From: a virus | DNA: 64,000 bases | IMG/VR virus record: IMGVR_UViG_3300021335_000009 | Location: 20,170 to 84,169 of that record | Strand: one strand, 5' to 3' | In this document: piece after piece, positions 1 through 64,000 of the stretch | Numbering within the stretch: the stretch's first letter is position 1 | Layout: each line of letters opens with the position of its first letter | Position numbers and translations under genes: made by a program | The notes under the pieces: generated by a model | What the model was told of the DNA's origin: nothing | What the model saw: the letters and a program-made list of their open reading frames with translations, nothing else | Databases searched by the model: none

Positions 1-135
1 AAAGTCTATAAATCTTTAGCTGAGGACTCTTACAATAAGATGCAAGACCTGATTCATTCTTACAATGTTTACCAAGCAGGCCCAAGACAAGTTGGGGGAA
101 TTGAATCTGTAGCCCAACCAACAGGAACTAATTAA
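1..135 (+). CDS. 3' end of a hypothetical phage protein (partial)
   Basis: Frame 1 is open from base 1 (KVYKSLAEDSYNKMQDLIHSYNVYQAGPRQVGGIE...) to TAA at 133-135. Not in the ORF track because the start lies outside the window. Confidence 0.6.
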   Translation, partial: KVYKSLAEDSYNKMQDLIHSYNVYQAGPRQVGGIESVAQPTGTN

Positions 136-202
136 TTTCTTCCAGAGTTTATCTCTGATAGCGTGATCACTGCATAGCGGGGGTTGCGCTTTTTTGTGCA
201 AT

Positions 203-235
203 AAAAAACCCCTTCCCGAAAGAAGAGGTTTTTGT
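203..235. terminator. Bidirectional intrinsic terminator
   Basis: Imperfect hairpin AAAAACCCCTTC...GAAGAGGTTTTT flanked by A and T tracts, between convergent genes. Confidence 0.65.
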
Positions 236-253
236 TTTTATTAATTATTTTGA

Positions 254-1393
254 CTAAGCCTCTCTTGAGTTTCCAAGAACCGCTCCAGCATTAGAGCCAG
301 AAAAGAATACATTATTTACTGTATCTTCTGGACCACCAATCGAAAGAGAAAAAGTTAAATCAACTGTTTTGTTTGGCCCGATGCTAGAACTAAATGACTC
401 CGTATCAAGTTTTAAGTTTGTCATTTTGTAAGAAGCTCTTGGCGTGTTTCCTGTATCAGAATCCTTAAAAGTAAATTGAAGCTCGCTAATGAACCCGTCA
501 TCATTAATAATATCAGTTAAGGCTCTTGTTTGAGTTTCGGAAACAATAGCAGAAACAGAAAGAGTTGGATTAATTGGAAAGTCAACAACACGAGCAAAAG
601 AAAAACGAGTTCCTAACCTGTCAATTGGGCTTCTTCCAAGAGGGATTGACATAGAAACACTTTGTACGTGAGCCCCACCAGCGCCATCTAAATCAACAAT
701 TGTGTCTCCATCTGCATTTGCAAAAGACAACTCAATATCTCCAGGTCTTAAAGCAGAAGGAATGTTTGCACCTGTTCCTTCGGAAGCGGCAGGAAAAACA
801 ACGCCTAAAGCTTGGTCTGCTAAAACTGTGCCAACTTCAGGATCAATACCAACTCCAGAAATGCCAGAATACCCATTGCTTGATCCAGATACATCTGCTG
901 TAGCGTTCATATTTGTACCTTCATAAGATACTGTGATTGTTGGAATTGAACCTACCGAAGCCTCAAGGGAGTAGTCAGTTAAGAATGCATTACCAACTCC
1001 AATAGTATTATAATTTGCAGAAGTTGTATTGAAGTTTGCGTCAACACCTTCTGGAGCGGTTAAAATGTAAAGATTTTGCCCACTTGTCGAAGAAATTTGT
1101 CCAGAAATAAATCCAGCATCAAGACTTGCTCCGTTTTTGAATTGAAGAGCCTGCTCGTTAAAGCCGTCACCTAGAAAGTAAGACATGTCAAAAGAAACAG
1201 TGGGAGCTTCAAGAATGATAGATTCAAGTCTTGCAAGCTGACCAAACTGATTAACGTCCTGACGAGGAACATTAAAAGAATAATTAGCAGATTGTACTCT
1301 GCGAAGTTGTGCGTGTTCGCTATCTCCAGTAGAATTTACTGTTTGACTTGCGAACAATGCGTCGGATTGATAAATAACTCTATTTTTAGCCAT
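254..1393 (-). CDS. Major tail tube protein (putative)
   Basis: 379 aa, acidic and S/G/T-rich, two internally similar halves (RVQSANYSFNVPRQDVNQFG / HVQSVSMSIPLGRSPIDRLG). Follows neck genes and has its own terminator. Confidence 0.65.
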   Translation of the reverse strand: MAKNRVIYQSDALFASQTVNSTGDSEHAQLRRVQSANYSFNVPRQDVNQFGQLARLESIILEAPTVSFDMSYFLGDGFNEQALQFKNGASLDAGFISGQISSTSGQNLYILTAPEGVDANFNTTSANYNTIGVGNAFLTDYSLEASVGSIPTITVSYEGTNMNATADVSGSSNGYSGISGVGIDPEVGTVLADQALGVVFPAASEGTGANIPSALRPGDIELSFANADGDTIVDLDGAGGAHVQSVSMSIPLGRSPIDRLGTRFSFARVVDFPINPTLSVSAIVSETQTRALTDIINDDGFISELQFTFKDSDTGNTPRASYKMTNLKLDTESFSSSIGPNKTVDLTFSLSIGGPEDTVNNVFFSGSNAGAVLGNSREA

Positions 1394-1435
1394 AATAATT
1401 TATTGTATTTACAGTTAATGTTTGTGAATGTGAAA

Positions 1436-2284
1436 TTAAGACCTTGGAAATCTTGCCGTCGAAACATCAAAATCTATAAAGCCTACTTTAAGACTTCCAG
1501 GAATGCCGTTTTGAGCTCTTTCTGAAAATTTTGAAACAGTTACATCTTCTATGTAGTATGTTCCATTATGAGAATTATTTTGGCAAATATCGGCGTAATT
1601 ATATGAGCCATTTTTAATATCTCCATACTCAGTTGAAGGGTGTCCAGTAAAGGGAATTTTATTAATATACGCCCTTGAAGAATCTGCAAATATAGACAAA
1701 ACGCCGTCGAGTTGATAATCATTTTCTGCTAAAACTACTGCTTTGATTGTACTTGTGGTTAAATCTTCGCCCCCAAAAGCAAACCCTTCATTTTTCATAA
1801 ATTCGCAATTTATAAAAATAGCTGGAATCATTTGGTCATAAGGAGCAACTCCACTAGGAACTTGATCGTATCTAGAATTTAATTCAAATTTGCCTTCTAG
1901 TATTAAGTTCTCTTCGGTTTCATTAGTGATATAAATGTTAAAATCTTTTACGCAAAAAGATCCTGTAATAGTTTCGCTATCAGAAAAATTTCCTCCTGTT
2001 TCTATTATTCTCCCATTTTCAAAATCAAAAATTAAATCGTCGCTTCTTCCGCTTCCGTTAAATCCTGTCGGTATAATTGGATTTGTGTCTCCAGAAACAG
2101 AAGAATCATTTACCCATTGTTTGTAAGGGCTTGCGTACGCTTTGTAAGAAGACGGGAGCCTGCTGTCTTCAAAATGATAAAAAGCTCCTGTTTTGTTTGA
2201 ATAAGCCTCTCCTTTTTGTAAAAGGTTGTTATCAAACCATAAAGAAAAGCTTGTCATTAATTCGTGTTGATATTGCGGTTTGAT
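1436..2284 (-). CDS. Tail terminator/completion-like virion protein; probable non-canonical ATC start at 2284 (ORF-track ATG at 2257)
   Basis: Position between neck genes and tube gene. In-frame IKPQYQHEL extension preceded by AAGGAGGT. Confidence 0.55.
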   Translation of the reverse strand: MKPQYQHELMTSFSLWFDNNLLQKGEAYSNKTGAFYHFEDSRLPSSYKAYASPYKQWVNDSSVSGDTNPIIPTGFNGSGRSDDLIFDFENGRIIETGGNFSDSETITGSFCVKDFNIYITNETEENLILEGKFELNSRYDQVPSGVAPYDQMIPAIFINCEFMKNEGFAFGGEDLTTSTIKAVVLAENDYQLDGVLSIFADSSRAYINKIPFTGHPSTEYGDIKNGSYNYADICQNNSHNGTYYIEDVTVSKFSERAQNGIPGSLKVGFIDFDVSTARFPRS

Positions 2285-2316
2285 AGATACCTCCTTGTTT
2301 AAAATATGTTTTACAC

Positions 2317-2901
2317 TCAGAATTGAAGTGCGGAAAATTCTTTTTCATATCTTTTTATAAAATCAGATATGTATTTTATGTTTTTGAATTTTATTCCTTT
2401 TTGTGTCCTATATTGACTTTGAATACCAAAGCCAGCTCTACTACTGTCGCTTGTTTTTGCTATGTACCACCCAACTCCAGAAATTCCTGTTTCTATTCCT
2501 TTCGCCCAACTACGTCCAGGAGCCCAAGGCATAGGAGTTACTTGAAAAATATCTTTCGCTGTCGGCAAATTGACTCTATATTTTAAAGTTTTTCCCGAAT
2601 ATCCAATGTAACTTAAAAATGTACTTTCTAAAAGGGTTAATATAGGCTTAATAGGTTCTTCTCCTGAATCAAAACCAATAAAAGAAAACAAATTACCTCT
2701 TTTCCCTGATAAAGTTTTGCTTATGTTTTTTGCTGTAATTCCTTCTGAAAGCTCTAGAGTCACTGGATGATCCAAAAATTCTTCAATCATTTCTCTTTTT
2801 TTATTCTCAAAAGATCTTTCTACTTCAACTGTTATTAAAGACTGAGAATCTTTGACTAATTTTGAGGTGATTTCTTTTTGTAATTGAAAATTTTTCATCA
2901 C
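2317..2901 (-). CDS. Neck/tail completion protein (putative)
   Basis: 194 aa with GNLFSFIGF and PWAPGRSWAKGIETGISG segments. Function inferred from synteny. Confidence 0.45.
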   Translation of the reverse strand: MMKNFQLQKEITSKLVKDSQSLITVEVERSFENKKREMIEEFLDHPVTLELSEGITAKNISKTLSGKRGNLFSFIGFDSGEEPIKPILTLLESTFLSYIGYSGKTLKYRVNLPTAKDIFQVTPMPWAPGRSWAKGIETGISGVGWYIAKTSDSSRAGFGIQSQYRTQKGIKFKNIKYISDFIKRYEKEFSALQF

Positions 2902-3356
2902 TCTTCAATTGGCGATAAATAAAAATGATAATATTGTGGCCCAAAAATACCAGTAGGATTTCCTTTGCTGTTTATAGTGTATTTTCTACCTTCAAATTCG
3001 CATCGTTTTGCTTTTTTTAATAATCTAAATCCATCTTCATCTACAGTAATCCTTACAGAGCCGCTAATTAATTGAATATCTAATTGAGAATCAATATCTC
3101 CGTCTGTTAGTCTTTTTTCTTTTGAATTTATATATTTGATTCTTGCTTGAATTGTATGACTTACTACGATTCTTTGGACTGTTTCAGCTCCGCTTGAGTT
3201 TCTTGAGTATATACTATTAAACTCGGAGCTTGAAGAAATTAATACTTTTTCGCCATCTTCGAAGACTTTAATCTCTCTAGCAAAGGTGCTATGTATATCA
3301 TCTATAATACTTTTGATTGTATTTTTTTGAGAATCCGAAATTAAAGAATTTGCCAT
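2898..3356 (-). CDS. Head-tail joining/head closure protein (putative)
   Basis: 152 aa beta-rich, ends CEFEGRKYTI...YYHFYL like head-closure proteins. ATGA overlap with the next gene. Confidence 0.5.
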   Translation of the reverse strand: MANSLISDSQKNTIKSIIDDIHSTFAREIKVFEDGEKVLISSSSEFNSIYSRNSSGAETVQRIVVSHTIQARIKYINSKEKRLTDGDIDSQLDIQLISGSVRITVDEDGFRLLKKAKRCEFEGRKYTINSKGNPTGIFGPQYYHFYLSPIEE

Positions 3357-3364
3357 ATCTGTAT

Positions 3365-3384
3365 TTACACAAAAAAAAGTGTAA
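3365..3384. promoter_or_regulatory. Back-to-back GTGTAA promoter motifs (TTACAC-A8-GTGTAA)
   Basis: TTACAC 3365-3370 lies 8 nt from the minus-strand ATG at 3356. GTGTAA 3379-3384 faces the gene at 3409. Confidence 0.65.
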
Positions 3385-3408
3385 CCTATTACAGGAAAAA
3401 GGAAAATT

Positions 3409-3699
3409 ATGATAGCAAAGGATTTTTTAAATGATCGTTCAGACCATTATATACGTTTTTTATTTAAATCGTTTTTAAATATTTTAGAAGACTTACAATC
3501 TCACCATGAGATAAATTTTGAAAAACTTTATGACAGTTTGCCAAAAGAATATCACGATTTGATTGATATGGCAGACTATTTTGACGAAGATTATTTTTCA
3601 AACTACAGAAAAAAAGTATTAGATCTTGGAAATTCTGTTTTAAGGGATTATAATAATGAAGTAGAGAATCTAACTGTTGAGTTCAGATTTAAGCAATAA
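3409..3699 (+). CDS. Hypothetical protein
   Basis: 96-aa ORF with phage-like codon use, downstream of a GTGTAA motif. Confidence 0.7.
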   Translation: MIAKDFLNDRSDHYIRFLFKSFLNILEDLQSHHEINFEKLYDSLPKEYHDLIDMADYFDEDYFSNYRKKVLDLGNSVLRDYNNEVENLTVEFRFKQ

Positions 3700-3704
3700 A
3701 TATT

Positions 3705-4427
3705 ATGAAAACTATTTACGAATTCACCTTAAAGAAAAAAGTCAAAAAACAAGTAGAGCAAAAAAGAACGACAAAAGATGGAGAAGAAGAAATTGTCCTT
3801 GTCAATAAGACTGTTTCTGTTCCTGTAAAGTTTGTCGTAAAAAAACCTACTAGAAGGCTAGTAGATGACGCTGAAGTTTTTTATTCCGTTCAATTAAGCA
3901 AAGCTATTAAAATGGGTATTGTTACAAAAGCAATGCTTGTCAAAAAATATGCCGACAATGGAGGGGCTTTGTCAGAAGAAGAGAATAAGCATTTATTAAA
4001 GTCTTTGAAGGCTTTAAATGATATGCAAAATGAATATCAACTATTAGAGGTTTCAAAGAAAAAAGAAGACGAGCAAAAAAAAGAAGAGTTAAAATTAAAA
4101 ATAGTTTCTCTTCAAAGGGAAATGCAAGAATTAGAAGCTTCTCTTCAATCTGTTTACGAACACACTGCTGATGCAAAAGCAGAGCAAGAGACTCTTTTGT
4201 GGTATGCCTCAAATCTAGCACAAATAGAAACAGAAGGAGGATTTAAGGACTTTTTTGAAGGAGATGATTTCGAAGAAAAAAGAGAAGATCTTTATGAAAA
4301 ATTCGAAGATGAAAAAGGGTTTGATTACGAAGCTACTTCTATAATTTGCAAAGTAATTGGTTATTGGGTTTATAATCAAAATTGCGAAAAGAAGGATATA
4401 GAAAAGTTCATCAAAGATGGACAATGA
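3705..4427 (+). CDS. Tail assembly chaperone-like coiled-coil protein
   Basis: 240 aa, charged and helical, two genes upstream of the tape measure. Confidence 0.5.
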   Translation: MKTIYEFTLKKKVKKQVEQKRTTKDGEEEIVLVNKTVSVPVKFVVKKPTRRLVDDAEVFYSVQLSKAIKMGIVTKAMLVKKYADNGGALSEEENKHLLKSLKALNDMQNEYQLLEVSKKKEDEQKKEELKLKIVSLQREMQELEASLQSVYEHTADAKAEQETLLWYASNLAQIETEGGFKDFFEGDDFEEKREDLYEKFEDEKGFDYEATSIICKVIGYWVYNQNCEKKDIEKFIKDGQ

Positions 4428-5391
4428 TCTAAGCCTAGAGATAGTTTCTGAAATTTTGCAAGGAGTTACTGTACTAAGTAGCTCCTTTGGTTCTTTATAC
4501 CTAAAACACTTGTCCCAATTCGACCAAAGAGAGTTAATATCTAAATCCAAGCTATTTAAAAAAGAAGCTTTGTCAAAAGGATTATCTACCGAAAAAGACG
4601 CTTTACAAGATTTGATAAAACACGAAATTTGGTCAGAAAAAAACGAGGAAAAAATTAAAAATCTAAATTTAGAAATAGAAAATTTAAAAAAAATAAATTC
4701 TCAGTTAATTTTGCCATCCAAAAAAAAGGAGATGCAAAAACAATTAAAAGATAAGCAAAACGCTTTGATTTTAATTAGCGCCGAAAAAGAAGACCTACTT
4801 GGACTTACAGTAGAAAAATATTCAAACAACAAAATACAAAAAAATATTGTAAGCAATATGCTTTTTTACGATAAGCAGTTTACAAAAAGTGTTTTTGAAG
4901 ATTTGTATGTTGATGAAATGTCCAAAGAAGTAGAGGTTTATAAAATTCAAAAAAGTTTTTTCGAAAAATTTAATGACGATTCTATATCTAAGGCTGCTTT
5001 AAGTGATAATTTTTCAGTTTATCTTCCTTTTTGTGAGGATGTTTTAGGTGTTTTTGGCAAGCCCTTGTCGCAATTAACCACTTATCAATTAAAGTTAATA
5101 TCTTTTGGTAGGTATTTTTTAAATATTTTTAAAAACTCTACTAAAGAAATTCCTGAAAACGTAGCAAAAGACCCAGAGCTTTTAATAAGTTTTTACGAAA
5201 ATCAAAAAGAAGGGTCAAAAAGACATACTTCAAAATCAGATGAAGGAGGATCTACTTATTTTGGGGCAACAAAAGAAGATTTAAAGTCAATTAAAGCTGA
5301 TGATGAAAATGTTGTTGTTTTGTCAGAAGAAATAAAAAAACAAGGAGGATCTTTAAATATGCAACAAATGATGGATTTACATAAAATATAA
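4417..5391 (+). CDS. Tail assembly chaperone-like protein 2
   Basis: 324 aa immediately before the tape measure gene. Confidence 0.5.
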   Translation: MDNDLSLEIVSEILQGVTVLSSSFGSLYLKHLSQFDQRELISKSKLFKKEALSKGLSTEKDALQDLIKHEIWSEKNEEKIKNLNLEIENLKKINSQLILPSKKKEMQKQLKDKQNALILISAEKEDLLGLTVEKYSNNKIQKNIVSNMLFYDKQFTKSVFEDLYVDEMSKEVEVYKIQKSFFEKFNDDSISKAALSDNFSVYLPFCEDVLGVFGKPLSQLTTYQLKLISFGRYFLNIFKNSTKEIPENVAKDPELLISFYENQKEGSKRHTSKSDEGGSTYFGATKEDLKSIKADDENVVVLSEEIKKQGGSLNMQQMMDLHKI

Positions 5392-5405
5392 GTGTAATAA
5401 TTTTT

Positions 5406-8400
5406 ATGTCGGTTCAAGTAGGAGTAAGTTTAAGTCCAGTAGATACAAGAAAAGTTGACGCTGCTTTAGTAAGAATTCAGTCTGCGGCTAAAGGTGTTAG
5501 TTTTGGAGGCGGAGCTAAGTCTATTGAAAAGCTGTCAAGACCTCTTGGCAAAATCACTGGGCAAGCCACAGAGTTTCAAAAATCACTAGAAGCTTCTAAT
5601 GCCCGTGTTATAGCTTTTGGTGCTTCTGTCGCTGTCATAAATAAACTTTCAGAAGCTTTTGCGGCTCTTGTTCAAAATACAGTTAAAGTTGAAGCTACTT
5701 TTGCAAAAATAAATATTATTCTTGGAGGAACTCAACAGCAATTAGAAGAATTTGGAAATGGTATTTTTTCCGTAGCAAAAAAAACAGCAACTTCTTTTGA
5801 CGAGGTTGCTGAAGGGGCTTTAGAATTAGCTCGTCAAGGTTTAGGTGTTGAAGAATCTTTATCAAGGGTTGAGACTGCTTTAAAACTTGTTCGCGTATCT
5901 GGTATAGATTCTAAGCAGGCTGTTGAAGGTTTAACGGCTGCTGTTAAAGGCTTTTCTGACAGTGGAATAACAGTGGCTCAAATTGCAGATAAACTGGCAG
6001 AGGTTGATACTAAATTTGCTGTTTCTACTGAAGATTTAATTAATGGTCTAGAAAGAGCCTCTGCTTCCGCTCGTGTTGCTGGGGTTTCTTTTGATGAACT
6101 TCTTGCTGCTGTAACCACTGTTCAAGAAAGAACTCAACGTGGCGGTGCTGTTATCGGTAATGCTTTTAAAACTATTTTTGCTAGATTAGGAAGAGTAGAT
6201 ACCTTGGCCGTATTAGAAGATTTAGGGATTAATGTTTTAGACGTACAAGGAAATGTTAGAGCGGCGGTCCCTTTATTTGAAGAACTTGCTGCAAAACTAG
6301 AAGGAATTGGTCTAAAAAGCGTAGAAGCAGGCAAAATTATACAAGAGGTTGCTGGTGTTAGACAGAGAGATATTTTAATTAGTTTAATTGAAGATTTAAA
6401 TTCGGGCCAAAGTCAATTTGCTGCGGCTTTAAACGTGTCTGCTACTGCTGCTGGAGGTTTAGATAAAAAAAATGAATCTTTAAATAAAACTCTAGAAGCT
6501 TTAATTAACAATTTAACAGTCGGATCTCAAAAACTAGCTTCTGTTATTGGGGATTTAGGATTTACAGAATCAGCAAAAGACATTTTAAAAGCAATTTCTT
6601 CTGTAGTAAATGGAATTACTGATTTACTAAAAGGGGATTCAGTAGGGGCTAAATTTGCACAGGGAATTGTTAAGGGGATTGGTAGTATTTTAACTGGACC
6701 TGGAATAGCTTTAATTGGAGCAATATTTGTAAAACTTTTTGTTGATTTAACTAGGTTCGGAGCAAATTCACTAAAAAATATTTTAGGAGTTAATAAAGCA
6801 GCTCAAGAACAAAAAGCTCTTCAATCGTCTGTTCTTCAAACTCTTTTGCAAAACGAAAACATCCAAAAAGAAATTTTAAATCTTGAAGGAAATAAAGTAG
6901 CGCAAGAACAGCTTCTTTTAAGAATCTACAATGATCAAATTAAAGCCTTAGAAAAAGTTAAAAAAGCTGCGGCGACTGTAACCCCTGGTCTTTTTGCTGC
7001 TGGCCTTAAAGGAGGCGAAAAAGGTGTTACAAAAAGAGCTGCCGATGGATACATAGCTTCAGAAAAACGCGATGTGGCCAATGGTGTTGGCGGAGCTCCG
7101 TCAAGTGCAAAAGTAGTATCTATTCCTAATTTTGCTTTCGGAGGTGGTAAAAAAGGAACAATGATAGCTAATACTAGCGAGTATTATGTTCCGAATTATG
7201 CTGGAGGTGGAGACGCTATATTTAATCAAGACATGGTTAAAACAATGGGTCTTCCTGCTGGAGCTAAAAAAATAAATGCGGCTGGAGGATTTATTCCTAA
7301 TTTTAGTATTTATTCTGATTTGTTAAAAAGAGCGCAAGACAGAAAAAGAGGCATAGACTCTAGTATCGCATCTAACCTTAGAAAAAACAAAATAACACAA
7401 AAAGAAGCTGAAGAATTAACCAAAATAGCTCAAGATGCTAGATCTGGCGCTGCCCCATCGATAGCTGTACAGCAAAAACAAAGAGAGAAGAAAAAAGAAG
7501 AAAAAGAAGCTTCTACTCTTTTTGATCGTAGAACTTTAATGATAATTCCTAGAAAAAGTAAAAAATTACAGGATGAGTATGGAATTCATAAAGGGCGACG
7601 AGTTGGATTTAAAGTAGCTGGATACGACAGCTATGAACAAGCTAAAGGCAAGCTTTTAAATGACGAGGAAATAGATAGAAAATTAGAAAATTTTGCATTA
7701 AATCTTGCTAACTCCGAATCCGCCAAAATCGGAAGCCCAATAAAACCAGAAAGATTAAGAGAAATTCCAAACAAAGGAGCTTTATCAGCCTTATCGGGAG
7801 TTATATTTGAAGCTTCTTTGGCGTCCATTATAAAATCAAAAGATTTTGTAACAAACAATGCTAGATTTGATTTCGTAGGAAAAGATAAAGCGTCTAAGTT
7901 AAGAAAATCTTTGTTTTCTACAATACCAAATACAGCAACTCATATAGATGCGAAAATTAGACCATCTAAAGACAACAATGAAAGCTTTGCTAGTAAGGTT
8001 TTAAGTCTAAACGCTTCAAAAGGATACATTCCTAATTTTGCGTCTAATCCATTAGAAGATGCTATAGCCAGAGAAAAAGCCGCTGGACTTCCAATTAATC
8101 AAATCAGGATTAATCAAAGCGGAAAACTTCGAAATTCTCAAAACCCAATGGGTCTTGCTGTAACTAATACAAGAGATGAGCCAACTGGAAGAATTCCAAA
8201 TTTTGCACAAATGTCTCTGGAAGAGGCTAAAAAAAACATGTCTCCAAAACAAATTTTATCTGGCTTTGCAGGCACACAAGCAAAGTTGGACTTTGCTGAC
8301 GAATTATCAAAAAGCGCTGAAAAAGCATCTTCATCTTTAGACACTTCAGTTACAAAAATTCTTGCTTTTCAGCTTGCGATGTCAGGCTTAACTAGCACGA

Positions 8401-10499
8401 TAACAGATCAAGACGGAAAATTTGCAACTATTGGCAAAGAAATGTCTGGATTAGTAAATACCCTTCTTACTTTGCAGCTATTAGGAGCTGCTCCAAAAAT
8501 ACCTAAATTTGGAGGAAAAGAAGGTGGGAGCGTTTTAACAAAAACAAAAGAATTTGGCAAAAAAATTTTTAACAATAAGCCTATTTTGCAAGCGGGGGTT
8601 TCTTTTAAAACTTTAGCTTCAAATTTTGCAAAATTTGTTCCTGTTTTAGGGGGGCTTGTATTAGCCGCACAGGGCTTAAGTTCTGTTTTTAAAGTTTTTA
8701 CTGGAAAAGGTATTTTAGAAGCTTTTGGATCTGAAGTTAAAAAAGCTTCTGATAATATAGAAGAATTTTCTAAAACAATAAGTTCTCAAAACGAAAAACA
8801 ATTAAAATCAACAATAGAAGAAAAGCAAAATCTTGTAAACTCTTTAATAAAAAGGCAAACAAAACTTCAAAACGAAGCCAATTTGCAAGAAAAACAAACA
8901 ACAAAACAAAGAGTGTCATCTTTTGAGCAAAGAAAAGAAAGAAGTCGAAATCTTGAGCAAAAACAAATAGCCGAAGAATTAAAAAAAGCTACAGAAGAAC
9001 TAGAAATAGTTAGACAAAGATTTAAAGATATAAATTTAAGCTCCAAAACAGAAGGAGAACTTAAGAGTATAATTCAAGAAAGAAAAAATCTTGTTGAAGC
9101 TTTAAAACAACAACAACAAAATCTTGTTCAAATTATATCAATTCCAAAAACAGGCCCAACAAAAGGGAAAAGAAAAGGAGTTAGCGTTCCTTTATCAGAA
9201 AGCCAGATTACCGCTAGCGCACAATTAAAAGAGGTTGAAGTAAAATTAAAAAAAGCTGAACAATCTTTATCGCTTGCAGAAAAAACCCAAGAAAAACAAT
9301 CTAATGATTTAAAGTTGGCTTTAGGAGTTTCAAAAAGACTTCAAAAAGGGGCTGTTCCAAAAGGAAAGCTTAGTGTAGAAGGTGTTGGAGCTTCAGGAGC
9401 AACAGGAGATAGAAAAAAGTTATTAACAGAAGAATTAAACCTAGCCAAAGCCGCAGGAACAATTGACAAAATTAATACAGAAAACAGAATAGCTCAGTTA
9501 AAATTTGAAATAGAAAAAAGAAAAGAAGGTTTCAAAATTACACAAGATTTTGTGAAAGCATTAGCAGAAGCGGATAATCTTAGCTTAGAAGCTCAAGAAA
9601 TTATTGATGCTAGAGTGGCTGCTGGAGATAACCTACTTGCAATACAAGAAGAGCTTAACGAAAAAAATATTGAATTAACTGATAAAGTTAAAGAAGTTTT
9701 AGATTTAGGAATAGGACAACAAAAACAATTAGATTTAAGACTCGCCGCAAAACAAGAAGAGGTAAACTTACAAAAGGAAATAAACGACCTAGGAAGAGAC
9801 ACTTCTTTTACAGGCGGATTAACAAAAGGATTTAAAGACCTTGAAAATAAAATAAAATTTTTCAAAAAAGATCTTGGGGAAGATATTCCTTTGCAGTTTG
9901 CTGACGGACTAGGAAACGCTTTAACTCAAGCAATTACTCAAGCTGAAACTCTTGGAGATGCATTGTCTCAAGCAGGAAGAGACTTTTTGGGTTACATGGT
10001 AGAAGCTTTTGCCCAACAAGCTGCTATGCAGGCCGTTTCAGGAATAAAAAGTTTAATCCCTGGTTTTTCAAATGGGGGGTCAGTAAGAGGGTATGCAACT
10101 GGAGGATTTATAAATTCATCAAACAGCTCAATAGCTCCTAGCGACACTGTTCCAGCAATGCTGACTCCTGGAGAATTTGTAATCAAAAAATCTTCTGTTG
10201 ATAAATACGGAGCTTCTTTTTTATCAAGCTTAAACGAAGGAACTTTACCAATGAAAGGATTTAATAACGGAGGGTCTGTTTCAATGATCTCTCCAGAAGC
10301 AGGGGCTCCAACTAGAGAATCTATAACAAATCATTCTGAATTTACTTTTAATATAGAAAAGGGCAGCGCAAAATCTGAACAAGGATCTATCGAAAACGAG
10401 CAAGATTTAGCGTTTTCTAAAAAAATAAAACAAGCAGTAACAACAATTGTTCAAGAAGAATCTAGAAGAGGTGGATCTTTAAATTACTTATACAGATAA
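5406..10499 (+). CDS. Tail tape measure protein
   Basis: 1697 aa. TP901-type core (LARQGL, IGNAFKTIFARL), long coiled coils, hydrophobic segments, C-terminal DTVPAMLTPGEFVIKK motif. Confidence 0.9.
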   Translation: MSVQVGVSLSPVDTRKVDAALVRIQSAAKGVSFGGGAKSIEKLSRPLGKITGQATEFQKSLEASNARVIAFGASVAVINKLSEAFAALVQNTVKVEATFAKINIILGGTQQQLEEFGNGIFSVAKKTATSFDEVAEGALELARQGLGVEESLSRVETALKLVRVSGIDSKQAVEGLTAAVKGFSDSGITVAQIADKLAEVDTKFAVSTEDLINGLERASASARVAGVSFDELLAAVTTVQERTQRGGAVIGNAFKTIFARLGRVDTLAVLEDLGINVLDVQGNVRAAVPLFEELAAKLEGIGLKSVEAGKIIQEVAGVRQRDILISLIEDLNSGQSQFAAALNVSATAAGGLDKKNESLNKTLEALINNLTVGSQKLASVIGDLGFTESAKDILKAISSVVNGITDLLKGDSVGAKFAQGIVKGIGSILTGPGIALIGAIFVKLFVDLTRFGANSLKNILGVNKAAQEQKALQSSVLQTLLQNENIQKEILNLEGNKVAQEQLLLRIYNDQIKALEKVKKAAATVTPGLFAAGLKGGEKGVTKRAADGYIASEKRDVANGVGGAPSSAKVVSIPNFAFGGGKKGTMIANTSEYYVPNYAGGGDAIFNQDMVKTMGLPAGAKKINAAGGFIPNFSIYSDLLKRAQDRKRGIDSSIASNLRKNKITQKEAEELTKIAQDARSGAAPSIAVQQKQREKKKEEKEASTLFDRRTLMIIPRKSKKLQDEYGIHKGRRVGFKVAGYDSYEQAKGKLLNDEEIDRKLENFALNLANSESAKIGSPIKPERLREIPNKGALSALSGVIFEASLASIIKSKDFVTNNARFDFVGKDKASKLRKSLFSTIPNTATHIDAKIRPSKDNNESFASKVLSLNASKGYIPNFASNPLEDAIAREKAAGLPINQIRINQSGKLRNSQNPMGLAVTNTRDEPTGRIPNFAQMSLEEAKKNMSPKQILSGFAGTQAKLDFADELSKSAEKASSSLDTSVTKILAFQLAMSGLTSTITDQDGKFATIGKEMSGLVNTLLTLQLLGAAPKIPKFGGKEGGSVLTKTKEFGKKIFNNKPILQAGVSFKTLASNFAKFVPVLGGLVLAAQGLSSVFKVFTGKGILEAFGSEVKKASDNIEEFSKTISSQNEKQLKSTIEEKQNLVNSLIKRQTKLQNEANLQEKQTTKQRVSSFEQRKERSRNLEQKQIAEELKKATEELEIVRQRFKDINLSSKTEGELKSIIQERKNLVEALKQQQQNLVQIISIPKTGPTKGKRKGVSVPLSESQITASAQLKEVEVKLKKAEQSLSLAEKTQEKQSNDLKLALGVSKRLQKGAVPKGKLSVEGVGASGATGDRKKLLTEELNLAKAAGTIDKINTENRIAQLKFEIEKRKEGFKITQDFVKALAEADNLSLEAQEIIDARVAAGDNLLAIQEELNEKNIELTDKVKEVLDLGIGQQKQLDLRLAAKQEEVNLQKEINDLGRDTSFTGGLTKGFKDLENKIKFFKKDLGEDIPLQFADGLGNALTQAITQAETLGDALSQAGRDFLGYMVEAFAQQAAMQAVSGIKSLIPGFSNGGSVRGYATGGFINSSNSSIAPSDTVPAMLTPGEFVIKKSSVDKYGASFLSSLNEGTLPMKGFNNGGSVSMISPEAGAPTRESITNHSEFTFNIEKGSAKSEQGSIENEQDLAFSKKIKQAVTTIVQEESRRGGSLNYLYR

Positions 10500-11542
10500 T
10501 GAGTTTAAATTTTGCAGTTTACGACAGAGATCAAAACGTAAGTGGAGATGTCCAACCTTTTTCTTTTGTACCAGAGTATGAATCTTCTATTATTTTTAAT
10601 TATAAGAATCCATATTCTTATGCATCGGACAATCACTATATTAAAAATTGTAAAAATTTAAACAATACCAGTTTATCTTTTGATTTAAAATTCACAAACA
10701 AGACTGAAGAAGAAGCTAAATCATTTTTGCACCTATTAGAAAATACTCATTTAGAGGCTAATGGGATTTTAAACTTCAATCAACTCACTAATCAAAATGT
10801 AGAGTTGGCATTTCCAACAGGAAATATTTACAAAAACTTATCTGGATTTTTGATTAATGATTACTCATTCCAGTATAATAAAAACTTATTAGACATAGAT
10901 TTAAGTTTACAAAAAAATGGATACTCTTATTTGTTTGATTGGGGCGGGTCTTCTTATTTAAATACTGACAACTTTAACACAGGATGGTCTACAGGAGTTT
11001 CTTATGAAAAGTTTGATGTCATATATTACCCAGAGTACGTAACGGGCTCTAACCCTAATTTTTATCCAAAGACGAACAGAATAGAAAAGTTTTACTATTG
11101 CAATTCTGACCACTTATCGTCAGAAGACAATAGCCCAACTGGAATAAATGGAAATGTTTGGAGCAGATCTTTTTTTTACGATATAGATGACGGCATTTCT
11201 ATTTCTACAGATAGGTCTAATTCTGTTTATGATGATAATTATTCATTTTCTCAATTTAACAAAAAAAACGCAAACGAGGGTTTAATAAAAGACCTGAAAA
11301 TTTCTTTAAAAAATAGATCAGATAAAGAAACAAGATCCATAATTCATTTTATGGAAAAACATGAAAATTCTTTACCTTTTGAGTTAAAACTTACGCAACT
11401 TTACGTAAAGAAAAAGTTTTTTATCGCAAAACAAATGAAACATACATTTGTTTATAAAGACTGTAATACTATCGAAATAGTGTTAGATGAAATTTTAAAA
11501 TTTAAAGAAGACCAACTTTTAGATTCTTTTTATGTCAGTTAA
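10499..11542 (+). CDS. Minor tail/distal tail protein (putative)
   Basis: Coupled to the tape measure stop (TAATG). Two similar halves (LKFTNKTEEEAKSFLHLLE / ISLKNRSDKETRSIIHFME). Confidence 0.55.
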   Translation: MSLNFAVYDRDQNVSGDVQPFSFVPEYESSIIFNYKNPYSYASDNHYIKNCKNLNNTSLSFDLKFTNKTEEEAKSFLHLLENTHLEANGILNFNQLTNQNVELAFPTGNIYKNLSGFLINDYSFQYNKNLLDIDLSLQKNGYSYLFDWGGSSYLNTDNFNTGWSTGVSYEKFDVIYYPEYVTGSNPNFYPKTNRIEKFYYCNSDHLSSEDNSPTGINGNVWSRSFFYDIDDGISISTDRSNSVYDDNYSFSQFNKKNANEGLIKDLKISLKNRSDKETRSIIHFMEKHENSLPFELKLTQLYVKKKFFIAKQMKHTFVYKDCNTIEIVLDEILKFKEDQLLDSFYVS

Positions 11543-12659
11543 TTTAGACAGACCTATTATAACATACGAAACATCTGCTTTTTTTCAAAGTAGCAGCCCG
11601 TCGTATGATTTAGCTTCAAACAGTGGAGAAAACTTATCGTTTGTTCCTTTTGTTCAGGGCGTTGATTTTTCTTTTGATGTTCCTATGGATAGCGTAGCGT
11701 CAATAGGGACAAAAAGCTTCATAAATAGATCAAATACAATTTCTCCAGATATTAATTTTTCAATTAAAACTTTAGAAAATTTTGAGCACTTGTTTTCTAA
11801 TTTGTTTGTTAGCGGGGCAATAAAAGATGATTTAGACGATGATACAAATTTTTATGCAGTGATTGGAGATAAAAAAGGATTTGATGTGTCAAATCGAAGT
11901 TTGTCTGGAATTGATGTTTTGGGGTTTGGAAATTGTTTTTTAAAAAATGTACAAATTTCTCAATCAATAAATGGTTTAATGACTTCCAATTACTCGTTTA
12001 CGGCAAGTAATATTCAAGCACAAAAATTAGAACAAAATGGCAATTTTTTTAGTGGGGATTGCCCAGCTATTAATTTAACAGGAGACCAAAAACAAGAAAC
12101 AAAAGTTTTGTTTAATGAGATTGACGATTACTACACTGGAGAAAGTAGCGGAATTATTCCTTCTTACTCTACTAATGTTTTAATTAGCGGTAGCGATTCT
12201 GTAGGTAGTTTTTTAGTAAAAACAGAAACCGTGCAAAATTTTAATCTTAATTTAGAAATACAAAGAAAACCTATTTACTCTATAGGCAAAAAATACCCAT
12301 TAACGAGAAAATCAGTATTTCCAAGCGAAAATTTATTTACTTTTTCTTCTAAAGTTTCAGATTTTGAAGTAAACGAAGAAAGATCTAATTTAAAAAATTT
12401 TTTAAATTTAAACGATAATTATACTTTAAATATAAGCGGCCAAAATAAAAGCGGAGAGGTTTTTGATTATGTTATTAAAAATGCAAAACTAGCTTCTAAA
12501 AACAACGCTATTTCAATAGAAGGAGATTTTGAAACAACTTTGAATTTTAAATTTGAGATTAATGAATTCAAAAGAAAAAATCATTTTCTTAAATTAGCAG
12601 ATGGAGGGTTTTTGCTACAGCAAAATTTTTCAAAATTAATTACAAAACGAAACGCCTAG
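11532..12659 (+). CDS. Tail tube-like paralog
   Basis: Aligns by eye with 254..1393 (GFGNCFL vs GVGNAFL; VQNFNLNLEIQRKPIYSIG vs VQSVSMSIPLGRSPIDRLG). Confidence 0.55.
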   Translation: MSVNLDRPIITYETSAFFQSSSPSYDLASNSGENLSFVPFVQGVDFSFDVPMDSVASIGTKSFINRSNTISPDINFSIKTLENFEHLFSNLFVSGAIKDDLDDDTNFYAVIGDKKGFDVSNRSLSGIDVLGFGNCFLKNVQISQSINGLMTSNYSFTASNIQAQKLEQNGNFFSGDCPAINLTGDQKQETKVLFNEIDDYYTGESSGIIPSYSTNVLISGSDSVGSFLVKTETVQNFNLNLEIQRKPIYSIGKKYPLTRKSVFPSENLFTFSSKVSDFEVNEERSNLKNFLNLNDNYTLNISGQNKSGEVFDYVIKNAKLASKNNAISIEGDFETTLNFKFEINEFKRKNHFLKLADGGFLLQQNFSKLITKRNA

Positions 12660-12674
12660 TGTAATACAATAAAC

Positions 12675-14657
12675 ATGAGCAACGAAAGAGACAAAACAAT
12701 TTTAGAACTTGTAGAACTCACTTCGGTAGATAAAGTAAATGATTTTATTCCTATTGTAGAGCAAGCGTCCAATGAGACAAAAAAAGTTTCAGCATCTAAC
12801 TTGCCAGTATCGACAGCGCAGCAGACAGCGCTTGACTTAAAAGCAGATGATGCAGATTTAACAGCGCACACTGGCAACACAAGCAACCCGCACAGCGTTA
12901 CAGCAACGCAGGTGGGGCTTGGCAATGTGGATAATACAAGCGACGCTGACAAGCCAGTAAGCACGGCACAGCAGGCGGCGCTAGACCTAAAAGCGGACGA
13001 TGCAGATTTAACTTCACACACTGGCAACACAAGCAACCCGCACAGCGTCACAGCGGCGCAGGTGGGTCTTGGCAACGTGGACAACACAAGCGACGCTGAC
13101 AAACCAGTGAGCACGGCACAGCAGACAGCGCTGGATTTGAAAGCAGATGCAACGGCATTGACGACGGAAACAAATGCGCGGATCGACGCTGACAACCGCA
13201 GAGAGTTTGCGGGTGGGGTGGCTTTGGATGGAGCGAGCGGATTATTTAATGTGCAGTCTTTAGCGGGAGCTACTGCGATTGATCAAACGCCGACAATATC
13301 TTTTAATTGGGATGCTCAAAACACTAATAATAATCAAAGAATTGTAAATTTTGGAAATTGGCCTGTTTCGGGTGGGTTTTCAATCAATGCTTTTTCTTCT
13401 AATGTAAAACAAATATATTTTAATTTCAAACAAAGTGGATCTAATAATGATTATTCACAATTTGTTTCTGATTCAAATGTATTTGATTTTGGCAAAATTG
13501 TACAAATCACTGCCATAATAAATCCATTAGGCCCGACACTTTATATTAATGGGTCATTAGTTAATTTAACTCAACTAACTGCACCGAATGGAACTTACGG
13601 TGAAGGGTCAACTAATTTATATATAGGCAACTCAGAAACTTCTGTTTTAAACAGATACACTAAAGGCAGCATTTCCAACGTTGCCATATTCAACACCGCC
13701 TTAACCGCAACCCAAGCTGCCGAGCTATACCAGCAAGGGCTGCAACCTTGGCTCGCGGCAAATCCTGAGTATCGGCGGGGCTTGTCAGATCCAACTTATC
13801 AATCAGATTTTAGTTCTGGAACTGACGGTTGGGGTGGATTAGGTGATGAAGACGGAGTTACAGTTTCTCAAAACAGCACTGGAATCGGTGGAGAAATTAA
13901 TACTCTTGTAGCAACAGTTGACACAAGCAACGGAGTTCATGTGTTTTGGGATGATTTAGACCGCTACAATGGAACAGGATTATTCAAAATTAAATTTGAT
14001 GTATATATACCTAGCAGTCAAAATATAAAGGGAGTACAAGTTTTAGTATCTTCAGGAGGATCAAATGTTTTTCAACCTACTTTAAATCCTACGTTGGACT
14101 CTTGGACTACATACCAAAGCAATGAGTTTATAAGGACGGCAGCCGATTCTAATAGAATACTTTTTTATTTAAGAGATGAAAACGGGCGTGAATTTACAGG
14201 AAACGGAACAGATTTTGCACATTTTAAAAACATTGAAATAACGCAACTTGGCTCACTAGCAACCTTGCCACTAAACGACGACTGCCGACAGCTAAAAGAC
14301 ATCAGCGGCAACCGCAACGACGCAACGGCCAGCGAGTCAGGAGTCACGCATTTGAAGCAAGCAAACCAGCACTCATTCCGAGACGATCACGCCGACGGCA
14401 CAGGCGGCAGCTACTTGATTGCCAATGCTGACATACTCGCAGAAAATGAAGTCATAACAGGCGTGACAGTGGACGGCAGATTTCATGCAGCCAGCGGGGA
14501 CCAGGACTTAACAAAGCGCAGGATCAAGCTAGAAGATCACGGCTCGCACGTTGACATCAAACGATCAAACGGCACGACAGACGATGCAGCAATTGCGGTG
14601 ACAAATCCAAGCGATGGAACTGACTTTGCAATCACAGTATTAACTCAACGCATTTAG
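12675..14657 (+). CDS. Tail fibre with 50-aa repeats and a LamG/concanavalin A-like domain
   Basis: HTGNTSNPHSVTAxQVGLGNVDNTSDADKPVS fibre repeats. LYINGS...LYIGN...KGSISNVAIFNTALT LamG signature. Confidence 0.75.
   Translation: MSNERDKTILELVELTSVDKVNDFIPIVEQASNETKKVSASNLPVSTAQQTALDLKADDADLTAHTGNTSNPHSVTATQVGLGNVDNTSDADKPVSTAQQAALDLKADDADLTSHTGNTSNPHSVTAAQVGLGNVDNTSDADKPVSTAQQTALDLKADATALTTETNARIDADNRREFAGGVALDGASGLFNVQSLAGATAIDQTPTISFNWDAQNTNNNQRIVNFGNWPVSGGFSINAFSSNVKQIYFNFKQSGSNNDYSQFVSDSNVFDFGKIVQITAIINPLGPTLYINGSLVNLTQLTAPNGTYGEGSTNLYIGNSETSVLNRYTKGSISNVAIFNTALTATQAAELYQQGLQPWLAANPEYRRGLSDPTYQSDFSSGTDGWGGLGDEDGVTVSQNSTGIGGEINTLVATVDTSNGVHVFWDDLDRYNGTGLFKIKFDVYIPSSQNIKGVQVLVSSGGSNVFQPTLNPTLDSWTTYQSNEFIRTAADSNRILFYLRDENGREFTGNGTDFAHFKNIEITQLGSLATLPLNDDCRQLKDISGNRNDATASESGVTHLKQANQHSFRDDHADGTGGSYLIANADILAENEVITGVTVDGRFHAASGDQDLTKRRIKLEDHGSHVDIKRSNGTTDDAAIAVTNPSDGTDFAITVLTQRI
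12804..13150 (+). repeat. 150-bp tandem repeat (about 2.3 copies) in the fibre gene
   Basis: CCAGT anchors at 12804, 12954 and 13104. GC-rich relative to the genome. Confidence 0.85.
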
Positions 14658-14659
14658 AT

Positions 14660-14902
14660 ATGGAGCTATCAAAAATCAATCAAATCGGATTTTATTTCAG
14701 AAAGTCTAATTGTGAATGGACCGTACGACACGATCCAGACACATTTCCTAATAATTTTACATTTGATGATTTTAACATGGAAGCGCTAGAAGTATCGGGC
14801 GCAGTACCAAGCGAAACCGAGGGCGAATATTTAGAGCTAGTGGTTGCATTTACACCAGAACAGGTCGAGGCAGCAAAACAAACTATATATTCAGAAATTT
14901 AA
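14660..14902 (+). CDS. Small hypothetical protein (possible fibre chaperone)
   Basis: 80-aa ORF directly after the fibre gene. Confidence 0.6.
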   Translation: MELSKINQIGFYFRKSNCEWTVRHDPDTFPNNFTFDDFNMEALEVSGAVPSETEGEYLELVVAFTPEQVEAAKQTIYSEI

Positions 14903-14927
14903 TTTATTTTTAGTGTAATAATAAAAA

Positions 14928-16358
14928 ATGAGCGACAAAAAAATTTCTCAACTTACAGAGCTAACTTCGGTAGATGGAGTAAATGACTTTATTCCTATCG
15001 TAGACTCAAGTTCGAGCGAGACAAAAAAAGTCTCTCCGTCTAACTTGCCAGTATCGACAGAACAACAGACGGCGCTTGACTTAAAAGCGAATGATGCAGA
15101 TTTAACAGCGCACACTAACAACACAAGCAACCCGCACAGCGTCACAGCGGCGCAAGTGGGTCTTAGCAATGTGGACAACACAAGCGACACTAACAAGCCT
15201 GTATCAACAATACAGCAGACGGCGCTTGACTTAAAGTCTGACGTTACAGAACTAAATGACGAGATCGATGCTCGTAAAGCTCAATCTTTTCCTTATACTG
15301 TAGATTTTCAATCTGGAGTTAGTCAAAAAAGAGATTTGAGCAGTATTACATCTTCAGATGGGTATTATTACAATTCAAATCTTACTAGCATTTATGTGGG
15401 AAGTAATGTGACTTCGATTGGGAGTAATGCTTTTAGAGGCTGCTCAAGCCTTACCAGTATAACTATTCCTGATGGTGTGACTTCGATTGGGAGTTATGCT
15501 TTTGGATACTGCTCAAGTCTTACCAGTATAACTATTCCTGATAGTGTGACTTCGATTGGGGATTATGCTTTTGGATACTGCTCAAGTCTTACCAGTATAA
15601 CTATTCCTGATAGTGTGACTTCGATTGGGGATTATGCTTTTAGGAACTGCTCTAGCCTTACCAGTATAACTATTCCTGATAGTGTGACTTCGATTGGGAG
15701 TGGTGCTTTTTATTCCTGCTCAAGCCTTACCAGTATAACTATTCCTGATAGTGTGACTTCGATTGGGATTTATGCTTTTGGCGGCTGCTCAAGCCTTACC
15801 AGTATAAATATTCCTGATAGTGTGACTTCGATTGGGAGTGGTGCTTTTAGCATCTGCCCAAACCTTACCAGTATAAATATTCCTGATAGTGTGACTTCGA
15901 TTGGGGGTTATACTTTTTACGGCTGCTCAAGCCTTACCAGTATAAATATTCCTGATAGTGTGACTTCGATTGGGAGTTCTGCTTTTTTCTCCTGCTCAAG
16001 CCTTACCAGTATAAATATTCCTGATGGTGTGACTTCGATTGGGAATTATACTTTTTACGGCTGCTCAAGCCTTACCAGTATAAATATTCCTGATAGTGTG
16101 ACTTCGATTGGGAGTTCTGCTTTTTTCTCCTGCTCAAGCCTTACCAGTATAAATATTCCTGATGGTGTGACTTCGATTGGGAATGGTGCTTTTAGCAGCT
16201 GCTCAAGTCTTGCTACAATTAACTGTTTAGCTACAACTGCTCCTAGTTTAGGTTCTAACGTTTTTCAAAGCGTGTCAGCAACTCAAATACACGTTCCCGC
16301 AGGAGCCACTGGATACGGAACTACTTATGGAGGATTGACAGTTGTTGCAGATTTGTAG
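14928..16358 (+). CDS. Fibre/adhesin with BspA-type leucine-rich repeats (LRR_5)
   Basis: N-terminus is paralogous to the 12675 fibre, followed by about 12 x 23-aa LTSIxIPDSVTSIGxxAFxxCS repeats. Confidence 0.85.
   Translation: MSDKKISQLTELTSVDGVNDFIPIVDSSSSETKKVSPSNLPVSTEQQTALDLKANDADLTAHTNNTSNPHSVTAAQVGLSNVDNTSDTNKPVSTIQQTALDLKSDVTELNDEIDARKAQSFPYTVDFQSGVSQKRDLSSITSSDGYYYNSNLTSIYVGSNVTSIGSNAFRGCSSLTSITIPDGVTSIGSYAFGYCSSLTSITIPDSVTSIGDYAFGYCSSLTSITIPDSVTSIGDYAFRNCSSLTSITIPDSVTSIGSGAFYSCSSLTSITIPDSVTSIGIYAFGGCSSLTSINIPDSVTSIGSGAFSICPNLTSINIPDSVTSIGGYTFYGCSSLTSINIPDSVTSIGSSAFFSCSSLTSINIPDGVTSIGNYTFYGCSSLTSINIPDSVTSIGSSAFFSCSSLTSINIPDGVTSIGNGAFSSCSSLATINCLATTAPSLGSNVFQSVSATQIHVPAGATGYGTTYGGLTVVADL
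15408..16210 (+). repeat. 69-bp tandem repeat, 12 copies, with hypervariable codons
   Basis: Invariant GTGACTTCGATTGGG every 69 bp from 15408 to 16167. Confidence 0.95.
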
Positions 16359-16361
16359 TTT

Positions 16362-16772
16362 TTAAAAAGAGATATTTATTCCTTTTTTTTCTGCCTTTTT
16401 TTTCACTTTTTCAAAAATTTCTTTTTGTTTTTGCGGGTGAGTTTTGCCATTAGTCATTTTAGAATAGTCGGAATAGTATTTTTCTTTTACGGGGTCTTTC
16501 CCATGTATTTCGGATCTTTTTTGTGAAGCTTCTTCACTTCTTTTAAAAAGATCTCCATAACTATCTTTTTTGTTTATAGTAGACTGCTTGAATGATTCTT
16601 TGTTAAATGGATCAACCTTTGTATCGCAAGATACATTAGGATTAACATAAATACGCCTCCAGAGCCCTTTCTCTGTTTTGTCCTCCCCATGATACTCGTG
16701 AACATCTTTCATTCCTTGAAAGACTTCTCTGACTTCTCCAGTTTTTTTATTTTCGTAAATGTATAGAGGCAT
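16362..16772 (-). CDS. Hypothetical protein with an FmdB-like N-terminus lacking Cys
   Basis: MPLYIYENKKTGEVREV resembles the MPxYxYxCxxCG pattern without cysteines. Confidence 0.5.
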   Translation of the reverse strand: MPLYIYENKKTGEVREVFQGMKDVHEYHGEDKTEKGLWRRIYVNPNVSCDTKVDPFNKESFKQSTINKKDSYGDLFKRSEEASQKRSEIHGKDPVKEKYYSDYSKMTNGKTHPQKQKEIFEKVKKKAEKKGINISF

Positions 16773-16786
16773 GATAAGTTAATAAA

Positions 16787-17131
16787 TTATGATATAGGAA
16801 TTTGAAAATCTTTTGAAAGTTTTGATTTAGGAATTTTAATTTCTAAAATGCCATTTTTAAGTTTTGAAGAAATTTCAGAAACCTCTACATAGTTAGGATC
16901 AATTTTGACAGAATAAACTTCGATTGGTTTTTGTTTTTCGTTATTAATCCATATTCTTAAAATGCTTTTACGCACATTAGCTACAATCTCTTTAGAAGAA
17001 AAGCCTACAATTACACATTTAATCAAAAAGTAATCTTCTTCTTCTTTTGTTAGCGCGGGTCCAAGATAGCCTTTTCCATGTTTTAAAAGACTATGCTCAT
17101 TTTGAATTTCATTAAATAGATTCATATTCAT
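16787..17131 (-). CDS. Small heat shock protein (Hsp20/alpha-crystallin domain)
   Basis: ISSKLKNGILEIKIPK...FQIPIS C-terminal Hsp20 signature with an IxI tail. Confidence 0.75.
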   Translation of the reverse strand: MNMNLFNEIQNEHSLLKHGKGYLGPALTKEEEDYFLIKCVIVGFSSKEIVANVRKSILRIWINNEKQKPIEVYSVKIDPNYVEVSEISSKLKNGILEIKIPKSKLSKDFQIPIS

Positions 17132-17161
17132 AAAAAAATAAATGCAAAATAAATGCCAATT

Positions 17162-18250
17162 TTATAAATTATCTTGAACCCTTTTAATTAAAAGGTCTAC
17201 AGAGTTGCTGTAAGAAAATTTTTGTTTTAGTTTTTCCCCTTCTGTGTTTAATTGTCCCTTTTTTGAGACTGCAATATCCATGCATTGCGCCACATTGTCA
17301 CTGTCCCAAGTGTAAATACTTCCTTGATTAAACTCAGACCCTTCTTGAAAAAACTTATTGTCGTAACAGGGCTGCTTTCCATTGGGCTCTACAAGGATAG
17401 AGTTTGTATTATCAGCCCAATCTTTATGAGCAGTAGCATTTAAAACAATAGACCATTTTCCAAGGCAGGTAGCATTAAAGCTTGGCAAGTTAAACCCTTC
17501 TGCTCCACTTAATCCAGTTAAATCAATATCAATTGCATTTAAAAAGTCATTAACTTCGGAATTCTTTTTTAAGTAAGGCAAAAAATTTATATTGCTGTAC
17601 CTTTTTCCTTCTAAGCAGTTTGAAAGTAAATTTTTATTTTCTTCCTTGTTAAAGAACGGATTCGTGACAAGAACACTCAATTGATATTTGTTGTTGTTTC
17701 CGTATTTTGAAAGCCACAGCTTAATTATCTTTTCTGTATGTTTTCTTTTTTCGAATTTGCCCATCAAACCAAAATGAACAACATCTGGATTTAAGTATCG
17801 CTTTTCTGTTTTGTAAAAACTTTTATCAAATCCACAAGGAATAACTCCAGCGTCTACGCCTTTTTCTTTAAATTTATCTGCGGCATAATGACTAGAAAAC
17901 CAGACTTTGTTTTGAAATTTTGCTAAATTTACTTCAGAATCAGTAGGTTCGTCGAGCTCGTAAAAGCTATACAAAAATTGTTTTGCGCCAATTCTTTTTT
18001 GAGATCCGTTTAAGTGCCACAATTTTAAACAAGGAATGTCTGGCTTTATTCTTTTGTTTATATTTGAAGATGCTGACTGTAGCCATTTTTTAAAATCTTC
18101 TTCAATTTCAAAAGCAGAAAAATCAACATTATTTGAAGTAGGGAACCATATTGTATTTATATCTTTACGATAAAGTTCTTGTAAAATATTAAAAGATACT
18201 TGACCAAAAGATAAGGCGTTTGCAGGGCAATCTAAAATAAGTTGATTCAT
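17162..18250 (-). CDS. Glycosyltransferase (GT4/GT-B)
   Basis: GKFEKRKH and SGAEGFNLPSFNA motifs. Confidence 0.75.
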   Translation of the reverse strand: MNQLILDCPANALSFGQVSFNILQELYRKDINTIWFPTSNNVDFSAFEIEEDFKKWLQSASSNINKRIKPDIPCLKLWHLNGSQKRIGAKQFLYSFYELDEPTDSEVNLAKFQNKVWFSSHYAADKFKEKGVDAGVIPCGFDKSFYKTEKRYLNPDVVHFGLMGKFEKRKHTEKIIKLWLSKYGNNNKYQLSVLVTNPFFNKEENKNLLSNCLEGKRYSNINFLPYLKKNSEVNDFLNAIDIDLTGLSGAEGFNLPSFNATCLGKWSIVLNATAHKDWADNTNSILVEPNGKQPCYDNKFFQEGSEFNQGSIYTWDSDNVAQCMDIAVSKKGQLNTEGEKLKQKFSYSNSVDLLIKRVQDNL

Positions 18251-18263
18251 TTTTTAAGGTATG

Positions 18264-18302
18264 AAAAATAAAAGCTTGGGCGAGATTAAAACCCGCCCAA
18301 GC
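18264..18302 (-). terminator. Intrinsic terminator after ssb
   Basis: GCTTGGGCG / CGCCCAAGC stem (18274-18302) followed on the minus strand by TTTTATTTTT. Confidence 0.75.
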
Positions 18303-18328
18303 AAAAAAAATAATTTAAAAATTAAAAC

Positions 18329-18706
18329 TTAAAATGGGACATCATCATCATAATTTTCACTTGAAGAATTTGATCCTTCCTTAGATGAATCTTGAGGATT
18401 TTCATTTCTGCCTCCAATAAACTGAACATTATCAGCTTTTACGTAAATCTTAGATTGAGACTTTCCATCCTTTTCCCAAATATCCTGAACAAGCCTTCCG
18501 TCTACAAGAACTTTTCTTCCTTTCTCTAAATATTTTTCGCAGATTTCTCCAAGCTTTCCCCACGCTTCAGCATCAATAAAAGATACCTTGTCTTTTAGGT
18601 AAGGGTCATTTACTGCCACTACCAAGCGAGTGACTTTTGAGTCTCCCGCAGTTCTTGTTTCAGGATCTCTTGCTAGATTTCCTACTAATACTGATTTGCT
18701 ATACAT
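18329..18706 (-). CDS. ssb: Single-stranded DNA-binding protein
   Basis: LVGNLARDPE, KGRKVLVDGRL, acidic DDDVPF tail. Confidence 0.95.
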   Translation of the reverse strand: MYSKSVLVGNLARDPETRTAGDSKVTRLVVAVNDPYLKDKVSFIDAEAWGKLGEICEKYLEKGRKVLVDGRLVQDIWEKDGKSQSKIYVKADNVQFIGGRNENPQDSSKEGSNSSSENYDDDVPF

Positions 18707-19319
18707 GTTTTTTTATTTCTGTTAGGTGTCTATTGTGAATATTAATACAAGCTTGAATACTTATATTTAACTTTTTAGCTATTTTTTTCCAAGGTGTCAA
18801 TTTTTTTTCATTTTGATACCTCATTTTAAAGATAGTTTCTAATCTTTTGTCTTTGTGGTTTTCTACAAAGGAAAAAATTTTATCTAAATTTTCTTCATCT
18901 TCTATCGATTTAATATTAAAATTATAAGACTCTAATGGTGCAAATTCTTGAAAAAAATCTCCCGATTCATTAGATTCTTTTTTTGATTTAAACAAAAGAT
19001 TTTCGTTTTCTTGATCTATTGAAAAGCTTTGAGTTTTAATGCTTTTGTTAAAAATATTAAGGCATTTCCATCGAGCTACGTTTCCAACATAAGTGCTGAA
19101 TTTTGTGTTTTTTCTTTCGTCGTATTTTATGATAGCATCGTAGATACAGAAGTCCTTGTCTTCAAGTATATCTTCTTTATTTACTCCTGCAAAGTGACTA
19201 GGGATATATCTATTTACCATTTCCACGTAAATCCCAGAATGCCTGCTCAATAACTCCTTAAAGCTTTCGGAGTCTTGATTTTTTTTAACTCTTTTTATCA
19301 GCAGTAAATCTTTTTCCAT
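18699..19319 (-). CDS. Phage sigma-70 family sigma factor
   Basis: Region 2 (YDAIIKYDERKNTKFSTYVGNVARW) and region 4 HTH (TPWKKIAKKLNISIQAC). Start MEKD at 19319 preferred over 19352. Confidence 0.8.
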   Translation of the reverse strand: MEKDLLLIKRVKKNQDSESFKELLSRHSGIYVEMVNRYIPSHFAGVNKEDILEDKDFCIYDAIIKYDERKNTKFSTYVGNVARWKCLNIFNKSIKTQSFSIDQENENLLFKSKKESNESGDFFQEFAPLESYNFNIKSIEDEENLDKIFSFVENHKDKRLETIFKMRYQNEKKLTPWKKIAKKLNISIQACINIHNRHLTEIKKHV

Positions 19320-19876
19320 ATTTTCCCGTGTGTTTGCTTTGCCATTTGCCATAAAATCTCAGCATGATCCCTGCAATTTTTTAATTCGCTTGATCTGTAA
19401 TTTGGCCAAGTATGCTTTAAATTAGAGACTTTACTAACCAAAGGGTCATTTTGTTTTTCTATTTCATTTGGGGCTAAATTTCCAATTTTTGAAATATGAA
19501 TTACTACTCCATTTTGTTTTTGAATAGCCTCTGCTTCAAAATCAAATCTAACGTCCGTTATTATTGGAAAAGTTTTTGAAGATTCTTGATGTATTTTTTT
19601 AAACAAAAGATCTAACCAAATGGATTTGCCATAGACCTTTTTCATTGTTTCTGCATGCAGCAAAACAAAGTCTCTTATTGTTTTTTTATCACTTTGGTCT
19701 TCCGTAAAAGCAGAAATTCCGTAATGAGATTTTAAAAAATCGTCTAAGTGTTTTTTTGGCTCAAAGGCAGAAGCAAAAGTTTTTACTTTAACGCCTAAAT
19801 CTTCAGAAATCACTTCGGATAAATTTTCGGCTAAAGTATTTTTGCCAGACCTAGCTAATCCAGATACGCCTATCAT
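19298..19876 (-). CDS. Deoxynucleoside monophosphate kinase
   Basis: IGVSGLARSGKNT P-loop and IITDVRFDFEA motif. Confidence 0.8.
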   Translation of the reverse strand: MIGVSGLARSGKNTLAENLSEVISEDLGVKVKTFASAFEPKKHLDDFLKSHYGISAFTEDQSDKKTIRDFVLLHAETMKKVYGKSIWLDLLFKKIHQESSKTFPIITDVRFDFEAEAIQKQNGVVIHISKIGNLAPNEIEKQNDPLVSKVSNLKHTWPNYRSSELKNCRDHAEILWQMAKQTHGKIWKKIYC

Positions 19877-20163
19877 TTTGTTATATTTTTTATAATTTCA
19901 GAGATTGTTTTTGATTGTTCGTACATTCCTAAATCGGCAAAGACTTTATCTATTTTAACCAAAGAATCTGAATCTTCAAATTTTTCTTTAACTTTTTTTA
20001 CTCTGATGCATGGAGAAACTTCAGCTTTTTTGTTTAAAAACTTAATCGAAGAGTCTAAAGCTAATTGGCAGGCTTGGTTTTTATCTTCGGCCAAAACAAC
20101 GGTAGACCAATTTGCGGAAGTGCAAAAGTAAAAATTTTGCTTAGAGGTTTCTAACTTAATCAT
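19873..20163 (-). CDS. Hypothetical protein
   Basis: Start moved to ATG 20163, which lies 7 nt after TTGACT-N16-TAAATT. Confidence 0.65.
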   Translation of the reverse strand: MIKLETSKQNFYFCTSANWSTVVLAEDKNQACQLALDSSIKFLNKKAEVSPCIRVKKVKEKFEDSDSLVKIDKVFADLGMYEQSKTISEIIKNITK

Positions 20164-20196
20164 TCTTATGAATTTAAACAAAACTTTGAAAAAGTC

Positions 20197-20365
20197 AAGT
20201 CAAAAATTTTTTGACTTATATATTTATATATATAATTAATATATAATTATTAAATATATTAATAATAATAAATATTTTATATATATAATTTATATTACTC
20301 TCTCTCTCGCTTCGCTCGTTCGTTCGTAATTAACTTAATTATACGCCGAATACACCAAAAGTCAA
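20197..20365. other. Candidate replication origin
   Basis: 21-bp palindrome at 20197-20217, 82-nt pure A/T run at 20216-20297, CTCTCTCTCTCGCTTCGCTCGTTCGTTCG tract, inward-facing TTGACT-N16-TATAAT. Lies at a divergence point. Confidence 0.5.
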
Positions 20366-20401
20366 GTAAAAAAAAATTTTTTTCAAATTTAGCAAAAATA
20401 A

Positions 20402-20429
20402 TTGACAATCAGGTTTGTTTGTGTAAGAT
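20402..20429 (+). promoter_or_regulatory. Sigma70-like promoter TTGACA-N16-TAAGAT overlapping GTGTAA, for leaderless nrdB
   Basis: The ATG at 20436 is 6 nt after the -10 element. Confidence 0.65.
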
Positions 20430-20435
20430 GGTTGT

Positions 20436-21404
20436 ATGCTATTTGAAGAACAAATTTCTAGAAAACCTAACTTGTATCCTTGGACAGAAGAATTTATTCA
20501 TGCCATGTGGAATGGCCACTGGACAGACCGAGAATTTTCTTTTAAATCGGACATTCAAGATTTCAAAGTCAAGCTTTCTAATCAAGAAAAAGAAATGGCT
20601 TCTAGGGCTTTGTCCGCTATCGGGCAAATAGAAGTTGCGGTAAAAACTTTTTGGGCAAAATTGGGCGACAATTTACCTCACCCTTCGATTCAAGACATGG
20701 GTTACGTCATGGCGAATATCGAATGTATTCATAATTCGGCCTACGAAAGACTGCTGAAAGAGTTAGATTTAAACGATCTTTTTGAAGAAAATTTGAAATT
20801 AGATTGGATAAAAGGAAGGGTTAAATATTTAAAAAAATACACTCACAAATTTCACGCAGACAACAAAAAACAATTTATTTATTCTTTGATTTTGTTTACT
20901 TTGTTTGTCGAGAATGTTTCTCTTTTTTCGCAGTTTTATGTTATCCTCTGGTTTGGTAGAAAAAATTTATTAAAAGACACTTGCCAGCAAGTTCTTTATA
21001 CCCTAAAAGAAGAAGATATTCACGCCAAAATAGGGATGAAGTTAATCAACGCGATTAGAGAAGAGTATCCTGACTTATTTGACGAAGGCCTCCAAAAAAG
21101 AATTCTCGAAGAGGCTAAAGAAGCTTACAAAGCAGAAGAAAAAATGGTAGATTGGATGGTAAATGGCAAAAAAGGAGATTACTTAAACGCCTCTTTGCTT
21201 AAAGAGTTTATCAAAAACAGAATAAACGATTCTTTAGCAGAAATTAAATATCCTAAAATATTTGACATCGACAAAAAAATCATAAAGAATACTCAATGGT
21301 TTGACGAAATGGCTTACGGAAACAACATGGTAGATTTTTTTAACCAAAGGCCTACAGAATACTCCAAAAAAAGCCAATCATTTGAAGAAGAAGATTTATT
21401 TTAA
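20436..21404 (+). CDS. nrdB: Ribonucleotide reductase class I beta subunit
   Basis: ECIHNSAY, VENVSLFSQF, EEDIH diiron motifs and DFFNQRPTEY tail. Confidence 0.93.
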   Translation: MLFEEQISRKPNLYPWTEEFIHAMWNGHWTDREFSFKSDIQDFKVKLSNQEKEMASRALSAIGQIEVAVKTFWAKLGDNLPHPSIQDMGYVMANIECIHNSAYERLLKELDLNDLFEENLKLDWIKGRVKYLKKYTHKFHADNKKQFIYSLILFTLFVENVSLFSQFYVILWFGRKNLLKDTCQQVLYTLKEEDIHAKIGMKLINAIREEYPDLFDEGLQKRILEEAKEAYKAEEKMVDWMVNGKKGDYLNASLLKEFIKNRINDSLAEIKYPKIFDIDKKIIKNTQWFDEMAYGNNMVDFFNQRPTEYSKKSQSFEEEDLF

Positions 21405-21410
21405 TAACAC

Positions 21411-23078
21411 ATGGAACAAGAAAAAAAAGATTTTTACTGGTTAAATGAAGAATCCAAGATTTTTTTAACAAAAAATGAAGGGTATTTAAAAAAAGGAGTT
21501 GATCCTATAGATAGGTTGCAAATTATTGCAGAAAATGCAGAGAAAATTTTAGGAGTTTCTGGTTTTGCTTCTAAATTCATGAGGTACTTGGCCAAGGGGT
21601 ATTATTCTTTGTCTACTCCAGTTTGGACTAATTTTGGGAACGATAGAGGTCTTCCTGTTAGTTGTTTTGGGTCTTACATTTCTGATGAATTAACCGAGAT
21701 TTTAGGTAAGGTTTCAGAAATTGGAATCATGACAAAATATGGTGGAGGCACATCTGGATACTTCGGAGACCTTCGCCCAAGAGGGTCAAAAATCAAAACT
21801 TCAGGAGGGGAATCTACAGGTGTTGTTCCTTTTTTGGAGTTATACGAAGTGGCTTCAGAAGTCATTACTCAAGGCAATGCAAGAAGAGGTTTTTTTGCTG
21901 CTTATTTAAACATTGATCATCCAGATATTGAAGAATTTTTAAAAATCAGAGAAGATGGAAATTCAATTCAAAACCTTGCTATTGGAGTCACTATTACAGA
22001 TGACTGGATGCAAGAAATGAAAAATGGAGATAAAGAAAAAAGAAAAATTTGGGGCAAAGTGATCAAAAAAAGATATGAGTCAGGATTTCCTTACATCTCT
22101 TTTATTGATAACATGAATAATAATGCTCCAAAAGCTTATAAAGACAAAAATTTAAAAATAAAAGCTTCAAATTTATGCAATGAAATTTCTCTTTTTTCCG
22201 ACAAAGATAATTCATTTGTTTGTGTTTTATCTTCCATTAATCTTTTGCATTGGGATGAGATTAAAAAAACGGACGCTGTTGAAACATTAACTTGGTTTTT
22301 AGAAGCTGTTAATGAAGAATTTGTCAAAAAATCTTCTACCGACAAAAACCTGAAATCAGCTTATAATTTTTCAAAAAATCACAGAGCTTTAGGTTTAGGA
22401 GTTTTAGGGTGGCACTCCTATCTTCAATCAAAAAATATTGCTTTTGAATCTATGCAAGCAAAGCTGCTTAACTCAGAAATATTTTCTGAATTAGACAAAA
22501 AAACTTTAAAAGCGTCTCAAGAAATGGCGCAAAAATATGGAGAGCCAGAACTTTTAAAAGGATACGGAGTTAGAAATGTTACCAGAATGGCTATAGCGCC
22601 AACAACATCATCTTCTTTTATTCTTGGGCAAGTTTCTCCTAGCATTGAACCGTTAAATTCAAACTATTTTGTTAAAAATTTAGCTAAAGGAAATTTTACA
22701 TACAAAAATCCATACTTAAAAGAAGTTTTAAAATCTTACGAAAAAGATAATCAAGAAGTTTGGAAATCTATATTAACTCGCGGAGGATCTGTTCAGCATT
22801 TAGACTTTTTATCAGAAAATGAAAAAAATGTTTTTAAAACTTTTGGAGAAATTTCCCAAAAAGAAATAATTATACAAGCATCTGCAAGACAAAAATACAT
22901 TGATCAAGGGCAATCTTTAAACATTATGATTCCCCCAAAAACTCCAGCAAAAGAAGTTAATCAATTGATGATTGAAGCATGGGAAATGGGAATAAAAGGT
23001 TTATACTACCAAAGAGGGGCAAACCCATCCCAAGAATTAAGTAGGAGCATTTTAGAATGTCAATCTTGCTCAGGTTAA
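21411..23078 (+). CDS. nrdA: Ribonucleotide reductase class I alpha subunit (no ATP cone)
   Basis: PVSCF, SNLCNEI, AIAPTTSSS, GLYY motifs and C-terminal CQSC. Confidence 0.95.
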   Translation: MEQEKKDFYWLNEESKIFLTKNEGYLKKGVDPIDRLQIIAENAEKILGVSGFASKFMRYLAKGYYSLSTPVWTNFGNDRGLPVSCFGSYISDELTEILGKVSEIGIMTKYGGGTSGYFGDLRPRGSKIKTSGGESTGVVPFLELYEVASEVITQGNARRGFFAAYLNIDHPDIEEFLKIREDGNSIQNLAIGVTITDDWMQEMKNGDKEKRKIWGKVIKKRYESGFPYISFIDNMNNNAPKAYKDKNLKIKASNLCNEISLFSDKDNSFVCVLSSINLLHWDEIKKTDAVETLTWFLEAVNEEFVKKSSTDKNLKSAYNFSKNHRALGLGVLGWHSYLQSKNIAFESMQAKLLNSEIFSELDKKTLKASQEMAQKYGEPELLKGYGVRNVTRMAIAPTTSSSFILGQVSPSIEPLNSNYFVKNLAKGNFTYKNPYLKEVLKSYEKDNQEVWKSILTRGGSVQHLDFLSENEKNVFKTFGEISQKEIIIQASARQKYIDQGQSLNIMIPPKTPAKEVNQLMIEAWEMGIKGLYYQRGANPSQELSRSILECQSCSG

Positions 23079-23086
23079 AATAAAAC

Positions 23087-23117
23087 AAGTCCCGATTTAA
23101 AAAGTCGGGATTTTTTT
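23087..23117 (+). terminator. Intrinsic terminator after nrdA
   Basis: GTCCCGATTT / AAGTCGGGAT stem followed by a T-run. Confidence 0.8.
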
Positions 23118-23140
23118 ATATATTAGTGTAATATTATATT

Positions 23141-23878
23141 ATGGGAAGTTTTCACCTACATGATATACAGAGAAAAACAGGAAAATTTATTAGAAAATTT
23201 GGCACGCATGACAATGTAAGTCAAAACACTACTAATGAGTCAATTTGGAGCTATGCAGATGTTGCGGGAGACTATGTTTTTCCTAATGATTTAGGGGAAA
23301 TAATGTATGTTTCTAGCAACAATTCCTTAGACACTATGCCTGTAAAGATCGAAGGGTTAGACGAAAATTTTCAAGAAAAAACTCAAACCATAAACCTTCA
23401 AGGAAATAACTTATTGCAGTTAAGTGGAAAATGGTCTCGTATAAATCGAGCTTATAATGATGACACTAACGATGTATCTGGAAATGTTTTTGTTTATACA
23501 TCTGGAGAGAATACAAATGGAACGCCAGATAACCCAAGCGATGTAAAAGCCATAATTGAAAATGGACACAATCAAACAATGCAGGCTATTTATACATGCC
23601 CCATTGATAGACAATTAAACATATCTTCTTATCATCTTTCTTGTGACGCAAAGACGGCAAATACAACAGCAAATTTAACAATAAAAATGATTGTAAGAAA
23701 AAAAAGCTCAGTTTTTAGAACACAAGAAATTATAGCTTTATCTAATCATTGTCCATCAATAGTTAAATTTGACATGCCTTTGGATATTGCAGGAGGAAGT
23801 GACGTAACATTTCAAATAGTTAGCTCTACTTCTAACAATATGCATGTACATTGTGTTTTTGAAGGAATGCTTTTGTAA
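23141..23878 (+). CDS. Hypothetical virion protein
   Basis: 245-aa beta-rich ORF behind GTGTAA (23126-23131). Confidence 0.6.
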   Translation: MGSFHLHDIQRKTGKFIRKFGTHDNVSQNTTNESIWSYADVAGDYVFPNDLGEIMYVSSNNSLDTMPVKIEGLDENFQEKTQTINLQGNNLLQLSGKWSRINRAYNDDTNDVSGNVFVYTSGENTNGTPDNPSDVKAIIENGHNQTMQAIYTCPIDRQLNISSYHLSCDAKTANTTANLTIKMIVRKKSSVFRTQEIIALSNHCPSIVKFDMPLDIAGGSDVTFQIVSSTSNNMHVHCVFEGMLL

Positions 23879-23925
23879 AAATTTATTTTTTTTGTGTTTT
23901 TCTCTTTTAAAAAGTGTAATTTTAT

Positions 23926-24402
23926 ATGCACAAATTAAAAAACATGGATAAAAATACAATAGTGTCATTAACTATAGGAGTTCTTTATTTGGCTGGGATT
24001 GCTGGCGGTTTTCTTGTTTACGACTCGATTACAGAAGTCAAAGAAATAAAAGAAGACTTGAACCCCAGAATGAATGTTGTTGAACATAGAGTTAAACAGT
24101 CAGAATTAAAAAACAAAGAATTAGAAAAAGAGCTCAAAGAAAAAATTAAAGAAAAAAACGAAACAGAGACAGAAATTATGCGGTCTCTGTATGAATTAGT
24201 AAGAAACCATGATTCTGATATTAAAATTATAGCCGCAAAAGTCTCAGAAAACAAAGAAGATATTCAAACACTAGCAGAAGAAGTGAAATACAGCGTAAAA
24301 GAAATCTCCAGCGATATAAAAAAACTTTTGCAAGACTCAACACAATCAATTGAAAAAATAAATTCTATAAAAAAAGAATTAGATGGCAAAAAAAATAAAT
24401 AA
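23926..24402 (+). CDS. Membrane-anchored coiled-coil protein
   Basis: One N-terminal TM helix (IVSLTIGVLYLAGIAGGFLVY) followed by coiled coil. A lysis role is possible but unsupported. Confidence 0.6.
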   Translation: MHKLKNMDKNTIVSLTIGVLYLAGIAGGFLVYDSITEVKEIKEDLNPRMNVVEHRVKQSELKNKELEKELKEKIKEKNETETEIMRSLYELVRNHDSDIKIIAAKVSENKEDIQTLAEEVKYSVKEISSDIKKLLQDSTQSIEKINSIKKELDGKKNK

Positions 24403-24412
24403 TTAAAATAAA

Positions 24413-24751
24413 ATGCCAGCAGACACATACAACATAACAATTGAAAAACGGGCTACTTTTTTTGTAACCTTGACAATAAAAAATTCTGATGGTAGCGCAT
24501 TTGATCTTACTAATTGTTCTTTAGCGTCTCAAATAAGAATAGATCAATCAAACGCTTTACAAGCAGATTTTACGACTGCTATTGTTGGAAACCCTACGGA
24601 CGGAGTAGCAAGCCTTTCTTTATCAAAAGAGCAATCGTCCTCGCTATCTACAGCTCAAAGTTCTTATGATTTGTTTTTAGATAAAGACGATGGAACTTCT
24701 GAAAAAATTTTAAAAGGGTCTGTGACTATTGAAGAAAATGAAACCCAATGA
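24413..24751 (+). CDS. Ig-like virion protein (BppU N-terminal-like)
   Basis: YNITIEKRATF...FDLTN...YDLFL...ILKGSVTI pattern common in phage tail proteins. Confidence 0.55.
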   Translation: MPADTYNITIEKRATFFVTLTIKNSDGSAFDLTNCSLASQIRIDQSNALQADFTTAIVGNPTDGVASLSLSKEQSSSLSTAQSSYDLFLDKDDGTSEKILKGSVTIEENETQ

Positions 24752-26265
24752 ATTTGTCAGTAACAGTTTCTGGAGAAAACCCAACTTCAGTTTCTCTTGT
24801 AGAAGAATTAAATAATAATATTTTCATATCAGGAAACGCTTCTTTTGAGGCAAAAAAAACTGATATAAAAAATATTTTGGTAATTGTAGGTGAAAAAGAC
24901 AATATTAATGTTCACTCTCAAAACACCATTTACGTTACTGGGGATGTAGTTAGACCTTCTGAAATAGCACCCATTCAAACCGCAATAAGCGATCTCGATT
25001 CAAGAGTCGCTTCCAACGATTCGGACATTGGAGCTCTACAAACTGCGACGGGCGATCTTGATTCAAGAGTCGCTTCCAACGATTCGGACATTGGAGCTCT
25101 ACAAACTGCGACGGGCGATCTCGATTCAAGGGTCGCCTCGAACGATTCGGACATTGGAGCTCTACAAACTGCGACGGGCGATCTCGATTCAAGGGTCGCC
25201 TCGAACGATTCGGACATTGGAGCTCTACAAACTGCGACGGGCGATCTCGATTCAAGAGTCGCTTCCAACGATTCGGACATTGGGGCTCTACAAACGGCTA
25301 CGGGCGATCTCGATTCAAGGGTTGCCTCGAACGATTCGGACATTGGGGCTCTACAAACGGCTACGGGCGATCTCGATTCAAGGGTTGCCTCGAACGATTC
25401 GGACATTGGAGCTCTACAAACTGCGACGGGCGATCTCGATTCAAGGGTTGCCTCGAACGATTCGGACATTGGGGCTCTACAAACGGCTACGGGCGATCTC
25501 GATTCAAGGGCTGCCTCGAACGATTCGGACATTGGAGCTCTACAAACTGCGACGGGCGATCTCGATTCAAGGGTCGCCTCGAACGATTCGGACATTGGAG
25601 CTCTACAAACGGCTACGGGCGATCTCGATTCAAGGGTCGCTTTGAACGATTCGGACATTGGGGCTCTACAAACGGCTACGGGCGATCTCGATTCAAGGGT
25701 CGCCTCGAACGATTCGGACATTGGAGCTCTACAAACGGCTACGGGCGATCTCGATTCAAGGGTTACCTCGAACGATTCGGACATTGGAGCTCTACAAACG
25801 GCGACGGGCGATCTCGATTCAAGAGTCGCTTCGAACGATTCGGACATTGGAGCTCTACAAACGGCGACGGGCGATCTCGATTCAAGAGTCGCTTCGAACG
25901 ATTCGGACATTGGAGCTCTACAAACGGCGACGGGCGATCTCGATTCAAGAGTCGCTTCGAATACAAGTGGTGTAAACACACTAACTGGAAATTTTTCCAA
26001 AACACAACTCAACCTAAAATACAAAGAATATCAACAAACTTATTTCAAAGATTTTATAGAAATTTCTGGAGATTTGTCAAAAATAGAAATTTATGAATCA
26101 TCTTCAAAAAACACAAAATTTTTCACTCAAAACTTTTTTTATAATTTTTCTGGAGATTTAACAGGAGTCTTAATAACCGATCATTTAGACAACAAAACAT
26201 TAACTAAAAATTACGTGTATAACATAAGCGGAGATTTAGTAAATATTTTAGAAAATTATTCATAA
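24748..26265 (+). CDS. Fibre protein with a long 21-aa coiled-coil repeat
   Basis: About 15.5 x DLDSRVASNDSDIGALQTATG (three heptads per unit). Confidence 0.75.
   Translation: MNLSVTVSGENPTSVSLVEELNNNIFISGNASFEAKKTDIKNILVIVGEKDNINVHSQNTIYVTGDVVRPSEIAPIQTAISDLDSRVASNDSDIGALQTATGDLDSRVASNDSDIGALQTATGDLDSRVASNDSDIGALQTATGDLDSRVASNDSDIGALQTATGDLDSRVASNDSDIGALQTATGDLDSRVASNDSDIGALQTATGDLDSRVASNDSDIGALQTATGDLDSRVASNDSDIGALQTATGDLDSRAASNDSDIGALQTATGDLDSRVASNDSDIGALQTATGDLDSRVALNDSDIGALQTATGDLDSRVASNDSDIGALQTATGDLDSRVTSNDSDIGALQTATGDLDSRVASNDSDIGALQTATGDLDSRVASNDSDIGALQTATGDLDSRVASNTSGVNTLTGNFSKTQLNLKYKEYQQTYFKDFIEISGDLSKIEIYESSSKNTKFFTQNFFYNFSGDLTGVLITDHLDNKTLTKNYVYNISGDLVNILENYS
24991..25961 (+). 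repeat. 63-bp tandem repeat, about 15.4 copies
   Basis: GATCTYGATTCAAG anchors every 63 bp from 24991 to 25936. Confidence 0.95.
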
Positions 26266-26330
26266 TGGCGTCAACCTGTACAAACTTTGTTTCGTTCTTC
26301 CTTACTGGTAGAGCAATGCGTATTCGATAA
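26265..26330 (+). CDS. 21-aa micro-ORF MASTCTNFVSFFLTGRAMRIR, translationally coupled at both ends
   Basis: TAATG stop/start overlaps at 26263-26267 and 26328-26332. Exactly fills the gap between two genes. Confidence 0.5.
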   Translation: MASTCTNFVSFFLTGRAMRIR

Positions 26331-29300
26331 TGAGCTTTAGTTATTCAGGCGGAGTAATCACACAAACAGGCACGGAAACAGGCAATGATCAGCTTGCTGG
26401 ATTATCTGGTTTGACAGGCGTTACTACTTCAACATTAGGAGAACGTACCGTTTACAGCATAGATAGTAGCACTCGCATAATATTTAATGGCACTTGTGTT
26501 ATCGACCCAAGATATTGTGAGCTGGAAACTAATCGCTTGGGTGGTAGTGGAATCGTGGTAAATGGCACGCTTGATTTAGGCAAAGAGCTTGCTTACGCAT
26601 ACGGCACACAATACACAAGTGGCCGAGCTTTGAATATATTAGGAGGTAGTGCTGTACCGTGGGGGGCTATGTTTGATGTAAATGGGACTCTAAATTGGTA
26701 TGGCTGCGAGGTAGAGACAGGTTCAGGAATACGAGTCAAGAATGGCGGTACTATTAAAATACGAGATGGCGTATTTATTAGTAGACTAGGTAATCATACT
26801 ATTCAACAAGGCAATACGATTATTTTTGATGCAGGTAGCACGTCAGACATTATAGGATTAAAGAAAACGCTTACTGGATCATTAACAGTGGATAATAATG
26901 CTATTAACATTTTAGGAGCGTTTACGACTATAAATCTTTCGGGCGTTGTAAGTACGGGGCCAATGACTCCTGACAACAGGTCATCTACATTAGCTCCAGT
27001 GCCTTTTGCGGTTGTTTCAAATTGGCAAAGATTGCAAAGTCGTATCGCGTCTGTATTTACTAATTTAAGTCACTTTATTGATTGCGCTTCTTGGGATACG
27101 ACTTCGCCAGTTGCTCTTTTTAGACGTACAGCGTACGGAACCGTAACAAGGCAAGGACAAGCAGAGTTTTATCGAAACTGTAACGGTAAAATTCTGTTTA
27201 ATAATTCTGGATTGCAAGGCGTTAAATTATATTGGAAGGATGTTGACAACGGAAACAGAGGCGTAACAGCAGCTACCGAGTGGGGACAAACTTACAATAC
27301 TTATCGCGAATACACTACTACGACTGACGCAAACGGTGATTTTAGTAAGCAAGTTTTAGAAGCAGCGGTTTATAATACAAATCCGAACGTAGGCGAAGGA
27401 GTTGCACCTACAGTTGACGACCGCACTGAGTCAGGTCACAAAATTACATTTAAGGGCTTTAAATACGGATACAGTCTTTTTGACATCCAATTTCAGGGCA
27501 ACAGGATTGTGGCTGCTGAAGCGACTCAGCCAGTTATTGCGGACGCTAATATCACTGAGTCAAACAAAGTAACAGTTGATGCTTATACAGAGATTGATAC
27601 GGCTGTAAAATTTTACGACCGAGCAGCGTCACACTTGGAAGATAATTTAGGAACATACCTTGATTTTATTGTTACTCGATCAGGTAATCAAATAGATGCA
27701 GGGAGCTACAATGTAACAATAGACGCAACAGCATCAACAGCTTTTAATTTAACAGGTAACTTAATAACAATCAAAGCCAGCACGTTTACTGGCGACATGG
27801 TAACCACAGGTCTTATTACCCTTACCAATGGTGCTACGTTTGATGGTGTGCGTACAGACGCTAACGGAACAGTGTATCCTCCTATTAATGTAACTTTCAC
27901 TGATATTGAAGCAGGTTCTCAATTAGCGGTGTATCTAACAGAAACAACTACTGAAAAATTTAGAACAAATAATAGCTCAACAACAGAGCAGTGGACCGAA
28001 GCTTATACTTCTGACATTACTTATGATGTCACAATAATAAAAGCAGGATTTTTCCCTATTAGATTAACAGGGTTAGTTGCATCCACATCAGCGACATCTA
28101 TATCAATAAATCAATTAATAGATAGAGCTTATCAAACGTCTAGCGGATTAACTTATAGTACAAATACAAATCTAAATATCAATACAAAAGAATTTAGTGT
28201 TTCTGTAGCGACAACAGTGCAAAACTATTACAGTTTTTGGATAGAGCAATGGATAAGCAATTCAGCGCTTAGAAATGTAAAATTCCCAATATCAACTTTT
28301 GGAGGAAACAGTTTTTCTTTTGACGATGGTTATGAGTTTACAAGTTCTAGTTTACAATATTTAAGCAGGGACGGTTTTAGGTATTTTTCTAACAACTCAG
28401 TAACTGCTAGGTACGCAGCTATTTTAAGTCAGGGAGTTGCAGCAGGCACACAACCCGAATATCAGCAGCTACAAAATGGAAGCGTTACAGATACACAAAA
28501 TACAGGAAACGTAGATCAAGTAATACAAATATATGGAGATGCAACACATGGAAATTTTGATTATACAAACTATTTAAAATTTAAAGTACAAGCAAATGGC
28601 TACAGGCAAGCTGAAGCAGATATTGTTTCGGTTTTTGGAACTTTAGAAGAGCAATTTTATGTTACGTCTTTAAATACTTTACAAATTTCAAATTTTACAA
28701 CTGGAGATCCTCAAGTTACAGGTTTAAGCATTACGGACAATAGTTCAAGTCCCGTTAGTTGGGATGCAGGAGATGGAACATCAAGAAATTATAGCCTCAC
28801 CATAACAGACACAAATAATAATTCAGGCGAAGATATATTAAGATGGTTAAATTACAATCTTAGCTTAGATGTTGTGTTTGAAGGCAAAGAGCCCTTTTAT
28901 TATCCAGAAATGGTTATTGACAATGGATCTTCTTACGAAACAATAAGAGGTGTTTTGTATGGGACAACGTCAAATACATTAGTAGGAGTTCGAGTAATAG
29001 ATGGAAACGGAGACGCTCACAGAGATTTTGTTCGTTTTCAATCAGACAATGGAAGTTATGGGATTCCAGTTGAAATAAAAACAGGATCTGTTACGCAAAT
29101 TTCACAAGGATCAAGATTAAGAATATATAATATTACGACATCTCAAGAAGTTTTTAATGACATTGTTTCGGGAACCTCTTACACAGAAGAATATGAAGAA
29201 GGAAACAACTACTCACAAGGAGATCAATTAGAAATAAGAGTTTCTAAAATTAACAAGTTAGAATTTGAAAGAGTTGTGATTGTTGGCAGTGATGGATGGT

Positions 29301-29767
29301 CACAATTAGTAAGCCAAGAAGATAATAATGTTTATATAGAATATGGTAAAGATGGATCTACTGTTTCTGGAATTGCGTGGGATAGTGGAAACATGCAGTT
29401 TGATTTTTCAGATTCTGATAATGAAATAGAAGGCGCAGATATAGCAGCTTGGTACTTTTACTTTATTACTACTTCTACTGGCATTTCAGAAGCCTTTGAA
29501 GCTATAAGTTGGCCTCAAATTAATAGAGTCATCAATAGAGCTTCTGTGTCTCCAATTACTTTTGACAATACAAAAACAAACCCTTTGATTATTAAAAATT
29601 GTTGGATTAATAGAGACGATGGAGTTTCAATTATTGCCGCTTCTTCTAATTCTATTCAGATTGACCCTCCAGCAGTTTTCACTTCAAATATAGATGATGT
29701 AGAGCAAATCCTTGAAAACACAGAAAAAATACAAAAAAAGACCAAACTAATTACAGCTTTATTGTAG
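26330..29767 (+). CDS. Large virion-associated beta-rich protein (fibre/spike-like)
   Basis: 1145 aa, T/G/S/N-rich, with repeated Ig-like segments (IEAGSQLAVY / ISQGSRLRIY). Confidence 0.6.
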   Translation: MSFSYSGGVITQTGTETGNDQLAGLSGLTGVTTSTLGERTVYSIDSSTRIIFNGTCVIDPRYCELETNRLGGSGIVVNGTLDLGKELAYAYGTQYTSGRALNILGGSAVPWGAMFDVNGTLNWYGCEVETGSGIRVKNGGTIKIRDGVFISRLGNHTIQQGNTIIFDAGSTSDIIGLKKTLTGSLTVDNNAINILGAFTTINLSGVVSTGPMTPDNRSSTLAPVPFAVVSNWQRLQSRIASVFTNLSHFIDCASWDTTSPVALFRRTAYGTVTRQGQAEFYRNCNGKILFNNSGLQGVKLYWKDVDNGNRGVTAATEWGQTYNTYREYTTTTDANGDFSKQVLEAAVYNTNPNVGEGVAPTVDDRTESGHKITFKGFKYGYSLFDIQFQGNRIVAAEATQPVIADANITESNKVTVDAYTEIDTAVKFYDRAASHLEDNLGTYLDFIVTRSGNQIDAGSYNVTIDATASTAFNLTGNLITIKASTFTGDMVTTGLITLTNGATFDGVRTDANGTVYPPINVTFTDIEAGSQLAVYLTETTTEKFRTNNSSTTEQWTEAYTSDITYDVTIIKAGFFPIRLTGLVASTSATSISINQLIDRAYQTSSGLTYSTNTNLNINTKEFSVSVATTVQNYYSFWIEQWISNSALRNVKFPISTFGGNSFSFDDGYEFTSSSLQYLSRDGFRYFSNNSVTARYAAILSQGVAAGTQPEYQQLQNGSVTDTQNTGNVDQVIQIYGDATHGNFDYTNYLKFKVQANGYRQAEADIVSVFGTLEEQFYVTSLNTLQISNFTTGDPQVTGLSITDNSSSPVSWDAGDGTSRNYSLTITDTNNNSGEDILRWLNYNLSLDVVFEGKEPFYYPEMVIDNGSSYETIRGVLYGTTSNTLVGVRVIDGNGDAHRDFVRFQSDNGSYGIPVEIKTGSVTQISQGSRLRIYNITTSQEVFNDIVSGTSYTEEYEEGNNYSQGDQLEIRVSKINKLEFERVVIVGSDGWSQLVSQEDNNVYIEYGKDGSTVSGIAWDSGNMQFDFSDSDNEIEGADIAAWYFYFITTSTGISEAFEAISWPQINRVINRASVSPITFDNTKTNPLIIKNCWINRDDGVSIIAASSNSIQIDPPAVFTSNIDDVEQILENTEKIQKKTKLITALL

Positions 29768-29800
29768 ACTTTTAAAAAAAAACGTGTAACATATTTATAT

Positions 29801-30685
29801 ATGCAGTTAGATTTCTCTAAACAAATAAAAGCGGCCAGATCAGGTCCAAAAAGCGCAGCGCAAACCCCTGCCGAACCAGAAGAAAGAAAAAAAGGATCTG
29901 CTGTTAATGAGCCCAACTCTGCTGCTAGCTCTATTACATTCAGCGAAAAAGTAACGCAATCTTTAAAAAATAAAGTAAAAGAACATAACGAAAAACACTC
30001 TAAAAAAGTTACTCTAGGAATGCTTAAAAAAGTTTATCGTAGAGGGGCTGGAGCTTTTTCAACTTCTCACCGACCTGGACAAACAAGAGGAAGTTGGGCA
30101 ATGGCTCGTGTAAATATGTTTCTAAAAATGATGAGAGGGGGCAAGGTCAAAGACTCTTATCGAAAAGCAGACCAAGACGTAGCTAAAGCTTCCGAAGAGG
30201 AAGTGATGAATTTGTCTGAAATTTGCGCGTTTTTTGACGAATATTCGGACATAGAATTTTCTTTGGCAAAAATAGATTTGCTTTCTTCAAAAATCTCAGA
30301 AGAAGAAATGTATTTATATTCAAAAGCTGAAGACTGGGAATGTGAAACAGAAGCGGAAAAAAAGACTTTAAACAAACCTTTTAGAACTCCAAAAGGTTCA
30401 AAAAAATTTGCTGTTTATGTAAAAAACGACAAAGGAAATGTCATAAAGCTTCCTTTTGGAGATAAAAACCTCTCAATAAAAAGAGATAACCCAAAAAATA
30501 AAAAAGCTTTTAGAGCTAGGCATCAATGCGATACTAATCCTGGCCCTAAATGGAAAGCTAGATATTGGAGTTGTAAATTTTGGAGCAACAAGCCAGTTTC
30601 AGAAATACTTAAAGCAGAAGAGGATCTTTTAAAAATGAATCCTAGCCTTTCTCAAGCCGAAGAAGTTTTAGACGAAGATTATTAA
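29801..30685 (+). CDS. Conserved phage hypothetical protein (two basic domains)
   Basis: LKKVYRRGAGAF...WAMARVN and KKFAVYV...FRARHQCD...ARYWSC segments. GTGTAA motif upstream. Confidence 0.7.
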   Translation: MQLDFSKQIKAARSGPKSAAQTPAEPEERKKGSAVNEPNSAASSITFSEKVTQSLKNKVKEHNEKHSKKVTLGMLKKVYRRGAGAFSTSHRPGQTRGSWAMARVNMFLKMMRGGKVKDSYRKADQDVAKASEEEVMNLSEICAFFDEYSDIEFSLAKIDLLSSKISEEEMYLYSKAEDWECETEAEKKTLNKPFRTPKGSKKFAVYVKNDKGNVIKLPFGDKNLSIKRDNPKNKKAFRARHQCDTNPGPKWKARYWSCKFWSNKPVSEILKAEEDLLKMNPSLSQAEEVLDEDY

Positions 30686-30687
30686 AA

Positions 30688-30873
30688 ATGACCAACGATT
30701 TTGCAGCTAAATCAATTTTATATAAAAATTTTCTAAAAGAAAAAGAAGAAATTTTAAAAATAAAAAAAATAGAGTCGCAAAAAAAAGGGAAAAAAATAAG
30801 CTCTAATGAAGCTTTTTGCATTTGGCTTACAAAATACAAGTCAAAGTGGAAAAAAACGCAAAATAAAAATTGA
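30688..30873 (+). CDS. Small hypothetical protein
   Basis: 61-aa ORF in operon context. Confidence 0.55.
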   Translation: MTNDFAAKSILYKNFLKEKEEILKIKKIESQKKGKKISSNEAFCIWLTKYKSKWKKTQNKN

Positions 30874-30903
30874 CTTTACTTTTAACAAGCATAGTATATT
30901 TCT

Positions 30904-31542
30904 ATGTCTGTTAAATTAGTATCTATTTCCCAACCAAAAGCTGAAAATATAAAATCAGCAGAAGATCTTGTTGCTTATTGCGCGAGAGTTTCTAACCCAT
31001 CTAATCAGATGAACACAGAAACAGCGCCAAAATTATTAAGATACTTGATCAAACATAAACATTTTTCGCCATTTGAAATGGTGTCAATGACTGTTGAAAT
31101 TAAAACAAGTAGAGCTATTGCCGCTCAGATTTTGAGGCATAGATCATTTTCTTTTCAAGAATTTAGCCAACGATATAGCAAGTCTACTAATTTTACAAAT
31201 GTTGAGTTAAGACTTCAGGGAAAAACAAATAGACAAGTTGGAGATTGCCCAATAAATGATGAAGGCCTAGAACAGGAAATAGAAGATGTTCATAATCATT
31301 GCTCCGATTTATACAACTATCTGATTTCAAAAGGAGTAGCTAAAGAATCAGCAAGAATGATACTTCCTCTTTCTACAGAAACTACTATGTATATGGCAGG
31401 AACTCTACGTTCTTGGATTCATTACATAGAGTTAAGATCACAACAAGACACTCAAAAAGAACATAGAGAAATTGCCGAAAAATGTAAAACTTTATTTTGT
31501 CAAGAGTTTCCTGTTTTAGCGGAAGCTTTAGAATTTATTTAA
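30904..31542 (+). CDS. thyX: Flavin-dependent thymidylate synthase
   Basis: QILRHRSFSFQEFSQRY motif. TTGACT-N16-TAGTAT promoter 6 nt upstream. Confidence 0.95.
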   Translation: MSVKLVSISQPKAENIKSAEDLVAYCARVSNPSNQMNTETAPKLLRYLIKHKHFSPFEMVSMTVEIKTSRAIAAQILRHRSFSFQEFSQRYSKSTNFTNVELRLQGKTNRQVGDCPINDEGLEQEIEDVHNHCSDLYNYLISKGVAKESARMILPLSTETTMYMAGTLRSWIHYIELRSQQDTQKEHREIAEKCKTLFCQEFPVLAEALEFI

Positions 31543-31551
31543 CAATAAACA

Positions 31552-31809
31552 ATGGCTGAGTTTTTAGGAGTAGTATATACTATTTGTTTTTCTGTTTGTA
31601 TATGGCCTCAAATTTTTAAAAGCATTAAAACAAAAAAAGTAGAAGATGTGAGCGTTTCTCTTTTTATTTTTTCAATAATTGGGTACGTTTCAGCCATATT
31701 TTACACCATTATAAAAGTAGGGTTTGATTTTTGGTGGATTTTAAATTACAGTTTAAGTTTGTTTTCTGCGCTGGTAATGTTAATTGTTTTTTTTAAATAC
31801 AAAAAATGA
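31552..31809 (+). CDS. PQ-loop/SemiSWEET-like membrane protein
   Basis: 85 aa, three TM helices, WPQIFKSIKTKKVEDVS PQ motif. Confidence 0.75.
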   Translation: MAEFLGVVYTICFSVCIWPQIFKSIKTKKVEDVSVSLFIFSIIGYVSAIFYTIIKVGFDFWWILNYSLSLFSALVMLIVFFKYKK

Positions 31810-32771
31810 CACAAGAAAAATTAATAGAATATTCTTTAAATCTTAATACTGGGTACATTAGCCCAAAATTTTTAAAATACATAAAAAATCCAGAATTAAA
31901 AAATGGACATGTGTTTTTAAGTGTGGATAAAGGTCAGTTTTCTTTTATTTCGGCAAATCCAAAAGTAGACAAGCATAGACTTAATAACGCTTTATTTTTT
32001 ATAAAAAAAGTAATTGATGATTTTGGCTTGAATTTAAATTTTAAGTTTATTTTAAACACTTATGACGAGCCCTCTATTGAAGATATTCCTATCTTTGGGT
32101 TTTGTGGGAACAGTTTCGAAAAAAAATCAAATATTTTAATTCCAGATCCTCATATAACAGGAAAGTATTTAGGAGTTAAAATTAAAGATGAGTTAAACTT
32201 TCAAGAAAAAAAAGAAAGCATTGTTTTTAGAGGTTCTGATACGGGGTCTTTTCCCATTGCTCGAAAAAACGAAAGAATAAATGCTTGCTGGAAAACAAAA
32301 GATGATACAAAAATTGATTTTAAAATTTCGAATTTCGTAAGATACTCAAAAGATATTTTAAAAGAATCAGGAGTAAATATTGACAAAATTAGCTCTCCGT
32401 ATTTGTCCTTTAAAGACCAACTCCAACATAAATACATAGCAGATATAAATGGAAATTCAGCAGCGTGGGATAGACCTTGCTGGGTACTAGGGTCTAACTC
32501 TATTTTGTTTAAAATACAGACAGAAACCAAATCAGATGAAACTTGGTATTCAAGATACATGCTTCATCAAGGAATTGTGCCTAGACTAAATATAGAAGAG
32601 TTGAAAAAAGCTTCAAAAGAAAATTTTAATTTTTTAAAGTTATTGAACATATCTCCTACTACTTTAAATTCAAAACAAAAACAATTTAGTAAAATTCTTT
32701 TAGATTACTCCACTCATCAAATTTATTTAAAAGAGGTTTTGGTCAAGTATAACAAACAGTATAATTCTTAG
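31806..32771 (+). CDS. GT90/CAP10-like glycosyltransferase
   Basis: IVFRGSDTG and KYIADINGNSAAWDR...LGSNS motifs. Confidence 0.7.
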   Translation: MTQEKLIEYSLNLNTGYISPKFLKYIKNPELKNGHVFLSVDKGQFSFISANPKVDKHRLNNALFFIKKVIDDFGLNLNFKFILNTYDEPSIEDIPIFGFCGNSFEKKSNILIPDPHITGKYLGVKIKDELNFQEKKESIVFRGSDTGSFPIARKNERINACWKTKDDTKIDFKISNFVRYSKDILKESGVNIDKISSPYLSFKDQLQHKYIADINGNSAAWDRPCWVLGSNSILFKIQTETKSDETWYSRYMLHQGIVPRLNIEELKKASKENFNFLKLLNISPTTLNSKQKQFSKILLDYSTHQIYLKEVLVKYNKQYNS

Positions 32772-32783
32772 TTTTTAACAAAA

Positions 32784-33449
32784 GTGAGTAGCTCAAAAAT
32801 TAAATTTGGATCTAAAACAAATGGGCTAGGAGACATTTTGCTTCTGACTTCTATTTGTAAGTATGCTCCTAAACAATTTGTTATACAAATTCCAGAAAAA
32901 CAAAAAAGATTCGCTTGTTTATTTGAAGGTTTAGCAGAAACGGAAATAACAGAAGCTATAAATACTTTAAGAGATCTGGGTGGAGGCCACTACTCTACAA
33001 GAAAATTAAGATGTTTTTTTAGAGAAGCCGATTTATTAGATAATAGACCCCTTGTCATTTATTCGGATTATGAATCTGAAGTTTGGGCGGATAACTTTTT
33101 AAAAGAAAATTGTTTTAATAAAAAACCTGTTGTATTTCAGCCTGATTGCAGCCCTCAATGGAGATCTGTTAGAAAAATGCCAGAACCTGTAGCAGACAAA
33201 GCAAAGCAAAATCTTTTAAAGCAGGGTTATTTTATTATAGATGTGTCTGCTATAAAAACAATAGATTTAAAAAAATACATTTGCCTTCTTAGAAAAGTTG
33301 GTTTTTATGTCGGGGCAAATACTGGAGATTTTCATTTAGCTGTTTCTGTTGGGGCTGTATGCAATGTTTATGAACCTTCAAATAATCAATTTTTTAAAGA
33401 CTACGAGTGGGATTATGAACATTCTTCAATAAAATATATAAAATTTTAA
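32784..33449 (+). CDS. GT9-like glycosyltransferase
   Basis: GLGDILLL and YVGANTGDFHLAVSVG motifs. GTG start. Confidence 0.7.
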   Translation: MSSSKIKFGSKTNGLGDILLLTSICKYAPKQFVIQIPEKQKRFACLFEGLAETEITEAINTLRDLGGGHYSTRKLRCFFREADLLDNRPLVIYSDYESEVWADNFLKENCFNKKPVVFQPDCSPQWRSVRKMPEPVADKAKQNLLKQGYFIIDVSAIKTIDLKKYICLLRKVGFYVGANTGDFHLAVSVGAVCNVYEPSNNQFFKDYEWDYEHSSIKYIKF

Positions 33450-33453
33450 AAAC

Positions 33454-33969
33454 ATGAAATTAAATTTAGGATGCGCCAAAGACATAAGAAAAGGGTATAA
33501 AAATGTAGACCTTCACTACAAACACCCCGAAGTAATAAACGAAGATATATCGAACTTATCTTTCGTTCAGAACAATACTGTAGAAGAGATTGTCGCCCAT
33601 GATATTATAGAGCATTTGCCTCTTAATAAATCTGCAAAATGTCTTAAAATATGGTTTGATTACTTGCAAAAGGGAGGAAAAATAAGCATTCAAACAACAA
33701 ATTTTAATTTGATGATAAAAGCTTATTCTGAAAAAGTTTGGGATATTTGCGCTTTAAATTACATGCTTTTTGCAGGAATAAATTATACAGATGTAGGCTC
33801 TCAAGAATGCGATTTCCATAAAAGCGTTTATTCTTCTGAGTTTATTTTTCATTTATTAAAAAATATAGGGTATAAAAACATCAAAATAAAAGAAGACTCT
33901 ATTGATGAAAACTTAAAATTTAATGCTTTTTCTCACAATTTAAATTTATATGTAACTGCTGAAAAATAA
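33454..33969 (+). CDS. Class I SAM-dependent methyltransferase
   Basis: KLNLGCA, HDIIEHL and LQKGG motifs. Confidence 0.85.
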   Translation: MKLNLGCAKDIRKGYKNVDLHYKHPEVINEDISNLSFVQNNTVEEIVAHDIIEHLPLNKSAKCLKIWFDYLQKGGKISIQTTNFNLMIKAYSEKVWDICALNYMLFAGINYTDVGSQECDFHKSVYSSEFIFHLLKNIGYKNIKIKEDSIDENLKFNAFSHNLNLYVTAEK

Positions 33970-34006
33970 ATAGAATTGTAAAGCTTTTTAAATAACATAC
34001 ATTTGT

Positions 34007-35032
34007 ATGAAAAAAGTAATTATTAGCGGAGCTTCGGGTCAAGATGGCTCATATATGATAGATCACCTTTTGGAAACTACTGATTATGAAATCATTGGAT
34101 GCGTAAGAAGAAAAACTTTAGAGCTTGATAATTTTTTCAAAAAACATTATAACAATTCAAGGTTTAGACTTGTTCATTTTGATCTAACAGACGTCCATTC
34201 TATAACTTCTTTAATAAAAGACGAACAGCCTGATTATTTTATCAACTTTGCAGCTCAAACTTTTGTTGGAGATTCGTGGGAAATGCCCACGTTACATTTT
34301 AAATGCAATGCAGAGTCAGTTCTTCACATGTTGGAAGCTATTCGCAATTTTTGCCCACATTGCAGGTTTTATTCAGCAGGCACTTCTGAGCAGTATGGAG
34401 ACGTAGATTACAGCCCACAGGACATTAGACACCCATTTAAGCCTAGAAGCCCTTATGGAGCCGCTAAAGTCGCAGCAAACATGCTTGTAAAAGTCTATAG
34501 AGAAAGTTATGGCTTATATGCAGTTCATTCAATACTTTTTAATCACGAAAGCTCAAGAAGGCCAGAGTGTTTTGTTTCAAAAAAGATAACAAAAGCTGTA
34601 GCCAGAATAAAACGAAGCATAGACAAAAAAGAATCTTTTGAACCTCTTGAGCTGGGAAATTTAAATGCTCAAAGAGACTGGAGCCATGCCAAAGATTTTG
34701 TCAAAGGAGTGTGGCTAATGCTTAATAAAGAAAAACCTAGAGACTATTTATTAGCTTCAGGAGAGACTCATACTGTTAAAAAATTTGTAGAGCTTTCTTT
34801 TAAACATGTTGGTGTTTTTGGAGACTGGAAAGGAGAAGGGGATCAAGAAACCTTTATCTTAAAAAATTCGAGTCAATGCCTAGTGAAGGTTAATAAAAAA
34901 TTTTACAGACCAGCAGAAGTCTCTTTATTACTAGGAGACCCTAAAGAAGCAGAAAAAGAATTGAATTGGAAAAGGGAAATTTCATTTGAAGACTTAGTTA
35001 AAAATATGGTGGATGACGACCTTGGTGTTTAA
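34007..35032 (+). CDS. gmd: GDP-mannose 4,6-dehydratase
   Basis: ISGASGQDGSY, PRSPYGAAK, LFNHES, LGNLNAQRDW, YRPAEV motifs. Confidence 0.93.
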   Translation: MKKVIISGASGQDGSYMIDHLLETTDYEIIGCVRRKTLELDNFFKKHYNNSRFRLVHFDLTDVHSITSLIKDEQPDYFINFAAQTFVGDSWEMPTLHFKCNAESVLHMLEAIRNFCPHCRFYSAGTSEQYGDVDYSPQDIRHPFKPRSPYGAAKVAANMLVKVYRESYGLYAVHSILFNHESSRRPECFVSKKITKAVARIKRSIDKKESFEPLELGNLNAQRDWSHAKDFVKGVWLMLNKEKPRDYLLASGETHTVKKFVELSFKHVGVFGDWKGEGDQETFILKNSSQCLVKVNKKFYRPAEVSLLLGDPKEAEKELNWKREISFEDLVKNMVDDDLGV

Positions 35033-35077
35033 TTTTTTTGTATTGACATTTTTCAAACAAAAATTAACATAAAAAAA

Positions 35078-35443
35078 ATGACATCTGACAAGGTTAAAAA
35101 AATAACCCCGCATAGAAGAAAATTAAACATTTTAAGCAGGCTTCTTGACATTCCAGAAAAACAAAAAAGGTTTTTTTATGCTAGGGAAATGAAATTTTTA
35201 AAAATTTTAGAAGAAAGATATTCTTTAGATTTTTTAGAAATAATTACTTTTCCAAAAAAATATGACAGTTTGGCCATTTTAGTTTCAAAAGAGCTAAAAC
35301 AAACTATGAATAAAAAATGGAATAATTTTAATTTTAAAATTGACACTTCAAAATACCAAAAGTATAATATAGGAAAAAAATCAGGAGAAGATTTTGTACC
35401 TACAAAAAAACAATTAAAAAGAACAAAAGATTTATTTAAATGA
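35078..35443 (+). CDS. Hypothetical protein
   Basis: 121 aa. TTGACA-N16-TAACAT (35043-35070) lies 7 nt upstream. Confidence 0.7.
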   Translation: MTSDKVKKITPHRRKLNILSRLLDIPEKQKRFFYAREMKFLKILEERYSLDFLEIITFPKKYDSLAILVSKELKQTMNKKWNNFNFKIDTSKYQKYNIGKKSGEDFVPTKKQLKRTKDLFK

Positions 35444-36552
35444 GCGACAAAGATTCACAACTACTAGAAAAATTCTTAAAAGAAACAAAAGGCCAACATT
35501 ATAATTTTGAAGATACTATTGATTATAAAGTCTCAAGCGGTTCTTTGCAGCTCGATTTAGTTTTAGATGGTGGACTTGGGCCAGGACTACATAGATTTGT
35601 AGGAATGAATGAAGGAGGAAAAACTTCATCAGCTTTAGAGTTTATGAAAAACATGCTTAACAGTGTTCCAAAATCAAAAGGATTTTATATCAAAGCAGAA
35701 GGAAGGCTTTCTCCAGAAATGCAAAAAAGATCTGGAGTAAAATTCGTTTTTAGCGCTAAAGATTGGGTAGAAGGAACATGTTTTGTATTTGAAAGTAATA
35801 TTTACGAAGTTGTTGTTGACGCTATACACCAACTTGTAGAACAAAACGAGGAAAAAAATAAATATTGTTTTTTGCTTGATTCTGTAGATGGCTTGATTTC
35901 TAAACAAGATATTGAAAAGTCTTTTTACGACTCTAATAAAGTTGCTGGGGGAGCAGTAATCGCAGCCAACTTTATGAAAAGAATGTCTATTAAGCTTGCT
36001 AAAAGAGGACACATGGCTTTTTTTATTAGTCAAGTAAGGGCTGATATTACTTTAGATCCATACTCAAAAGCTCCTGTTCGACAAACTACGGCTACAGGAG
36101 GAAATGCATTGCTCCATTTTGCTAATTACATTATGGAATTTGAACCTAGATTTAAAACAGATTTAATTGTTCAAGATCCAACTAAAAAAACTGTAGATTT
36201 AAAAACGAATCCTATTATTGGTCATTGGGCAAAAGTAACAATTAAAAAGTCTCCAAACGAAAAAACAAACAATAAAATTCTTTATCCTATTAAGTATGGA
36301 AGAGTAGGTGGAAAATCTATTTGGGTAGAAAAAGAATTAATTGATTTAATGTACATGTGGGAATTTATTAGGAAAAAGGGAGCGTGGATCATGATAGAAG
36401 AAGAATTAAAAGAATTAGTCAAAGAAGTTGCTCCAGATCTTCCCAACAGTATTCAAGGCGAAAATAACCTTTTTAAAACGATAGAAGGTAACGAAAAGCT
36501 TTCTAAATTTTTAGTTGATTATTTTAAGTCAAACATACACGAATCTGTGTAA
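35440..36552 (+). CDS. RecA/UvsX-like recombinase
   Basis: SSGSLQLDLVL, Walker A GMNEGGKTS, LLDSV, ISQVR, TGGNAL motifs. Confidence 0.85.
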   Translation: MSDKDSQLLEKFLKETKGQHYNFEDTIDYKVSSGSLQLDLVLDGGLGPGLHRFVGMNEGGKTSSALEFMKNMLNSVPKSKGFYIKAEGRLSPEMQKRSGVKFVFSAKDWVEGTCFVFESNIYEVVVDAIHQLVEQNEEKNKYCFLLDSVDGLISKQDIEKSFYDSNKVAGGAVIAANFMKRMSIKLAKRGHMAFFISQVRADITLDPYSKAPVRQTTATGGNALLHFANYIMEFEPRFKTDLIVQDPTKKTVDLKTNPIIGHWAKVTIKKSPNEKTNNKILYPIKYGRVGGKSIWVEKELIDLMYMWEFIRKKGAWIMIEEELKELVKEVAPDLPNSIQGENNLFKTIEGNEKLSKFLVDYFKSNIHESV

Positions 36553-36565
36553 TAGTATATAATAT

Positions 36566-37130
36566 GGCCTTGACCTCTTGCATATCTATAGTTTTGATTT
36601 TTTAGATCTTTATGTAACGTCAAGGTTCTTCTGTTCTTTCTCATCTCTGGCCCTTGATCCTCCTATCCAGTCCTTAGCGATTGTGAAGAGCCTTGGGCAT
36701 TCTTAATGCTGCGCGGCAGATCCTCCAAGCCTTATGGCTTTGGATATGGCTTTTTCCTCTTTCGCCCGATAAGTAAAGAGGCTTCTTTAAAAACCGACTA
36801 ACAAACCAGAAACAGAACTGGGACAGCTTTAAGTGCTTGGAAACAAATGTAACGAGGTTTTCATTGTTCGGTTCCTCAGCTTTTTTAGACTTCCTGCAAA
36901 TGTCTTTTGAGCGTTGCAGTGCCCGTAGATTCGCAACCTATGGGTTTAGTAGGCCCCCTGCGCCTCTGGCTTCCAAATTGGTTGCTAATTCCTTCCCAAG
37001 TGCTGACGAGTGCGTTAGGGTTGGTGCGTAATTCAGGGGGTGTTTTCTTTATCAAACTTCCCACGCCACTCAATGAAGCGCAATTTGGGAGGTGGTTCTT
37101 TTTACAAATAGACCCCAGAACTTGTAACAA
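36566..37130 (+). ncRNA. Large structured non-coding RNA, class unassigned (GOLLD/ROOL-like context)
   Basis: GC-rich region without credible CDS. At least 10 helices whose G-U pairs all favour the + strand. GTGTAA motif at 36547-36552. Confidence 0.7.
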
Positions 37131-37194
37131 AATAAGACTTAATATATTATATAAATAACTGAGTATCGAGCGTTTACTTATAATATGTTATTCA

Positions 37195-37270
37195 CTAGCC
37201 TTCCTCTAATAGCGATAAGACTCCATGCTTGATCATGGTGAATGTGGGTATGCGAATTCCACAGGCTAGC
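37195..37270 (+). tRNA. tRNA-like element 1 (6-nt anticodon loop CTTGAT, 9-nt T loop)
   Basis: Acceptor CTAGCCT/AGGCTAG, anticodon stem CCATG/CATGG, T stem GTGGG/TCCAC. No encoded CCA. Confidence 0.6.
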
Positions 37271-37275
37271 CCTTT

Positions 37276-37347
37276 AGTTCCATAGTTTAATCGGCAAAAA
37301 TCCCGTAGTCACATTCGGAGTCCCCAGTTCAAATCTGGGTGGAACTT
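37276..37347 (+). tRNA. tRNA-like element 2 (6-nt anticodon loop GTCACA)
   Basis: Acceptor AGTTCCA/TGGAACT, canonical T arm CCCAG-TTCAAAT-CTGGG, D arm TAGTTTAATCGG, anticodon stem CCGTA/TTCGG. Confidence 0.7.
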
Positions 37348-37367
37348 ACACAATAACACCTCTCACG

Positions 37368-37429
37368 CCTTTGGTCTGCATTGCGGACGCTTAATGGACT
37401 GAGCTTTTCTCGGTCGGGCGCACCAGAGG
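37368..37429 (+). ncRNA. Small multi-helix RNA element
   Basis: CCTTTGGT/ACCAGAGG closing stem around a GACTGAG/CTCGGTC hairpin. A GTCTGC/GCGGAC hairpin overlaps the 5' arm by 2 nt. Confidence 0.55.
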
Positions 37430-37455
37430 GGCTACTTTTAAAATAAAATAAAAAA

Positions 37456-37866
37456 ATGAAATTTAAATCCATCACATCTGGAAAAGAAAAATATTTAAAA
37501 AATCCATTTAGATTCAAGATAAAATGGAACGGCAAATGCAGAAGCAAATTTCAGTCTGAAGTGAGAAAGTATTTGTATAATTATTGGAAATACGATAGCG
37601 TTTACGAAGAATTTCCCATAATAGGAACCAAGCTTTCTTTGGATTTTTACAATCACACAAAAAAAATAGCAATAGAAGTTCAAGGAGCTCAACATTTTAA
37701 GTTTGTAAAACACTTTCACAAAACAAAAGCTAATTTTTTAAGACAAATTCGCAGAGATGATAAAAAAATGGAATTTTGCGAATTAAACGACATCAAACTT
37801 ATAGAAATTTATCCAGACGATGAATTATCTGAAGATTTTTTTATAAAAATGCTGCATTCGGTGTAA
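37456..37866 (+). CDS. Vsr/DUF559-like endonuclease
   Basis: YEEF...LDFY...IAIEVQGAQH...RDDKK motif. Confidence 0.75.
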   Translation: MKFKSITSGKEKYLKNPFRFKIKWNGKCRSKFQSEVRKYLYNYWKYDSVYEEFPIIGTKLSLDFYNHTKKIAIEVQGAQHFKFVKHFHKTKANFLRQIRRDDKKMEFCELNDIKLIEIYPDDELSEDFFIKMLHSV

Positions 37867-37876
37867 TATAACACAA

Positions 37877-38116
37877 ATGGAAAAACCTAAATTTAAACAA
37901 TTTCAGCTTCCAGAAGCTATTTTAAACCAACTGTACGAACTAACTGGAGGCGCAGATTGTTACAAAGGTTTTTTTATTGCTTATTGCGATGAAGAAGGTA
38001 GTCCAATAATATACACAAGTTGTGATTCTCAAATTACTGAATCGGGGCTACTTAAATCAATGGAAAATTTTTTAAAAAATTACAGTCAAAACAATCTTGA
38101 AATAAGCCAGCATTAA
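37877..38116 (+). CDS. Hypothetical protein
   Basis: 79-aa ORF, 10 nt behind GTGTAA (37861-37866). Confidence 0.65.
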   Translation: MEKPKFKQFQLPEAILNQLYELTGGADCYKGFFIAYCDEEGSPIIYTSCDSQITESGLLKSMENFLKNYSQNNLEISQH

Positions 38117-38157
38117 AAACTTCTTGACTATTTTGCCTTTTGTGATAATATAAGAGG

Positions 38158-40344
38158 ATGATATATAGTCTTGAAATTGAAAAACAAGTTTTAGCAGCTT
38201 TCATACAAAAGCCCAAGCTTTTAGTAAATTTTAATCATTTGATTAGCGAGGCCGATTTTCACAATGGCTCTCTTTTACATAAGACTCTTTTTGCTGTTTT
38301 AAAAAAAGCCTGCCAACAAGAAGAGTCTATTGACGAAGTTGTATTGGTTCAAAGAGTTAAAGAGCTTGGAATAAAATTCGAAGAAGATCTGTCTCTTATT
38401 GATTATGTAAAATCATTGTCGATGAGAAAGATTCATTCCGAAGAAAAAATCAAATCTGTTGTCCAAGAATTAAAAAAGTATAGCGTAAGGCGAGAAATAT
38501 ACAAAACAGCAAAAGACATAGCTGATTCGATGAAAACTATGTCTCCAAATGAATCGTATTTAGGCATAATTGAATCTGCGGATAAAATTTACAACGATAA
38601 AGTAAATTTATTTGAAGTGGGCAACGATGTTCCAGAAAACATTTACGACTCAATGGAGGAATTCATTGAAGAAAGAGGAAATAACCCTATTGAAGAATTT
38701 GGCATGATGGGGCCACATAAAAAAGTTAATGATATTTATGGCTCTCTTTTAAGACCAGGGAATATTACGGTATTTGTTGCTCGCTCAGGAGTCGGCAAAA
38801 TGAACCCTTTATACACAAAGGTATTAACTCCTGACGGTTTTACTGAAATGAGAAATATTTCAGTAGGGTCTGAGGTTGTTTGTCCTAATGGAAAAATTTC
38901 AAAAGTTTTAAAAACATTTGACCATAAGAATAAAGATGTCTATAGAGTGACTTTTGAAGATGGAAGATATAGTGATTGTGGATTAGAGCACTTATGGAAA
39001 GTCTCTTACAAAAACAAAAGTTTTAAGTCTAACTGGGTAGTTTCAGATACGCAACAAATTAAAAATGTATTAAACGAAGGCCATGAAGTTTACATTCCTT
39101 TAGTTCCTGAAATCAAAAATTATGAAGAAAAACTAAAAAAATTAAAACTCTTTATTAAAGAAAGGACGGAATCTTCTCAAGAAGATCCTAACAGTTTAAA
39201 TTACCTAACAAAAACAAAAACATTAGCAGAAAAAGTTCAAAAATTTGCATGGGCTTTGGGGGCAAAAGCAAAAATTTCAAGTTTAAAAATTTCTGACGAT
39301 GACATATTCAAAGTTAAAATTGAAATCCCTGATTTTAGAAACGAAAACTCTACAAAACTTCAAATTGTAGCCGTTCAAAAACTAGAAAAAAAAGAAGACT
39401 GCCGATGCATACAAATTGACGAAAAAGAGCATTTATACATTATTGATGAATTTATTGTTACGCATAACACTCAATTATGCATGGATTATTCCACTAAGGT
39501 TTCCGCAAAATATGATGTACCTGTATTGCATTTTGATAATGGAGAAATGAGCAAAGATGAACTGGTAATTCGTCAATGTGCAGCTCTTTCTGGAGTTCCT
39601 CCCCACTTATTAGAAAGTGGCAAATGGAGGCAGGCTGGAGACGAAACCGTTCAAAAAGTAAGAAGCGTTTGGAAAAAAATAAAAAATTTAAAATTTTACT
39701 ATTATAATGTAGGAGGAATGGAAGTAGATTCCATGATTAACACATTAAAAAGGTTTTATTATTCTAAAGTGGGCAGAGGAAACAAAATGATATTTTCTTT
39801 TGATTATATTAAGACCTCTTCAGATAGCGGATTTGGCAATAAAAATGAATGGCAGCTTGTAGGAGAAATGGTAGACAAGTTTAAAAAAACCATCCAAAAA
39901 GAAATTTTGGAAGACGGAGCTCCAGTAATACCAATGATTACATCTGTGCAGTCCAATAGAAGCGGAATAACAACAAACAGAAATAGCTCTAACATTATTG
40001 ACGACGAATCTGTGGTTTCTCTTTCTGACAGGATCACTCAGTTTTGCTCTCACATGTTTATTTTAAGACAAAAAACTAATGACGAAATGGCAGAAGAGGG
40101 TAGTCAATTTGGGACGCACAAATTAATTAATGTAAAATCTAGACACTTGGGTAAAGATGTTGCTGGTGCGGTAGAGCCTGTTCAAGTAGGAGACGATCTT
40201 AGAAAAAACTTCATTAATTTATCTTTTAGAAACTTTAACATAACAGAATGTGGGGATTTAAGAGATATTGTTTATTTTAGAAATTCTTCTGAAGATTTAT
40301 CTACAGATTCTGTCGATAATGTTCCTTCGTTTGATGATTTATGA
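38158..40344 (+). CDS. dnaB: Replicative DNA helicase with intein
   Basis: DnaB N-terminal domain, Walker A ARSGVGK/T split by an intein, GEMS, FDYI and SVQSNR motifs. Confidence 0.9.
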   Translation: MIYSLEIEKQVLAAFIQKPKLLVNFNHLISEADFHNGSLLHKTLFAVLKKACQQEESIDEVVLVQRVKELGIKFEEDLSLIDYVKSLSMRKIHSEEKIKSVVQELKKYSVRREIYKTAKDIADSMKTMSPNESYLGIIESADKIYNDKVNLFEVGNDVPENIYDSMEEFIEERGNNPIEEFGMMGPHKKVNDIYGSLLRPGNITVFVARSGVGKMNPLYTKVLTPDGFTEMRNISVGSEVVCPNGKISKVLKTFDHKNKDVYRVTFEDGRYSDCGLEHLWKVSYKNKSFKSNWVVSDTQQIKNVLNEGHEVYIPLVPEIKNYEEKLKKLKLFIKERTESSQEDPNSLNYLTKTKTLAEKVQKFAWALGAKAKISSLKISDDDIFKVKIEIPDFRNENSTKLQIVAVQKLEKKEDCRCIQIDEKEHLYIIDEFIVTHNTQLCMDYSTKVSAKYDVPVLHFDNGEMSKDELVIRQCAALSGVPPHLLESGKWRQAGDETVQKVRSVWKKIKNLKFYYYNVGGMEVDSMINTLKRFYYSKVGRGNKMIFSFDYIKTSSDSGFGNKNEWQLVGEMVDKFKKTIQKEILEDGAPVIPMITSVQSNRSGITTNRNSSNIIDDESVVSLSDRITQFCSHMFILRQKTNDEMAEEGSQFGTHKLINVKSRHLGKDVAGAVEPVQVGDDLRKNFINLSFRNFNITECGDLRDIVYFRNSSEDLSTDSVDNVPSFDDL
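38800..39468 (+). mobile_element. Class 3 intein (223 aa, Met1, reduced endonuclease region) in the DnaB P-loop
   Basis: MNPLYTKVLTPDG...EHLW...CRCIQI...IVTHN followed by T. W/C/T triplet present. Confidence 0.85.
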
Positions 40345-41387
40345 GCTCTTACAAATCCTCATTAGAAAAATTAGGGTACAGGCTTCAAGATTTTGGAGAT
40401 CATTGGAGAACTCGCGCTGTTTACAGAAATGGAAAAACAGCAACGTCAGTCCTCATTTACAAAAACTCTGGAGTTTGGAGAGATTTTGGAGGGGATGAAC
40501 AATCAAAGCCTTTTGAACTTTTAGTTCAAGAAACTTTAAAAACAAAAGACCCTAAAATACTAAAGCAGTATTTAATTAATGGCTCTCAAAGCAACCAGCC
40601 CAAACAAGTAATTTATGAAAGAATAGAAATGGAAAAAATTTATCCAAAAGAATATTTGCAAGAACTTTTGCCAATTACTGAGTTTTACGAAAAAAAGAAA
40701 ATACAAATTTCTGTTCAAAAAGAATTTGATTGCGGGTATGCAGGCTCAGGAAAAATGTATAGGCGCATTGTTTTTCCTATTTATAATTTAGATGGGCAAA
40801 TACATGGCTTTTCGGGAAGAACTGTTGCAACTCAGAAAGACTCTTCGACAGGAATTCAGCCTCCAAAATGGAAACATATAGGCAAAAAACATAATTGGAT
40901 TTATCCACATCATATTTCACGAGACCACATTAGCGAAAAAAAAGAAGTTATTTTGGTCGAAAGCATAGGGGATTGTTTAGCTTTGAATCAGTCTGGATAC
41001 AAAAATGTTCTTGTTACATTTGGTTTAACTGCGTCATCAAAACTTATATCTTATTTAAATGCATTTGATTTAGATAGGATTATAATATCTACAAATGACG
41101 ATTCTTCAAAAGAAGAGAATGGAGGTCAAATTGCTGCAATAAAAACAGCAGCTAAGTTATCTCAAATTTTTGACTTAGACTTAATAAAAATTAACCCTCC
41201 AACAAGTAACGACTTTGGAGACATGCTTCAAGAAAATGAATGTTTTGAAACATGGTATCAAAGAAAAGACCGTTGGGCTTTAAGCGATCCAAAAATTCAG
41301 CTTTGGATAGTAAAAAAAATACAAACGTCGGAAAAACTAAGTAAAAGTGTCGATTGCAAAAAGTTAATAAAAATTTTAAAAAAATGA
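40341..41387 (+). CDS. DNA primase (DnaG-like, TOPRIM)
   Basis: RIVFPI...GFSGR, PKW, ILVESIGD, STNDD and NDFGD motifs. Confidence 0.88.
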   Translation: MSSYKSSLEKLGYRLQDFGDHWRTRAVYRNGKTATSVLIYKNSGVWRDFGGDEQSKPFELLVQETLKTKDPKILKQYLINGSQSNQPKQVIYERIEMEKIYPKEYLQELLPITEFYEKKKIQISVQKEFDCGYAGSGKMYRRIVFPIYNLDGQIHGFSGRTVATQKDSSTGIQPPKWKHIGKKHNWIYPHHISRDHISEKKEVILVESIGDCLALNQSGYKNVLVTFGLTASSKLISYLNAFDLDRIIISTNDDSSKEENGGQIAAIKTAAKLSQIFDLDLIKINPPTSNDFGDMLQENECFETWYQRKDRWALSDPKIQLWIVKKIQTSEKLSKSVDCKKLIKILKK

Positions 41388-42376
41388 AAGTAAAATTATC
41401 TGCTAGTAGAATAAAAACAGCTCAATCTTGTAGTTGGAGGTACTATTGTTCTTATATCTTAAAACTTCCAGACAAGAGTAATGATGGAGCGAGCAGAGGA
41501 TCTGTGTGTCATAATGTTTTTGAGTATTTATCAAAATTAAAAACAAAAAATTACTACAATAAGATTGTAAAAAATCAAGACCCTTTTTGCGTTCCTGCCG
41601 TGAAAAAGATGATAACATCTATGGCCAAAGAGCTAAAAGTAGATGACGAAGAAAACATGGCTTTGATTAAAGAAATGATTCTTAATGGATTAAGTTGTGA
41701 TTTTCATGGAGAAGAACTAGGCGTTCCTGACGAAGCTCATGCAGAGTTAAATTTTGATATAGAAGCTAACGGCTATCACATTAGAGGTTTTATTGACCAG
41801 CTTTTTTTGTACAAAGATAAAAAAATAGCGTTGATAAGAGACTACAAAACTTCAAAATCAGTATTTCAAGGAAAAGAAATTTCAGATAACTTGCAAGACT
41901 ACATATATTGTTTAGCTATAAAACATCTTTTTCCAGAATATGAGAACAGGCAATCAGAATTTTTGTTTTTAAAATTCGACTTAAAAAATAAAGGAAGATT
42001 AAAAATGGAATCCATTGAAGAGGATGATATGGATGGATTCGAAATACAACTATCTTCTATTCAAAACTGGTTAGAAAACTTCGACGAAAATGACGCAAAA
42101 TCTAATTTTGCAGCAAAAAAGAGGTATCCTACCGATAAGAGCTTTAGCGGCCCTTTAATGTGCGGTTTTGCCAAAACAAAGGGGCAATTAAAAATAGATG
42201 GATCTCCAATGTGGGCATGCCCAATGAGGCATCCGTTTTCTTATGTTAAAATTTTAGATTCAAAAGGTAATTTTTTAAAATCTGTTTTTGAAGAAGATTT
42301 TTCAGAAGAAGATGTTCCAGAAAACGGAAGTTTTGAAAAACAAGAATATTTAGGATGTCCACACTTTTATAATTGA
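41384..42376 (+). CDS. Cas4/RecB-like PD-(D/E)XK exonuclease
   Basis: LSASRIK...C, RGFIDQL, IRDYKT, plus C-terminal cysteines (possible Fe-S). ATG at 41384 overlaps the primase stop. Confidence 0.8.
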   Translation: MKVKLSASRIKTAQSCSWRYYCSYILKLPDKSNDGASRGSVCHNVFEYLSKLKTKNYYNKIVKNQDPFCVPAVKKMITSMAKELKVDDEENMALIKEMILNGLSCDFHGEELGVPDEAHAELNFDIEANGYHIRGFIDQLFLYKDKKIALIRDYKTSKSVFQGKEISDNLQDYIYCLAIKHLFPEYENRQSEFLFLKFDLKNKGRLKMESIEEDDMDGFEIQLSSIQNWLENFDENDAKSNFAAKKRYPTDKSFSGPLMCGFAKTKGQLKIDGSPMWACPMRHPFSYVKILDSKGNFLKSVFEEDFSEEDVPENGSFEKQEYLGCPHFYN

Positions 42377-42407
42377 CTTTGTGTAAAACCTAAATAACAT
42401 AAGAAGT

Positions 42408-43082
42408 ATGTTACCTTTGTTCAAAACACATGCTTCGATTGGCAAAAGCATTCTTCGTATTGAAGATGTAAAACGAATATCTGACCAAAACAAACTTGAT
42501 GAAGTTTATTTTGTAGAAGATACTATGGTTAGTTTTCCAGAAGCCTTTAGGGTATTTGGAGAAAAATTGAGATTTGGATATAGGTTTTTTGTTTTTAATG
42601 ATGACGAATCAGAAGATTCAAAAAGCAGAATGGTTGTCTTTGCTAGTGGGGACGATGGATGCAAAGAGTTATATGATCTTTACACAAGAAGTTTTAATGA
42701 AAAGTTAAAAACCCCTTGGGATGATTATAAAAACTTAAAATTTGTAGTTCCGTTTTATGACTCCTTTCTTCATAAAAATTTAGTTAGTTTTTCTAACTGC
42801 ATGCCAAGCATACCAGATAAAATAATTTTTTTTATAGAACAAAATAACTTACCTTTTGACCAGTTTATTGAAGAAGCAGTAAAGCGCTGCGTTATGTCAA
42901 ACCCCAAAAGAAAAATAATTAAATCAAAGTCAATTTATTACGAAAAGAAAAAAGATATTGAAGCTTTTCAAACTTATAAAGTGGCTTGTAATAGACAAAT
43001 GGGTAGAAATTTTGATTTATCAAACCCAAATCTTGAGGCTTTTGGGAGCGATTGTTTTTGCATAGAAGATTGGGAAAAATAA
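42408..43082 (+). CDS. Stand-alone PHP domain of DNA polymerase III alpha (degenerate)
   Basis: FKTHASIGKSIL...FVED...LRFG...VVFA pattern follows the DnaE N-terminus. TTGACT-N16-TAACAT upstream. Confidence 0.65.
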   Translation: MLPLFKTHASIGKSILRIEDVKRISDQNKLDEVYFVEDTMVSFPEAFRVFGEKLRFGYRFFVFNDDESEDSKSRMVVFASGDDGCKELYDLYTRSFNEKLKTPWDDYKNLKFVVPFYDSFLHKNLVSFSNCMPSIPDKIIFFIEQNNLPFDQFIEEAVKRCVMSNPKRKIIKSKSIYYEKKKDIEAFQTYKVACNRQMGRNFDLSNPNLEAFGSDCFCIEDWEK

Positions 43083-43759
43083 TGGAAGACTTATTAAGAT
43101 TTAAATTTAATCAAAAATATATTAATTTTGACGCGGAAACAGAGGGTCTCAACCTCGTTTCTTCTCGCCCTTGGCAAATTAGCTGGATAGAAGCAGTGGG
43201 AAAAAAAATAACCGCCAGAAAAAATAAATTTATTTGGTGGGATGATTTAGACATCAGCAATGCGGCTGCTATAGTAACTAGATTTGACAAAAGATATTAC
43301 TTCGATGAAGGTTTGCAAAACAAAACATATCGGATTGATGAAAAAGTTTTTAAAACAGAAAGTCCTCTGTCTGTATATTCAGAAATAATAAACAAATTAA
43401 ATCAAAAAGATTTTATAATTGTCGGCCAAAATATTCTTGGCTATGACATCTATATTTTGGGGGTATTAGCAAAAAAATTAGGATTAAAAATTGACTACTC
43501 TTTTGTTAGTAGAATTTTTGACACAAAGGCCGTGGCAATGGCACTTGCAAAAGAAAATAAAACTCCTGATAAAGAAGATTTTCTATCTTGGCAAATTAAA
43601 TTTTTAAACCATAGAGAAAGAAAAATAAAAACAAATCAAAAATTTTTGCTACAAAAATACGAAATAGACTTCGAAGAATCAAAACTTCACGATGGTATTT
43701 ATGATGTTGAAAAAAACTTTGAGATTTTTCAAAAACAAATTTGGGAATTAGACATTTAA
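43082..43759 (+). CDS. DnaQ-like DEDDh 3'-5' exonuclease
   Basis: FDAETEGL, GQNILGYD, FDT, LHDGIYDV motifs. TAATG coupling at 43082. Confidence 0.85.
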   Translation: MEDLLRFKFNQKYINFDAETEGLNLVSSRPWQISWIEAVGKKITARKNKFIWWDDLDISNAAAIVTRFDKRYYFDEGLQNKTYRIDEKVFKTESPLSVYSEIINKLNQKDFIIVGQNILGYDIYILGVLAKKLGLKIDYSFVSRIFDTKAVAMALAKENKTPDKEDFLSWQIKFLNHRERKIKTNQKFLLQKYEIDFEESKLHDGIYDVEKNFEIFQKQIWELDI

Positions 43760-43787
43760 AAAACAAATACAGAACTAAATTTAAATT

Positions 43788-44318
43788 ATGGACAAAGTAG
43801 ACTCAAGATACCCTCATACTTACGCCTGCGATTACCTTCGCGAAAAAGTCACAAACGATGATGGCACTATGCTGTCACGAGCGGTTATGGCAGAAGCTCA
43901 GGCCGTTATTGCTGATGCAATGGGAGTTGACGAAAAGGTAGTTTCTAACTCTCTTGCGGACAAGTTTATTGGAGCAGATAAAAAAACAACAACATCTAAC
44001 TTTAATCACTTAGCTTTGTTAGAAAAATGGGAGAAAAGTTTTTTCACTTTAGAAAAAGAGTATAATAAGCTAAAAGATGTTTTTTACATTAGTCCCGAAA
44101 GTAAAATGAGTAAATCAATGCATCTAGTATTTGATAGTTACACGGACTCTTTAGAAAGCTTTTTAAAAGATGATGAAGAGTGGATGCTTTGGTATTGCTG
44201 GGAAAACGACATGGGAAGAAAAAAAATGCAGGCAAAAGCTGCAAATTGGTCAGAAAGCAAGCCTATCTGCAATATTCAAGACCTTCTTTCTTTAATTGCT
44301 AATCAAGCAGATAGCTAA
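43788..44318 (+). CDS. Hypothetical protein
   Basis: 176-aa ORF, apparently two parts, with C-terminal WMLWYCWENDMG. Confidence 0.65.
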   Translation: MDKVDSRYPHTYACDYLREKVTNDDGTMLSRAVMAEAQAVIADAMGVDEKVVSNSLADKFIGADKKTTTSNFNHLALLEKWEKSFFTLEKEYNKLKDVFYISPESKMSKSMHLVFDSYTDSLESFLKDDEEWMLWYCWENDMGRKKMQAKAANWSESKPICNIQDLLSLIANQADS

Positions 44319-44332
44319 AAACAAAATAAAAA

Positions 44333-47300
44333 ATGTTAAATTTAAAGCCTTACGCAGACCCAATGCCAGCAGGAGTAATCTTGCCAAAAATTGAAGTAGA
44401 AAGGAAAGTTTATTATGATTTAGATTTAGACCCTAAGACTTCAAATTTTAATTTGCTTAGAGCTTTGTGCTTAAGAGGGGTCGAGCAAAGGCAAATAAAC
44501 AAACTAAAAAATAAAAACGAGTATTACGACAGAGTAAAAATGGAACTGTCTGTATTGCAAGAGCTTGGTTTTGTAGATTATATTCTTTTAAATTGGGACG
44601 TTCTTAATTTTTGCCATCGCAATGAGATACCTACAGGTCCAGGAAGAGGATCAGCAGCAGGGTCTCTAGTCTTGTACCTTCTTAAGGTAACAGACATTGA
44701 TCCAATAAAATATGATTTGTTCTTTGAAAGATTTGTTTCCAAAAGCAGAGCTAAAAAAATAACTCACAAAGGAATAGATTATATTGACGGATCTCTTTGC
44801 CCCGATGTTGATAATGATATATCGTATGACAGAAGAAGCGAAGTTATTGAATATATTGAAAAAAAACACAAAGGGAAAACCTGCAAAATTCTAACTCTTA
44901 ATACTTTAAGCAGCAAATTATGCATTAAAGAATGCGCGAAAATTGTTGCGGGAATGTCGGAAGAGGAAGTTAATGAAATTAGTTCTTTTATTCCTAAAGA
45001 GTTTGGGAAAGTGGCAAATCTTCAAAAAGCTTATGACGAAAGTGATAAATTTAAAAAATTTGCAAATCGCAATAAAAAAACATTTGAAATAGCAAAAAAA
45101 TTAGAAGGTTTGAATAAAAATACAGGAGTTCACCCTTCGGGAATTGCTATTAGCTCTTGTCAAGTTGAGCAAATAATGCCCATGCAAAAAACAAATGATG
45201 GGCAGCTTGTTTCAGCTTACGACATGAATGATGTAGCCTCTTTAATGGTAAAGTTTGACATATTGGGGTTAAGGACACTTTCTGTTATTCATGATACATG
45301 CAAACAACTAAATAAAAACATTGAAGATATAGATACGGAAGACGAAAATCTTTATAAAAATTTTAAAAATATTGAAGCTTCCAAGGGCCTTTTTCAAATT
45401 GAAGCTGATACAAATTTTAAAGTTTGTAAAAAAATAGAGCCTAAAAATTTAGAGCAATTATCTGCGGTTGTTGCTATTGCTCGTCCAGGAGCTCTTGATT
45501 ACTTAAATACTTATTCTGATTACGTAAAAACTGGAGAATTTCAATCTGTAAATAGCTTTTTTGACGATATTCTTTCTTATACTGGAGGCATCCCCTTGTT
45601 TCAAGAGCAGTTAATGAAGATGGCGGTAAAGGTAGGATTTACGTTAGATGAATCTGAGCAAATTAGGCGATGCGTTACTGGGGATACCAGATTCATGTCG
45701 AAAAGCAGAGGATGGATAAAAATAGATGACCTGCTTAAAGAAGGTTACAAAGATGATGAGTTTTTACTAATTGACGAATGGGGAAATGAAATTTGGAAAC
45801 CTATTTCTGATATTTGGTCTAATGGGAAAAAGCAAGTTAAATATGTAGAAGCGGACAATGGAATGACTGTAAAGGCGTCTCAACATCATCAGTTTTTTAC
45901 TGATAATGGTTGGAAAGCTAGAAATAGATTATTAAATAGTGACTATCTAGGGATTACTTTTAATGCTGATAATTTTGGTCAAAAAACTATAAGTAGTGAT
46001 CTTGCTGTAGTTTTAGCTGGAATGATGACAGAAGGGTATTTTGTTCATGGAAAAATGGCAACATTTACTAATTTTGATAAAGACGTTTATGATCAATTTT
46101 TAAAAAGCTCAATAAAGGTTTTTGGGTCTGACAATGTTAGACAAAGAAAATGTGGCAAAGTAATAGGTTTAACCTTGTTAGCTCAAAATGTATTGCTAAA
46201 ATACATGAAAAGAGGCAAAAGCGCCAACAAAACAATTCCAGAAATAATTTTTAGACAAGATAAAAATACAATATCAAAGTTTATATCTTTTGTTTTTGCT
46301 TGCGAAGGAACAATAACAGAACAAGAACTTTCTATTACTTCAAAAAGTAGAGGGTTAATAAACAAGGTTCAGTTGCTTTTTTGTCAATACGGAATAAGAA
46401 CGTACACAAACATTAAGAAAAATAAAGAATATGGAGATTACCATGTTTTGCATGTTTCATCTTCTATGAAAGCTAAGCACTTAAAACTATTTAGAGAAAA
46501 TTTTTCTGAATATCTTCAAGAGTACAAATTAAAAAAAATAGACAAGCACTTATCAAAAAAAGAAAACTCCTGTTTTTCAGGATCAACAGGAGAAGATATT
46601 CCTTTTAATATTGTTCAAAAATTTATGAACCAGTATCCACACGTACCTAATTCTTTAAAATGTGCAAGTGGGAGGCTTTATAAAAACGGAACAAATATTA
46701 ATACTGATGTATTTAAAAAGTTTTGTAAAAAATCTAAAGACTCAAAATGGCAACAATTTGCCAAAGGAAGCCTTAATTTTTCAAAAGTAAAAAATTTAAA
46801 TAAAGAAATTAGAGAAGTTGAGGTGTTTGACTTTTCGGTAGATGAATCTACTCCTTTCATAGTTGCAAATGGAATGATTATTCATAACTGCGTCGGCAAG
46901 AAAAAAATCAAAGAAATGGCAACATGGGAAGAAAAAATAAAAAACAAGATTGAAGAAAACAACCTAGATAAAAATGTTGGAGAAGTTCTTTGGAAAGTTG
47001 CTGAAGATAGCGCTAAGTATAGTTTTAATAAAAGCCACGCTGTTTCATACGCCACTGTAAGCGCAATGACAGCATATTTAAAATTTAAATATCCCAAGGA
47101 GTTCTTTTTAAGCCTTCTTAAAATGACAAAGCATGAGCCAGATTCTCACGCAGAAATCGCTTTGGTTAATCAGGAACTGTGTTTATTTAATATAAAACTA
47201 CTACCTCCTGACTTATCAAAATCTAATATTGACTTTGATATAGAAGGAAACAATATTAGGTATGGATTAAACAGCATAAAAGGCGTTTCCGAGAAAACTT

Positions 47301-48121
47301 TAGAAAATTTAATTGAATTTAGAGACGCCCAACAAAATAATCAAACAAAATATGATGTTTTTTTAACAGCAAAACAATGCGGGATAAACATTGGAGTTTT
47401 GTCTGGATTAATTCAAGGAGGCGTAATGGACTCTTTTTGTGAAAAAATTAACGAAATACCTAATCGATGCAGGTTGGTTTTAGAAGCTCAATCTTTTAAT
47501 ATTTTAACAGAAAGAGAAAAGAGAAATGCAATTCAGCTTGGAGAAAAATTTAATTTTGACATTTTAAAAACAGTACAATCTTTTATTACTGAATCTTTAG
47601 TTGGCGACGATAACAAATTGATTATGAAAAAATCAAGATTCGAGACCTATAAGAAAAAATACTCTTCTTACAGATTGATTTACGAAAAAAACAGAAAACA
47701 TTTAAAATTTGCAAATTGGTTTTTTGAAACAAAGTATTTAGGATACAGCCACTCTACAGAAATCAAAAAAGTGTTTAAAAACTGTTCTAATTTGGTTAAT
47801 ACTTTGGACTTGAAATCTGTGCAAAAAAATGACAGAGTAAAATTAGTTGGAGTAGTTACCAAGTGCGTTACTCGAAAAAGCGGTAGCGGAAACAAGTATA
47901 TGATGGTGGAGGTTCAAGATGATTTTGGAAAAGCAAATTTTATGATAATAAATAATCGTAGAGATGCTAATTTAGATCGTTATGTAAATAATGGAGGAAA
48001 AACGCCAAAAGAAAATCAAATAGTATTTATTCATGGCTCAAAATCTGATAATATCATTTTTGGAGATAACCTATCCATCCTAGACGAAAAAATTTACACA
48101 AAACTTTCAGAAATTAAGTAA
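44333..48121 (+). CDS. dnaE: DNA polymerase III alpha subunit (PHP-less) with intein
   Basis: GPGRGSAAGSLV, PDVDND, HPSG, KFDILGL, FQEQLM, FNKSHA motifs and C-terminal OB fold. Confidence 0.95.
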   Translation: MLNLKPYADPMPAGVILPKIEVERKVYYDLDLDPKTSNFNLLRALCLRGVEQRQINKLKNKNEYYDRVKMELSVLQELGFVDYILLNWDVLNFCHRNEIPTGPGRGSAAGSLVLYLLKVTDIDPIKYDLFFERFVSKSRAKKITHKGIDYIDGSLCPDVDNDISYDRRSEVIEYIEKKHKGKTCKILTLNTLSSKLCIKECAKIVAGMSEEEVNEISSFIPKEFGKVANLQKAYDESDKFKKFANRNKKTFEIAKKLEGLNKNTGVHPSGIAISSCQVEQIMPMQKTNDGQLVSAYDMNDVASLMVKFDILGLRTLSVIHDTCKQLNKNIEDIDTEDENLYKNFKNIEASKGLFQIEADTNFKVCKKIEPKNLEQLSAVVAIARPGALDYLNTYSDYVKTGEFQSVNSFFDDILSYTGGIPLFQEQLMKMAVKVGFTLDESEQIRRCVTGDTRFMSKSRGWIKIDDLLKEGYKDDEFLLIDEWGNEIWKPISDIWSNGKKQVKYVEADNGMTVKASQHHQFFTDNGWKARNRLLNSDYLGITFNADNFGQKTISSDLAVVLAGMMTEGYFVHGKMATFTNFDKDVYDQFLKSSIKVFGSDNVRQRKCGKVIGLTLLAQNVLLKYMKRGKSANKTIPEIIFRQDKNTISKFISFVFACEGTITEQELSITSKSRGLINKVQLLFCQYGIRTYTNIKKNKEYGDYHVLHVSSSMKAKHLKLFRENFSEYLQEYKLKKIDKHLSKKENSCFSGSTGEDIPFNIVQKFMNQYPHVPNSLKCASGRLYKNGTNINTDVFKKFCKKSKDSKWQQFAKGSLNFSKVKNLNKEIREVEVFDFSVDESTPFIVANGMIIHNCVGKKKIKEMATWEEKIKNKIEENNLDKNVGEVLWKVAEDSAKYSFNKSHAVSYATVSAMTAYLKFKYPKEFFLSLLKMTKHEPDSHAEIALVNQELCLFNIKLLPPDLSKSNIDFDIEGNNIRYGLNSIKGVSEKTLENLIEFRDAQQNNQTKYDVFLTAKQCGINIGVLSGLIQGGVMDSFCEKINEIPNRCRLVLEAQSFNILTEREKRNAIQLGEKFNFDILKTVQSFITESLVGDDNKLIMKKSRFETYKKKYSSYRLIYEKNRKHLKFANWFFETKYLGYSHSTEIKKVFKNCSNLVNTLDLKSVQKNDRVKLVGVVTKCVTRKSGSGNKYMMVEVQDDFGKANFMIINNRRDANLDRYVNNGGKTPKENQIVFIHGSKSDNIIFGDNLSILDEKIYTKLSEIK
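45671..46888 (+). mobile_element. Class 1 intein with LAGLIDADG homing endonuclease (406 aa)
   Basis: EQIRR/CVTGDT...LAGMMTEG...FVFACEG...GMIIHN/CVGKKK. Confidence 0.92.
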
Positions 48122-49626
48122 TGGATTTTTCAAAATTTAACCTAACTCCGTCTGCAAAAAAAGCAATTGAAAATTCTCAATTGGTGGCTGAAAAGTTCGA
48201 TCATTTAAAGACTATAGATGCCCATCTTTTTTTATCGATACTTTATTTAGATCATATCAATATAGATCATGTTCTAGATATTAGTGAAATTTCAAAAGAA
48301 GCAATTGTTCAAAATTTTGAAGTTGTTTTGTCCGAATACAAAGAGCCTAAAAGGAAAAAACAAATATTTGCTCCCGAAATCAGGTCCATCTTAGAAGGAG
48401 CTTCTGTTATCGCTTCTAAATTTGCAAGCGGATATATTGGAATTGATCATATTCTTGTTTCTATTTTGGAAACTAGGCAAGATGTTATTGAATTTTTTAA
48501 TTTTTTTGAAATAAATATTGAAGATTTTAAATGCAAATTAAAAAATGCTATTGAAAACGGGATAGAAGGAGAAGAAGAGCCAGTTTATGCCGCAAGCCCC
48601 TCGCATTCAGAACAAAACTCTAATTCTTTTGATATTTCTTCATTTTGCGAAAACTTAAATGAAAAAGCTTTAGAAAAAAAAGATCTTGAAATTTTTGGAA
48701 GAGAAAAAGAAATCAATAGAATATTTCAAATTTTACTAAAAAAGAACAAAAGCAATGTCATTTTAGTAGGAGATGCTGGAGTAGGAAAATCAGCCATTGC
48801 AGAAGGACTTGCAGAAAAAATACAAAAAAGAAATTGCCCAGATCTTTTATTAAACAAGCAAATAATTTCTTTAGATCTTGCTTCGTTGGTTTCGGGAACT
48901 ATTTTTAGAGGACAACTAGAAGAAAAAATAAAAAATATTTTGAAAAAACTTTCAGAAGAACAAAAATATATTTTGTTTATAGATGAAATTCACACTATTA
49001 TAGGAGCAGGAGGACAAGAAGGGAGTTTAGATTTTGCAAATATTATAAAGCCAGCCTTGTCTAGAGGAAATATATCTTGCATAGGAGCTACAACGAGCGA
49101 TGAATACGAAAGATATTTTTCAAGGGACTCTGCTTTAAACAGAAGGTTTGAAAAGATAGAAATAAACGAGCCGACAAAAGAAGAGACTTTAAAAATAGTA
49201 ACTTTAGCCAAAAAAAATTACGAAAAATTTCACAAAGTAAAGTACAAAAAAAATGTACTACAAGAAATTGTAGATTTATGTGATATTTGCTTAGTAGATC
49301 AAAAGTTTCCAGATAAAGTTTTTGATGTTCTTGATGAATCTGGAGCTCAAACCAAAAAGTTAAATATAGTCAGGCCAGAAGAAGCCAAAGAAATGGAAAA
49401 AAAACTTGCCGATTCTGAATTTAAGTCATCAAACGATTACGAAGATTTTTATAAAAAATATAAAAATATAATGCAAAATTGGTCTAAATCTTTAGAAAAT
49501 AAATATTTTTCAGTTAGAATGGATACTGTACATTATATTTTTTCTCAAAAACTAGATATACCTAAAGAAGAAGTTAAAAACAGATCTTTAAAACAGCTAA
49601 ACTGTAAAAAAAGAATAGGTTTTTAA
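48121..49626 (+). CDS. ClpA/ClpC-like AAA+ ATPase with N domain and only the first ATPase module
   Basis: Clp N repeats, GDAGVGKS, LFIDEIH, IGATT, ALNRRF motifs. Ends in KKRIGF. Confidence 0.85.
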   Translation: MDFSKFNLTPSAKKAIENSQLVAEKFDHLKTIDAHLFLSILYLDHINIDHVLDISEISKEAIVQNFEVVLSEYKEPKRKKQIFAPEIRSILEGASVIASKFASGYIGIDHILVSILETRQDVIEFFNFFEINIEDFKCKLKNAIENGIEGEEEPVYAASPSHSEQNSNSFDISSFCENLNEKALEKKDLEIFGREKEINRIFQILLKKNKSNVILVGDAGVGKSAIAEGLAEKIQKRNCPDLLLNKQIISLDLASLVSGTIFRGQLEEKIKNILKKLSEEQKYILFIDEIHTIIGAGGQEGSLDFANIIKPALSRGNISCIGATTSDEYERYFSRDSALNRRFEKIEINEPTKEETLKIVTLAKKNYEKFHKVKYKKNVLQEIVDLCDICLVDQKFPDKVFDVLDESGAQTKKLNIVRPEEAKEMEKKLADSEFKSSNDYEDFYKKYKNIMQNWSKSLENKYFSVRMDTVHYIFSQKLDIPKEEVKNRSLKQLNCKKRIGF

Positions 49627-49640
49627 ACAATACAAAAAAA

Positions 49641-49859
49641 ATGAAAAAAAATAAAAAAGTAAATAATATCGTCAAAGCGATGAATGAAAGCAAAGGTCGC
49701 TTTTTCGGCCTAAAAACTCGGCAAGGTGAAAATCTTAACGCTAAGTTTATTCGAGAAACCCCTGAGTACGTTTTAGTGCGAGACAGAAACTCAAATAGAG
49801 TTAGAAAGTTCGCAAAAACAAGCTTAAAAAGTTTTTCAATGGGAAGCGTCCAAGTATAA
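49641..49859 (+). CDS. Small basic hypothetical protein
   Basis: 72-aa ORF before a terminator. Confidence 0.7.
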   Translation: MKKNKKVNNIVKAMNESKGRFFGLKTRQGENLNAKFIRETPEYVLVRDRNSNRVRKFAKTSLKSFSMGSVQV

Positions 49860-49864
49860 AATTC

Positions 49865-49890
49865 AAAGCGGTAGAAATACCGCTTTTTTT
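49865..49890 (+). terminator. Intrinsic terminator
   Basis: AAAGCGGTA-GAAA-TACCGCTTT followed by a T-run. Confidence 0.88.
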
Positions 49891-49905
49891 GTGTAATATA
49901 GCTTT

Positions 49906-51054
49906 ATGGAAAAACAAGCTGGCTTTAAAAATTACGTATTGGTTGACCCCAATCCAAAAAAAGAAAATAAAGAAGCTTCTGAATTTGAAAAAAGCCTAAT
50001 TGAAAAATATTTAAAAAACATAGTTCTGTTAGAGAATTTTCAAATTAAAGTAATTAATGAAAATTTTTTCTATACCAGTTATTCAATAACAAACAAAAAT
50101 AAAAAATACTTATTAAAAGTTAGCACAGATCCAGAAAACAAAAAACTCCAAACAGAAAAAGAAGCTTTAAAAACAATAAATCCTTTAGTCTGCCCTGAAT
50201 TGATCAATTATGAGCTAAATGACGAATACGGAATAGAATTTTTGCTTACTTCTTGGGAAAATGGAGACAATATGGAGAATATTGGGATAGACGGATTCAT
50301 TTATAATTTAGGTACTTTTTCGGCTGTTTTAGACACGGTTCACGAATCAAGCACTTTAAAAATCCCATCGTTTAAAGATAAATTTGAAGAAAATAATTCC
50401 ATCTGCGAAGCGAAAGACTTAATTGACCCTCAAGAACTTGTTTTGTTTGAAAAACTAACAGGGCTATCAATAGACGGGTTCAAAGAACTTCTTTATCTAA
50501 TTAAAGAAAAATTTTATACAAATTACAAAGAAGATGTTTCTGTTTTTTGCCATTCGAATTTAAAATTTTCTAATATCCTTTATCAATCTGAGTACATTAA
50601 ATTTATCAATTTTGAGCATAGTCATGTTTCAGATATTTATTATAGTCTTTTAAAATGTATTAATAATACAGGATTATACTACAGCGACAAAAAAGTAAGA
50701 AGTTTTTTATCTTTGTACCATAAACATTCAGAAATAGTTAAAAATTTAAACCTTCAAGACTTTTTGCAAACTTTTGAATCTAAAAAAGAAATAAATAGAG
50801 TTTTTGTCTTTCAAGACCTTCTTTGTAAGATTTTGTTTCATTTCTTCGCTTATGGAGCTTTTTCTAAGAAAAAATCTTTAAATCATTTTATGTATGTTTA
50901 TTTAAACATCAAACCTACAATTGAAAAGTTTTTTCCAGAATATATAGAATCTTTGGACAGGTTGTTTTTTACCCCTATGCAGACTGTAAAAACTTACAAT
51001 ATTGAAGAATTAAAATCCGCACAATCTGACTATATTAATACGTCAATAATGTAG
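49906..51054 (+). CDS. APH/choline kinase-fold protein with altered catalytic residues
   Basis: YLLKV, E helix, LLTSWENG, FCHSNLKFSNIL and KFINFE segments. Confidence 0.65.
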   Translation: MEKQAGFKNYVLVDPNPKKENKEASEFEKSLIEKYLKNIVLLENFQIKVINENFFYTSYSITNKNKKYLLKVSTDPENKKLQTEKEALKTINPLVCPELINYELNDEYGIEFLLTSWENGDNMENIGIDGFIYNLGTFSAVLDTVHESSTLKIPSFKDKFEENNSICEAKDLIDPQELVLFEKLTGLSIDGFKELLYLIKEKFYTNYKEDVSVFCHSNLKFSNILYQSEYIKFINFEHSHVSDIYYSLLKCINNTGLYYSDKKVRSFLSLYHKHSEIVKNLNLQDFLQTFESKKEINRVFVFQDLLCKILFHFFAYGAFSKKKSLNHFMYVYLNIKPTIEKFFPEYIESLDRLFFTPMQTVKTYNIEELKSAQSDYINTSIM

Positions 51055-51084
51055 AATAATTTCATTATTGCTTTATAATCAAGC

Positions 51085-51546
51085 ATGAAGCAATATGATA
51101 TTTACAAGCCAAATTCTAGTAATACTGGGTGCGCCTTTTCTTTTAAAATAGTAGAAAAAGATAAAGACCAAAACCCAATGAAGCCTTCTTTCTTGATTCA
51201 GTCAATTAAGCAGGCCAGTTGGGATAGTAAAAAAAGAACAGGATCTTTTAAAGCAAACGCCTCAGACAAAGAGAAAAACATACACGTTAAGCTTGGCGTG
51301 AATGAAGTTGGAGGAATGCTTCACGCTATTGAAAGCTATACAGAATTTTCTGCTTTTCATAGTTACAATGATGATAAGACTCAAATTCTTTTTAAGCCTT
51401 ATTTAAAAAAAGATAAGACAAGAGCGTTTTCTTTTACTATTGTAAAAAACTCTTCTTTAAGATTTGGGATGGGTGTTGAGCTTTCAGAAGCTAGGGTCAT
51501 GAAGGGATTCTTTGAACTTTTCTTAAATAAATTCTTCAACTACTAA
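51085..51546 (+). CDS. Hypothetical protein, possible ssDNA-binding (PC4/Whirly-like) fold
   Basis: Two beta-sheet plus helix units (VKLGVNEVG / VELSEA). TATAAT lies 5 nt upstream. Confidence 0.45.
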   Translation: MKQYDIYKPNSSNTGCAFSFKIVEKDKDQNPMKPSFLIQSIKQASWDSKKRTGSFKANASDKEKNIHVKLGVNEVGGMLHAIESYTEFSAFHSYNDDKTQILFKPYLKKDKTRAFSFTIVKNSSLRFGMGVELSEARVMKGFFELFLNKFFNY

Positions 51547-51558
51547 TAAGGCCGTCAT

Positions 51559-53256
51559 TTGAAAAAAAAGAAAAAAATCTTAATTCATTCTGACAGCGCT
51601 AAAGCTTATACAGGCTTTGGCAAAAACATGAAAAATATATTAAAGTATTTATACTCAACAGGTAAATACGATTTAATAGAATTTTGTAACCATGCAAAAT
51701 GGGGAGATCCTTCTCTCTCTTTGCGCCCTTGGACATGCCAAGGATCTTTTCCCAACAATCCTTCAACACTTAGTTTGTTAAACAATAATCCTAGTAGAGC
51801 TCGATCTGCTGGTTATGGAGCTGAAACTATAGATCTCGCCATAAAAGAATACAAACCTGATGTTTATTTAGGTATTCAAGATATTTGGGCCTTCGGAGGG
51901 TTTTGGGACAAGCCTTGGTGGGACAAAATAAACAACATGATTTGGACAACCTTGGATAGCCAACCAATTTTACCACAAGCGGTAGAAGCAGCGCCAAAAA
52001 CAAAAAACTTTTATGTTTGGTCTTCGTTTGCAGAAAGAGACTTAAATGAATTGGGACACGAGCATGTAAAAACTCTGCATGGGAGCGTAGACCCTAAAGA
52101 CTTTTATTGTTTGCCTAAAAAAGAAAAACAAAAACTAAGAAAAAAATTTAACCTTTCTGATGATTTTATAATTGGTTTTGTCTTTAGAAACCAACTTAGA
52201 AAAAGCGTTCCAAATTTAATTGAAGCTTTTAAAGTATTTAAAAAAGAATGTCCCAAAGCAAAGCTTCTTTTGCACACTCATTGGTCGGAAGGGTGGGACA
52301 TCCCACGCTTGATTGAAGAAAAGGGTATAAACAACGAAGATATTTTAACTACTTATTTTTGTTCTGTTTGTGAAGAGTACGAAATACGTCCGTTTACAGA
52401 TCAAAAGCAAGACTGTCCCTTCTGCGGCTCAAAAAAGTCCTTTAATACTACAAATATTAAGCACGGAGTAAATGAAGAACAGCTTAATGAAATTTATAAT
52501 ATTATGGACGTTTATTGTCATCCGTTTACTAGCGGAGGCATGGAAATTCCAATTTTTGAAGCAAAGCTTGCGGAGCTTGTTACTCTTGTTACGGATTATT
52601 CTTGCGGAGAAGACTCTTCAACAGAAGAGTCTGGAAGTTTTCCTTTGCAATGGGCAGAATATAGAGAACCAGGAACTCAATTTATCAAGGCTTCTACTTT
52701 TCCCAGTAGCATAGTCAAACAGCTTAAAAAAGTTTATTCAATGACGGATAAAGCCCGAAAAGAAAAGGGCATTAAAGGAAGAGAATGGACTTTAAAAAAC
52801 TACTCTATAAATGCTGTAGGTAAAAAACTTGAAGAGATTTTGGACAAAATGCCTGAAATCAATTATGATTTTGATTGGGAGGCTAAAAATGATGAACAAT
52901 TAAATCTTGAAGACTTATTAGACGAAGGCAAAAAAATAGCCGTAATAATGCCTGAATCGGCGGGAGATATTTTGTGGTTAAACTCCTTAATGACTAATTT
53001 AAAAAAAAGCTATCCATCTTATGATATTTATGTATTTACAAATCCTAAATTTTTTGATTACATAGAGGATCATCCAGAGGTTCATAAAGTTTTGCCATAC
53101 TCAAAAGAAATTGACAATCTTCATTTTTTAGAAGGGAAAGGAATGCATGAAGGTTTATTTGATTTAGCTTTTTTGCCTCATTACGGAACCCAGCGTTTTC
53201 ATAATTATCACCACAACGGAATAGATAAAACACAATTCGAGCTATATGAAATTTAA
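51559..53256 (+). CDS. GT4 glycosyltransferase with a Zn-ribbon insertion and GT9-like C-terminal segment
   Basis: TGFG, RNQLRK, CSVC/CPFC, GGMEIPIFEA and SAGDILW motifs. TTG start. Confidence 0.75.
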   Translation: MKKKKKILIHSDSAKAYTGFGKNMKNILKYLYSTGKYDLIEFCNHAKWGDPSLSLRPWTCQGSFPNNPSTLSLLNNNPSRARSAGYGAETIDLAIKEYKPDVYLGIQDIWAFGGFWDKPWWDKINNMIWTTLDSQPILPQAVEAAPKTKNFYVWSSFAERDLNELGHEHVKTLHGSVDPKDFYCLPKKEKQKLRKKFNLSDDFIIGFVFRNQLRKSVPNLIEAFKVFKKECPKAKLLLHTHWSEGWDIPRLIEEKGINNEDILTTYFCSVCEEYEIRPFTDQKQDCPFCGSKKSFNTTNIKHGVNEEQLNEIYNIMDVYCHPFTSGGMEIPIFEAKLAELVTLVTDYSCGEDSSTEESGSFPLQWAEYREPGTQFIKASTFPSSIVKQLKKVYSMTDKARKEKGIKGREWTLKNYSINAVGKKLEEILDKMPEINYDFDWEAKNDEQLNLEDLLDEGKKIAVIMPESAGDILWLNSLMTNLKKSYPSYDIYVFTNPKFFDYIEDHPEVHKVLPYSKEIDNLHFLEGKGMHEGLFDLAFLPHYGTQRFHNYHHNGIDKTQFELYEI

Positions 53257-53653
53257 CACACCTATATCAGCAGGAGAGCTTGTCGATAAAATAACAATCC
53301 TTAAAATAAAATCAGAAATGATTAAGGATGAAGACAAGCTAAAAGAAATAAAAAAAGAAAAAAAAGAGCTAGGCGAAAAATTACTTCAAATGACAAGCTC
53401 TGAATATTTTGAAAAAAAATGTTATTATTTGTATTCTTTGCAAAATGATCTTTACAAAACTAATTTAAAGTTGTGGAAGATTGAAGACGACATTAGAGAG
53501 TGCGAAAGAAAAAAAGATTTTGGCGAAAAGTTTATTCAATTAGCGAGAGACGTTTATTATACAAACGACAATCGCTTTGACATTAAAAACAAAATCAACG
53601 AATTAACAAATTCAGACATAAAAGAAGTAAAGTCCTATGAGTCATATAGCTGA
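53246..53653 (+). CDS. DUF6165-like protein
   Basis: PISAGELVDKITILKIK...LWKIEDDIR...ARDVYYTND. Confidence 0.7.
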   Translation: MKFNTPISAGELVDKITILKIKSEMIKDEDKLKEIKKEKKELGEKLLQMTSSEYFEKKCYYLYSLQNDLYKTNLKLWKIEDDIRECERKKDFGEKFIQLARDVYYTNDNRFDIKNKINELTNSDIKEVKSYESYS

Positions 53654-54755
53654 AGTCTATGCAAAAGATTTAGGTGTTAAAATTGGAAAGCCTATAATTT
53701 GTGATCATTTTTATCCAGGGTTGCCTGAAAAATATGTAACATTTCACGCTTCCAATAAAATGCCATCTAAAAATTACAAATATTGGGACTTAGTAATTTC
53801 ATTAATAAAACCTCATATTAAAGATATTAAGATTGTTCAAGTAGGAGGGCCAAAAGATGAAAAAATTGATGGCGTAGATTTTTTTATGCCTTCTTCTTAT
53901 CGACAGATGAATTATATAATAAAAAATTCAAAAGGTCATTTTGGCGTAGATAGCCTTCCTATGCATGTTGCCAGTGTTTACGATAAGCCTATTGTTTGTT
54001 TATTTAGCAATATATATAAAGAAAATGCAAAACCACTATGGAACAAGACAAATAAAGCCGTATGCCTAGAGCCAGATTTTAAACAACAAAAGCCATCTTT
54101 TAGCACTAATTGCGATAGAATAAACGAAATAAAGCCAGAAAAAATCTCGCAAGAAATTTTAAATTTTTTAGAAATTTTTGTAGATATAAAATTCAAAACC
54201 ATTAAAATAGGAAACGCCTATCACAGTAAAACTGTAGAGATTATCCCTAATTTTTCTGCCATTTCTCCAGAGCTAAAAAATAAAGCAATTAACATTCGTG
54301 GAGATATTCACTGGGATTCGGAAAATATTGTTCGGTGGTGTCAATTTAGTTTTGTAAATTTGTATGTAGATTCAGTTTTTGACACTAATCTTTTACAATG
54401 GATGCCCAATTTAAAACAAGTAATTTTTAAGTACAAGGAAGATGAAGAAAAAGACCTTACTTATTTTTTTAAAATTTTAAAAAGCAAAAAAATAAATATC
54501 CTAATCGAACTCCAAGGGAAAGCAAACGCTTCTGATGTCAGATTAAGATATTTTGATTACAATGTTATAGAGGCTGAAAAACCTCATGAAAAAATTTCAG
54601 CTCAAAAATTTATTTCGAAAAAAAGGTTCGTATCAGAAGCTAAAGTATTTCATTCAGAATCTTCTGCAAAAAGACTTGACACATCTAATAATTTTATTTA
54701 TGATGAGGTTTCATCAAAAGAATTAGAAAGCTTATATTTATATGACGAAAAATAA
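53637..54755 (+). CDS. GT9-like (heptosyltransferase-fold) glycosyltransferase
   Basis: KNYKYW, IVQVGG, HFGVDSLPMHVAS motifs. Confidence 0.75.
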   Translation: MSHIAEVYAKDLGVKIGKPIICDHFYPGLPEKYVTFHASNKMPSKNYKYWDLVISLIKPHIKDIKIVQVGGPKDEKIDGVDFFMPSSYRQMNYIIKNSKGHFGVDSLPMHVASVYDKPIVCLFSNIYKENAKPLWNKTNKAVCLEPDFKQQKPSFSTNCDRINEIKPEKISQEILNFLEIFVDIKFKTIKIGNAYHSKTVEIIPNFSAISPELKNKAINIRGDIHWDSENIVRWCQFSFVNLYVDSVFDTNLLQWMPNLKQVIFKYKEDEEKDLTYFFKILKSKKINILIELQGKANASDVRLRYFDYNVIEAEKPHEKISAQKFISKKRFVSEAKVFHSESSAKRLDTSNNFIYDEVSSKELESLYLYDEK

Positions 54756-55506
54756 AAAACCCTATGGCCCTGACATTTGGAAACGCGATGAAAACGGCCT
54801 TATTCAATCCGTTGACCATGAATTTAATGAAGACGGCTCCGTAAACTGGAGAGCAATGGTAGATCCAAAACATTTGTACCCAAACAGGGATTGGTTCGAA
54901 ACGCGAAAAAAACAAGTCCCTGAGTCTATTGAAGGCTTGGAAGACCACCAATTACTAATTAAACTTTCGGGAATTAAAGAGGTTGCTAAATTAAGAGGAA
55001 TTGATTCTGTTGATTATGTGGTTTTAGAGTCTTCTGAAGATAGAGTCGTTGCAAAATGCAATATTAAATTTTCCAAAAATTACGAAAACACAGAAGGTGC
55101 TTTTTTTGGATCTATTGCCAATGCAACATTAAATAACACAAATGGATTTGCTGCAAAGTTTTTAGAATGCATTGCTGAAAATAGAGCTTTTGTAAGAGCT
55201 GTTCGAAATTTTTTAGGAATTCATATTGTTGGTGATGATGAAATTGACACTTCTAAAGATAAAGCTCCTATACAGTCTTCAAAAATCTCTACAAATAAAG
55301 ACATTTCTCCACAAGGGATTTTAAAAGAAAGAATGAAAGGAAAAAGCTTCAAAGATTTAATCGAAAAGATTAGAAAGTTTTATTCGCAAAAAAGATATTC
55401 ACATGATCCAGAAAGCATTAAAAGCTGGAAAAGTTGGGAAGATGTCCCTGCAAAAGAATGCAGGAAGCTTATGAAGCTAATAAAAGAAGATGAAGCTAAT
55501 AGCTGA
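54742..55506 (+). CDS. Hypothetical protein, possible single-strand annealing protein
   Basis: IAENRAFVRAVRNFLGI...DEI resembles SSAP cores. Confidence 0.45.
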   Translation: MTKNKKPYGPDIWKRDENGLIQSVDHEFNEDGSVNWRAMVDPKHLYPNRDWFETRKKQVPESIEGLEDHQLLIKLSGIKEVAKLRGIDSVDYVVLESSEDRVVAKCNIKFSKNYENTEGAFFGSIANATLNNTNGFAAKFLECIAENRAFVRAVRNFLGIHIVGDDEIDTSKDKAPIQSSKISTNKDISPQGILKERMKGKSFKDLIEKIRKFYSQKRYSHDPESIKSWKSWEDVPAKECRKLMKLIKEDEANS

Positions 55507-55957
55507 AACTGATTTAGGATGCATTAAAAAAGCGTCTGAACCAAAAGATTTTATAGATCTTGCAGATAAGATAGGCTCTCATTTTGGGAGCCTATCTCAT
55601 TTTCAATACTCTTTCTCTATAGAAACAATTAAAACTTATTTTTCTAATCCTAGCAGGTTTAAAGATTGTTTTATTTATTTTTATTTTGACAAACTTAATG
55701 ATCCAAAAAGCTTTATTTGGTGGATGAAAAATTATGACCCAAGAATAAATAAAAAAATTTTATTAGAATATATGTGGGCGTCTTCTAATCCCAAATTCTC
55801 AATAAAAATATTTAATGAAAGTTTTAAGCATGTAAACACTCTTTATAAATACGATGCAATATCTGTAGGCAATATAACAAATTGCCCTAAATTAAATAAA
55901 TTTTATAAAAATAAAGGATTCAAAGAAGATTCAAAACCTCTTTATAAAAAATTATAA
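55490..55957 (+). CDS. Hypothetical protein, GNAT-like C-terminus
   Basis: LNKFYKNKGFK motif. Confidence 0.5.
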   Translation: MKLIAETDLGCIKKASEPKDFIDLADKIGSHFGSLSHFQYSFSIETIKTYFSNPSRFKDCFIYFYFDKLNDPKSFIWWMKNYDPRINKKILLEYMWASSNPKFSIKIFNESFKHVNTLYKYDAISVGNITNCPKLNKFYKNKGFKEDSKPLYKKL

Positions 55958-56845
55958 TTCAGAAATAATAAAAGATTCTCTATTCCCGTTTACATCCAAA
56001 AGAGAGGATATATTAAATTCGGCCAAATTATTTCCAGTTCCAACTGTTATAAGATTATTTATAACGGGAAAGCTAGAACTGCTTGAAGTTAAAATAGCTC
56101 CATTTGCTCCAGATATTGTTACTTGTTCCGTATCGGTTCTAATTCTAAAATCAATATCTACATCAAGAACTAATCCATCTTCAATAATTAAGTTTGACCC
56201 AGTAAAAATATCAACAGTTCCAGCTTCAGAAAGCTCAATATCTCTTATGTTTTGTCTGTTGATTCTATACTCAGAAGTATTAATTATTGGAGTATCTTGA
56301 AACCCGCTAAACATAATTCCACTAACCCCTTCAGAAACATTTCCAAATGTTAGAAAGTCCAAAGGTAGTACCTTGTAGCATATATTTTCTTCAATTCTTT
56401 GATTAATTGCGTCTTTTGTCACGGAAAAAACAAAAGATTCTGCATTTTCATCAACTTGGGCTAACGATTTCGATATAAGGTTTGACTCATTTAAAAAATC
56501 AGCATCAAAAGTTAAAGATTGCCCAGTAAAAATAGCCAATTGTTTTATATTTCTAGTGGCCAACCCGCTTTGACCATCAAGATCACCAGAAAAAAAACAT
56601 CTTAAATTGATTTTTTCTGTCAATATGTTAAAATCTTCTATTAATTGCAAGCCTTCTCCAGTAGGAAGTTGAGCCTGTTCTTTTCCTTCAAACTCTATTC
56701 CAGTTATCGCGAATTCGGGAAAAGTCACATCAAAAGACCCTGATCCGCTTTGAAAACTTGAAGAATCCTCGCTTTCAATAAAAAATTCTAACCTGTATCC
56801 GTCTCTAGCTGGATGCTGCCCAATTACTGTTTCATTATATATCAT
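55952..56845 (-). CDS. Tail-associated hypothetical protein
   Basis: Acidic beta-rich 297 aa, coupled to the tip gene. Confidence 0.6.
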   Translation of the reverse strand: MIYNETVIGQHPARDGYRLEFFIESEDSSSFQSGSGSFDVTFPEFAITGIEFEGKEQAQLPTGEGLQLIEDFNILTEKINLRCFFSGDLDGQSGLATRNIKQLAIFTGQSLTFDADFLNESNLISKSLAQVDENAESFVFSVTKDAINQRIEENICYKVLPLDFLTFGNVSEGVSGIMFSGFQDTPIINTSEYRINRQNIRDIELSEAGTVDIFTGSNLIIEDGLVLDVDIDFRIRTDTEQVTISGANGAILTSSSSSFPVINNLITVGTGNNLAEFNISSLLDVNGNRESFIISEL

Positions 56846-59800
56846 AATGTTCCTGTGTTTCCTATCTGTATAAAATCAAAACTATGAGGTGAAAACCTGT
56901 TTATAATTTGATCTGATTTTTGAATCTCTCCGTTGACTTGAACAGAACTATAGTTAGATAACTCGTCCGTAAATACTGGATAATTATTTCCAGAAAAAGA
57001 AACCATAAAGTTGGTGTTAGGATGAGAATTATATCCTGTAAAAAAACTATAAGGATCGCTGTAATAATCTCCAGTAACAAGATCTCCTGTTATAAAAGCC
57101 ATATAATTTAAAGCCAATCCTTGAGTTAAAGAAGTTCCAGTTAAAGAAGAATTTCCTAACAAATTTATATTGTTTCTTGATGGATACAAATCACCAGTAA
57201 AGTCAGTTCCAGTAATAGAAGAGTTTGAATAATTTAAAGACCCGTCTAAATATCCGACTAATTCAAGATCTCTATCAATAACGACTTGTATCATGTGAGG
57301 CTGGTTATCGTTTATTGGCGTAGAAATAGCCTCAAAATCCTCTCCATTGATATTTACATAGTTCTTGCCATCTCCAGACTGAAACCATGCTATACCCGTA
57401 TTTCCGTTTGAGTATTCCATTAAATATTGTTTGCCTGTTAAATCTTCGGAAAATCTAGCCCAAGTAACTAAGCTAATATCATCTTCATAAGCAAAAGAAG
57501 AACCACTTAAAGAAATATTATTTGTTGATCCGTCGGAGTTTTTGAATTTAATTCCAGACTGATAATCATTGATGTCCATAAGATAATTTATTACCTTATT
57601 TTGGTTGCCAGTCCTATGAATAACAGAAAACTCTTCTTGGTATTCGCTTGTTGTTTTTTGGCTAAATATCATTTGATTATCAAAATTATACCTATAGCCA
57701 GTTCCGTTAAACTCTTCTAAAATATTGTCTTCAATAGTATTGAATCCGCTAGCTCCCGAAGAGGATATATTTATAGAATTAAGCGGCAAAGAGTTATTTA
57801 ATAAAATATTAAAAGATTCCTCATCTGTAGCAATATAGCCAAAAACGCTATTTGCAGCAAAAGCATTTCCGTTTTCATCAAAAGCGTTTACGCTAAATCC
57901 AGATACAGAGCTTCCTGTAATGTTAGTAGAACAAAATAAGCTTTCCGTTGGGTGGTCTGCTTGTTGTAATTGAGTTATTACTTTAGGAAAAGAAGAAAAA
58001 GAATTTTCAAATTCTAAGTCTATATATCCAGAATTTTGACCTTTGTTAAATTGTTTTACTTCAATTGTTTTTGAATTATTTGCAAATTTAAATACTCCAG
58101 TGGGAGAAGCAAAATAAGCATAATTGGTTTCATTAGGCATTAATCCTGTCACAAAAAATCCGCTAGTTGTCGAACTGACTCTTCCGATTTGCTTTTGTTT
58201 TATTTCTCTTCCATCTGAATCTTCAAATGAACCTTGTTTAATTTGCTGGATAAAGACCATTGGAGGCTCTTCGTAAAAACCAGCCTCAGTTTCAAACTCA
58301 ATGAACTGCCCGTTTGTTGAAAGGTCTCCAGACCCACTTAAAGTAAAAAAATCAGCCTGAAATTTTAATCCTGAAGGTATAAAATATCTAGCATCTCCTG
58401 TGTATCCAAACCCTTCATCTAAATCTTCATTGCTTACCGTAAAAGATGTTTCATTTGTTAGTATTTTAAAAGAAGATTTTTTTAAATTTCCTTGTCGATC
58501 TAATAAATTTACCACTTGGCTAGATATAGATTGCAAAACATTATTGTCGCTATTGCCAAAAATATCTTCAAATTCAAGGTTAAAAGTCGCATTTATGTTT
58601 GGGTCGTTTTCTACAAACGATACATTGGCAGATCCAGTTTCATTAACATTGTCATATTCTCCGTTTATAAAGTCAGTAAGAATACTAATGTCTTTATATT
58701 CGACAAAAGAATCTGTTGATACGTTTAGTCCAAAATCAGAAGCTTGAGTAGTAAAATTTATTGTGAATGCATTATTGCTTCTTGCTACGACTGGAGTAGT
58801 ATTTTCTGAGAATATGTTTATTTCATAATCTCCAATTTGATCTATTTTTGATTGCCCACTTAGTGTAATTGTTGTTGTAGCTCCAGAATCTTTATCAACC
58901 TGAGAGATAATTTGATTTGTGTTAGGCTCTTCTAAAAAAACAATAAATTTTTGTCCAGGAATTGCCGCAGATGGAGTAATTTCTAAAGGAAGATTTAAAG
59001 AACCATCCAAATTAGATGAAAAAGCTCCAGTTGTAACTTGTATTGGGGCGGCAGGTTTTGTAAAATCTGTTATTGTTAAATCTGGTTGAAAAGAATCAGC
59101 GTCTAAATCAAAAGAAACATTTTCTTCAATAAGTTTAAATTTTCCAGTATGGTGTATCAGCCCTAAAACGCCATATCCAAAATCAGGATTTTCTTCTATA
59201 TTTATAACTCTGTAGTATTTCGGATTTCTTCCACTAATATCTATTGAATATTCAGAGCCTGCAATTATATTTGCAGGATTTTCTGAAAACCACTGAGTAA
59301 AAGCATTAGTATCGGTTGCGTAATTTGTTCCTGCAAAAGTTCCAACAGAGTCAATATGAATAGCAACACCTTCTTCTAAAATATCATAACTAAGTCCAGA
59401 CCCCCCTTCTACAATTTTTAATGAAATCGTTTGAGGATTATGAATTTTTTGATACAGTTTGTTATCAGAAGTTGGATTTTTGTAAAACTCATCTATACCG
59501 CTTCTTCCGATTCCGTTGTAAATATGAATATTTCCTTTGGTTATTAGTTCAAGTTGATCGCTATTGATTGAAGGCTCTACTATTATAGATTTTGGACCCA
59601 ATCCGCTTTCGATGTTTGTCAAGCCTTTTCCTGTAGAATCTGGATTAAAATAATATTCTTGGCCAGAAGTGGTTAAAACAGTTCCAAAGTTTTTTGAAAA
59701 GTTTCTCATTTCATCGTCTACTTGAACGATGTCTCCAGGTTGCAGCAACAAGCCTTCAAACCCAACATTAAAAGAAACCGTCTCTGTGGTATTTGCAGAT

Positions 59801-61761
59801 TCAAATAATAAGTATTTTGCCAATCTATTTGCTTGCCCTCTTGAAGTTATTCCTAATCCAGCAACTTGTTTTAAATTTATACCTACTTTTTTTATTGTTT
59901 CTTCATCTTCTACGTATTCAGTTTTCGCAGTAAAATTAGATCTTTTGTCTAAATAAGAAATTTCAATTGCTGAAAGTTTTTGAGTATTGTCTGTATCTGC
60001 ATAAACAAATTGACCATCTTTAACATTCAAGTTGTTAAACATTAAATGGGGTGGAAATTTTAAATTTTTTGGAGGTACAAACTCGTCACTTTCAGGCAGG
60101 GTTTTAGTTAAAGACTCTTCAAAAGCTTCGGACCTATTAAAATCTTCAAAAAAGTAAGGGCGATCAACTCTAACACCAACAGAAGCATTGTTGTAGTAAG
60201 TCATAGCTCTAAAAGTTTTTGACAAATCTTGCAATACTTCTATAGCGTTTTTTTGATCCTTTATAGATATATTGCAGCTAAATCTAGGCTCTAACCCTCC
60301 AAAGCCGTCATCAAGACCCACAAACTCCCCATTAGCATTAACAGCGTCGCAATATCTTCCTATTTCATAAAGAGACCATTTATCGACAATATTAACGTCT
60401 CTTAAATAAGATCCTATTCCATACCTATTGTTAATCAATAAATCAAAATAAATCCATGCGGGATTGTCTGTCCAGCCTAATTTAAAAGATCCGTCCCAAT
60501 CTCTATTGCTGGATAATTCAGTTCCATCCAAATCAGCACAGTCTCCATTAAAGTTTAAATCTCCATATATAACCCTTCCAGAAGAACTCCCATCTTCAGA
60601 AAATCTTCTGTCTATCGAACAGTTATTTACAGGATGGTAATTACTTGGAATCAATACCTTTTTACCTTTTACTCTAAAAGTTCTTTCTGGGACAGAGGGG
60701 TAATATCTAGAATCTATAGATGTGCTTACTGTAGCAGAATTTGGATATATAAAATTTTCATCACCGCTTTCCACTATAGAGTTGATACCTCCATCTCTTT
60801 TTACCAAATTTGAAATTGTTTCATGCTCTATTTTTTGTATCTCTACAAAATTATATAAATCATTTTCTTCTAAATCAGGAATTTGTATATTTTCTAAAGA
60901 TATAGAATATGGAGATGTAATAACGCCTGTTATTGACACTCTGCCATTTCCATTACCAACAGAAACGCTTTTTCCTGCTCTAGTGGTAAATACAGCGAAT
61001 TGTTCTGTAGAAGACCCATCGCTATTAAGTTTTCCAACTTTTATTTCAAATGTTATGGTTGCTGGCAAATGAGTTCCTATTTTACTTCTACCTGCTTCAT
61101 TTTCAGATGCAGAAGAAAAACTTTTTGTATCCATAAGTTGATCTATCTGCATGTTTAAAGTTATTTTTTTTATATTTTTGTCATAATTTGTATATAAAAA
61201 AGGTTCTGGATTCCTCTCTCTTGGAACAAAATTTTGCCAATTTACAAAATCTCTTGCGCTGGTTCCTTCTCTTCTTACATCTCTACTTCCAGATCCAGTT
61301 CTTGCTCCATTTTCTGCCCCACTCATACTGTACGGGCCTTTTATTGGTCTTTTGAAATTTTTAATTCTTTCTGGGGTAGACCCAACTAAGGGAGCATCTT
61401 GAAATTCTTCTCCCACTCTTAGGGAAACATCATATTTACCTAAATTCGGAGAGTTTCTTTCATCCCTTAGAGGAACATTATCAAAATAAACTCCTTTGTC
61501 TACCCCTTCAGAAGAACTCCCTACTTCGTTATCAGAATTAGAAAATTCTTTTTTTGTTCTTAAAGATGTTAATAATTTTCCTTTTTGGTCTGTTAAGCCT
61601 GCTATTGGACCTTCTCCAATTAGATCTAAAGCCTCGTATAACTGAAAACCTATTTTTGTAAAAGATCCATCTGGAGGCATTAAGAAGCTTGGTTTAGCTC
61701 CTTTTGAACCAGCTACAGAAACACTCGTTTTGTTTTTAAAAATATTTTTATAAAACTGCAT
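56842..61761 (-). CDS. Tail tip/central fibre protein (lambda J-like) with C-terminal LamG-like domain
   Basis: DLIGEGPIAGL, KGKKVLIPSNY, WDGSFK.GWTDNPAWI..DLL.N.RYG, GITSRGQA.R motifs. Confidence 0.9.
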   Translation of the reverse strand: MQFYKNIFKNKTSVSVAGSKGAKPSFLMPPDGSFTKIGFQLYEALDLIGEGPIAGLTDQKGKLLTSLRTKKEFSNSDNEVGSSSEGVDKGVYFDNVPLRDERNSPNLGKYDVSLRVGEEFQDAPLVGSTPERIKNFKRPIKGPYSMSGAENGARTGSGSRDVRREGTSARDFVNWQNFVPRERNPEPFLYTNYDKNIKKITLNMQIDQLMDTKSFSSASENEAGRSKIGTHLPATITFEIKVGKLNSDGSSTEQFAVFTTRAGKSVSVGNGNGRVSITGVITSPYSISLENIQIPDLEENDLYNFVEIQKIEHETISNLVKRDGGINSIVESGDENFIYPNSATVSTSIDSRYYPSVPERTFRVKGKKVLIPSNYHPVNNCSIDRRFSEDGSSSGRVIYGDLNFNGDCADLDGTELSSNRDWDGSFKLGWTDNPAWIYFDLLINNRYGIGSYLRDVNIVDKWSLYEIGRYCDAVNANGEFVGLDDGFGGLEPRFSCNISIKDQKNAIEVLQDLSKTFRAMTYYNNASVGVRVDRPYFFEDFNRSEAFEESLTKTLPESDEFVPPKNLKFPPHLMFNNLNVKDGQFVYADTDNTQKLSAIEISYLDKRSNFTAKTEYVEDEETIKKVGINLKQVAGLGITSRGQANRLAKYLLFESANTTETVSFNVGFEGLLLQPGDIVQVDDEMRNFSKNFGTVLTTSGQEYYFNPDSTGKGLTNIESGLGPKSIIVEPSINSDQLELITKGNIHIYNGIGRSGIDEFYKNPTSDNKLYQKIHNPQTISLKIVEGGSGLSYDILEEGVAIHIDSVGTFAGTNYATDTNAFTQWFSENPANIIAGSEYSIDISGRNPKYYRVINIEENPDFGYGVLGLIHHTGKFKLIEENVSFDLDADSFQPDLTITDFTKPAAPIQVTTGAFSSNLDGSLNLPLEITPSAAIPGQKFIVFLEEPNTNQIISQVDKDSGATTTITLSGQSKIDQIGDYEINIFSENTTPVVARSNNAFTINFTTQASDFGLNVSTDSFVEYKDISILTDFINGEYDNVNETGSANVSFVENDPNINATFNLEFEDIFGNSDNNVLQSISSQVVNLLDRQGNLKKSSFKILTNETSFTVSNEDLDEGFGYTGDARYFIPSGLKFQADFFTLSGSGDLSTNGQFIEFETEAGFYEEPPMVFIQQIKQGSFEDSDGREIKQKQIGRVSSTTSGFFVTGLMPNETNYAYFASPTGVFKFANNSKTIEVKQFNKGQNSGYIDLEFENSFSSFPKVITQLQQADHPTESLFCSTNITGSSVSGFSVNAFDENGNAFAANSVFGYIATDEESFNILLNNSLPLNSINISSSGASGFNTIEDNILEEFNGTGYRYNFDNQMIFSQKTTSEYQEEFSVIHRTGNQNKVINYLMDINDYQSGIKFKNSDGSTNNISLSGSSFAYEDDISLVTWARFSEDLTGKQYLMEYSNGNTGIAWFQSGDGKNYVNINGEDFEAISTPINDNQPHMIQVVIDRDLELVGYLDGSLNYSNSSITGTDFTGDLYPSRNNINLLGNSSLTGTSLTQGLALNYMAFITGDLVTGDYYSDPYSFFTGYNSHPNTNFMVSFSGNNYPVFTDELSNYSSVQVNGEIQKSDQIINRFSPHSFDFIQIGNTGTL

Positions 61762-62351
61762 TATCCCATGTCCTCACTTACTACATTTGTAGAAATAATA
61801 TTAGATCCTATTTTAATTTCTCCATAAATCAGAGGAATAGGAAAGCCTTGAACAGCGTTGTTTTTTGTAGTTGAAAAAATATAACTAGAGGTGTCTATTT
61901 TAGATTCGGCTTTTTGTTCTTTGGCTGTTTCTGGCAATGGGAAAAGAAGCATTGAAACTCCTTGCAATATCAGAGACACTCCTAAACTAACCAAAAACCC
62001 ACTTAATCCCGCCCCCAAAACAGAAGCGGCAGCAACGCCTGTTCCAGCGGCAGCAATACCAGCAAGTATAAAAGCCGCAGGGCCAGATCCAACTACAGAA
62101 GGAACTATATGAATTTCTTTTGGAGGCTGTTGTTGTAAAAAATCTTCGGGTTTTTGGTACTTTTTTTCGGGATTCTGAGGGTCAATAAAACAATAATCCA
62201 TGTCTGATTTAAAGTAAGACAAGATGGCATTTTTAAATCCAGGATTATTTGCATTTATAGCTGGGATTATTTCACTCATTCTCCTTACTTTTAATTTGTG
62301 AGAATTTCCGTAAATTTTACCTAAAAGTCCATGTATAATTATATTAGTCAT
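61761..62351 (-). CDS. Tail assembly protein (lambda I-like)
   Basis: IIIHGLLGKIYG, IHIVPSVVGSG, SYIFS...QGFPIPLIYG...GS.IIS motifs. Confidence 0.88.
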   Translation of the reverse strand: MTNIIIHGLLGKIYGNSHKLKVRRMSEIIPAINANNPGFKNAILSYFKSDMDYCFIDPQNPEKKYQKPEDFLQQQPPKEIHIVPSVVGSGPAAFILAGIAAAGTGVAAASVLGAGLSGFLVSLGVSLILQGVSMLLFPLPETAKEQKAESKIDTSSYIFSTTKNNAVQGFPIPLIYGEIKIGSNIISTNVVSEDMG

Positions 62352-62736
62352 CCAAAATACCCTTCAAGTCATTTACACATTTTTCGTCGGTTTCGAAATA
62401 AGACTCACAAAATAAAGAAAATTTTTCTGTTTCTAAAGAATAAATTAAAAAAGGGAACAAGCAATTTTTAGAGTTTTTTTTGTCAAGATCTGAGGGTTTT
62501 TCGTCAGAATCTATATGACTATGAAATATAGCAATTAACTCTCCGCTAAGTTTTCTTTCTAAAAAATCAATAGGGTTTATTAAGAAAAAACTATCATCAC
62601 TCGAATAATTTATTGCTTTTTGCAAAACTATTTTTTCTTCTTTTTTGCATACAAACCCACACACTTCTCTCATGGGAGAAGACTCTGCAAATTGAATTAA
62701 ATCTTGTTTTAGGTTATGGTTTTGGCGGGTATTCAT
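62344..62736 (-). CDS. Tail assembly protein K-like JAB/MPN domain
   Basis: EVCGFV...FHSH...PS.LD JAMM motif. No NlpC/P60 half. Confidence 0.85.
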   Translation of the reverse strand: MNTRQNHNLKQDLIQFAESSPMREVCGFVCKKEEKIVLQKAINYSSDDSFFLINPIDFLERKLSGELIAIFHSHIDSDEKPSDLDKKNSKNCLFPFLIYSLETEKFSLFCESYFETDEKCVNDLKGILDD

Positions 62737-63685
62737 GAGTTCCTGGAAATCCTCCGAATCTTAAGTTGCTAGAAAATCTTAACTTGCAGTCACTTATTTT
62801 TTTGCCGCATTCATCTTTTTGCCAACTATTTGAATTTGGCGGAAAAGTTTCATTTCCAGAAGTTTGATCAGCGACGCAAACATAAAAAGTTTTTAACATT
62901 TCTGCTGGTTGATTTAAGTCTGTTTCAAAGTCTCCTCTTATAGGCATATTTTCTATTTGAGTAAAAACAAAATCTCCTTTATTGTATATTTGAGTGCTTT
63001 TCCACAGCCCTTTGTTTGTCGCGGGGGTTACAGTATTTCCAGAAGAGTCTGTAAAGTTTTTTGAGTCGCTTGTTGTTTTGGGGTTTCCGTTATATCTGCA
63101 TCCGTTGCATCTATAAATCCAAGTACAGTATCTTGAGTAAACATTTCTGTTGGGAATAAAGACATTATCCATCTCAAATACAGTGGATAATTCAAATTCG
63201 ACAAATTCTTTTGTTTCAGTAACTCTTCTGTTTATATAAAAAACTTCATCTGGCAAATGAGAATTTAAATCTGCCATTGAAGTCTGTGTAGATAGATCAA
63301 AAAAAGGGTTTTCACCATTTTCAAAGTTTTCGTCATCCAAAAACTTAGCAAATGTTCTTTTTCTGATTATTTTTGCGCCAACAAAATTATTATATATTTT
63401 TAAATATTTTGATAAAACTAATTCTGCGTTTGATATTTGTAATTTAGGTCTAGGGAGTTCATTATCGCCTTTTGAAGAAAAACCTTCAGACCTTATGGGG
63501 AGCGGAAGATAATCAACACCCTGCCAAGTTATCTTTTGCCCAATTCCTTTTTGCATTGGAGTAACCGCCAAAACACTATTTTGATCTTGAGAATAGTTGT
63601 AATAAATTAAAAAAAATTCTAAAAGTTGGCTAGGGTCTGGAGACAAAGCCTCTCTTGCCACTTCTCTATTAATACCTTGTGTCAT
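62714..63685 (-). CDS. Minor tail protein (lambda L-like)
   Basis: RKRTFAKFLD..NF, CTWIYR...C, DECGKKISDCKLRF, FGGFPG motifs. Confidence 0.9.
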   Translation of the reverse strand: MTQGINREVAREALSPDPSQLLEFFLIYYNYSQDQNSVLAVTPMQKGIGQKITWQGVDYLPLPIRSEGFSSKGDNELPRPKLQISNAELVLSKYLKIYNNFVGAKIIRKRTFAKFLDDENFENGENPFFDLSTQTSMADLNSHLPDEVFYINRRVTETKEFVEFELSTVFEMDNVFIPNRNVYSRYCTWIYRCNGCRYNGNPKTTSDSKNFTDSSGNTVTPATNKGLWKSTQIYNKGDFVFTQIENMPIRGDFETDLNQPAEMLKTFYVCVADQTSGNETFPPNSNSWQKDECGKKISDCKLRFSSNLRFGGFPGTHEYPPKP

Positions 63686-63750
63686 AATTTAGTTTACACT
63701 TTTAAATACTTTTTTATTATAAATAATATACTTATAAAATAAACAAACAA

Positions 63751-64000
63751 ATGCAAAAATATCACTTTACAGAAGATGTGGACTACAAAGAAGTTTATTT
63801 AATTGCAAGAGCTCAATTTAAAAAAATTATAATCCCTTTTGACGAACATAAATTTAAAGACAATTTTGAAGAAATTTTCTATGGAGATGAAGATTATTAT
63901 AAGCTGTTTTTAAAAAAAGAAGGGCAAATATTATGCGGAAACTTGGCTTATATTTTTGATGATTATATTTTTTGTGACATTTTTTTCTGGAACGAAAATA
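63751..64000 (+). CDS. Hypothetical protein (partial, runs off the window)
   Basis: ATG at 63751 (MQKYHFTEDVDYKEVYL...), frame open to the window end. Confidence 0.6.
   Translation, partial: MQKYHFTEDVDYKEVYLIARAQFKKIIIPFDEHKFKDNFEEIFYGDEDYYKLFLKKEGQILCGNLAYIFDDYIFCDIFFWNEN

Follow-up and report, generated by a model that had tools for sequence, protein, structure and literature searches.

AbiF, a widespread abortive-infection toxin (HEPN) from which Cas13 is proposed to descend, is counteracted by a small antidote RNA. The abiF RNA motif, RF03085, includes two type III antitoxin RNAs of AbiF (Abi_2/HEPN), namely RCd22 from C. difficile and AbiFr from a Prevotellaceae bacterium. Among phages, the tRNA region of T4 carries the stable RNAs C and D, small tRNA-like RNAs beside tRNAs, and T4-type PeSL cassettes (promoter-early stem-loops), which flank small ORFs, mediate modular shuffling. 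[quoted passage not shown] In phage PhiTE, an RNA called pseudo-ToxI is reported to imitate the antitoxin ToxI and to block abortive infection by ToxN (PMC3594212). In the S-CREM1 cyanophage, wcaG (9745-9842), manA (10215-10429) and abiF (10531-10567) RNAs all lie within 1 kb, and that paper gives no mechanism for its abiF RNA (PMC9964418). This was the one record of an abiF RNA in a lytic phage in the literature searched. The search, which left out Zilberzwige-Tal et al. 2025 and the supplementary material of the 2017 paper on the motif, yielded no statement of a toxin-less pattern or of a link to tRNAs, and the main text of the 2017 paper has 0 occurrences of abiF.

We analyzed a 64-kb stretch of viral DNA (the window), part of a record estimated to be 62% complete, which carries an abiF-type hairpin between recA and an endonuclease gene. 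The hairpin has the 6-bp outer stem, bulged A, 3-bp inner stem, 11-nt loop CnCUCAAyGAw and 6-nt 3' internal loop of the abiF motif. Unlike the abiF systems, it stands without an adjoining Abi_2 gene, among phage tRNA-like genes and small hairpins; RCd22 is described with two motifs per RNA (PMC12373285), whereas one is present here. This phage RNA resembles the AbiF antitoxin family, and we propose that it may act as pseudo-ToxI does, as a phage copy of a type III antitoxin RNA neutralising a host RNase toxin. The analogy has limits: pseudo-ToxI targets ToxN and is a repeat array, whereas the target proposed here is the HEPN protein AbiF and the RNA is a single hairpin. S-CREM1 is similar in being a lytic marine/estuarine phage with a toxin-less abiF RNA in a run of structured RNAs (PMC9964418). 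Its neighbours, however, are known Rfam motifs whereas those here match no family, and it belongs to another phage lineage, our recA tblastn having matched no cultured phage. By description, T4 RNAs C and D are alike as small stable tRNA-like RNAs co-located with tRNAs, and PeSLs as promoter and hairpin units that serve as break points of mosaic exchange, although PeSLs adjoin small ORFs and the cassettes here are non-coding.

The gap between recA and the endonuclease gene

The gap spans 903 nt (36553-37455; Table 1). Its GC content was 0.427, compared with 0.311 in the two flanking genes and 0.331 in the window, and reached up to 0.445-0.505 in 200-nt windows. The longest stop-to-stop frames were 100, 89 and 87 aa. 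A coding relic was considered and rejected: none of five gap frames had a PHROGs match at E ≤ 0.1, and tblastx against 83 relative loci matched the module D region alone, in 4 loci. An earlier note on this DNA had described a non-coding, GC-rich stretch without a credible CDS and rich in + strand hairpins, and this description was borne out; the stretch also adjoins tRNA-like genes. The GTGTAA that the note took for a late-type promoter is instead the final sense codon of recA with its stop. GTGTAA was found 29 times in the window versus 23.8 expected, and 17 of 100 shuffles reached 29, so it is not a promoter signal. Neither blastn of 36540-37450 nor tblastn of recA matched any of 50,697 phage records, which therefore offer no cultured relative and no host lead.

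Table 1. Features of the gap and its flanks, in window coordinates (L087 is an unrelated phage contig and L002 a homologous locus; z, local stability against shuffles)
Feature	Position	Strand	Description	Score or comparison
recA-like ORF	35440-36552		Upstream flank of the gap	
GTGTAA	36547-36552	+	Last recA-like codon (Val) and stop	recA of relatives also ends in GTGTAA
S1	36566-36627	+	Long hairpin GGCCTTGAC/GTCAAGGTT, AT-rich interior	z -3.77
Module A	36633-36707	+	Conserved hairpin cassette	80% identity to L087 over 75 nt
Module D	36716-36789	+	Hairpin CCAAGCC/GGCTTTGG, then hairpin CCTCTTT/AAAGAGG and U-rich tail	86% identity to L002 over 74 nt
S4	36790-36892	+	A-rich, poorly folding spacer	z +1.10
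S5	36894-36945	+	Two adjoining hairpins, CTGCAA/TTGCAG and GCCCGTAG/CTATGGGT	z -3.70
S6	36952-37049	+	Branched hairpin of ~90 nt closed by CCCCCTG/CAGGGGG, U-rich tail	
abiF-type hairpin	37057-37093	+	RF03085-like, then U-run	31.4 bits
Promoter-like stretch	37119-37190	+	AT-rich; TTGTAA-17-TATTAT (37122-37150) overlapping TATAAATA	Nearly identical in L087
tRNA-like 1	37195-37269	+	7-bp acceptor-like stem CTAGCCT/AGGCTAG, hairpin with 6-nt loop, T-arm-like hairpin	
tRNA-like 2	37276-37347	+	Good cloverleaf, swappable cassette	RF00005, 43.1 bits
S10	37359-37431	+	Three-way junction closed by CCTCTC/GAGGGG, then CUACUUUU	z -3.03
Endonuclease-like ORF	37456-37866		Downstream flank of the gap	

All 17 helix arms quoted in the earlier note were present at their positions. 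When the 583-nt core was folded as one molecule, however, it was no more stable than its shuffles (z -0.32 on the + strand, z +0.41 on the - strand). Stability above shuffles was local, in three of ten segments (36563-36630, 36890-36950 and 37350-37440, with the z-scores listed for S1, S5 and S10, respectively); it was weaker at 36950-37050 (z -1.77) and at 37050-37106 (z -1.60), and the other five showed none. The 11-nt pairing 36970-36980/37081-37091 is present and 91% complementary, and by a rough count an 11-bp pairing that includes one G-U is within chance for 900 nt of sequence. The 3' half of the abiF-like stem supplies its 3' arm. The pairing itself stood, but its arms lie in two cassettes that are separate or reversed in order elsewhere, and S6 of the phage contigs L086 and L088 has another loop there and no abiF nearby; the pseudoknot or switch read from the pairing was rejected as a conserved feature. 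The 64-kb window gave no gathering-level Rfam match to large structured RNAs (GOLLD, ROOL, HEARO and others), a check that the earlier note had itself proposed, and in 36300-37700 the matches at E ≤ 10 were limited to tRNA, abiF and five small families at chance level.

In 45 of the 72 relatives that have both flanking genes, there is no gap and recA overlaps the endonuclease ORF (gap -7 to -17). Other GC-rich RNA modules of 61-236 nt occupy the junction in 15, and the remaining 12 carry 415-805 nt including a protein gene; at least 5 contigs are present in both collections and were counted without de-duplication. The relatives' modules sit exactly between two genes. Blastn of the gap against 43 relative loci returned one 74-nt match, and module D was the only part of the gap shared with the flanking-gene relatives. 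Pieces of the gap also recur, singly or reordered, in unrelated phage contigs (L086-L089). In L087 the order is module A, abiF, the D hairpin, S6 and tRNA-Met; a later part has the promoter-like stretch followed by tRNA-like 1 and S10, with the slot of tRNA-like 2 between these two taken by other sequence. S6 is solitary in L086, L088 and L089. No collinear unit of several hundred nucleotides was found among the homologues (72 relatives and L086-L088). These data show that other phages carry the cassettes singly, reordered and in different genomic settings.

In contigs from two seawater DNA runs, pieces of the window are joined in different ways, and several seawater runs contain near-identical as well as variant copies. 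Small shares of the gap's sequence words in X5-X24 tell nothing about habitat. Two RNA libraries also gave contigs with module homologues. RNA-library contigs from X19 and X22 map to 36631-36837, 36893-37213 and 37358-37431; none was placed on the recA or endonuclease flanks, and the uncovered part is not a finding. RNA libraries can hold DNA, and because these were picked through the gap's own words, their contig cover is not counted as evidence of transcription.

Individual cassettes differ in distribution and in the state of their stems. S1 was found only in this phage and near-identical contigs (contigs of X2 and X3 span it). Module A has 15 consensus pairs over seven sequences, 3 of them with compensatory change, and its window copy breaks some of these pairs; in L087 it stands after a TTGACA-17-TATAAG stretch. 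The alignment of module D covers 4 sequences, and its second hairpin occurs alone in L087. S4 is missing in some relatives, whose contigs join 36704 to 36893 (X2) or 36778 to 36893 (X3). Both arms of the second S5 hairpin are altered in variant contigs, and by eye these changes appear compensatory. S6 has homologues in L086, L087, L088 and L089, the L088 copy standing after TGTATAAT, and 20 of its 22 consensus pairs are invariant with 0 compensatory changes; a pattern scan of viral contigs with a 22-mer from S6 gave 0 matches. U-rich runs lie at cassette ends (36782-36789, 37041-37049, 37097-37103 and 37432-37439). A simple terminator scan of 36300-37700 returned 0 terminator-like sites versus 1.3 expected, so that reading these ends as U-tailed hairpins depends on stems with loops longer than the scan permits.

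The sigma-70-like sequence at 37122-37150 is conserved and splits the gap internally. The T4-like late promoter candidate TATAAATA had 21 matches versus 7.25 expected, 6 of the 21 in a 69-bp tandem repeat, and a promoter scan of 36300-37700 returned only 9-of-12 matches at chance frequency (3 versus 3.2 expected). Downstream, tRNA-like 1 is conserved in L087 apart from a single replacement of G-C by A-U in its middle hairpin, and neither RF00005 nor ARAGORN calls it a tRNA. tRNA-like 2 exceeds the RF00005 cut-off of 29 bits over the full model (1-71); its anticodon loop, GUCACA, has 6 nt instead of 7, its anticodon stem contains a U-U mismatch, and ARAGORN reports it as 'tRNA-???' with a 2-nt anticodon. 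It has no encoded CCA, in which 4 of the 5 real tRNAs of this phage end. Its 5' half resembles the phage's own tRNA-Thr; other sequence replaces it in L087 and in an X22 contig, and a 23-mer from its T-arm gave 0 matches in the viral-contig pattern scan. S10 ends 25 nt before the endonuclease ATG and is nearly identical in L087, where another gene comes next; its stems are invariant, with 0 compensatory changes. The promoter-like stretch, tRNA-like 1 and S10 are ~94-96% identical to L087, as estimated from the alignment. The invariant stems of S6 and S10 fit a recent transfer as well as they would fit a conserved structure. As a side observation, ACCA immediately follows the called end of the phage's tRNA-Ala gene.

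The abiF-type hairpin and its viral relatives

The window copy scored below the RF03085 gathering cut-off of 37 bits. Over 49 nt it shares 90% identity with its L087 counterpart, whose score was 45.1 bits; among the other homologues, L001 (42.2) and L037 (39.2) also exceeded the cut-off and L003 scored 33.8. All 9 base pairs are kept in the window copy, one of them through a C-G to U-A double change, and one loop base is changed. Within this phage group (7 copies), pairing holds in 96.8% of cells, and 4 of the 9 pairs have changed on both sides; among the 72 distinct viral copies listed, 83.3% of cells pair and all 9 pairs have changed on both sides. In each set the covariation score was reached by 0 of 500 shuffles. 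Across the 72 viral copies the stems vary while the bases diagnostic of RF03085 in the loop and internal loop are retained, so that nested stems, conserved loops and covariation are found together.

No Abi_2 gene was found in this record or in 89 loci comprising recA relatives, loci with S6 and two excerpts from this genome. The hairpin is followed not by a toxin gene but by the promoter-like stretch and tRNA-like genes. We extended the comparison to viral and bacterial matches of a 19-letter core pattern, which is distinct from the RF03085 model; the two scans covered at least 118 and at least 120 loci. Among the viral matches listed, none of the 98 with at least 1 kb downstream has Abi_2 there, and of 118 matches 1 carries it at any position in the locus, as screened over the fetched flanks with an HMM built from 8 sequences. 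By contrast, 48 of the 87 bacterial matches listed have Abi_2 downstream. All 8 bacterial ORFs of ~300 aa that were picked are Abi_2 by Pfam, and in these 8 cases the toxin ORF begins 0-35 nt past the motif; in a bacterial MAG locus (L117), a near-identical abiF core precedes an Abi_2 ORF. A tRNA lies within 500 nt of 62 of the 118 viral copies listed, versus 23.9 expected from random placement in the same loci, and all 139 tRNAs near viral copies are on the motif's strand. Judged by these alignments and gene neighbourhoods, the toxin-less viral abiF-type hairpins are shown to form a family that keeps its base pairs by compensatory change and lies co-oriented beside tRNA genes.

A probable mosaic island and a possible antitoxin decoy

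The lack of an Rfam large RNA, the missing global fold signal, the variable relatives, and the pieces that recur singly or reordered indicate that the gap is probably a mosaic island, made up of some ten small + strand RNA cassettes that are inherited separately. The island would have entered where recA meets a free-standing endonuclease gene, a junction prone to recombination, and would comprise at least two expression units. The first would run from S1 through A, D, S4, S5 and S6 to the abiF-like hairpin, ending in U-runs, and the second would comprise its own conserved promoter-like stretch followed by tRNA-like 1, tRNA-like 2 and S10. The cassettes may be made as short stable RNAs that host RNase P/Z/E excises from precursors of the tRNA type. 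Partial decay of the island is possible, given an abiF copy below cut-off with a changed loop base, the broken pairs in module A and the 6-nt loop of tRNA-like 2.

These same signs of decay (31.4 bits against 45.1 in L087, the broken module A pairs, the 6-nt anticodon loop and missing CCA of tRNA-like 2), together with the non-folding S4 and the lack of any insert in most relatives, would also be expected of recombination debris, that is, of cassettes brought by endonuclease-stimulated or illegitimate recombination that are decaying and functionless in this phage. We consider this unlikely, as the abiF-like copy retains 9 of 9 pairs, one through a double change, three elements remain ~94-96% identical to L087 with tRNA-like 2 cleanly replaced, and several seawater runs hold both near-identical and variant copies. 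The U-rich 3' runs of several cassettes and the exactly intergenic position of the relatives' modules suggested that the gap is a stack of terminators or insulators, together with mRNA-stabilising hairpins, keeping recA apart from the genes for the endonuclease and replication, with any likeness to abiF incidental to a U-tailed hairpin. A mere terminator, however, needs no conservation of loops such as that seen in the 72 viral copies; the scan found no canonical terminator in 36300-37700, and cassettes of L087 and L088 have promoter-like stretches of their own, making this account quite improbable.

The earlier note had read the gap as one giant structured RNA (~550-870 nt), GOLLD/ROOL-like or of a new class, expressed from a late promoter and folded by way of a pseudoknot as well as long-range helices. 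In accord with it are the numerous local hairpins on a single strand, GC far over that of the flanks, tRNA-like neighbours, some long-range pairs in the MFE fold, and the contiguity of S5, S6 and abiF in one RNA-library contig, and GOLLD, ROOL and HEARO likewise have a phage or tRNA neighbourhood and GC high relative to the genome. The gap differs from them in having no model match at E ≤ 10, no conserved unit and no covarying long-range helices. None of the 72 relatives has the array, a conserved promoter-like stretch divides it, and the arms of the supposed pseudoknot belong to two cassettes whose order is inverted in L087 and which lack linkage in L086 and L088. The giant-RNA reading, already largely refuted, does not hold, and we regard its chances as minimal; a false lead to a new giant RNA class is thereby removed. 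It is also highly improbable that the phage carries an AbiF system of its own, with the abiF-type RNA as its antitoxin half. Such phage-encoded systems are described (PMC12373285), and the estimated completeness of 62% leaves 38% of the genome unassembled, where a toxin gene could lie. Against this stand the 0-35 nt spacing in the Pfam-confirmed bacterial cases, the 0 of 98 and 1 of 118 viral matches listed with Abi_2 downstream or anywhere in the locus, and the position of the motif here, ahead of a promoter-like stretch and tRNA-like genes.

Within the mosaic island, the abiF-type hairpin could be a decoy antitoxin for host AbiF, a role that we put forward tentatively from its motif and setting. 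It would bind host AbiF (Abi_2, HEPN RNase) as a surrogate antitoxin and so keep abortive infection untriggered once host transcription stops. As a working guess, modules A and D, S5, S6, S10 and the two tRNA-like elements may be further decoys or processing signals. A broader proposal, which we hold to be rather doubtful, is that phage tRNA and small-RNA islands are RNA-based anti-defence arsenals. Their toxin-less abiF hairpins would be co-transcribed with tRNAs, cut out by tRNA-processing enzymes and neutralise host AbiF, while the tRNA-like elements with 6-nt loops and the unclassified modules A, S6 and S10, along with module C from the relatives, would be decoys for further RNA-binding or tRNA-cleaving defence effectors, traded as plug-in units among phage lineages. 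If phages routinely carry a toxin-less abiF antidote inside tRNA arrays, they would possess an RNA-only counter-defence that parallels pseudo-ToxI and adds a role to phage tRNA islands. The other cassettes are candidate new small RNA motifs of marine phages. Summed contig depth, which does not represent copy numbers, reached up to 94 over the modules versus 15 on the flanks.

The gap between the recA and endonuclease ORFs

The phage record (84 kb in IMG/VR, with an estimated completeness of 62%) carries an interval of 903 nt (36553-37455) at 42.7% GC, versus 31.1% in the two flanking genes, between a RecA-family ORF and an endonuclease-like ORF. The earlier note had described this as about 870 nt of GC-rich sequence with no credible CDS. 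The longest stop-to-stop frame is 100 aa, PHROGs matched in none of five frames tested, and all 17 quoted helix arms were found in place; the observation was therefore accurate as sequence. Its GTGTAA motif, taken there for a late-type promoter, is the final codon of recA together with its stop; relatives keep it as such, and its count in the window shows no enrichment (29 matches versus 23.8 expected). A 32-nt direct repeat (72% identity) connects 36501-36532, within the last 50 nt of recA, with 36592-36623 in the interior of hairpin S1; it may be an insertion scar, or chance in AT-rich sequence.

We examined whether the gap encodes one giant structured RNA, either GOLLD/ROOL-like or of a new class, as had been claimed. 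Across the whole 64 kb, no Rfam family reached its cut-off. At E<=10, the hits in 36300-37700 were tRNA, abiF RNA (RF03085; 31.4 bits, under its cut-off of 37) and five small families at chance level; none was a GOLLD, ROOL, HEARO, RNase P, tmRNA or intron model. When folded as a single molecule, 36553-37135 did not exceed dinucleotide shuffles in stability (z -0.32 on the + strand, +0.41 on the - strand). Local stability exceeded that of shuffles at 36563-36630 (z -3.77), 36890-36950 (z -3.70) and 37350-37440 (z -3.03), and more weakly at 36950-37050 (z -1.77) and 37050-37106 (z -1.60); five other gap segments showed none. The pairing of the proposed pseudoknot (36970-36980 with 37081-37091) is present, but one arm lies in S6 and the other in the abiF stem (3' half), two cassettes that are independent elsewhere. 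With no global fold, and with its pieces found alone and reordered in other contigs, the giant-RNA and late-promoter interpretation is unsupported.

Features of the gap and recurring modules of its relatives
Feature	Position	Description	Other loci
RecA-family ORF	35440-36552	stop TAA 36550-36552; Pfam RecA, E 7e-10	
S1	36566-36627 (+)		
Module A	36633-36707 (+)	hairpin	relatives' short gaps
Module B		abiF RNA; Rfam bits: L001 42.2, L037 39.2 (> cut-off 37), L003 33.8	relatives' short gaps
Module C		long hairpin, interior variable	relatives' short gaps
Module D	36716-36789 (+)		relatives' short gaps
S6	36952-37049 (+)		contigs L086-L089
abiF-type hairpin	37057-37093		
Sigma-70-like site	37122-37150	9-of-12 consensus match	site and surroundings almost identical in L087
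tRNA-like 1	37195-37269	7-bp acceptor-like stem, hairpin with 6-nt loop, T-arm-like hairpin	
tRNA-like 2	37276-37347	tRNA score 43.1 bits; 6-nt anticodon loop, U-U mismatch, no CCA	
S10	37359-37431	stable three-way junction	almost unchanged in L087, with a different gene next
Endonuclease-like ORF	37456-37866	PHROG hits: families named HNH or homing endonuclease	

Cassettes at the junction and in other contigs

Relatives were collected by recA protein (43 viral and 40 metagenome loci, 66-87% identity; at least five contigs are present in both sets, and both copies were counted). The junction counts rest on the 72 that contain the recA end plus the endonuclease ORF. The two ORFs overlap in 45 of these (gap -7 to -17), are separated by 61-236 nt of GC-rich sequence in 15, and by 415-805 nt with a protein gene inside in 12. 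On these counts, the gapless state is ancestral and the junction an insertion hot spot. The protein-gene gaps measure 728-805 nt (L029-L033, L041, L042, L061, L068, L071 and L073) or 415 nt (L057), and their inserts, mostly a ~237-aa ORF (shorter in L057), replace the RNA modules.

The short gaps consist of varying combinations of recurring modules A, B, C and D; within the 903 nt of the window gap, only D has counterparts among the 83 relative loci. Module C, which the window lacks, is a hairpin CACGGCCCCUUGG...CCAAGGGUGUCCGUG whose interior varies freely, followed by a U-run; it occurs in L001, L002, L007, L034, L037, L047 and L048, and also in L088 and L089. It has no Rfam match; compared by eye, one pair is compensatory in L047 (C-G to U-A) and one is mismatched in L034. 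The abiF hairpin is the sole module in the relative pair L008 and L053, and no abiF motif is present in two long relatives that lack RNA modules.

A search of viral contigs for S6 with a degenerate word yielded three more contigs, and an exact 21-mer yielded a fourth. L087, a 6.2-kb contig with a gene context unlike the window's, has the following order: TTGACA-17-TATAAG stretch, module A, abiF (45.1 bits), second D hairpin, S6, tRNA-Met, further hairpins, near-copy of window 37119-37190, tRNA-like 1, other sequence replacing tRNA-like 2, S10, another promoter-like stretch, and then a gene. The window order is S1, A, D, S4, S5, S6, abiF-like, promoter-like stretch, tRNA-like 1, tRNA-like 2, S10. 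In L088 and L089, which have higher GC and another context, TGTATAAT stands directly before S6, and a U-run and then module C follow; in L086, S6 and A are ~150 nt apart in reversed order. Sequencing runs were compared as contigs. In those of two seawater DNA runs, 36893 directly follows 36704 or 36778, real tRNA 3' ends precede 37129-37131, and the abiF motif behind 37055 is a better one; in a contig from an RNA library, a source that can hold DNA, 37214-37357 is swapped for 147 other letters, as in L087. These differences establish a mosaic cassette structure; they are irreconcilable with a single co-evolving RNA and fit cassettes swapped individually.

No tRNA model calls tRNA-like 1, whose middle hairpin stays paired in L087 with A-U in place of a G-C. 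The acceptor and D region of tRNA-like 2 resemble the phage's own tRNA-Thr, and since tRNA-like 2 is cleanly replaced in L087, it is a cassette too. S10 was rejected as a leader of the endonuclease gene because of the different gene after it in L087. A normal five-tRNA array (Trp, Phe, Ala, Thr, Glu; G000:C1:2047-2437 (-) of the phage record) lies outside the window; CCA closes four of the called genes, and for Ala an ACCA comes immediately past the called end. A hairpin with a T-run stands in front of this array, which has no abiF motif.

L088:1859-1926 (-), also found in L089, is a 68-nt element that matches the tmRNA model at 52.3 bits (cut-off 47) and spans model positions 1-374. Placed between two phage genes, it looks like a tRNA-like domain of tmRNA on its own, with acceptor plus T-arm and a CCACCA end. 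L086, which carries S6 and module A, has type II hammerhead matches at 4654-4721 (-) (33.1 bits) and 5870-5934 (-) (29.6 bits), both below the cut-off of 37.

abiF hairpins with and without a toxin gene

Three papers describe AbiF as an Abi_2/HEPN RNase whose type III antitoxin is abiF-motif RNA; this RNA binds and neutralises the toxin in cis and in trans, with the stems mattering and the stem sequence not (PMC12373285, PMC13064643, PMC12737573). The window hairpin is 90% identical to the L087 copy over 49 nt, has leader CUUUAUCAA in common with relatives' copies, and retains 9/9 Rfam-structure pairs. A C-G to U-A double change preserves one of these pairs, and another is a U-G wobble, which on the opposite strand would be mismatched. 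We treat it on these grounds as a diverged abiF family member, with a score short of the cut-off and not counted as passing the family test; the membership of its homologues is established. The toxin gene is absent: no Abi_2 was found in the phage record, 62% complete by estimate, or in 89 loci (relatives, contigs with S6 and two excerpts from this genome). The record holds no second abiF motif. L117:167-1065 (+), from the bacterial MAG 'bacterium isolate CSMAG_2929', has an abiF motif whose 25-nt core is 2 positions off the L087 phage copy, and a 293-aa Abi_2 ORF with AT-rich codon usage begins 1 nt past the pattern; this locus could serve as a model of the partner on the host side.

Bacterial genomes and viral contigs were scanned with a 19-letter motif core, yielding at least 120 bacterial and at least 118 viral loci. 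Among the bacterial loci listed, the picked downstream ORFs of ~300 aa were Abi_2 by Pfam in 8/8 cases, and they begin 0-35 nt past the pattern; a further two picks were a CLC channel and a peptidase. A small HMM made from these eight ORFs, covering the fetched flanks only, detected an Abi_2-like domain within 700 nt in 48 of 87 further listed bacterial instances with at least 1 kb downstream, and anywhere in the locus in 72 of the 120 listed. Among listed viral instances with at least 1 kb downstream, Abi_2 was there in 0/98 (the remaining 20 have too little flank), and it occurred anywhere in the locus in 1 of the 118 listed. An identical motif variant (…GCUGGAAAGCCUCUCAACGAUGCGCAACUCCAGC…) is present in many of the first 80 bacterial loci (L090-L169, Collinsella-type); across the 120 listed, 55 of its instances have at least 1 kb downstream, and in 36 of these an Abi_2-like domain lies within 700 nt. 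A CLC channel is the first long downstream ORF in L093.

We aligned 72 sequences without gaps in one fixed register: 68 distinct viral 37-mers and four belonging to this phage group. In total, 83.3% of cells pair, both sides change in 9/9 pairs, and the covariation score was reached by 0/500 shuffles, establishing structural selection on the viral copies. Linkage to tRNAs is also shown: a tRNA gene lies within 500 nt of 62 of the 118 listed viral copies, versus 23.9 expected from random placement in the same loci, and all 139 tRNAs within 500 nt of listed viral motifs are on the motif's strand. The lack of an adjacent toxin, the covarying pairs, and the proximity and co-orientation of tRNAs together mark toxin-less abiF hairpins as a selected, tRNA-linked feature of phage genomes, of which the window copy is a rather worn example. 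In the lytic cyanophage S-CREM1, abiF RNA adjoins wcaG and manA RNAs, and the paper reporting this offers no mechanism (PMC9964418).

Possible functions of the island

Judged from its sequence, the locus is a mosaic island of putative small RNAs and tRNA-like elements with a toxin-less abiF-type hairpin. Phage tRNA/ncRNA clusters and the abiF motif are known already, and the island is a new variant of these; the toxin-less, tRNA-linked abiF pattern and a decoy reading of it are the part worth following up. The island may be transcribed from promoter-like stretches or by read-through from recA, with small RNAs freed by tRNA-processing enzymes. We tentatively suggest, by analogy, that the hairpin could bind host AbiF, keeping the toxin silenced when the host antitoxin RNA decays in infection. 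Pseudo-ToxI reportedly follows the same logic. Repair of double-strand breaks near the free-standing endonuclease gene might aid cassette exchange, as might the shared U-rich and promoter-like borders; the exchange can be likened to the PeSL cassettes of T4-type phages.

Several results count against this overall reading of the locus: a consensus scan of the gap region found no terminator, and promoters only at chance frequency; the window abiF score is below the cut-off; and the stems of S6 and S10 are invariant, with no compensatory change. Of the main alternatives, we consider it unlikely, given the pairs kept in the hairpin, that the island copy is decaying debris. That the hairpins serve as terminators only is more doubtful still, as that scan calls no terminator.

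Elsewhere in the window, 38158-40344 encodes a 728-aa DnaB-like ORF with an N-terminal domain match at residues 3-104 and a C-terminal helicase match only at 436-604; the ~330 unexplained residues between them are consistent with an intein. At 15803-16155, TATAAATA occurs six times with a 69-bp period within a tandem repeat, so the window count of that word is inflated.

What the first reader, a model, noticed from the sequence alone, without database searches (positions are those of the whole stretch)
37195..37347. Two tandem tRNA-like RNAs that both have 6-nt anticodon loops
Seen: both fold as cloverleaves with perfect 7-bp acceptor stems, yet each anticodon loop is 6 nt (CTTGAT and GTCACA) rather than 7. 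Element 1 also has a 9-nt T loop, and neither encodes CCA. The same defect in two unrelated sequences with intact stems suggests selection rather than decay. Inference: non-decoding tRNA mimics acting as RNase P/Z processing signals that mature the large upstream RNA, decoys for anticodon nucleases (PrrC, PARIS-type), or frameshift-promoting tRNAs.
Basis: partly seen in the sequence, partly recalled or inferred. Interest (0 to 1): 0.78.

Follow-up and report, generated by a model that had tools for sequence, protein, structure and literature searches.

The report
Non-decoding tRNA-shaped units in phage RNA cassette
Two tRNA-shaped RNAs with too-short anticodon loops are real and are kept in that state in other marine phages, as parts of a small RNA-only cassette that moves between unrelated phages and whose function is still untested.

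Summary
Element 2 (37276-37347) is a high-scoring tRNA cloverleaf: 43.1 bits on Rfam tRNA against a cut-off of 29. ARAGORN calls it 'tRNA-???' with a two-base anticodon, that is, a 6-nt loop. Element 1 (37195-37270) is a looser cloverleaf with a 6-nt loop and a 9-nt T loop. Neither encodes CCA, whereas all 6 ordinary tRNA genes of this phage do.

Neither is an assembly slip. An independent assembly of the likely source sample reproduces both.

Both sit in an ~805-nt, GC-richer, non-coding cassette (36633-37437). It is absent from 43 syntenic relatives. It is present, with the same sharp borders, in four contigs of an unrelated phage lineage. There element 2 keeps its 6-nt loop (3 of 3 copies). 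Element 1 keeps its stems through compensatory changes, and its loop is 5 or 6 nt, never 7.

In those homologues the cassette also holds a CCA-encoding tRNA-Met and an abiF-type antitoxin RNA hairpin, with no AbiF gene in the two records searched. Module order differs between copies.

Best reading: selected, non-decoding tRNA-shaped modules, probably RNase P/Z punctuation of a multi-RNA transcript. An anti-defence decoy role is the bold rival. Function is untested.

The parts
36633..37437 (+). RNA-only cassette, about 805 nt, GC 0.45 against 0.33 for the phage record. It was inserted between the RecA/UvsX-like gene (35440-36552) and a conserved 136-aa endonuclease-like gene (37456-37866).
   Evidence: Similarity to L050-L052 starts at 36633 and ends at 37437, and flanks are about 30% identical. 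In all 4 laid runs, contigs diverge from the window at 36633 into the same foreign upstream sequence. At 37437/37439 they diverge into three different downstream sequences. The cassette is absent from 43 syntenic relatives. No conserved ORF: indels between copies are of 1-2 nt (table 4).
36633..36704 (+). Module A, the conserved 5' module.
   Evidence: 71 of 72 positions identical to L050, L051 and L052. 80% identical over 75 nt to L053.
36705..36892 (+). Module A2, an optional module. It is absent from L050-L052 and replaced there by 2 nt. It includes a hairpin plus T-run at about 36756-36790.
   Evidence: Deletion joints 36704>36893 and 36778>36893 appear in contigs of X1, X2 and X3. The module itself is present in X5 and X3 contigs. 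Window 36716-36789 is 86% identical to L008 5272-5344, directly upstream of that relative's orf136.
36893..37050 (+). Module B, a multi-branched structured module.
   Evidence: 131-139 of 154-158 positions identical to L050-L052. The consensus fold has a long closing helix and inner hairpins. The hairpin at about 36921-36945 differs in sequence and length between copies but still folds. RNAalifold counted no double-sided change in that alignment.
37057..37093 (+). abiF-type hairpin (Rfam RF03085), below the cut-off in the window.
   Evidence: 31.4 bits against a cut-off of 37. Homologous hairpins pass the cut-off: L053 45.1 bits, L051 and L052 40.2 bits. The inner stem changes CGC/GCG to CAC/GUG between the window and L051/L052. 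No Abi_2 (PF07751) gene in the window's record or in L053's record.
37131..37194 (+). AT-rich spacer (GC 0.20), nearly invariant. It contains TATAAATA and TATAAT-like boxes and ends 1 nt before element 1.
   Evidence: 62 of 64 identical to L050-L052 and 61 of 64 to L053, so better kept than element 1 next to it. The promoter reading is inference. The sigma-70 consensus scan gave no more sites than shuffles.
37195..37270 (+). Element 1: a tRNA-shaped RNA with a 6-nt loop (CUUGAU), a 9-nt T loop, a 3-bp D stem and no CCA.
   Evidence: Present in 5 of 5 cassette copies. The acceptor is invariant, and the anticodon-like stem is 100% paired with 3 of 5 pairs changed on both sides. The loop is 6 nt in the window and L053, and 5 nt in L050, L051 and L052. 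The T loop is 9 or 8 nt. No RF00005 match. Its model aligns 5 of the phage's own tRNAs in full cloverleaf register at only 11-16 bits.
37276..37347 (+). Element 2: a near-canonical tRNA cloverleaf with a 6-nt loop (GUCACA), a conserved U.U in the anticodon stem, discriminator U and no CCA.
   Evidence: Present in 4 of 5 cassette copies with a 6-nt loop in all (GUCAUA in L050-L052). Pair 1-71 is A-U in three copies and G-C in L051. Among the phage's own tRNAs it is closest to tRNA-Thr(UGU), 38.7 bits against 10.9-23.2 for the other four that scored.
37359..37431 (+). 3' module: a closing helix with an internal loop and two hairpins (three-way junction).
   Evidence: 67-70 of 73 positions identical in L050-L053. 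Consensus fold, where one closing-helix pair varies on one side only (U-G in the window, C-G in L050-L052). Present in all 5 copies, and its last 28 nt lie at the cut start of L054. No Rfam family.

Best explanation
Elements 1 and 2 are tRNA-shaped, non-decoding modules of a horizontally exchanged, RNA-only phage cassette (36633-37437).

Shown: both are cloverleaves. Element 2 descends from a real tRNA; its acceptor and D arm are closest to the phage's tRNA-Thr. Both are kept across an unrelated phage lineage with anticodon arms that are always too short: 16 nt for element 2 and 15-16 nt for element 1, against the canonical 17. Neither carries the encoded CCA that every real tRNA gene of these phages has.

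Inferred mechanism: the cassette is transcribed as a multi-RNA precursor, possibly from the nearly invariant AT-rich spacer just upstream. Host RNase P cuts at the 5' end of each tRNA shape. RNase Z cuts after the discriminator, because these units lack CCA. This would release and stabilise the tRNA-shaped RNAs and set free the neighbouring modules, in particular the 3' three-way-junction RNA. The elements would then work as punctuation and stable ends, not as adaptors.

My odds: about 0.75 that they are selected and non-decoding, and about 0.4-0.45 that RNase P/Z punctuation is their main role.
For: (1) Element 2 scores 43.1 bits on RF00005 with one letter missing in the loop. Its copies in L050-L052 score 43.3-44.8 bits with the same 6-nt loop.

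(2) Conservation is module-shaped. Element 2 is 68-70/72 identical and the spacer 62/64, against about 30% in the flanks. The only change seen in element 2's stems is a compensatory acceptor pair.

(3) In element 1 the acceptor is invariant in 5 of 5 copies and the anticodon-like stem covaries (3 of 5 pairs changed on both sides, 100% paired). Its loop length and sequence drift (CUUGAU, CUUAAU, CUCAU, UUUAU) and its D loop has a 3-nt indel. That pattern is expected if shape and the acceptor/T half matter and the anticodon does not.

(4) CCA is encoded by 6 of 6 ordinary tRNA genes of this phage and by the cassette's own tRNA-Met in L050-L053, but by neither element. From textbook knowledge, which I recall and did not test here, CCA-less precursors are the substrates of bacterial RNase Z, and an acceptor/T minihelix suffices for RNase P.

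(5) The modules are separable units. Their order differs in L053, and single modules are deleted or inserted between copies. Units like that need a way to be cut apart.

(6) The third 'anticodon' base differs between close copies, CAC against CAU, which argues against decoding.
Against: No RNA ends, cleavage or expression were observed. My single read-laying run went to DNA contigs.

L053 keeps the 3' module without element 2. A degenerate element-1-like copy of 21.4 bits stands in its place. So element 2 is not required for that module.

Element 2 keeps its D arm, tertiary-contact bases and whole anticodon stem almost unchanged. That is more than a processing signal needs and hints at a partner that reads the full L-shape.

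The sample is small: 5 copies, of which 4 are distinct for element 1 and 3 for element 2. L050-L052 are close to one another. The covariation measures for element 1 were reached by 26 of 500 shuffles, and those for element 2 by 172 of 500.

Folding energies are not better than shuffles.

The promoter reading of the spacer has no support from the consensus scan.
Confidence: 0.45

Rival explanations
1. Anti-defence decoys. The cassette is an RNA counter-defence package. The tRNA-shaped units bind tRNA-targeting host nucleases (HEPN enzymes such as AbiF/Cas13-like, PrrC or RloC; PARIS-type Toprim nucleases) but cannot be cut productively or used. The abiF-type hairpin mimics the AbiF antitoxin RNA, and the real tRNA-Met in other copies replaces a depleted host tRNA.
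For: abiF-type hairpins pass Rfam's cut-off in 3 of 4 homologous loci (45.1, 40.2 and 40.2 bits against 37). They stand without an Abi_2 gene in the two records I could search. In C. difficile the abiF-motif RNA binds AbiF and neutralises it in trans (abstract and passages of bioRxiv 10.1101/2025.04.15.648962). A review reports that the AbiF ncRNA blocks the HEPN active site and that a hairpin at a phage cos site inhibits AbiF (passages of PMC13064643). The cassette is patchy and mobile between unrelated phages, as counter-defence loci usually are. Element 2 keeps the full tRNA L-shape. Its loop in most copies (UCAUA) resembles the loop of the cassette's tRNA-Met (CUCAUAA).
Against: No host, no defence system and no binding were examined. 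The window's own abiF-type hairpin is below the cut-off at 31.4 bits. L050 lacks the hairpin altogether. The RNA targets of AbiF are not known from what I read (one search lists its mode of action as '?'). A full-text search for phage tRNA-like decoys found no precedent.
Confidence: 0.25
2. Decaying tRNA pseudogenes carried along in a mobile tRNA island. The short loops are neutral deletions inherited by descent.
For: All element 2 copies could share one ancestral deletion. Element 2 resembles the phage's tRNA-Thr. In L053 element 2 is gone and a degenerate element-1-like remnant stands in its place, so loss and decay do occur in this locus. Element 1's T stem carries a U.U in 3 of 5 copies.
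Against: Element 2 (68-70/72 identical) is far better kept than element 1, module B or the abiF-type hairpin. Stem changes are compensatory in both elements. Element 1 changed loop length again without losing any stem pair of its anticodon arm.
Confidence: 0.12
3. Parts of one large folded RNA, a GOLLD/ROOL-like architecture with embedded tRNA shapes, rather than separate small RNAs.
For: Large phage RNAs near tRNA islands are known, and tRNAs can sit in the GOLLD linker. One marine GOLLD lies downstream of a tRNA-Met (passages of bioRxiv 10.1101/2024.12.08.627333; PMC5737381). The cassette has fixed outer borders.
Against: No match of GOLLD (RF02032) or ROOL (RF03087) at the cassette, and none in three E-value scans. 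Module order differs in L053, and whole modules are optional. That is hard to reconcile with one fixed tertiary fold.
Confidence: 0.08
4. Working tRNAs that decode abnormally, by doublet or frameshift reading or by stop suppression.
For: Element 2 has every tertiary hallmark of a tRNA and a high model score. U-C-A is constant in its loop in the four cassette copies aligned.
Against: No encoded CCA, unlike 6 of 6 real tRNA genes here. The loop reads CAC in the window but CAU elsewhere. Element 1's loop is 5 or 6 nt and its sequence is not conserved. Neighbouring genes read open under the standard bacterial code. A full-text search found no report of a natural decoding tRNA with a six-membered loop (five phrasings, one unrelated listed hit).
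Confidence: 0.05

Closest known systems
Viral and cellular tRNA-like processing elements (murine gammaherpesvirus 68 tRNA-miRNA units; MALAT1 mascRNA).
   Same: A tRNA-shaped unit that is not used in decoding is fused to other non-coding RNA. RNase P and RNase Z cleavage at the tRNA shape defines the ends of its neighbours. No CCA is encoded.
   Different: Those examples are eukaryotic or animal-virus elements. No cleavage is shown here. Here two unrelated tRNA shapes stand in tandem in a bacteriophage cassette that also carries a real tRNA in other copies.
Stable 'species 1 and 2' RNAs of the phage T4 tRNA gene cluster.
   Same: Small stable phage RNAs of unknown function, co-transcribed and co-processed with tRNAs, with tRNA-like ends.
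   Different: No sequence relation was tested or is claimed. The T4 RNAs are not cloverleaves with shortened anticodon loops, as far as I recall.
GOLLD and ROOL RNAs (Rfam RF02032, RF03087)
   Same: Phage-borne non-coding RNA next to or around tRNAs. A tRNA-Met association is reported for a marine GOLLD.
   Different: Neither covariance model matches the cassette. The cassette is modular and can be reordered, whereas those are single ornate folds.
AbiF type III toxin-antitoxin RNA (abiF motif, RF03085) and phage antitoxin mimics such as pseudo-ToxI (the latter recalled)
   Same: The cassette carries an abiF-type hairpin that passes the family cut-off in 3 homologues. Antitoxin RNA can act in trans.
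   Different: The hairpin is not upstream of an abiF gene (ORF lists). It occurs as a single copy per cassette, not as two motifs. The window's copy is below the cut-off.
Phage tRNAs with altered anticodon loops that escape anticodon nucleases.
   Same: Phage-borne tRNA genes whose anticodon loops differ from the host's, in an arms-race context.
   Different: Those keep 7-nt loops and still decode. Here the loops are 5-6 nt and CCA is missing.

Membership tests
Canonical decoding tRNA (Rfam RF00005) | Score at or above the family cut-off of 29 bits | tested here: met
   Element 2 scores 43.1 bits, and 43.3-44.8 bits in L050-L052. Element 1 has no match at E<=10 in the same 271-nt search, so this feature is met for element 2 only.
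Canonical decoding tRNA (Rfam RF00005) | Seven-membered anticodon loop on a 5-bp stem | tested here: not met
   Element 2 has 6 nt in 4 of 4 copies. Element 1 has 6, 6, 5, 5, 5 nt in 5 copies.
Canonical decoding tRNA (Rfam RF00005) | Seven-membered T loop (TTCRANY type) | tested here: inconclusive
   Element 2 meets it: TTCAAAT in the window, TTCGAAT in the homologues. Element 1 does not: 9 or 8 nt.
Canonical decoding tRNA (Rfam RF00005) | 3' CCA encoded, as in the other tRNA genes of these phages | tested here: not met
   Neither element has it. 6 of 6 own tRNA genes do, and so does the cassette tRNA-Met.
Canonical decoding tRNA (Rfam RF00005) | Aminoacylation and use on the ribosome | not testable with these tools
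   Needs acid-gel or periodate assays.
tRNA-like processing signals (RNase P/Z punctuation) | Intact acceptor/T coaxial helix without a decoding function | tested here: met
   7-bp acceptor stems invariant or compensated, T stems kept, loops too short to decode.
tRNA-like processing signals (RNase P/Z punctuation) | Observed RNase P and RNase Z cleavage, and non-templated CCA | not testable with these tools
   No RNA reads were laid.
abiF RNA motif (RF03085) | Score at or above 37 bits | tested here: inconclusive
   Window 31.4 bits, below the cut-off. The homologous hairpins score 45.1, 40.2 and 40.2 bits, above it.
abiF RNA motif (RF03085) | Lies directly upstream of an Abi_2/AbiF gene | tested here: not met
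   No PF07751 match in the window's 84-kb record or in L053's record. The ORFs next to the cassette in L051 and L052 are a terminase and small unknown proteins.
GOLLD (RF02032) / ROOL (RF03087) | Match to the family covariance model | tested here: not met
   GOLLD gave only a 4.1-bit chance hit elsewhere in the record. ROOL gave none. The ROOL control rang in none of the 14 control genomes, so that search is weakly informative. The E-value scans of the locus also list neither family.
Frameshift-suppressor tRNAs | Expanded (8-9 nt) anticodon loop on an otherwise chargeable tRNA | tested here: not met
   The loops are contracted (5-6 nt), not expanded.
tmRNA | tRNA-like domain plus tag reading frame | tested here: not met
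   ARAGORN reports no tmRNA in the window or in the whole record.

The most novel reading that the evidence does not exclude
Marine phages trade an RNA-only counter-defence cassette. It bundles a mimic of the AbiF antitoxin RNA, a spare real tRNA, and two tRNA look-alikes whose anticodon loops are deliberately too short. The look-alikes would soak up tRNA-cutting HEPN-type defence nucleases without being usable or cleavable. Host RNase P and RNase Z would cut the whole into its working pieces.
Probability: 0.17. Interest if true: 0.85.

Novelty: new variant of a known kind. Interest (0 to 1): 0.62.

Why it matters
Phage tRNA genes are usually read as codon-usage helpers or as replacements for tRNAs cut by host defences. 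Here two tRNA shapes are kept by selection in a state that cannot decode. They lie inside a compact cassette of structured RNAs that has moved between unrelated marine phages and that carries an orphan abiF-type antitoxin hairpin.

If the elements are processing punctuation, this is a bacterial-virus counterpart of the tRNA-linked non-coding RNAs of herpesviruses and of MALAT1. If they are decoys, it would be a first case of tRNA mimicry used against tRNA-targeting immunity, and the cassette would be a ready-made set of RNA inhibitors to test.

Either way, annotation pipelines will tend to label such genes 'tRNA-undetermined/pseudo' or miss them. Here a 43-bit tRNA hit was lost in three wider Rfam searches.

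Tried and rejected
Assembly error: rejected. An independent assembly of X1 gives 0 differences over both elements, and other samples keep the short loops.

A 7-nt loop by re-pairing: rejected by hand. No shifted register of either anticodon arm gives 5 pairs plus 7 nt. ViennaRNA instead opens element 2's weak A-U and U.U pairs to a 3-bp stem with a 10-nt loop.

Coding sequence in the locus: rejected. ORFs of 64-83 aa overlap 36837-37158, but copies differ by 1-2-nt indels there (table 4).

Relatives by synteny. 43 loci found with the RecA/UvsX-like protein gave no cassette and no tRNA. In two of them I looked at the gap, L037 and L047, and it holds a 237-254-aa ORF instead. Whole records of two relatives (G001, G002) also lack the cassette. 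Three further handles were not held and so not searched.

Exact-pattern scans that found nothing: viral contigs with five patterns, and genome contigs with two. The last viral scan only re-found L053's contig. These blanks say little, because the region assembles into short contigs (table 8).

The phage collection gave no match by DNA or by the RecA-like protein.

RNA runs.

The habitat spread of small-share runs (freshwater, mat, reef) was not checked beyond X5 and is not used.

The sigma-70 and terminator consensus scan of the locus gave no enrichment.

Pfam on the helicase insert found nothing.

Literature. No paper was found on six-membered anticodon loops in natural decoding tRNAs or on phage tRNA-like decoys. 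Supplementary files, which may list abiF-motif or phage RNA motif members, were closed and not seen.
Full report
WHAT IS THERE. The window is part of an 84-kb IMG/VR virus record (62% complete, GC 0.33). The finding lies in a 903-nt gap without a credible gene. Upstream is a RecA/UvsX-like gene (35440-36552, Pfam RecA E 7e-10). Downstream is a 136-aa endonuclease-like gene (37456-37866, PHROG 559 E 7e-17). Then come a DnaB-like helicase, a primase and a PD-(D/E)XK nuclease.

ARAGORN finds one gene in the whole window: 37276-37347, 'tRNA-???' with the two-base anticodon 'ca', that is, a 6-nt loop. Its drawing shows a textbook cloverleaf apart from that loop and a U.U in the anticodon stem. Rfam's tRNA model gives 43.1 bits (cut-off 29) once the stretch is searched on its own, with 6 letters where the model has 7. 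The whole-window, 2.5-kb and whole-record searches had missed it, which I take as a filter loss.

Element 1 (37195-37270) has a perfect 7-bp acceptor, a perfect 5-bp anticodon-like stem with loop CUUGAT, and a T stem with a 9-nt loop. It fails the Rfam tRNA model and ARAGORN's bacterial mode. ARAGORN's mitochondrial mode calls it with a two-base anticodon.

Neither element encodes CCA. The phage's six ordinary tRNA genes, in an array outside the window, all do. Folding energies are not better than shuffles (z -0.34 and -1.66), so the evidence is architecture and comparison, not stability.

NOT AN ARTEFACT. Contigs made by a different assembler from the probable source run X1 cover 36979-37311 and 37282-37420 without a single difference. 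In run X2 a 195-nt contig over 37131-37330 places all 5 of its gap letters in element 1 and none in element 2.

THE ELEMENTS BELONG TO A MOBILE CASSETTE. Forty-three loci with an 66-84% identical RecA/UvsX-like protein keep the same gene order. None has the intergenic sequence. The only match is a 74-nt hairpin piece in L008. None of the 43 has a tRNA by ARAGORN. In most, the two flanking genes abut.

Laying contigs of four runs showed that similarity to other DNA begins at 36633 and ends at 37437/37439. The foreign upstream sequence is the same in all four runs, and there are three different downstream continuations. One metagenome scan with a 24-nt piece of the 5' module fetched three contigs, L050-L052. 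Their terminase led to a fourth copy, L053.

These contigs have GC 0.41-0.44, a large terminase (PHROG 2) and small unknown genes. None of the 8 proteins I took from them finds a relative in the window's record. They are therefore another phage lineage. The cassette's GC (0.45) is nearer theirs.

Identity by module, window against L050-L052:
- 5' module: 71/72
- Module B: 131-139 of 154-158
- abiF-type hairpin: 27/37
- AT-rich spacer: 62/64
- Element 1: 59-63 of 71, plus 5 gap columns
- Element 2: 68-70 of 72
- 3' module: 67-68 of 73
- Flanks: about 30%

A minor contig of the L05x type (differences at 37312, 37331 and 37354) is present in the source run X1 itself, so both variants co-occur in one sample.

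THE CASSETTE IS MODULAR. The window has a 188-nt module (36705-36892) that L050-L052 lack. L050 lacks the abiF-type hairpin. L050-L053 carry a tRNA-Met(CAU) with encoded CCA (30.8-31.8 bits) and an extra hairpin, both of which the window lacks. In L053 the abiF-type hairpin lies before module B instead of after it, and a further ~170-nt piece follows the tRNA-Met. Deletion joints between module borders also appear in the laid contigs (table 5). This argues for a string of separable RNAs rather than one large fold. GOLLD and ROOL models do not match.

WHAT THE HOMOLOGUES SAY ABOUT THE TWO ELEMENTS.

Element 2 is present in 4 of 5 cassette copies, always with 6 loop letters: GUCACA in the window and GUCAUA in L050-L052. 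A contig of X3 carries G>C and C>T at the first and fifth loop positions, but its two gaps are not located in the rows shown, so its loop length is open. Only 4 of 72 columns vary. Two of these are the two sides of acceptor pair 1-71, A-U to G-C in L051. The U.U in the anticodon stem is constant. A model built from element 2 aligns the phage's real tRNAs with a one-letter insertion in the loop. It scores tRNA-Thr(UGU) far above the rest: 38.7 bits against 10.9-23.2. Element 2 therefore looks like a descendant of a Thr-type tRNA gene.

Element 1 is present in 5 of 5 copies. Its acceptor and 3-bp D stem never vary. Its anticodon-like stem is paired in every cell, with 3 of 5 pairs changed on both sides. 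Its loop is CUUGAU, CUUAAU, CUCAU (in two copies) or UUUAU. Its T loop is 9 or 8 nt. Its D loop has a 3-nt indel.

With four distinct rows the shuffle control is only modest: 26 of 500 shuffles reach the observed values. Sliding the partners drops pairing from 97.5% to 31-45%. In L053 element 2 is replaced by a degenerate element-1-like copy of 21.4 bits.

The pattern is conserved shape with free or short loops.

HOW IT MOST LIKELY WORKS. Shown: tRNA shapes that cannot present a normal anticodon, that lack the CCA carried by real tRNA genes of the same phages, and that are kept across lineages inside an array of independent structured RNAs.

Inferred: the array is made as a precursor and cut by the host's tRNA-processing enzymes. 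RNase P cuts at 37195 and 37276. RNase Z cuts after the discriminators at 37270 and 37347, because CCA-less precursors are its substrates (recalled textbook knowledge). This would free the neighbouring RNAs and leave stable tRNA-shaped ends. The nearly invariant AT-rich spacer ending 1 nt before element 1 may be a promoter or a processing or entry site. The consensus scan gives it no support.

Against this reading: no RNA data, L053 does without element 2, and element 2 is conserved well beyond what a cleavage signal needs.

THE BOLD RIVAL. The hairpin at 37057-37093 matches Rfam's abiF motif at 31.4 bits, below the cut-off of 37. Its homologues pass at 45.1 and 40.2 bits, and the inner stem differs by a compensatory change. 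No Abi_2 gene is in the window's record or in L053's.

The abiF-motif RNA is the antitoxin of the HEPN RNase AbiF. It binds AbiF and works in trans (abstract and passages). A review notes that it blocks the HEPN site and that a phage cos-site hairpin inhibits AbiF (passages). The same preprint recalls that Cas13a, a relative of AbiF, cuts tRNA anticodons.

An orphan antitoxin-like hairpin, a spare tRNA and two undecodable tRNA shapes in one mobile cassette would fit an RNA counter-defence kit. This is inference only. I give it about one chance in four to six.

COMPARISON AND NOVELTY. The nearest known things are these:
- tRNA-like processing units fused to other non-coding RNAs (herpesvirus tRNA-miRNA units, mascRNA; recalled)
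- the stable RNAs of the T4 tRNA cluster (recalled)
- GOLLD and ROOL near phage tRNA islands
- RNA antitoxin mimicry

The elements are not decoding tRNAs by the loop and CCA criteria. They are not GOLLD or ROOL, and not expanded-loop suppressors. Full-text searches found no report of natural six-membered anticodon loops that decode, and none of phage tRNA-like decoys. Supplementary motif lists could not be opened. I rate it a new variant of a known kind.

My data recast it as a modular, mobile cassette.

LIMITS. There are only five cassette copies, three of them closely related. There are no RNA ends, no host, and no experiment.

Noticed in passing
window 38800-39468 (within helicase gene 38158-40344): The DnaB-like helicase carries a 223-aa insert (aa 215-437). 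In the relatives whose contigs reach that far, residue 214 joins directly to residue 438. The insert sits right after GVGK of the P-loop and ends ...THN followed by T, which looks like an intein without an N-terminal Cys (class 3-like; the class is recalled). PHROG hits to terminase, primase and DnaC families overlap its start. Pfam finds nothing.
   Followed up: partly
window 37276-37347; G000:C1:57445-57516: A 43-bit tRNA match (cut-off 29) was lost in the whole-window gathering scan, the 2.5-kb E-value scan and the whole-record family search. It appeared only when 271 nt were searched alone. Other RNAs in this window may have been missed the same way.
   Followed up: partly
L035-L039, L047, L048 (e.g. 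L037 5150-5863; L047 5097-5861): Seven relatives have a 760-820-nt gap at the same RecA/orf136 junction. In the two I inspected, the gap holds a 237-254-aa gene with a signal-peptide-like start. Nine others have 64-233 nt of non-coding sequence there. The junction is an insertion hotspot.
   Followed up: partly
L008 5114-5343; window 36716-36789: A relative's short intergenic region ends in a hairpin plus T-run that is 86% identical to a piece inside the window's optional module A2. Either it is a relic of a cassette, or it is native sequence captured by the cassette.
   Followed up: no
G000:C1:1965-2035 (-), outside the window: A sixth tRNA-like gene ends the phage's tRNA array. Rfam gives it 37.7 bits but ARAGORN misses it. 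It has a GCA anticodon in a normal 7-nt loop, an odd T arm, and is followed by CCA.
   Followed up: no
window 37131-37194: The 64-nt AT-rich spacer (GC 0.20) is the best conserved part of the cassette (61-62 of 64 in four other copies), better than the structured RNAs on either side. It holds TATAAATA and TATAAT-like boxes. Its role (promoter, protein site or unwinding element) is open.
   Followed up: partly
L053 1116-1290 and 1466-1561: This copy has an extra ~170-nt GC-rich piece after the tRNA-Met. In place of element 2 it has a degenerate duplicate of element 1's D and anticodon part followed by a 7-bp hairpin. These look like recombination scars within the cassette.
   Followed up: partly
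window 25001-26000: A GC spike (0.535 against about 0.31 around it) lies inside a 505-aa ORF (24748-26265).
   Followed up: no
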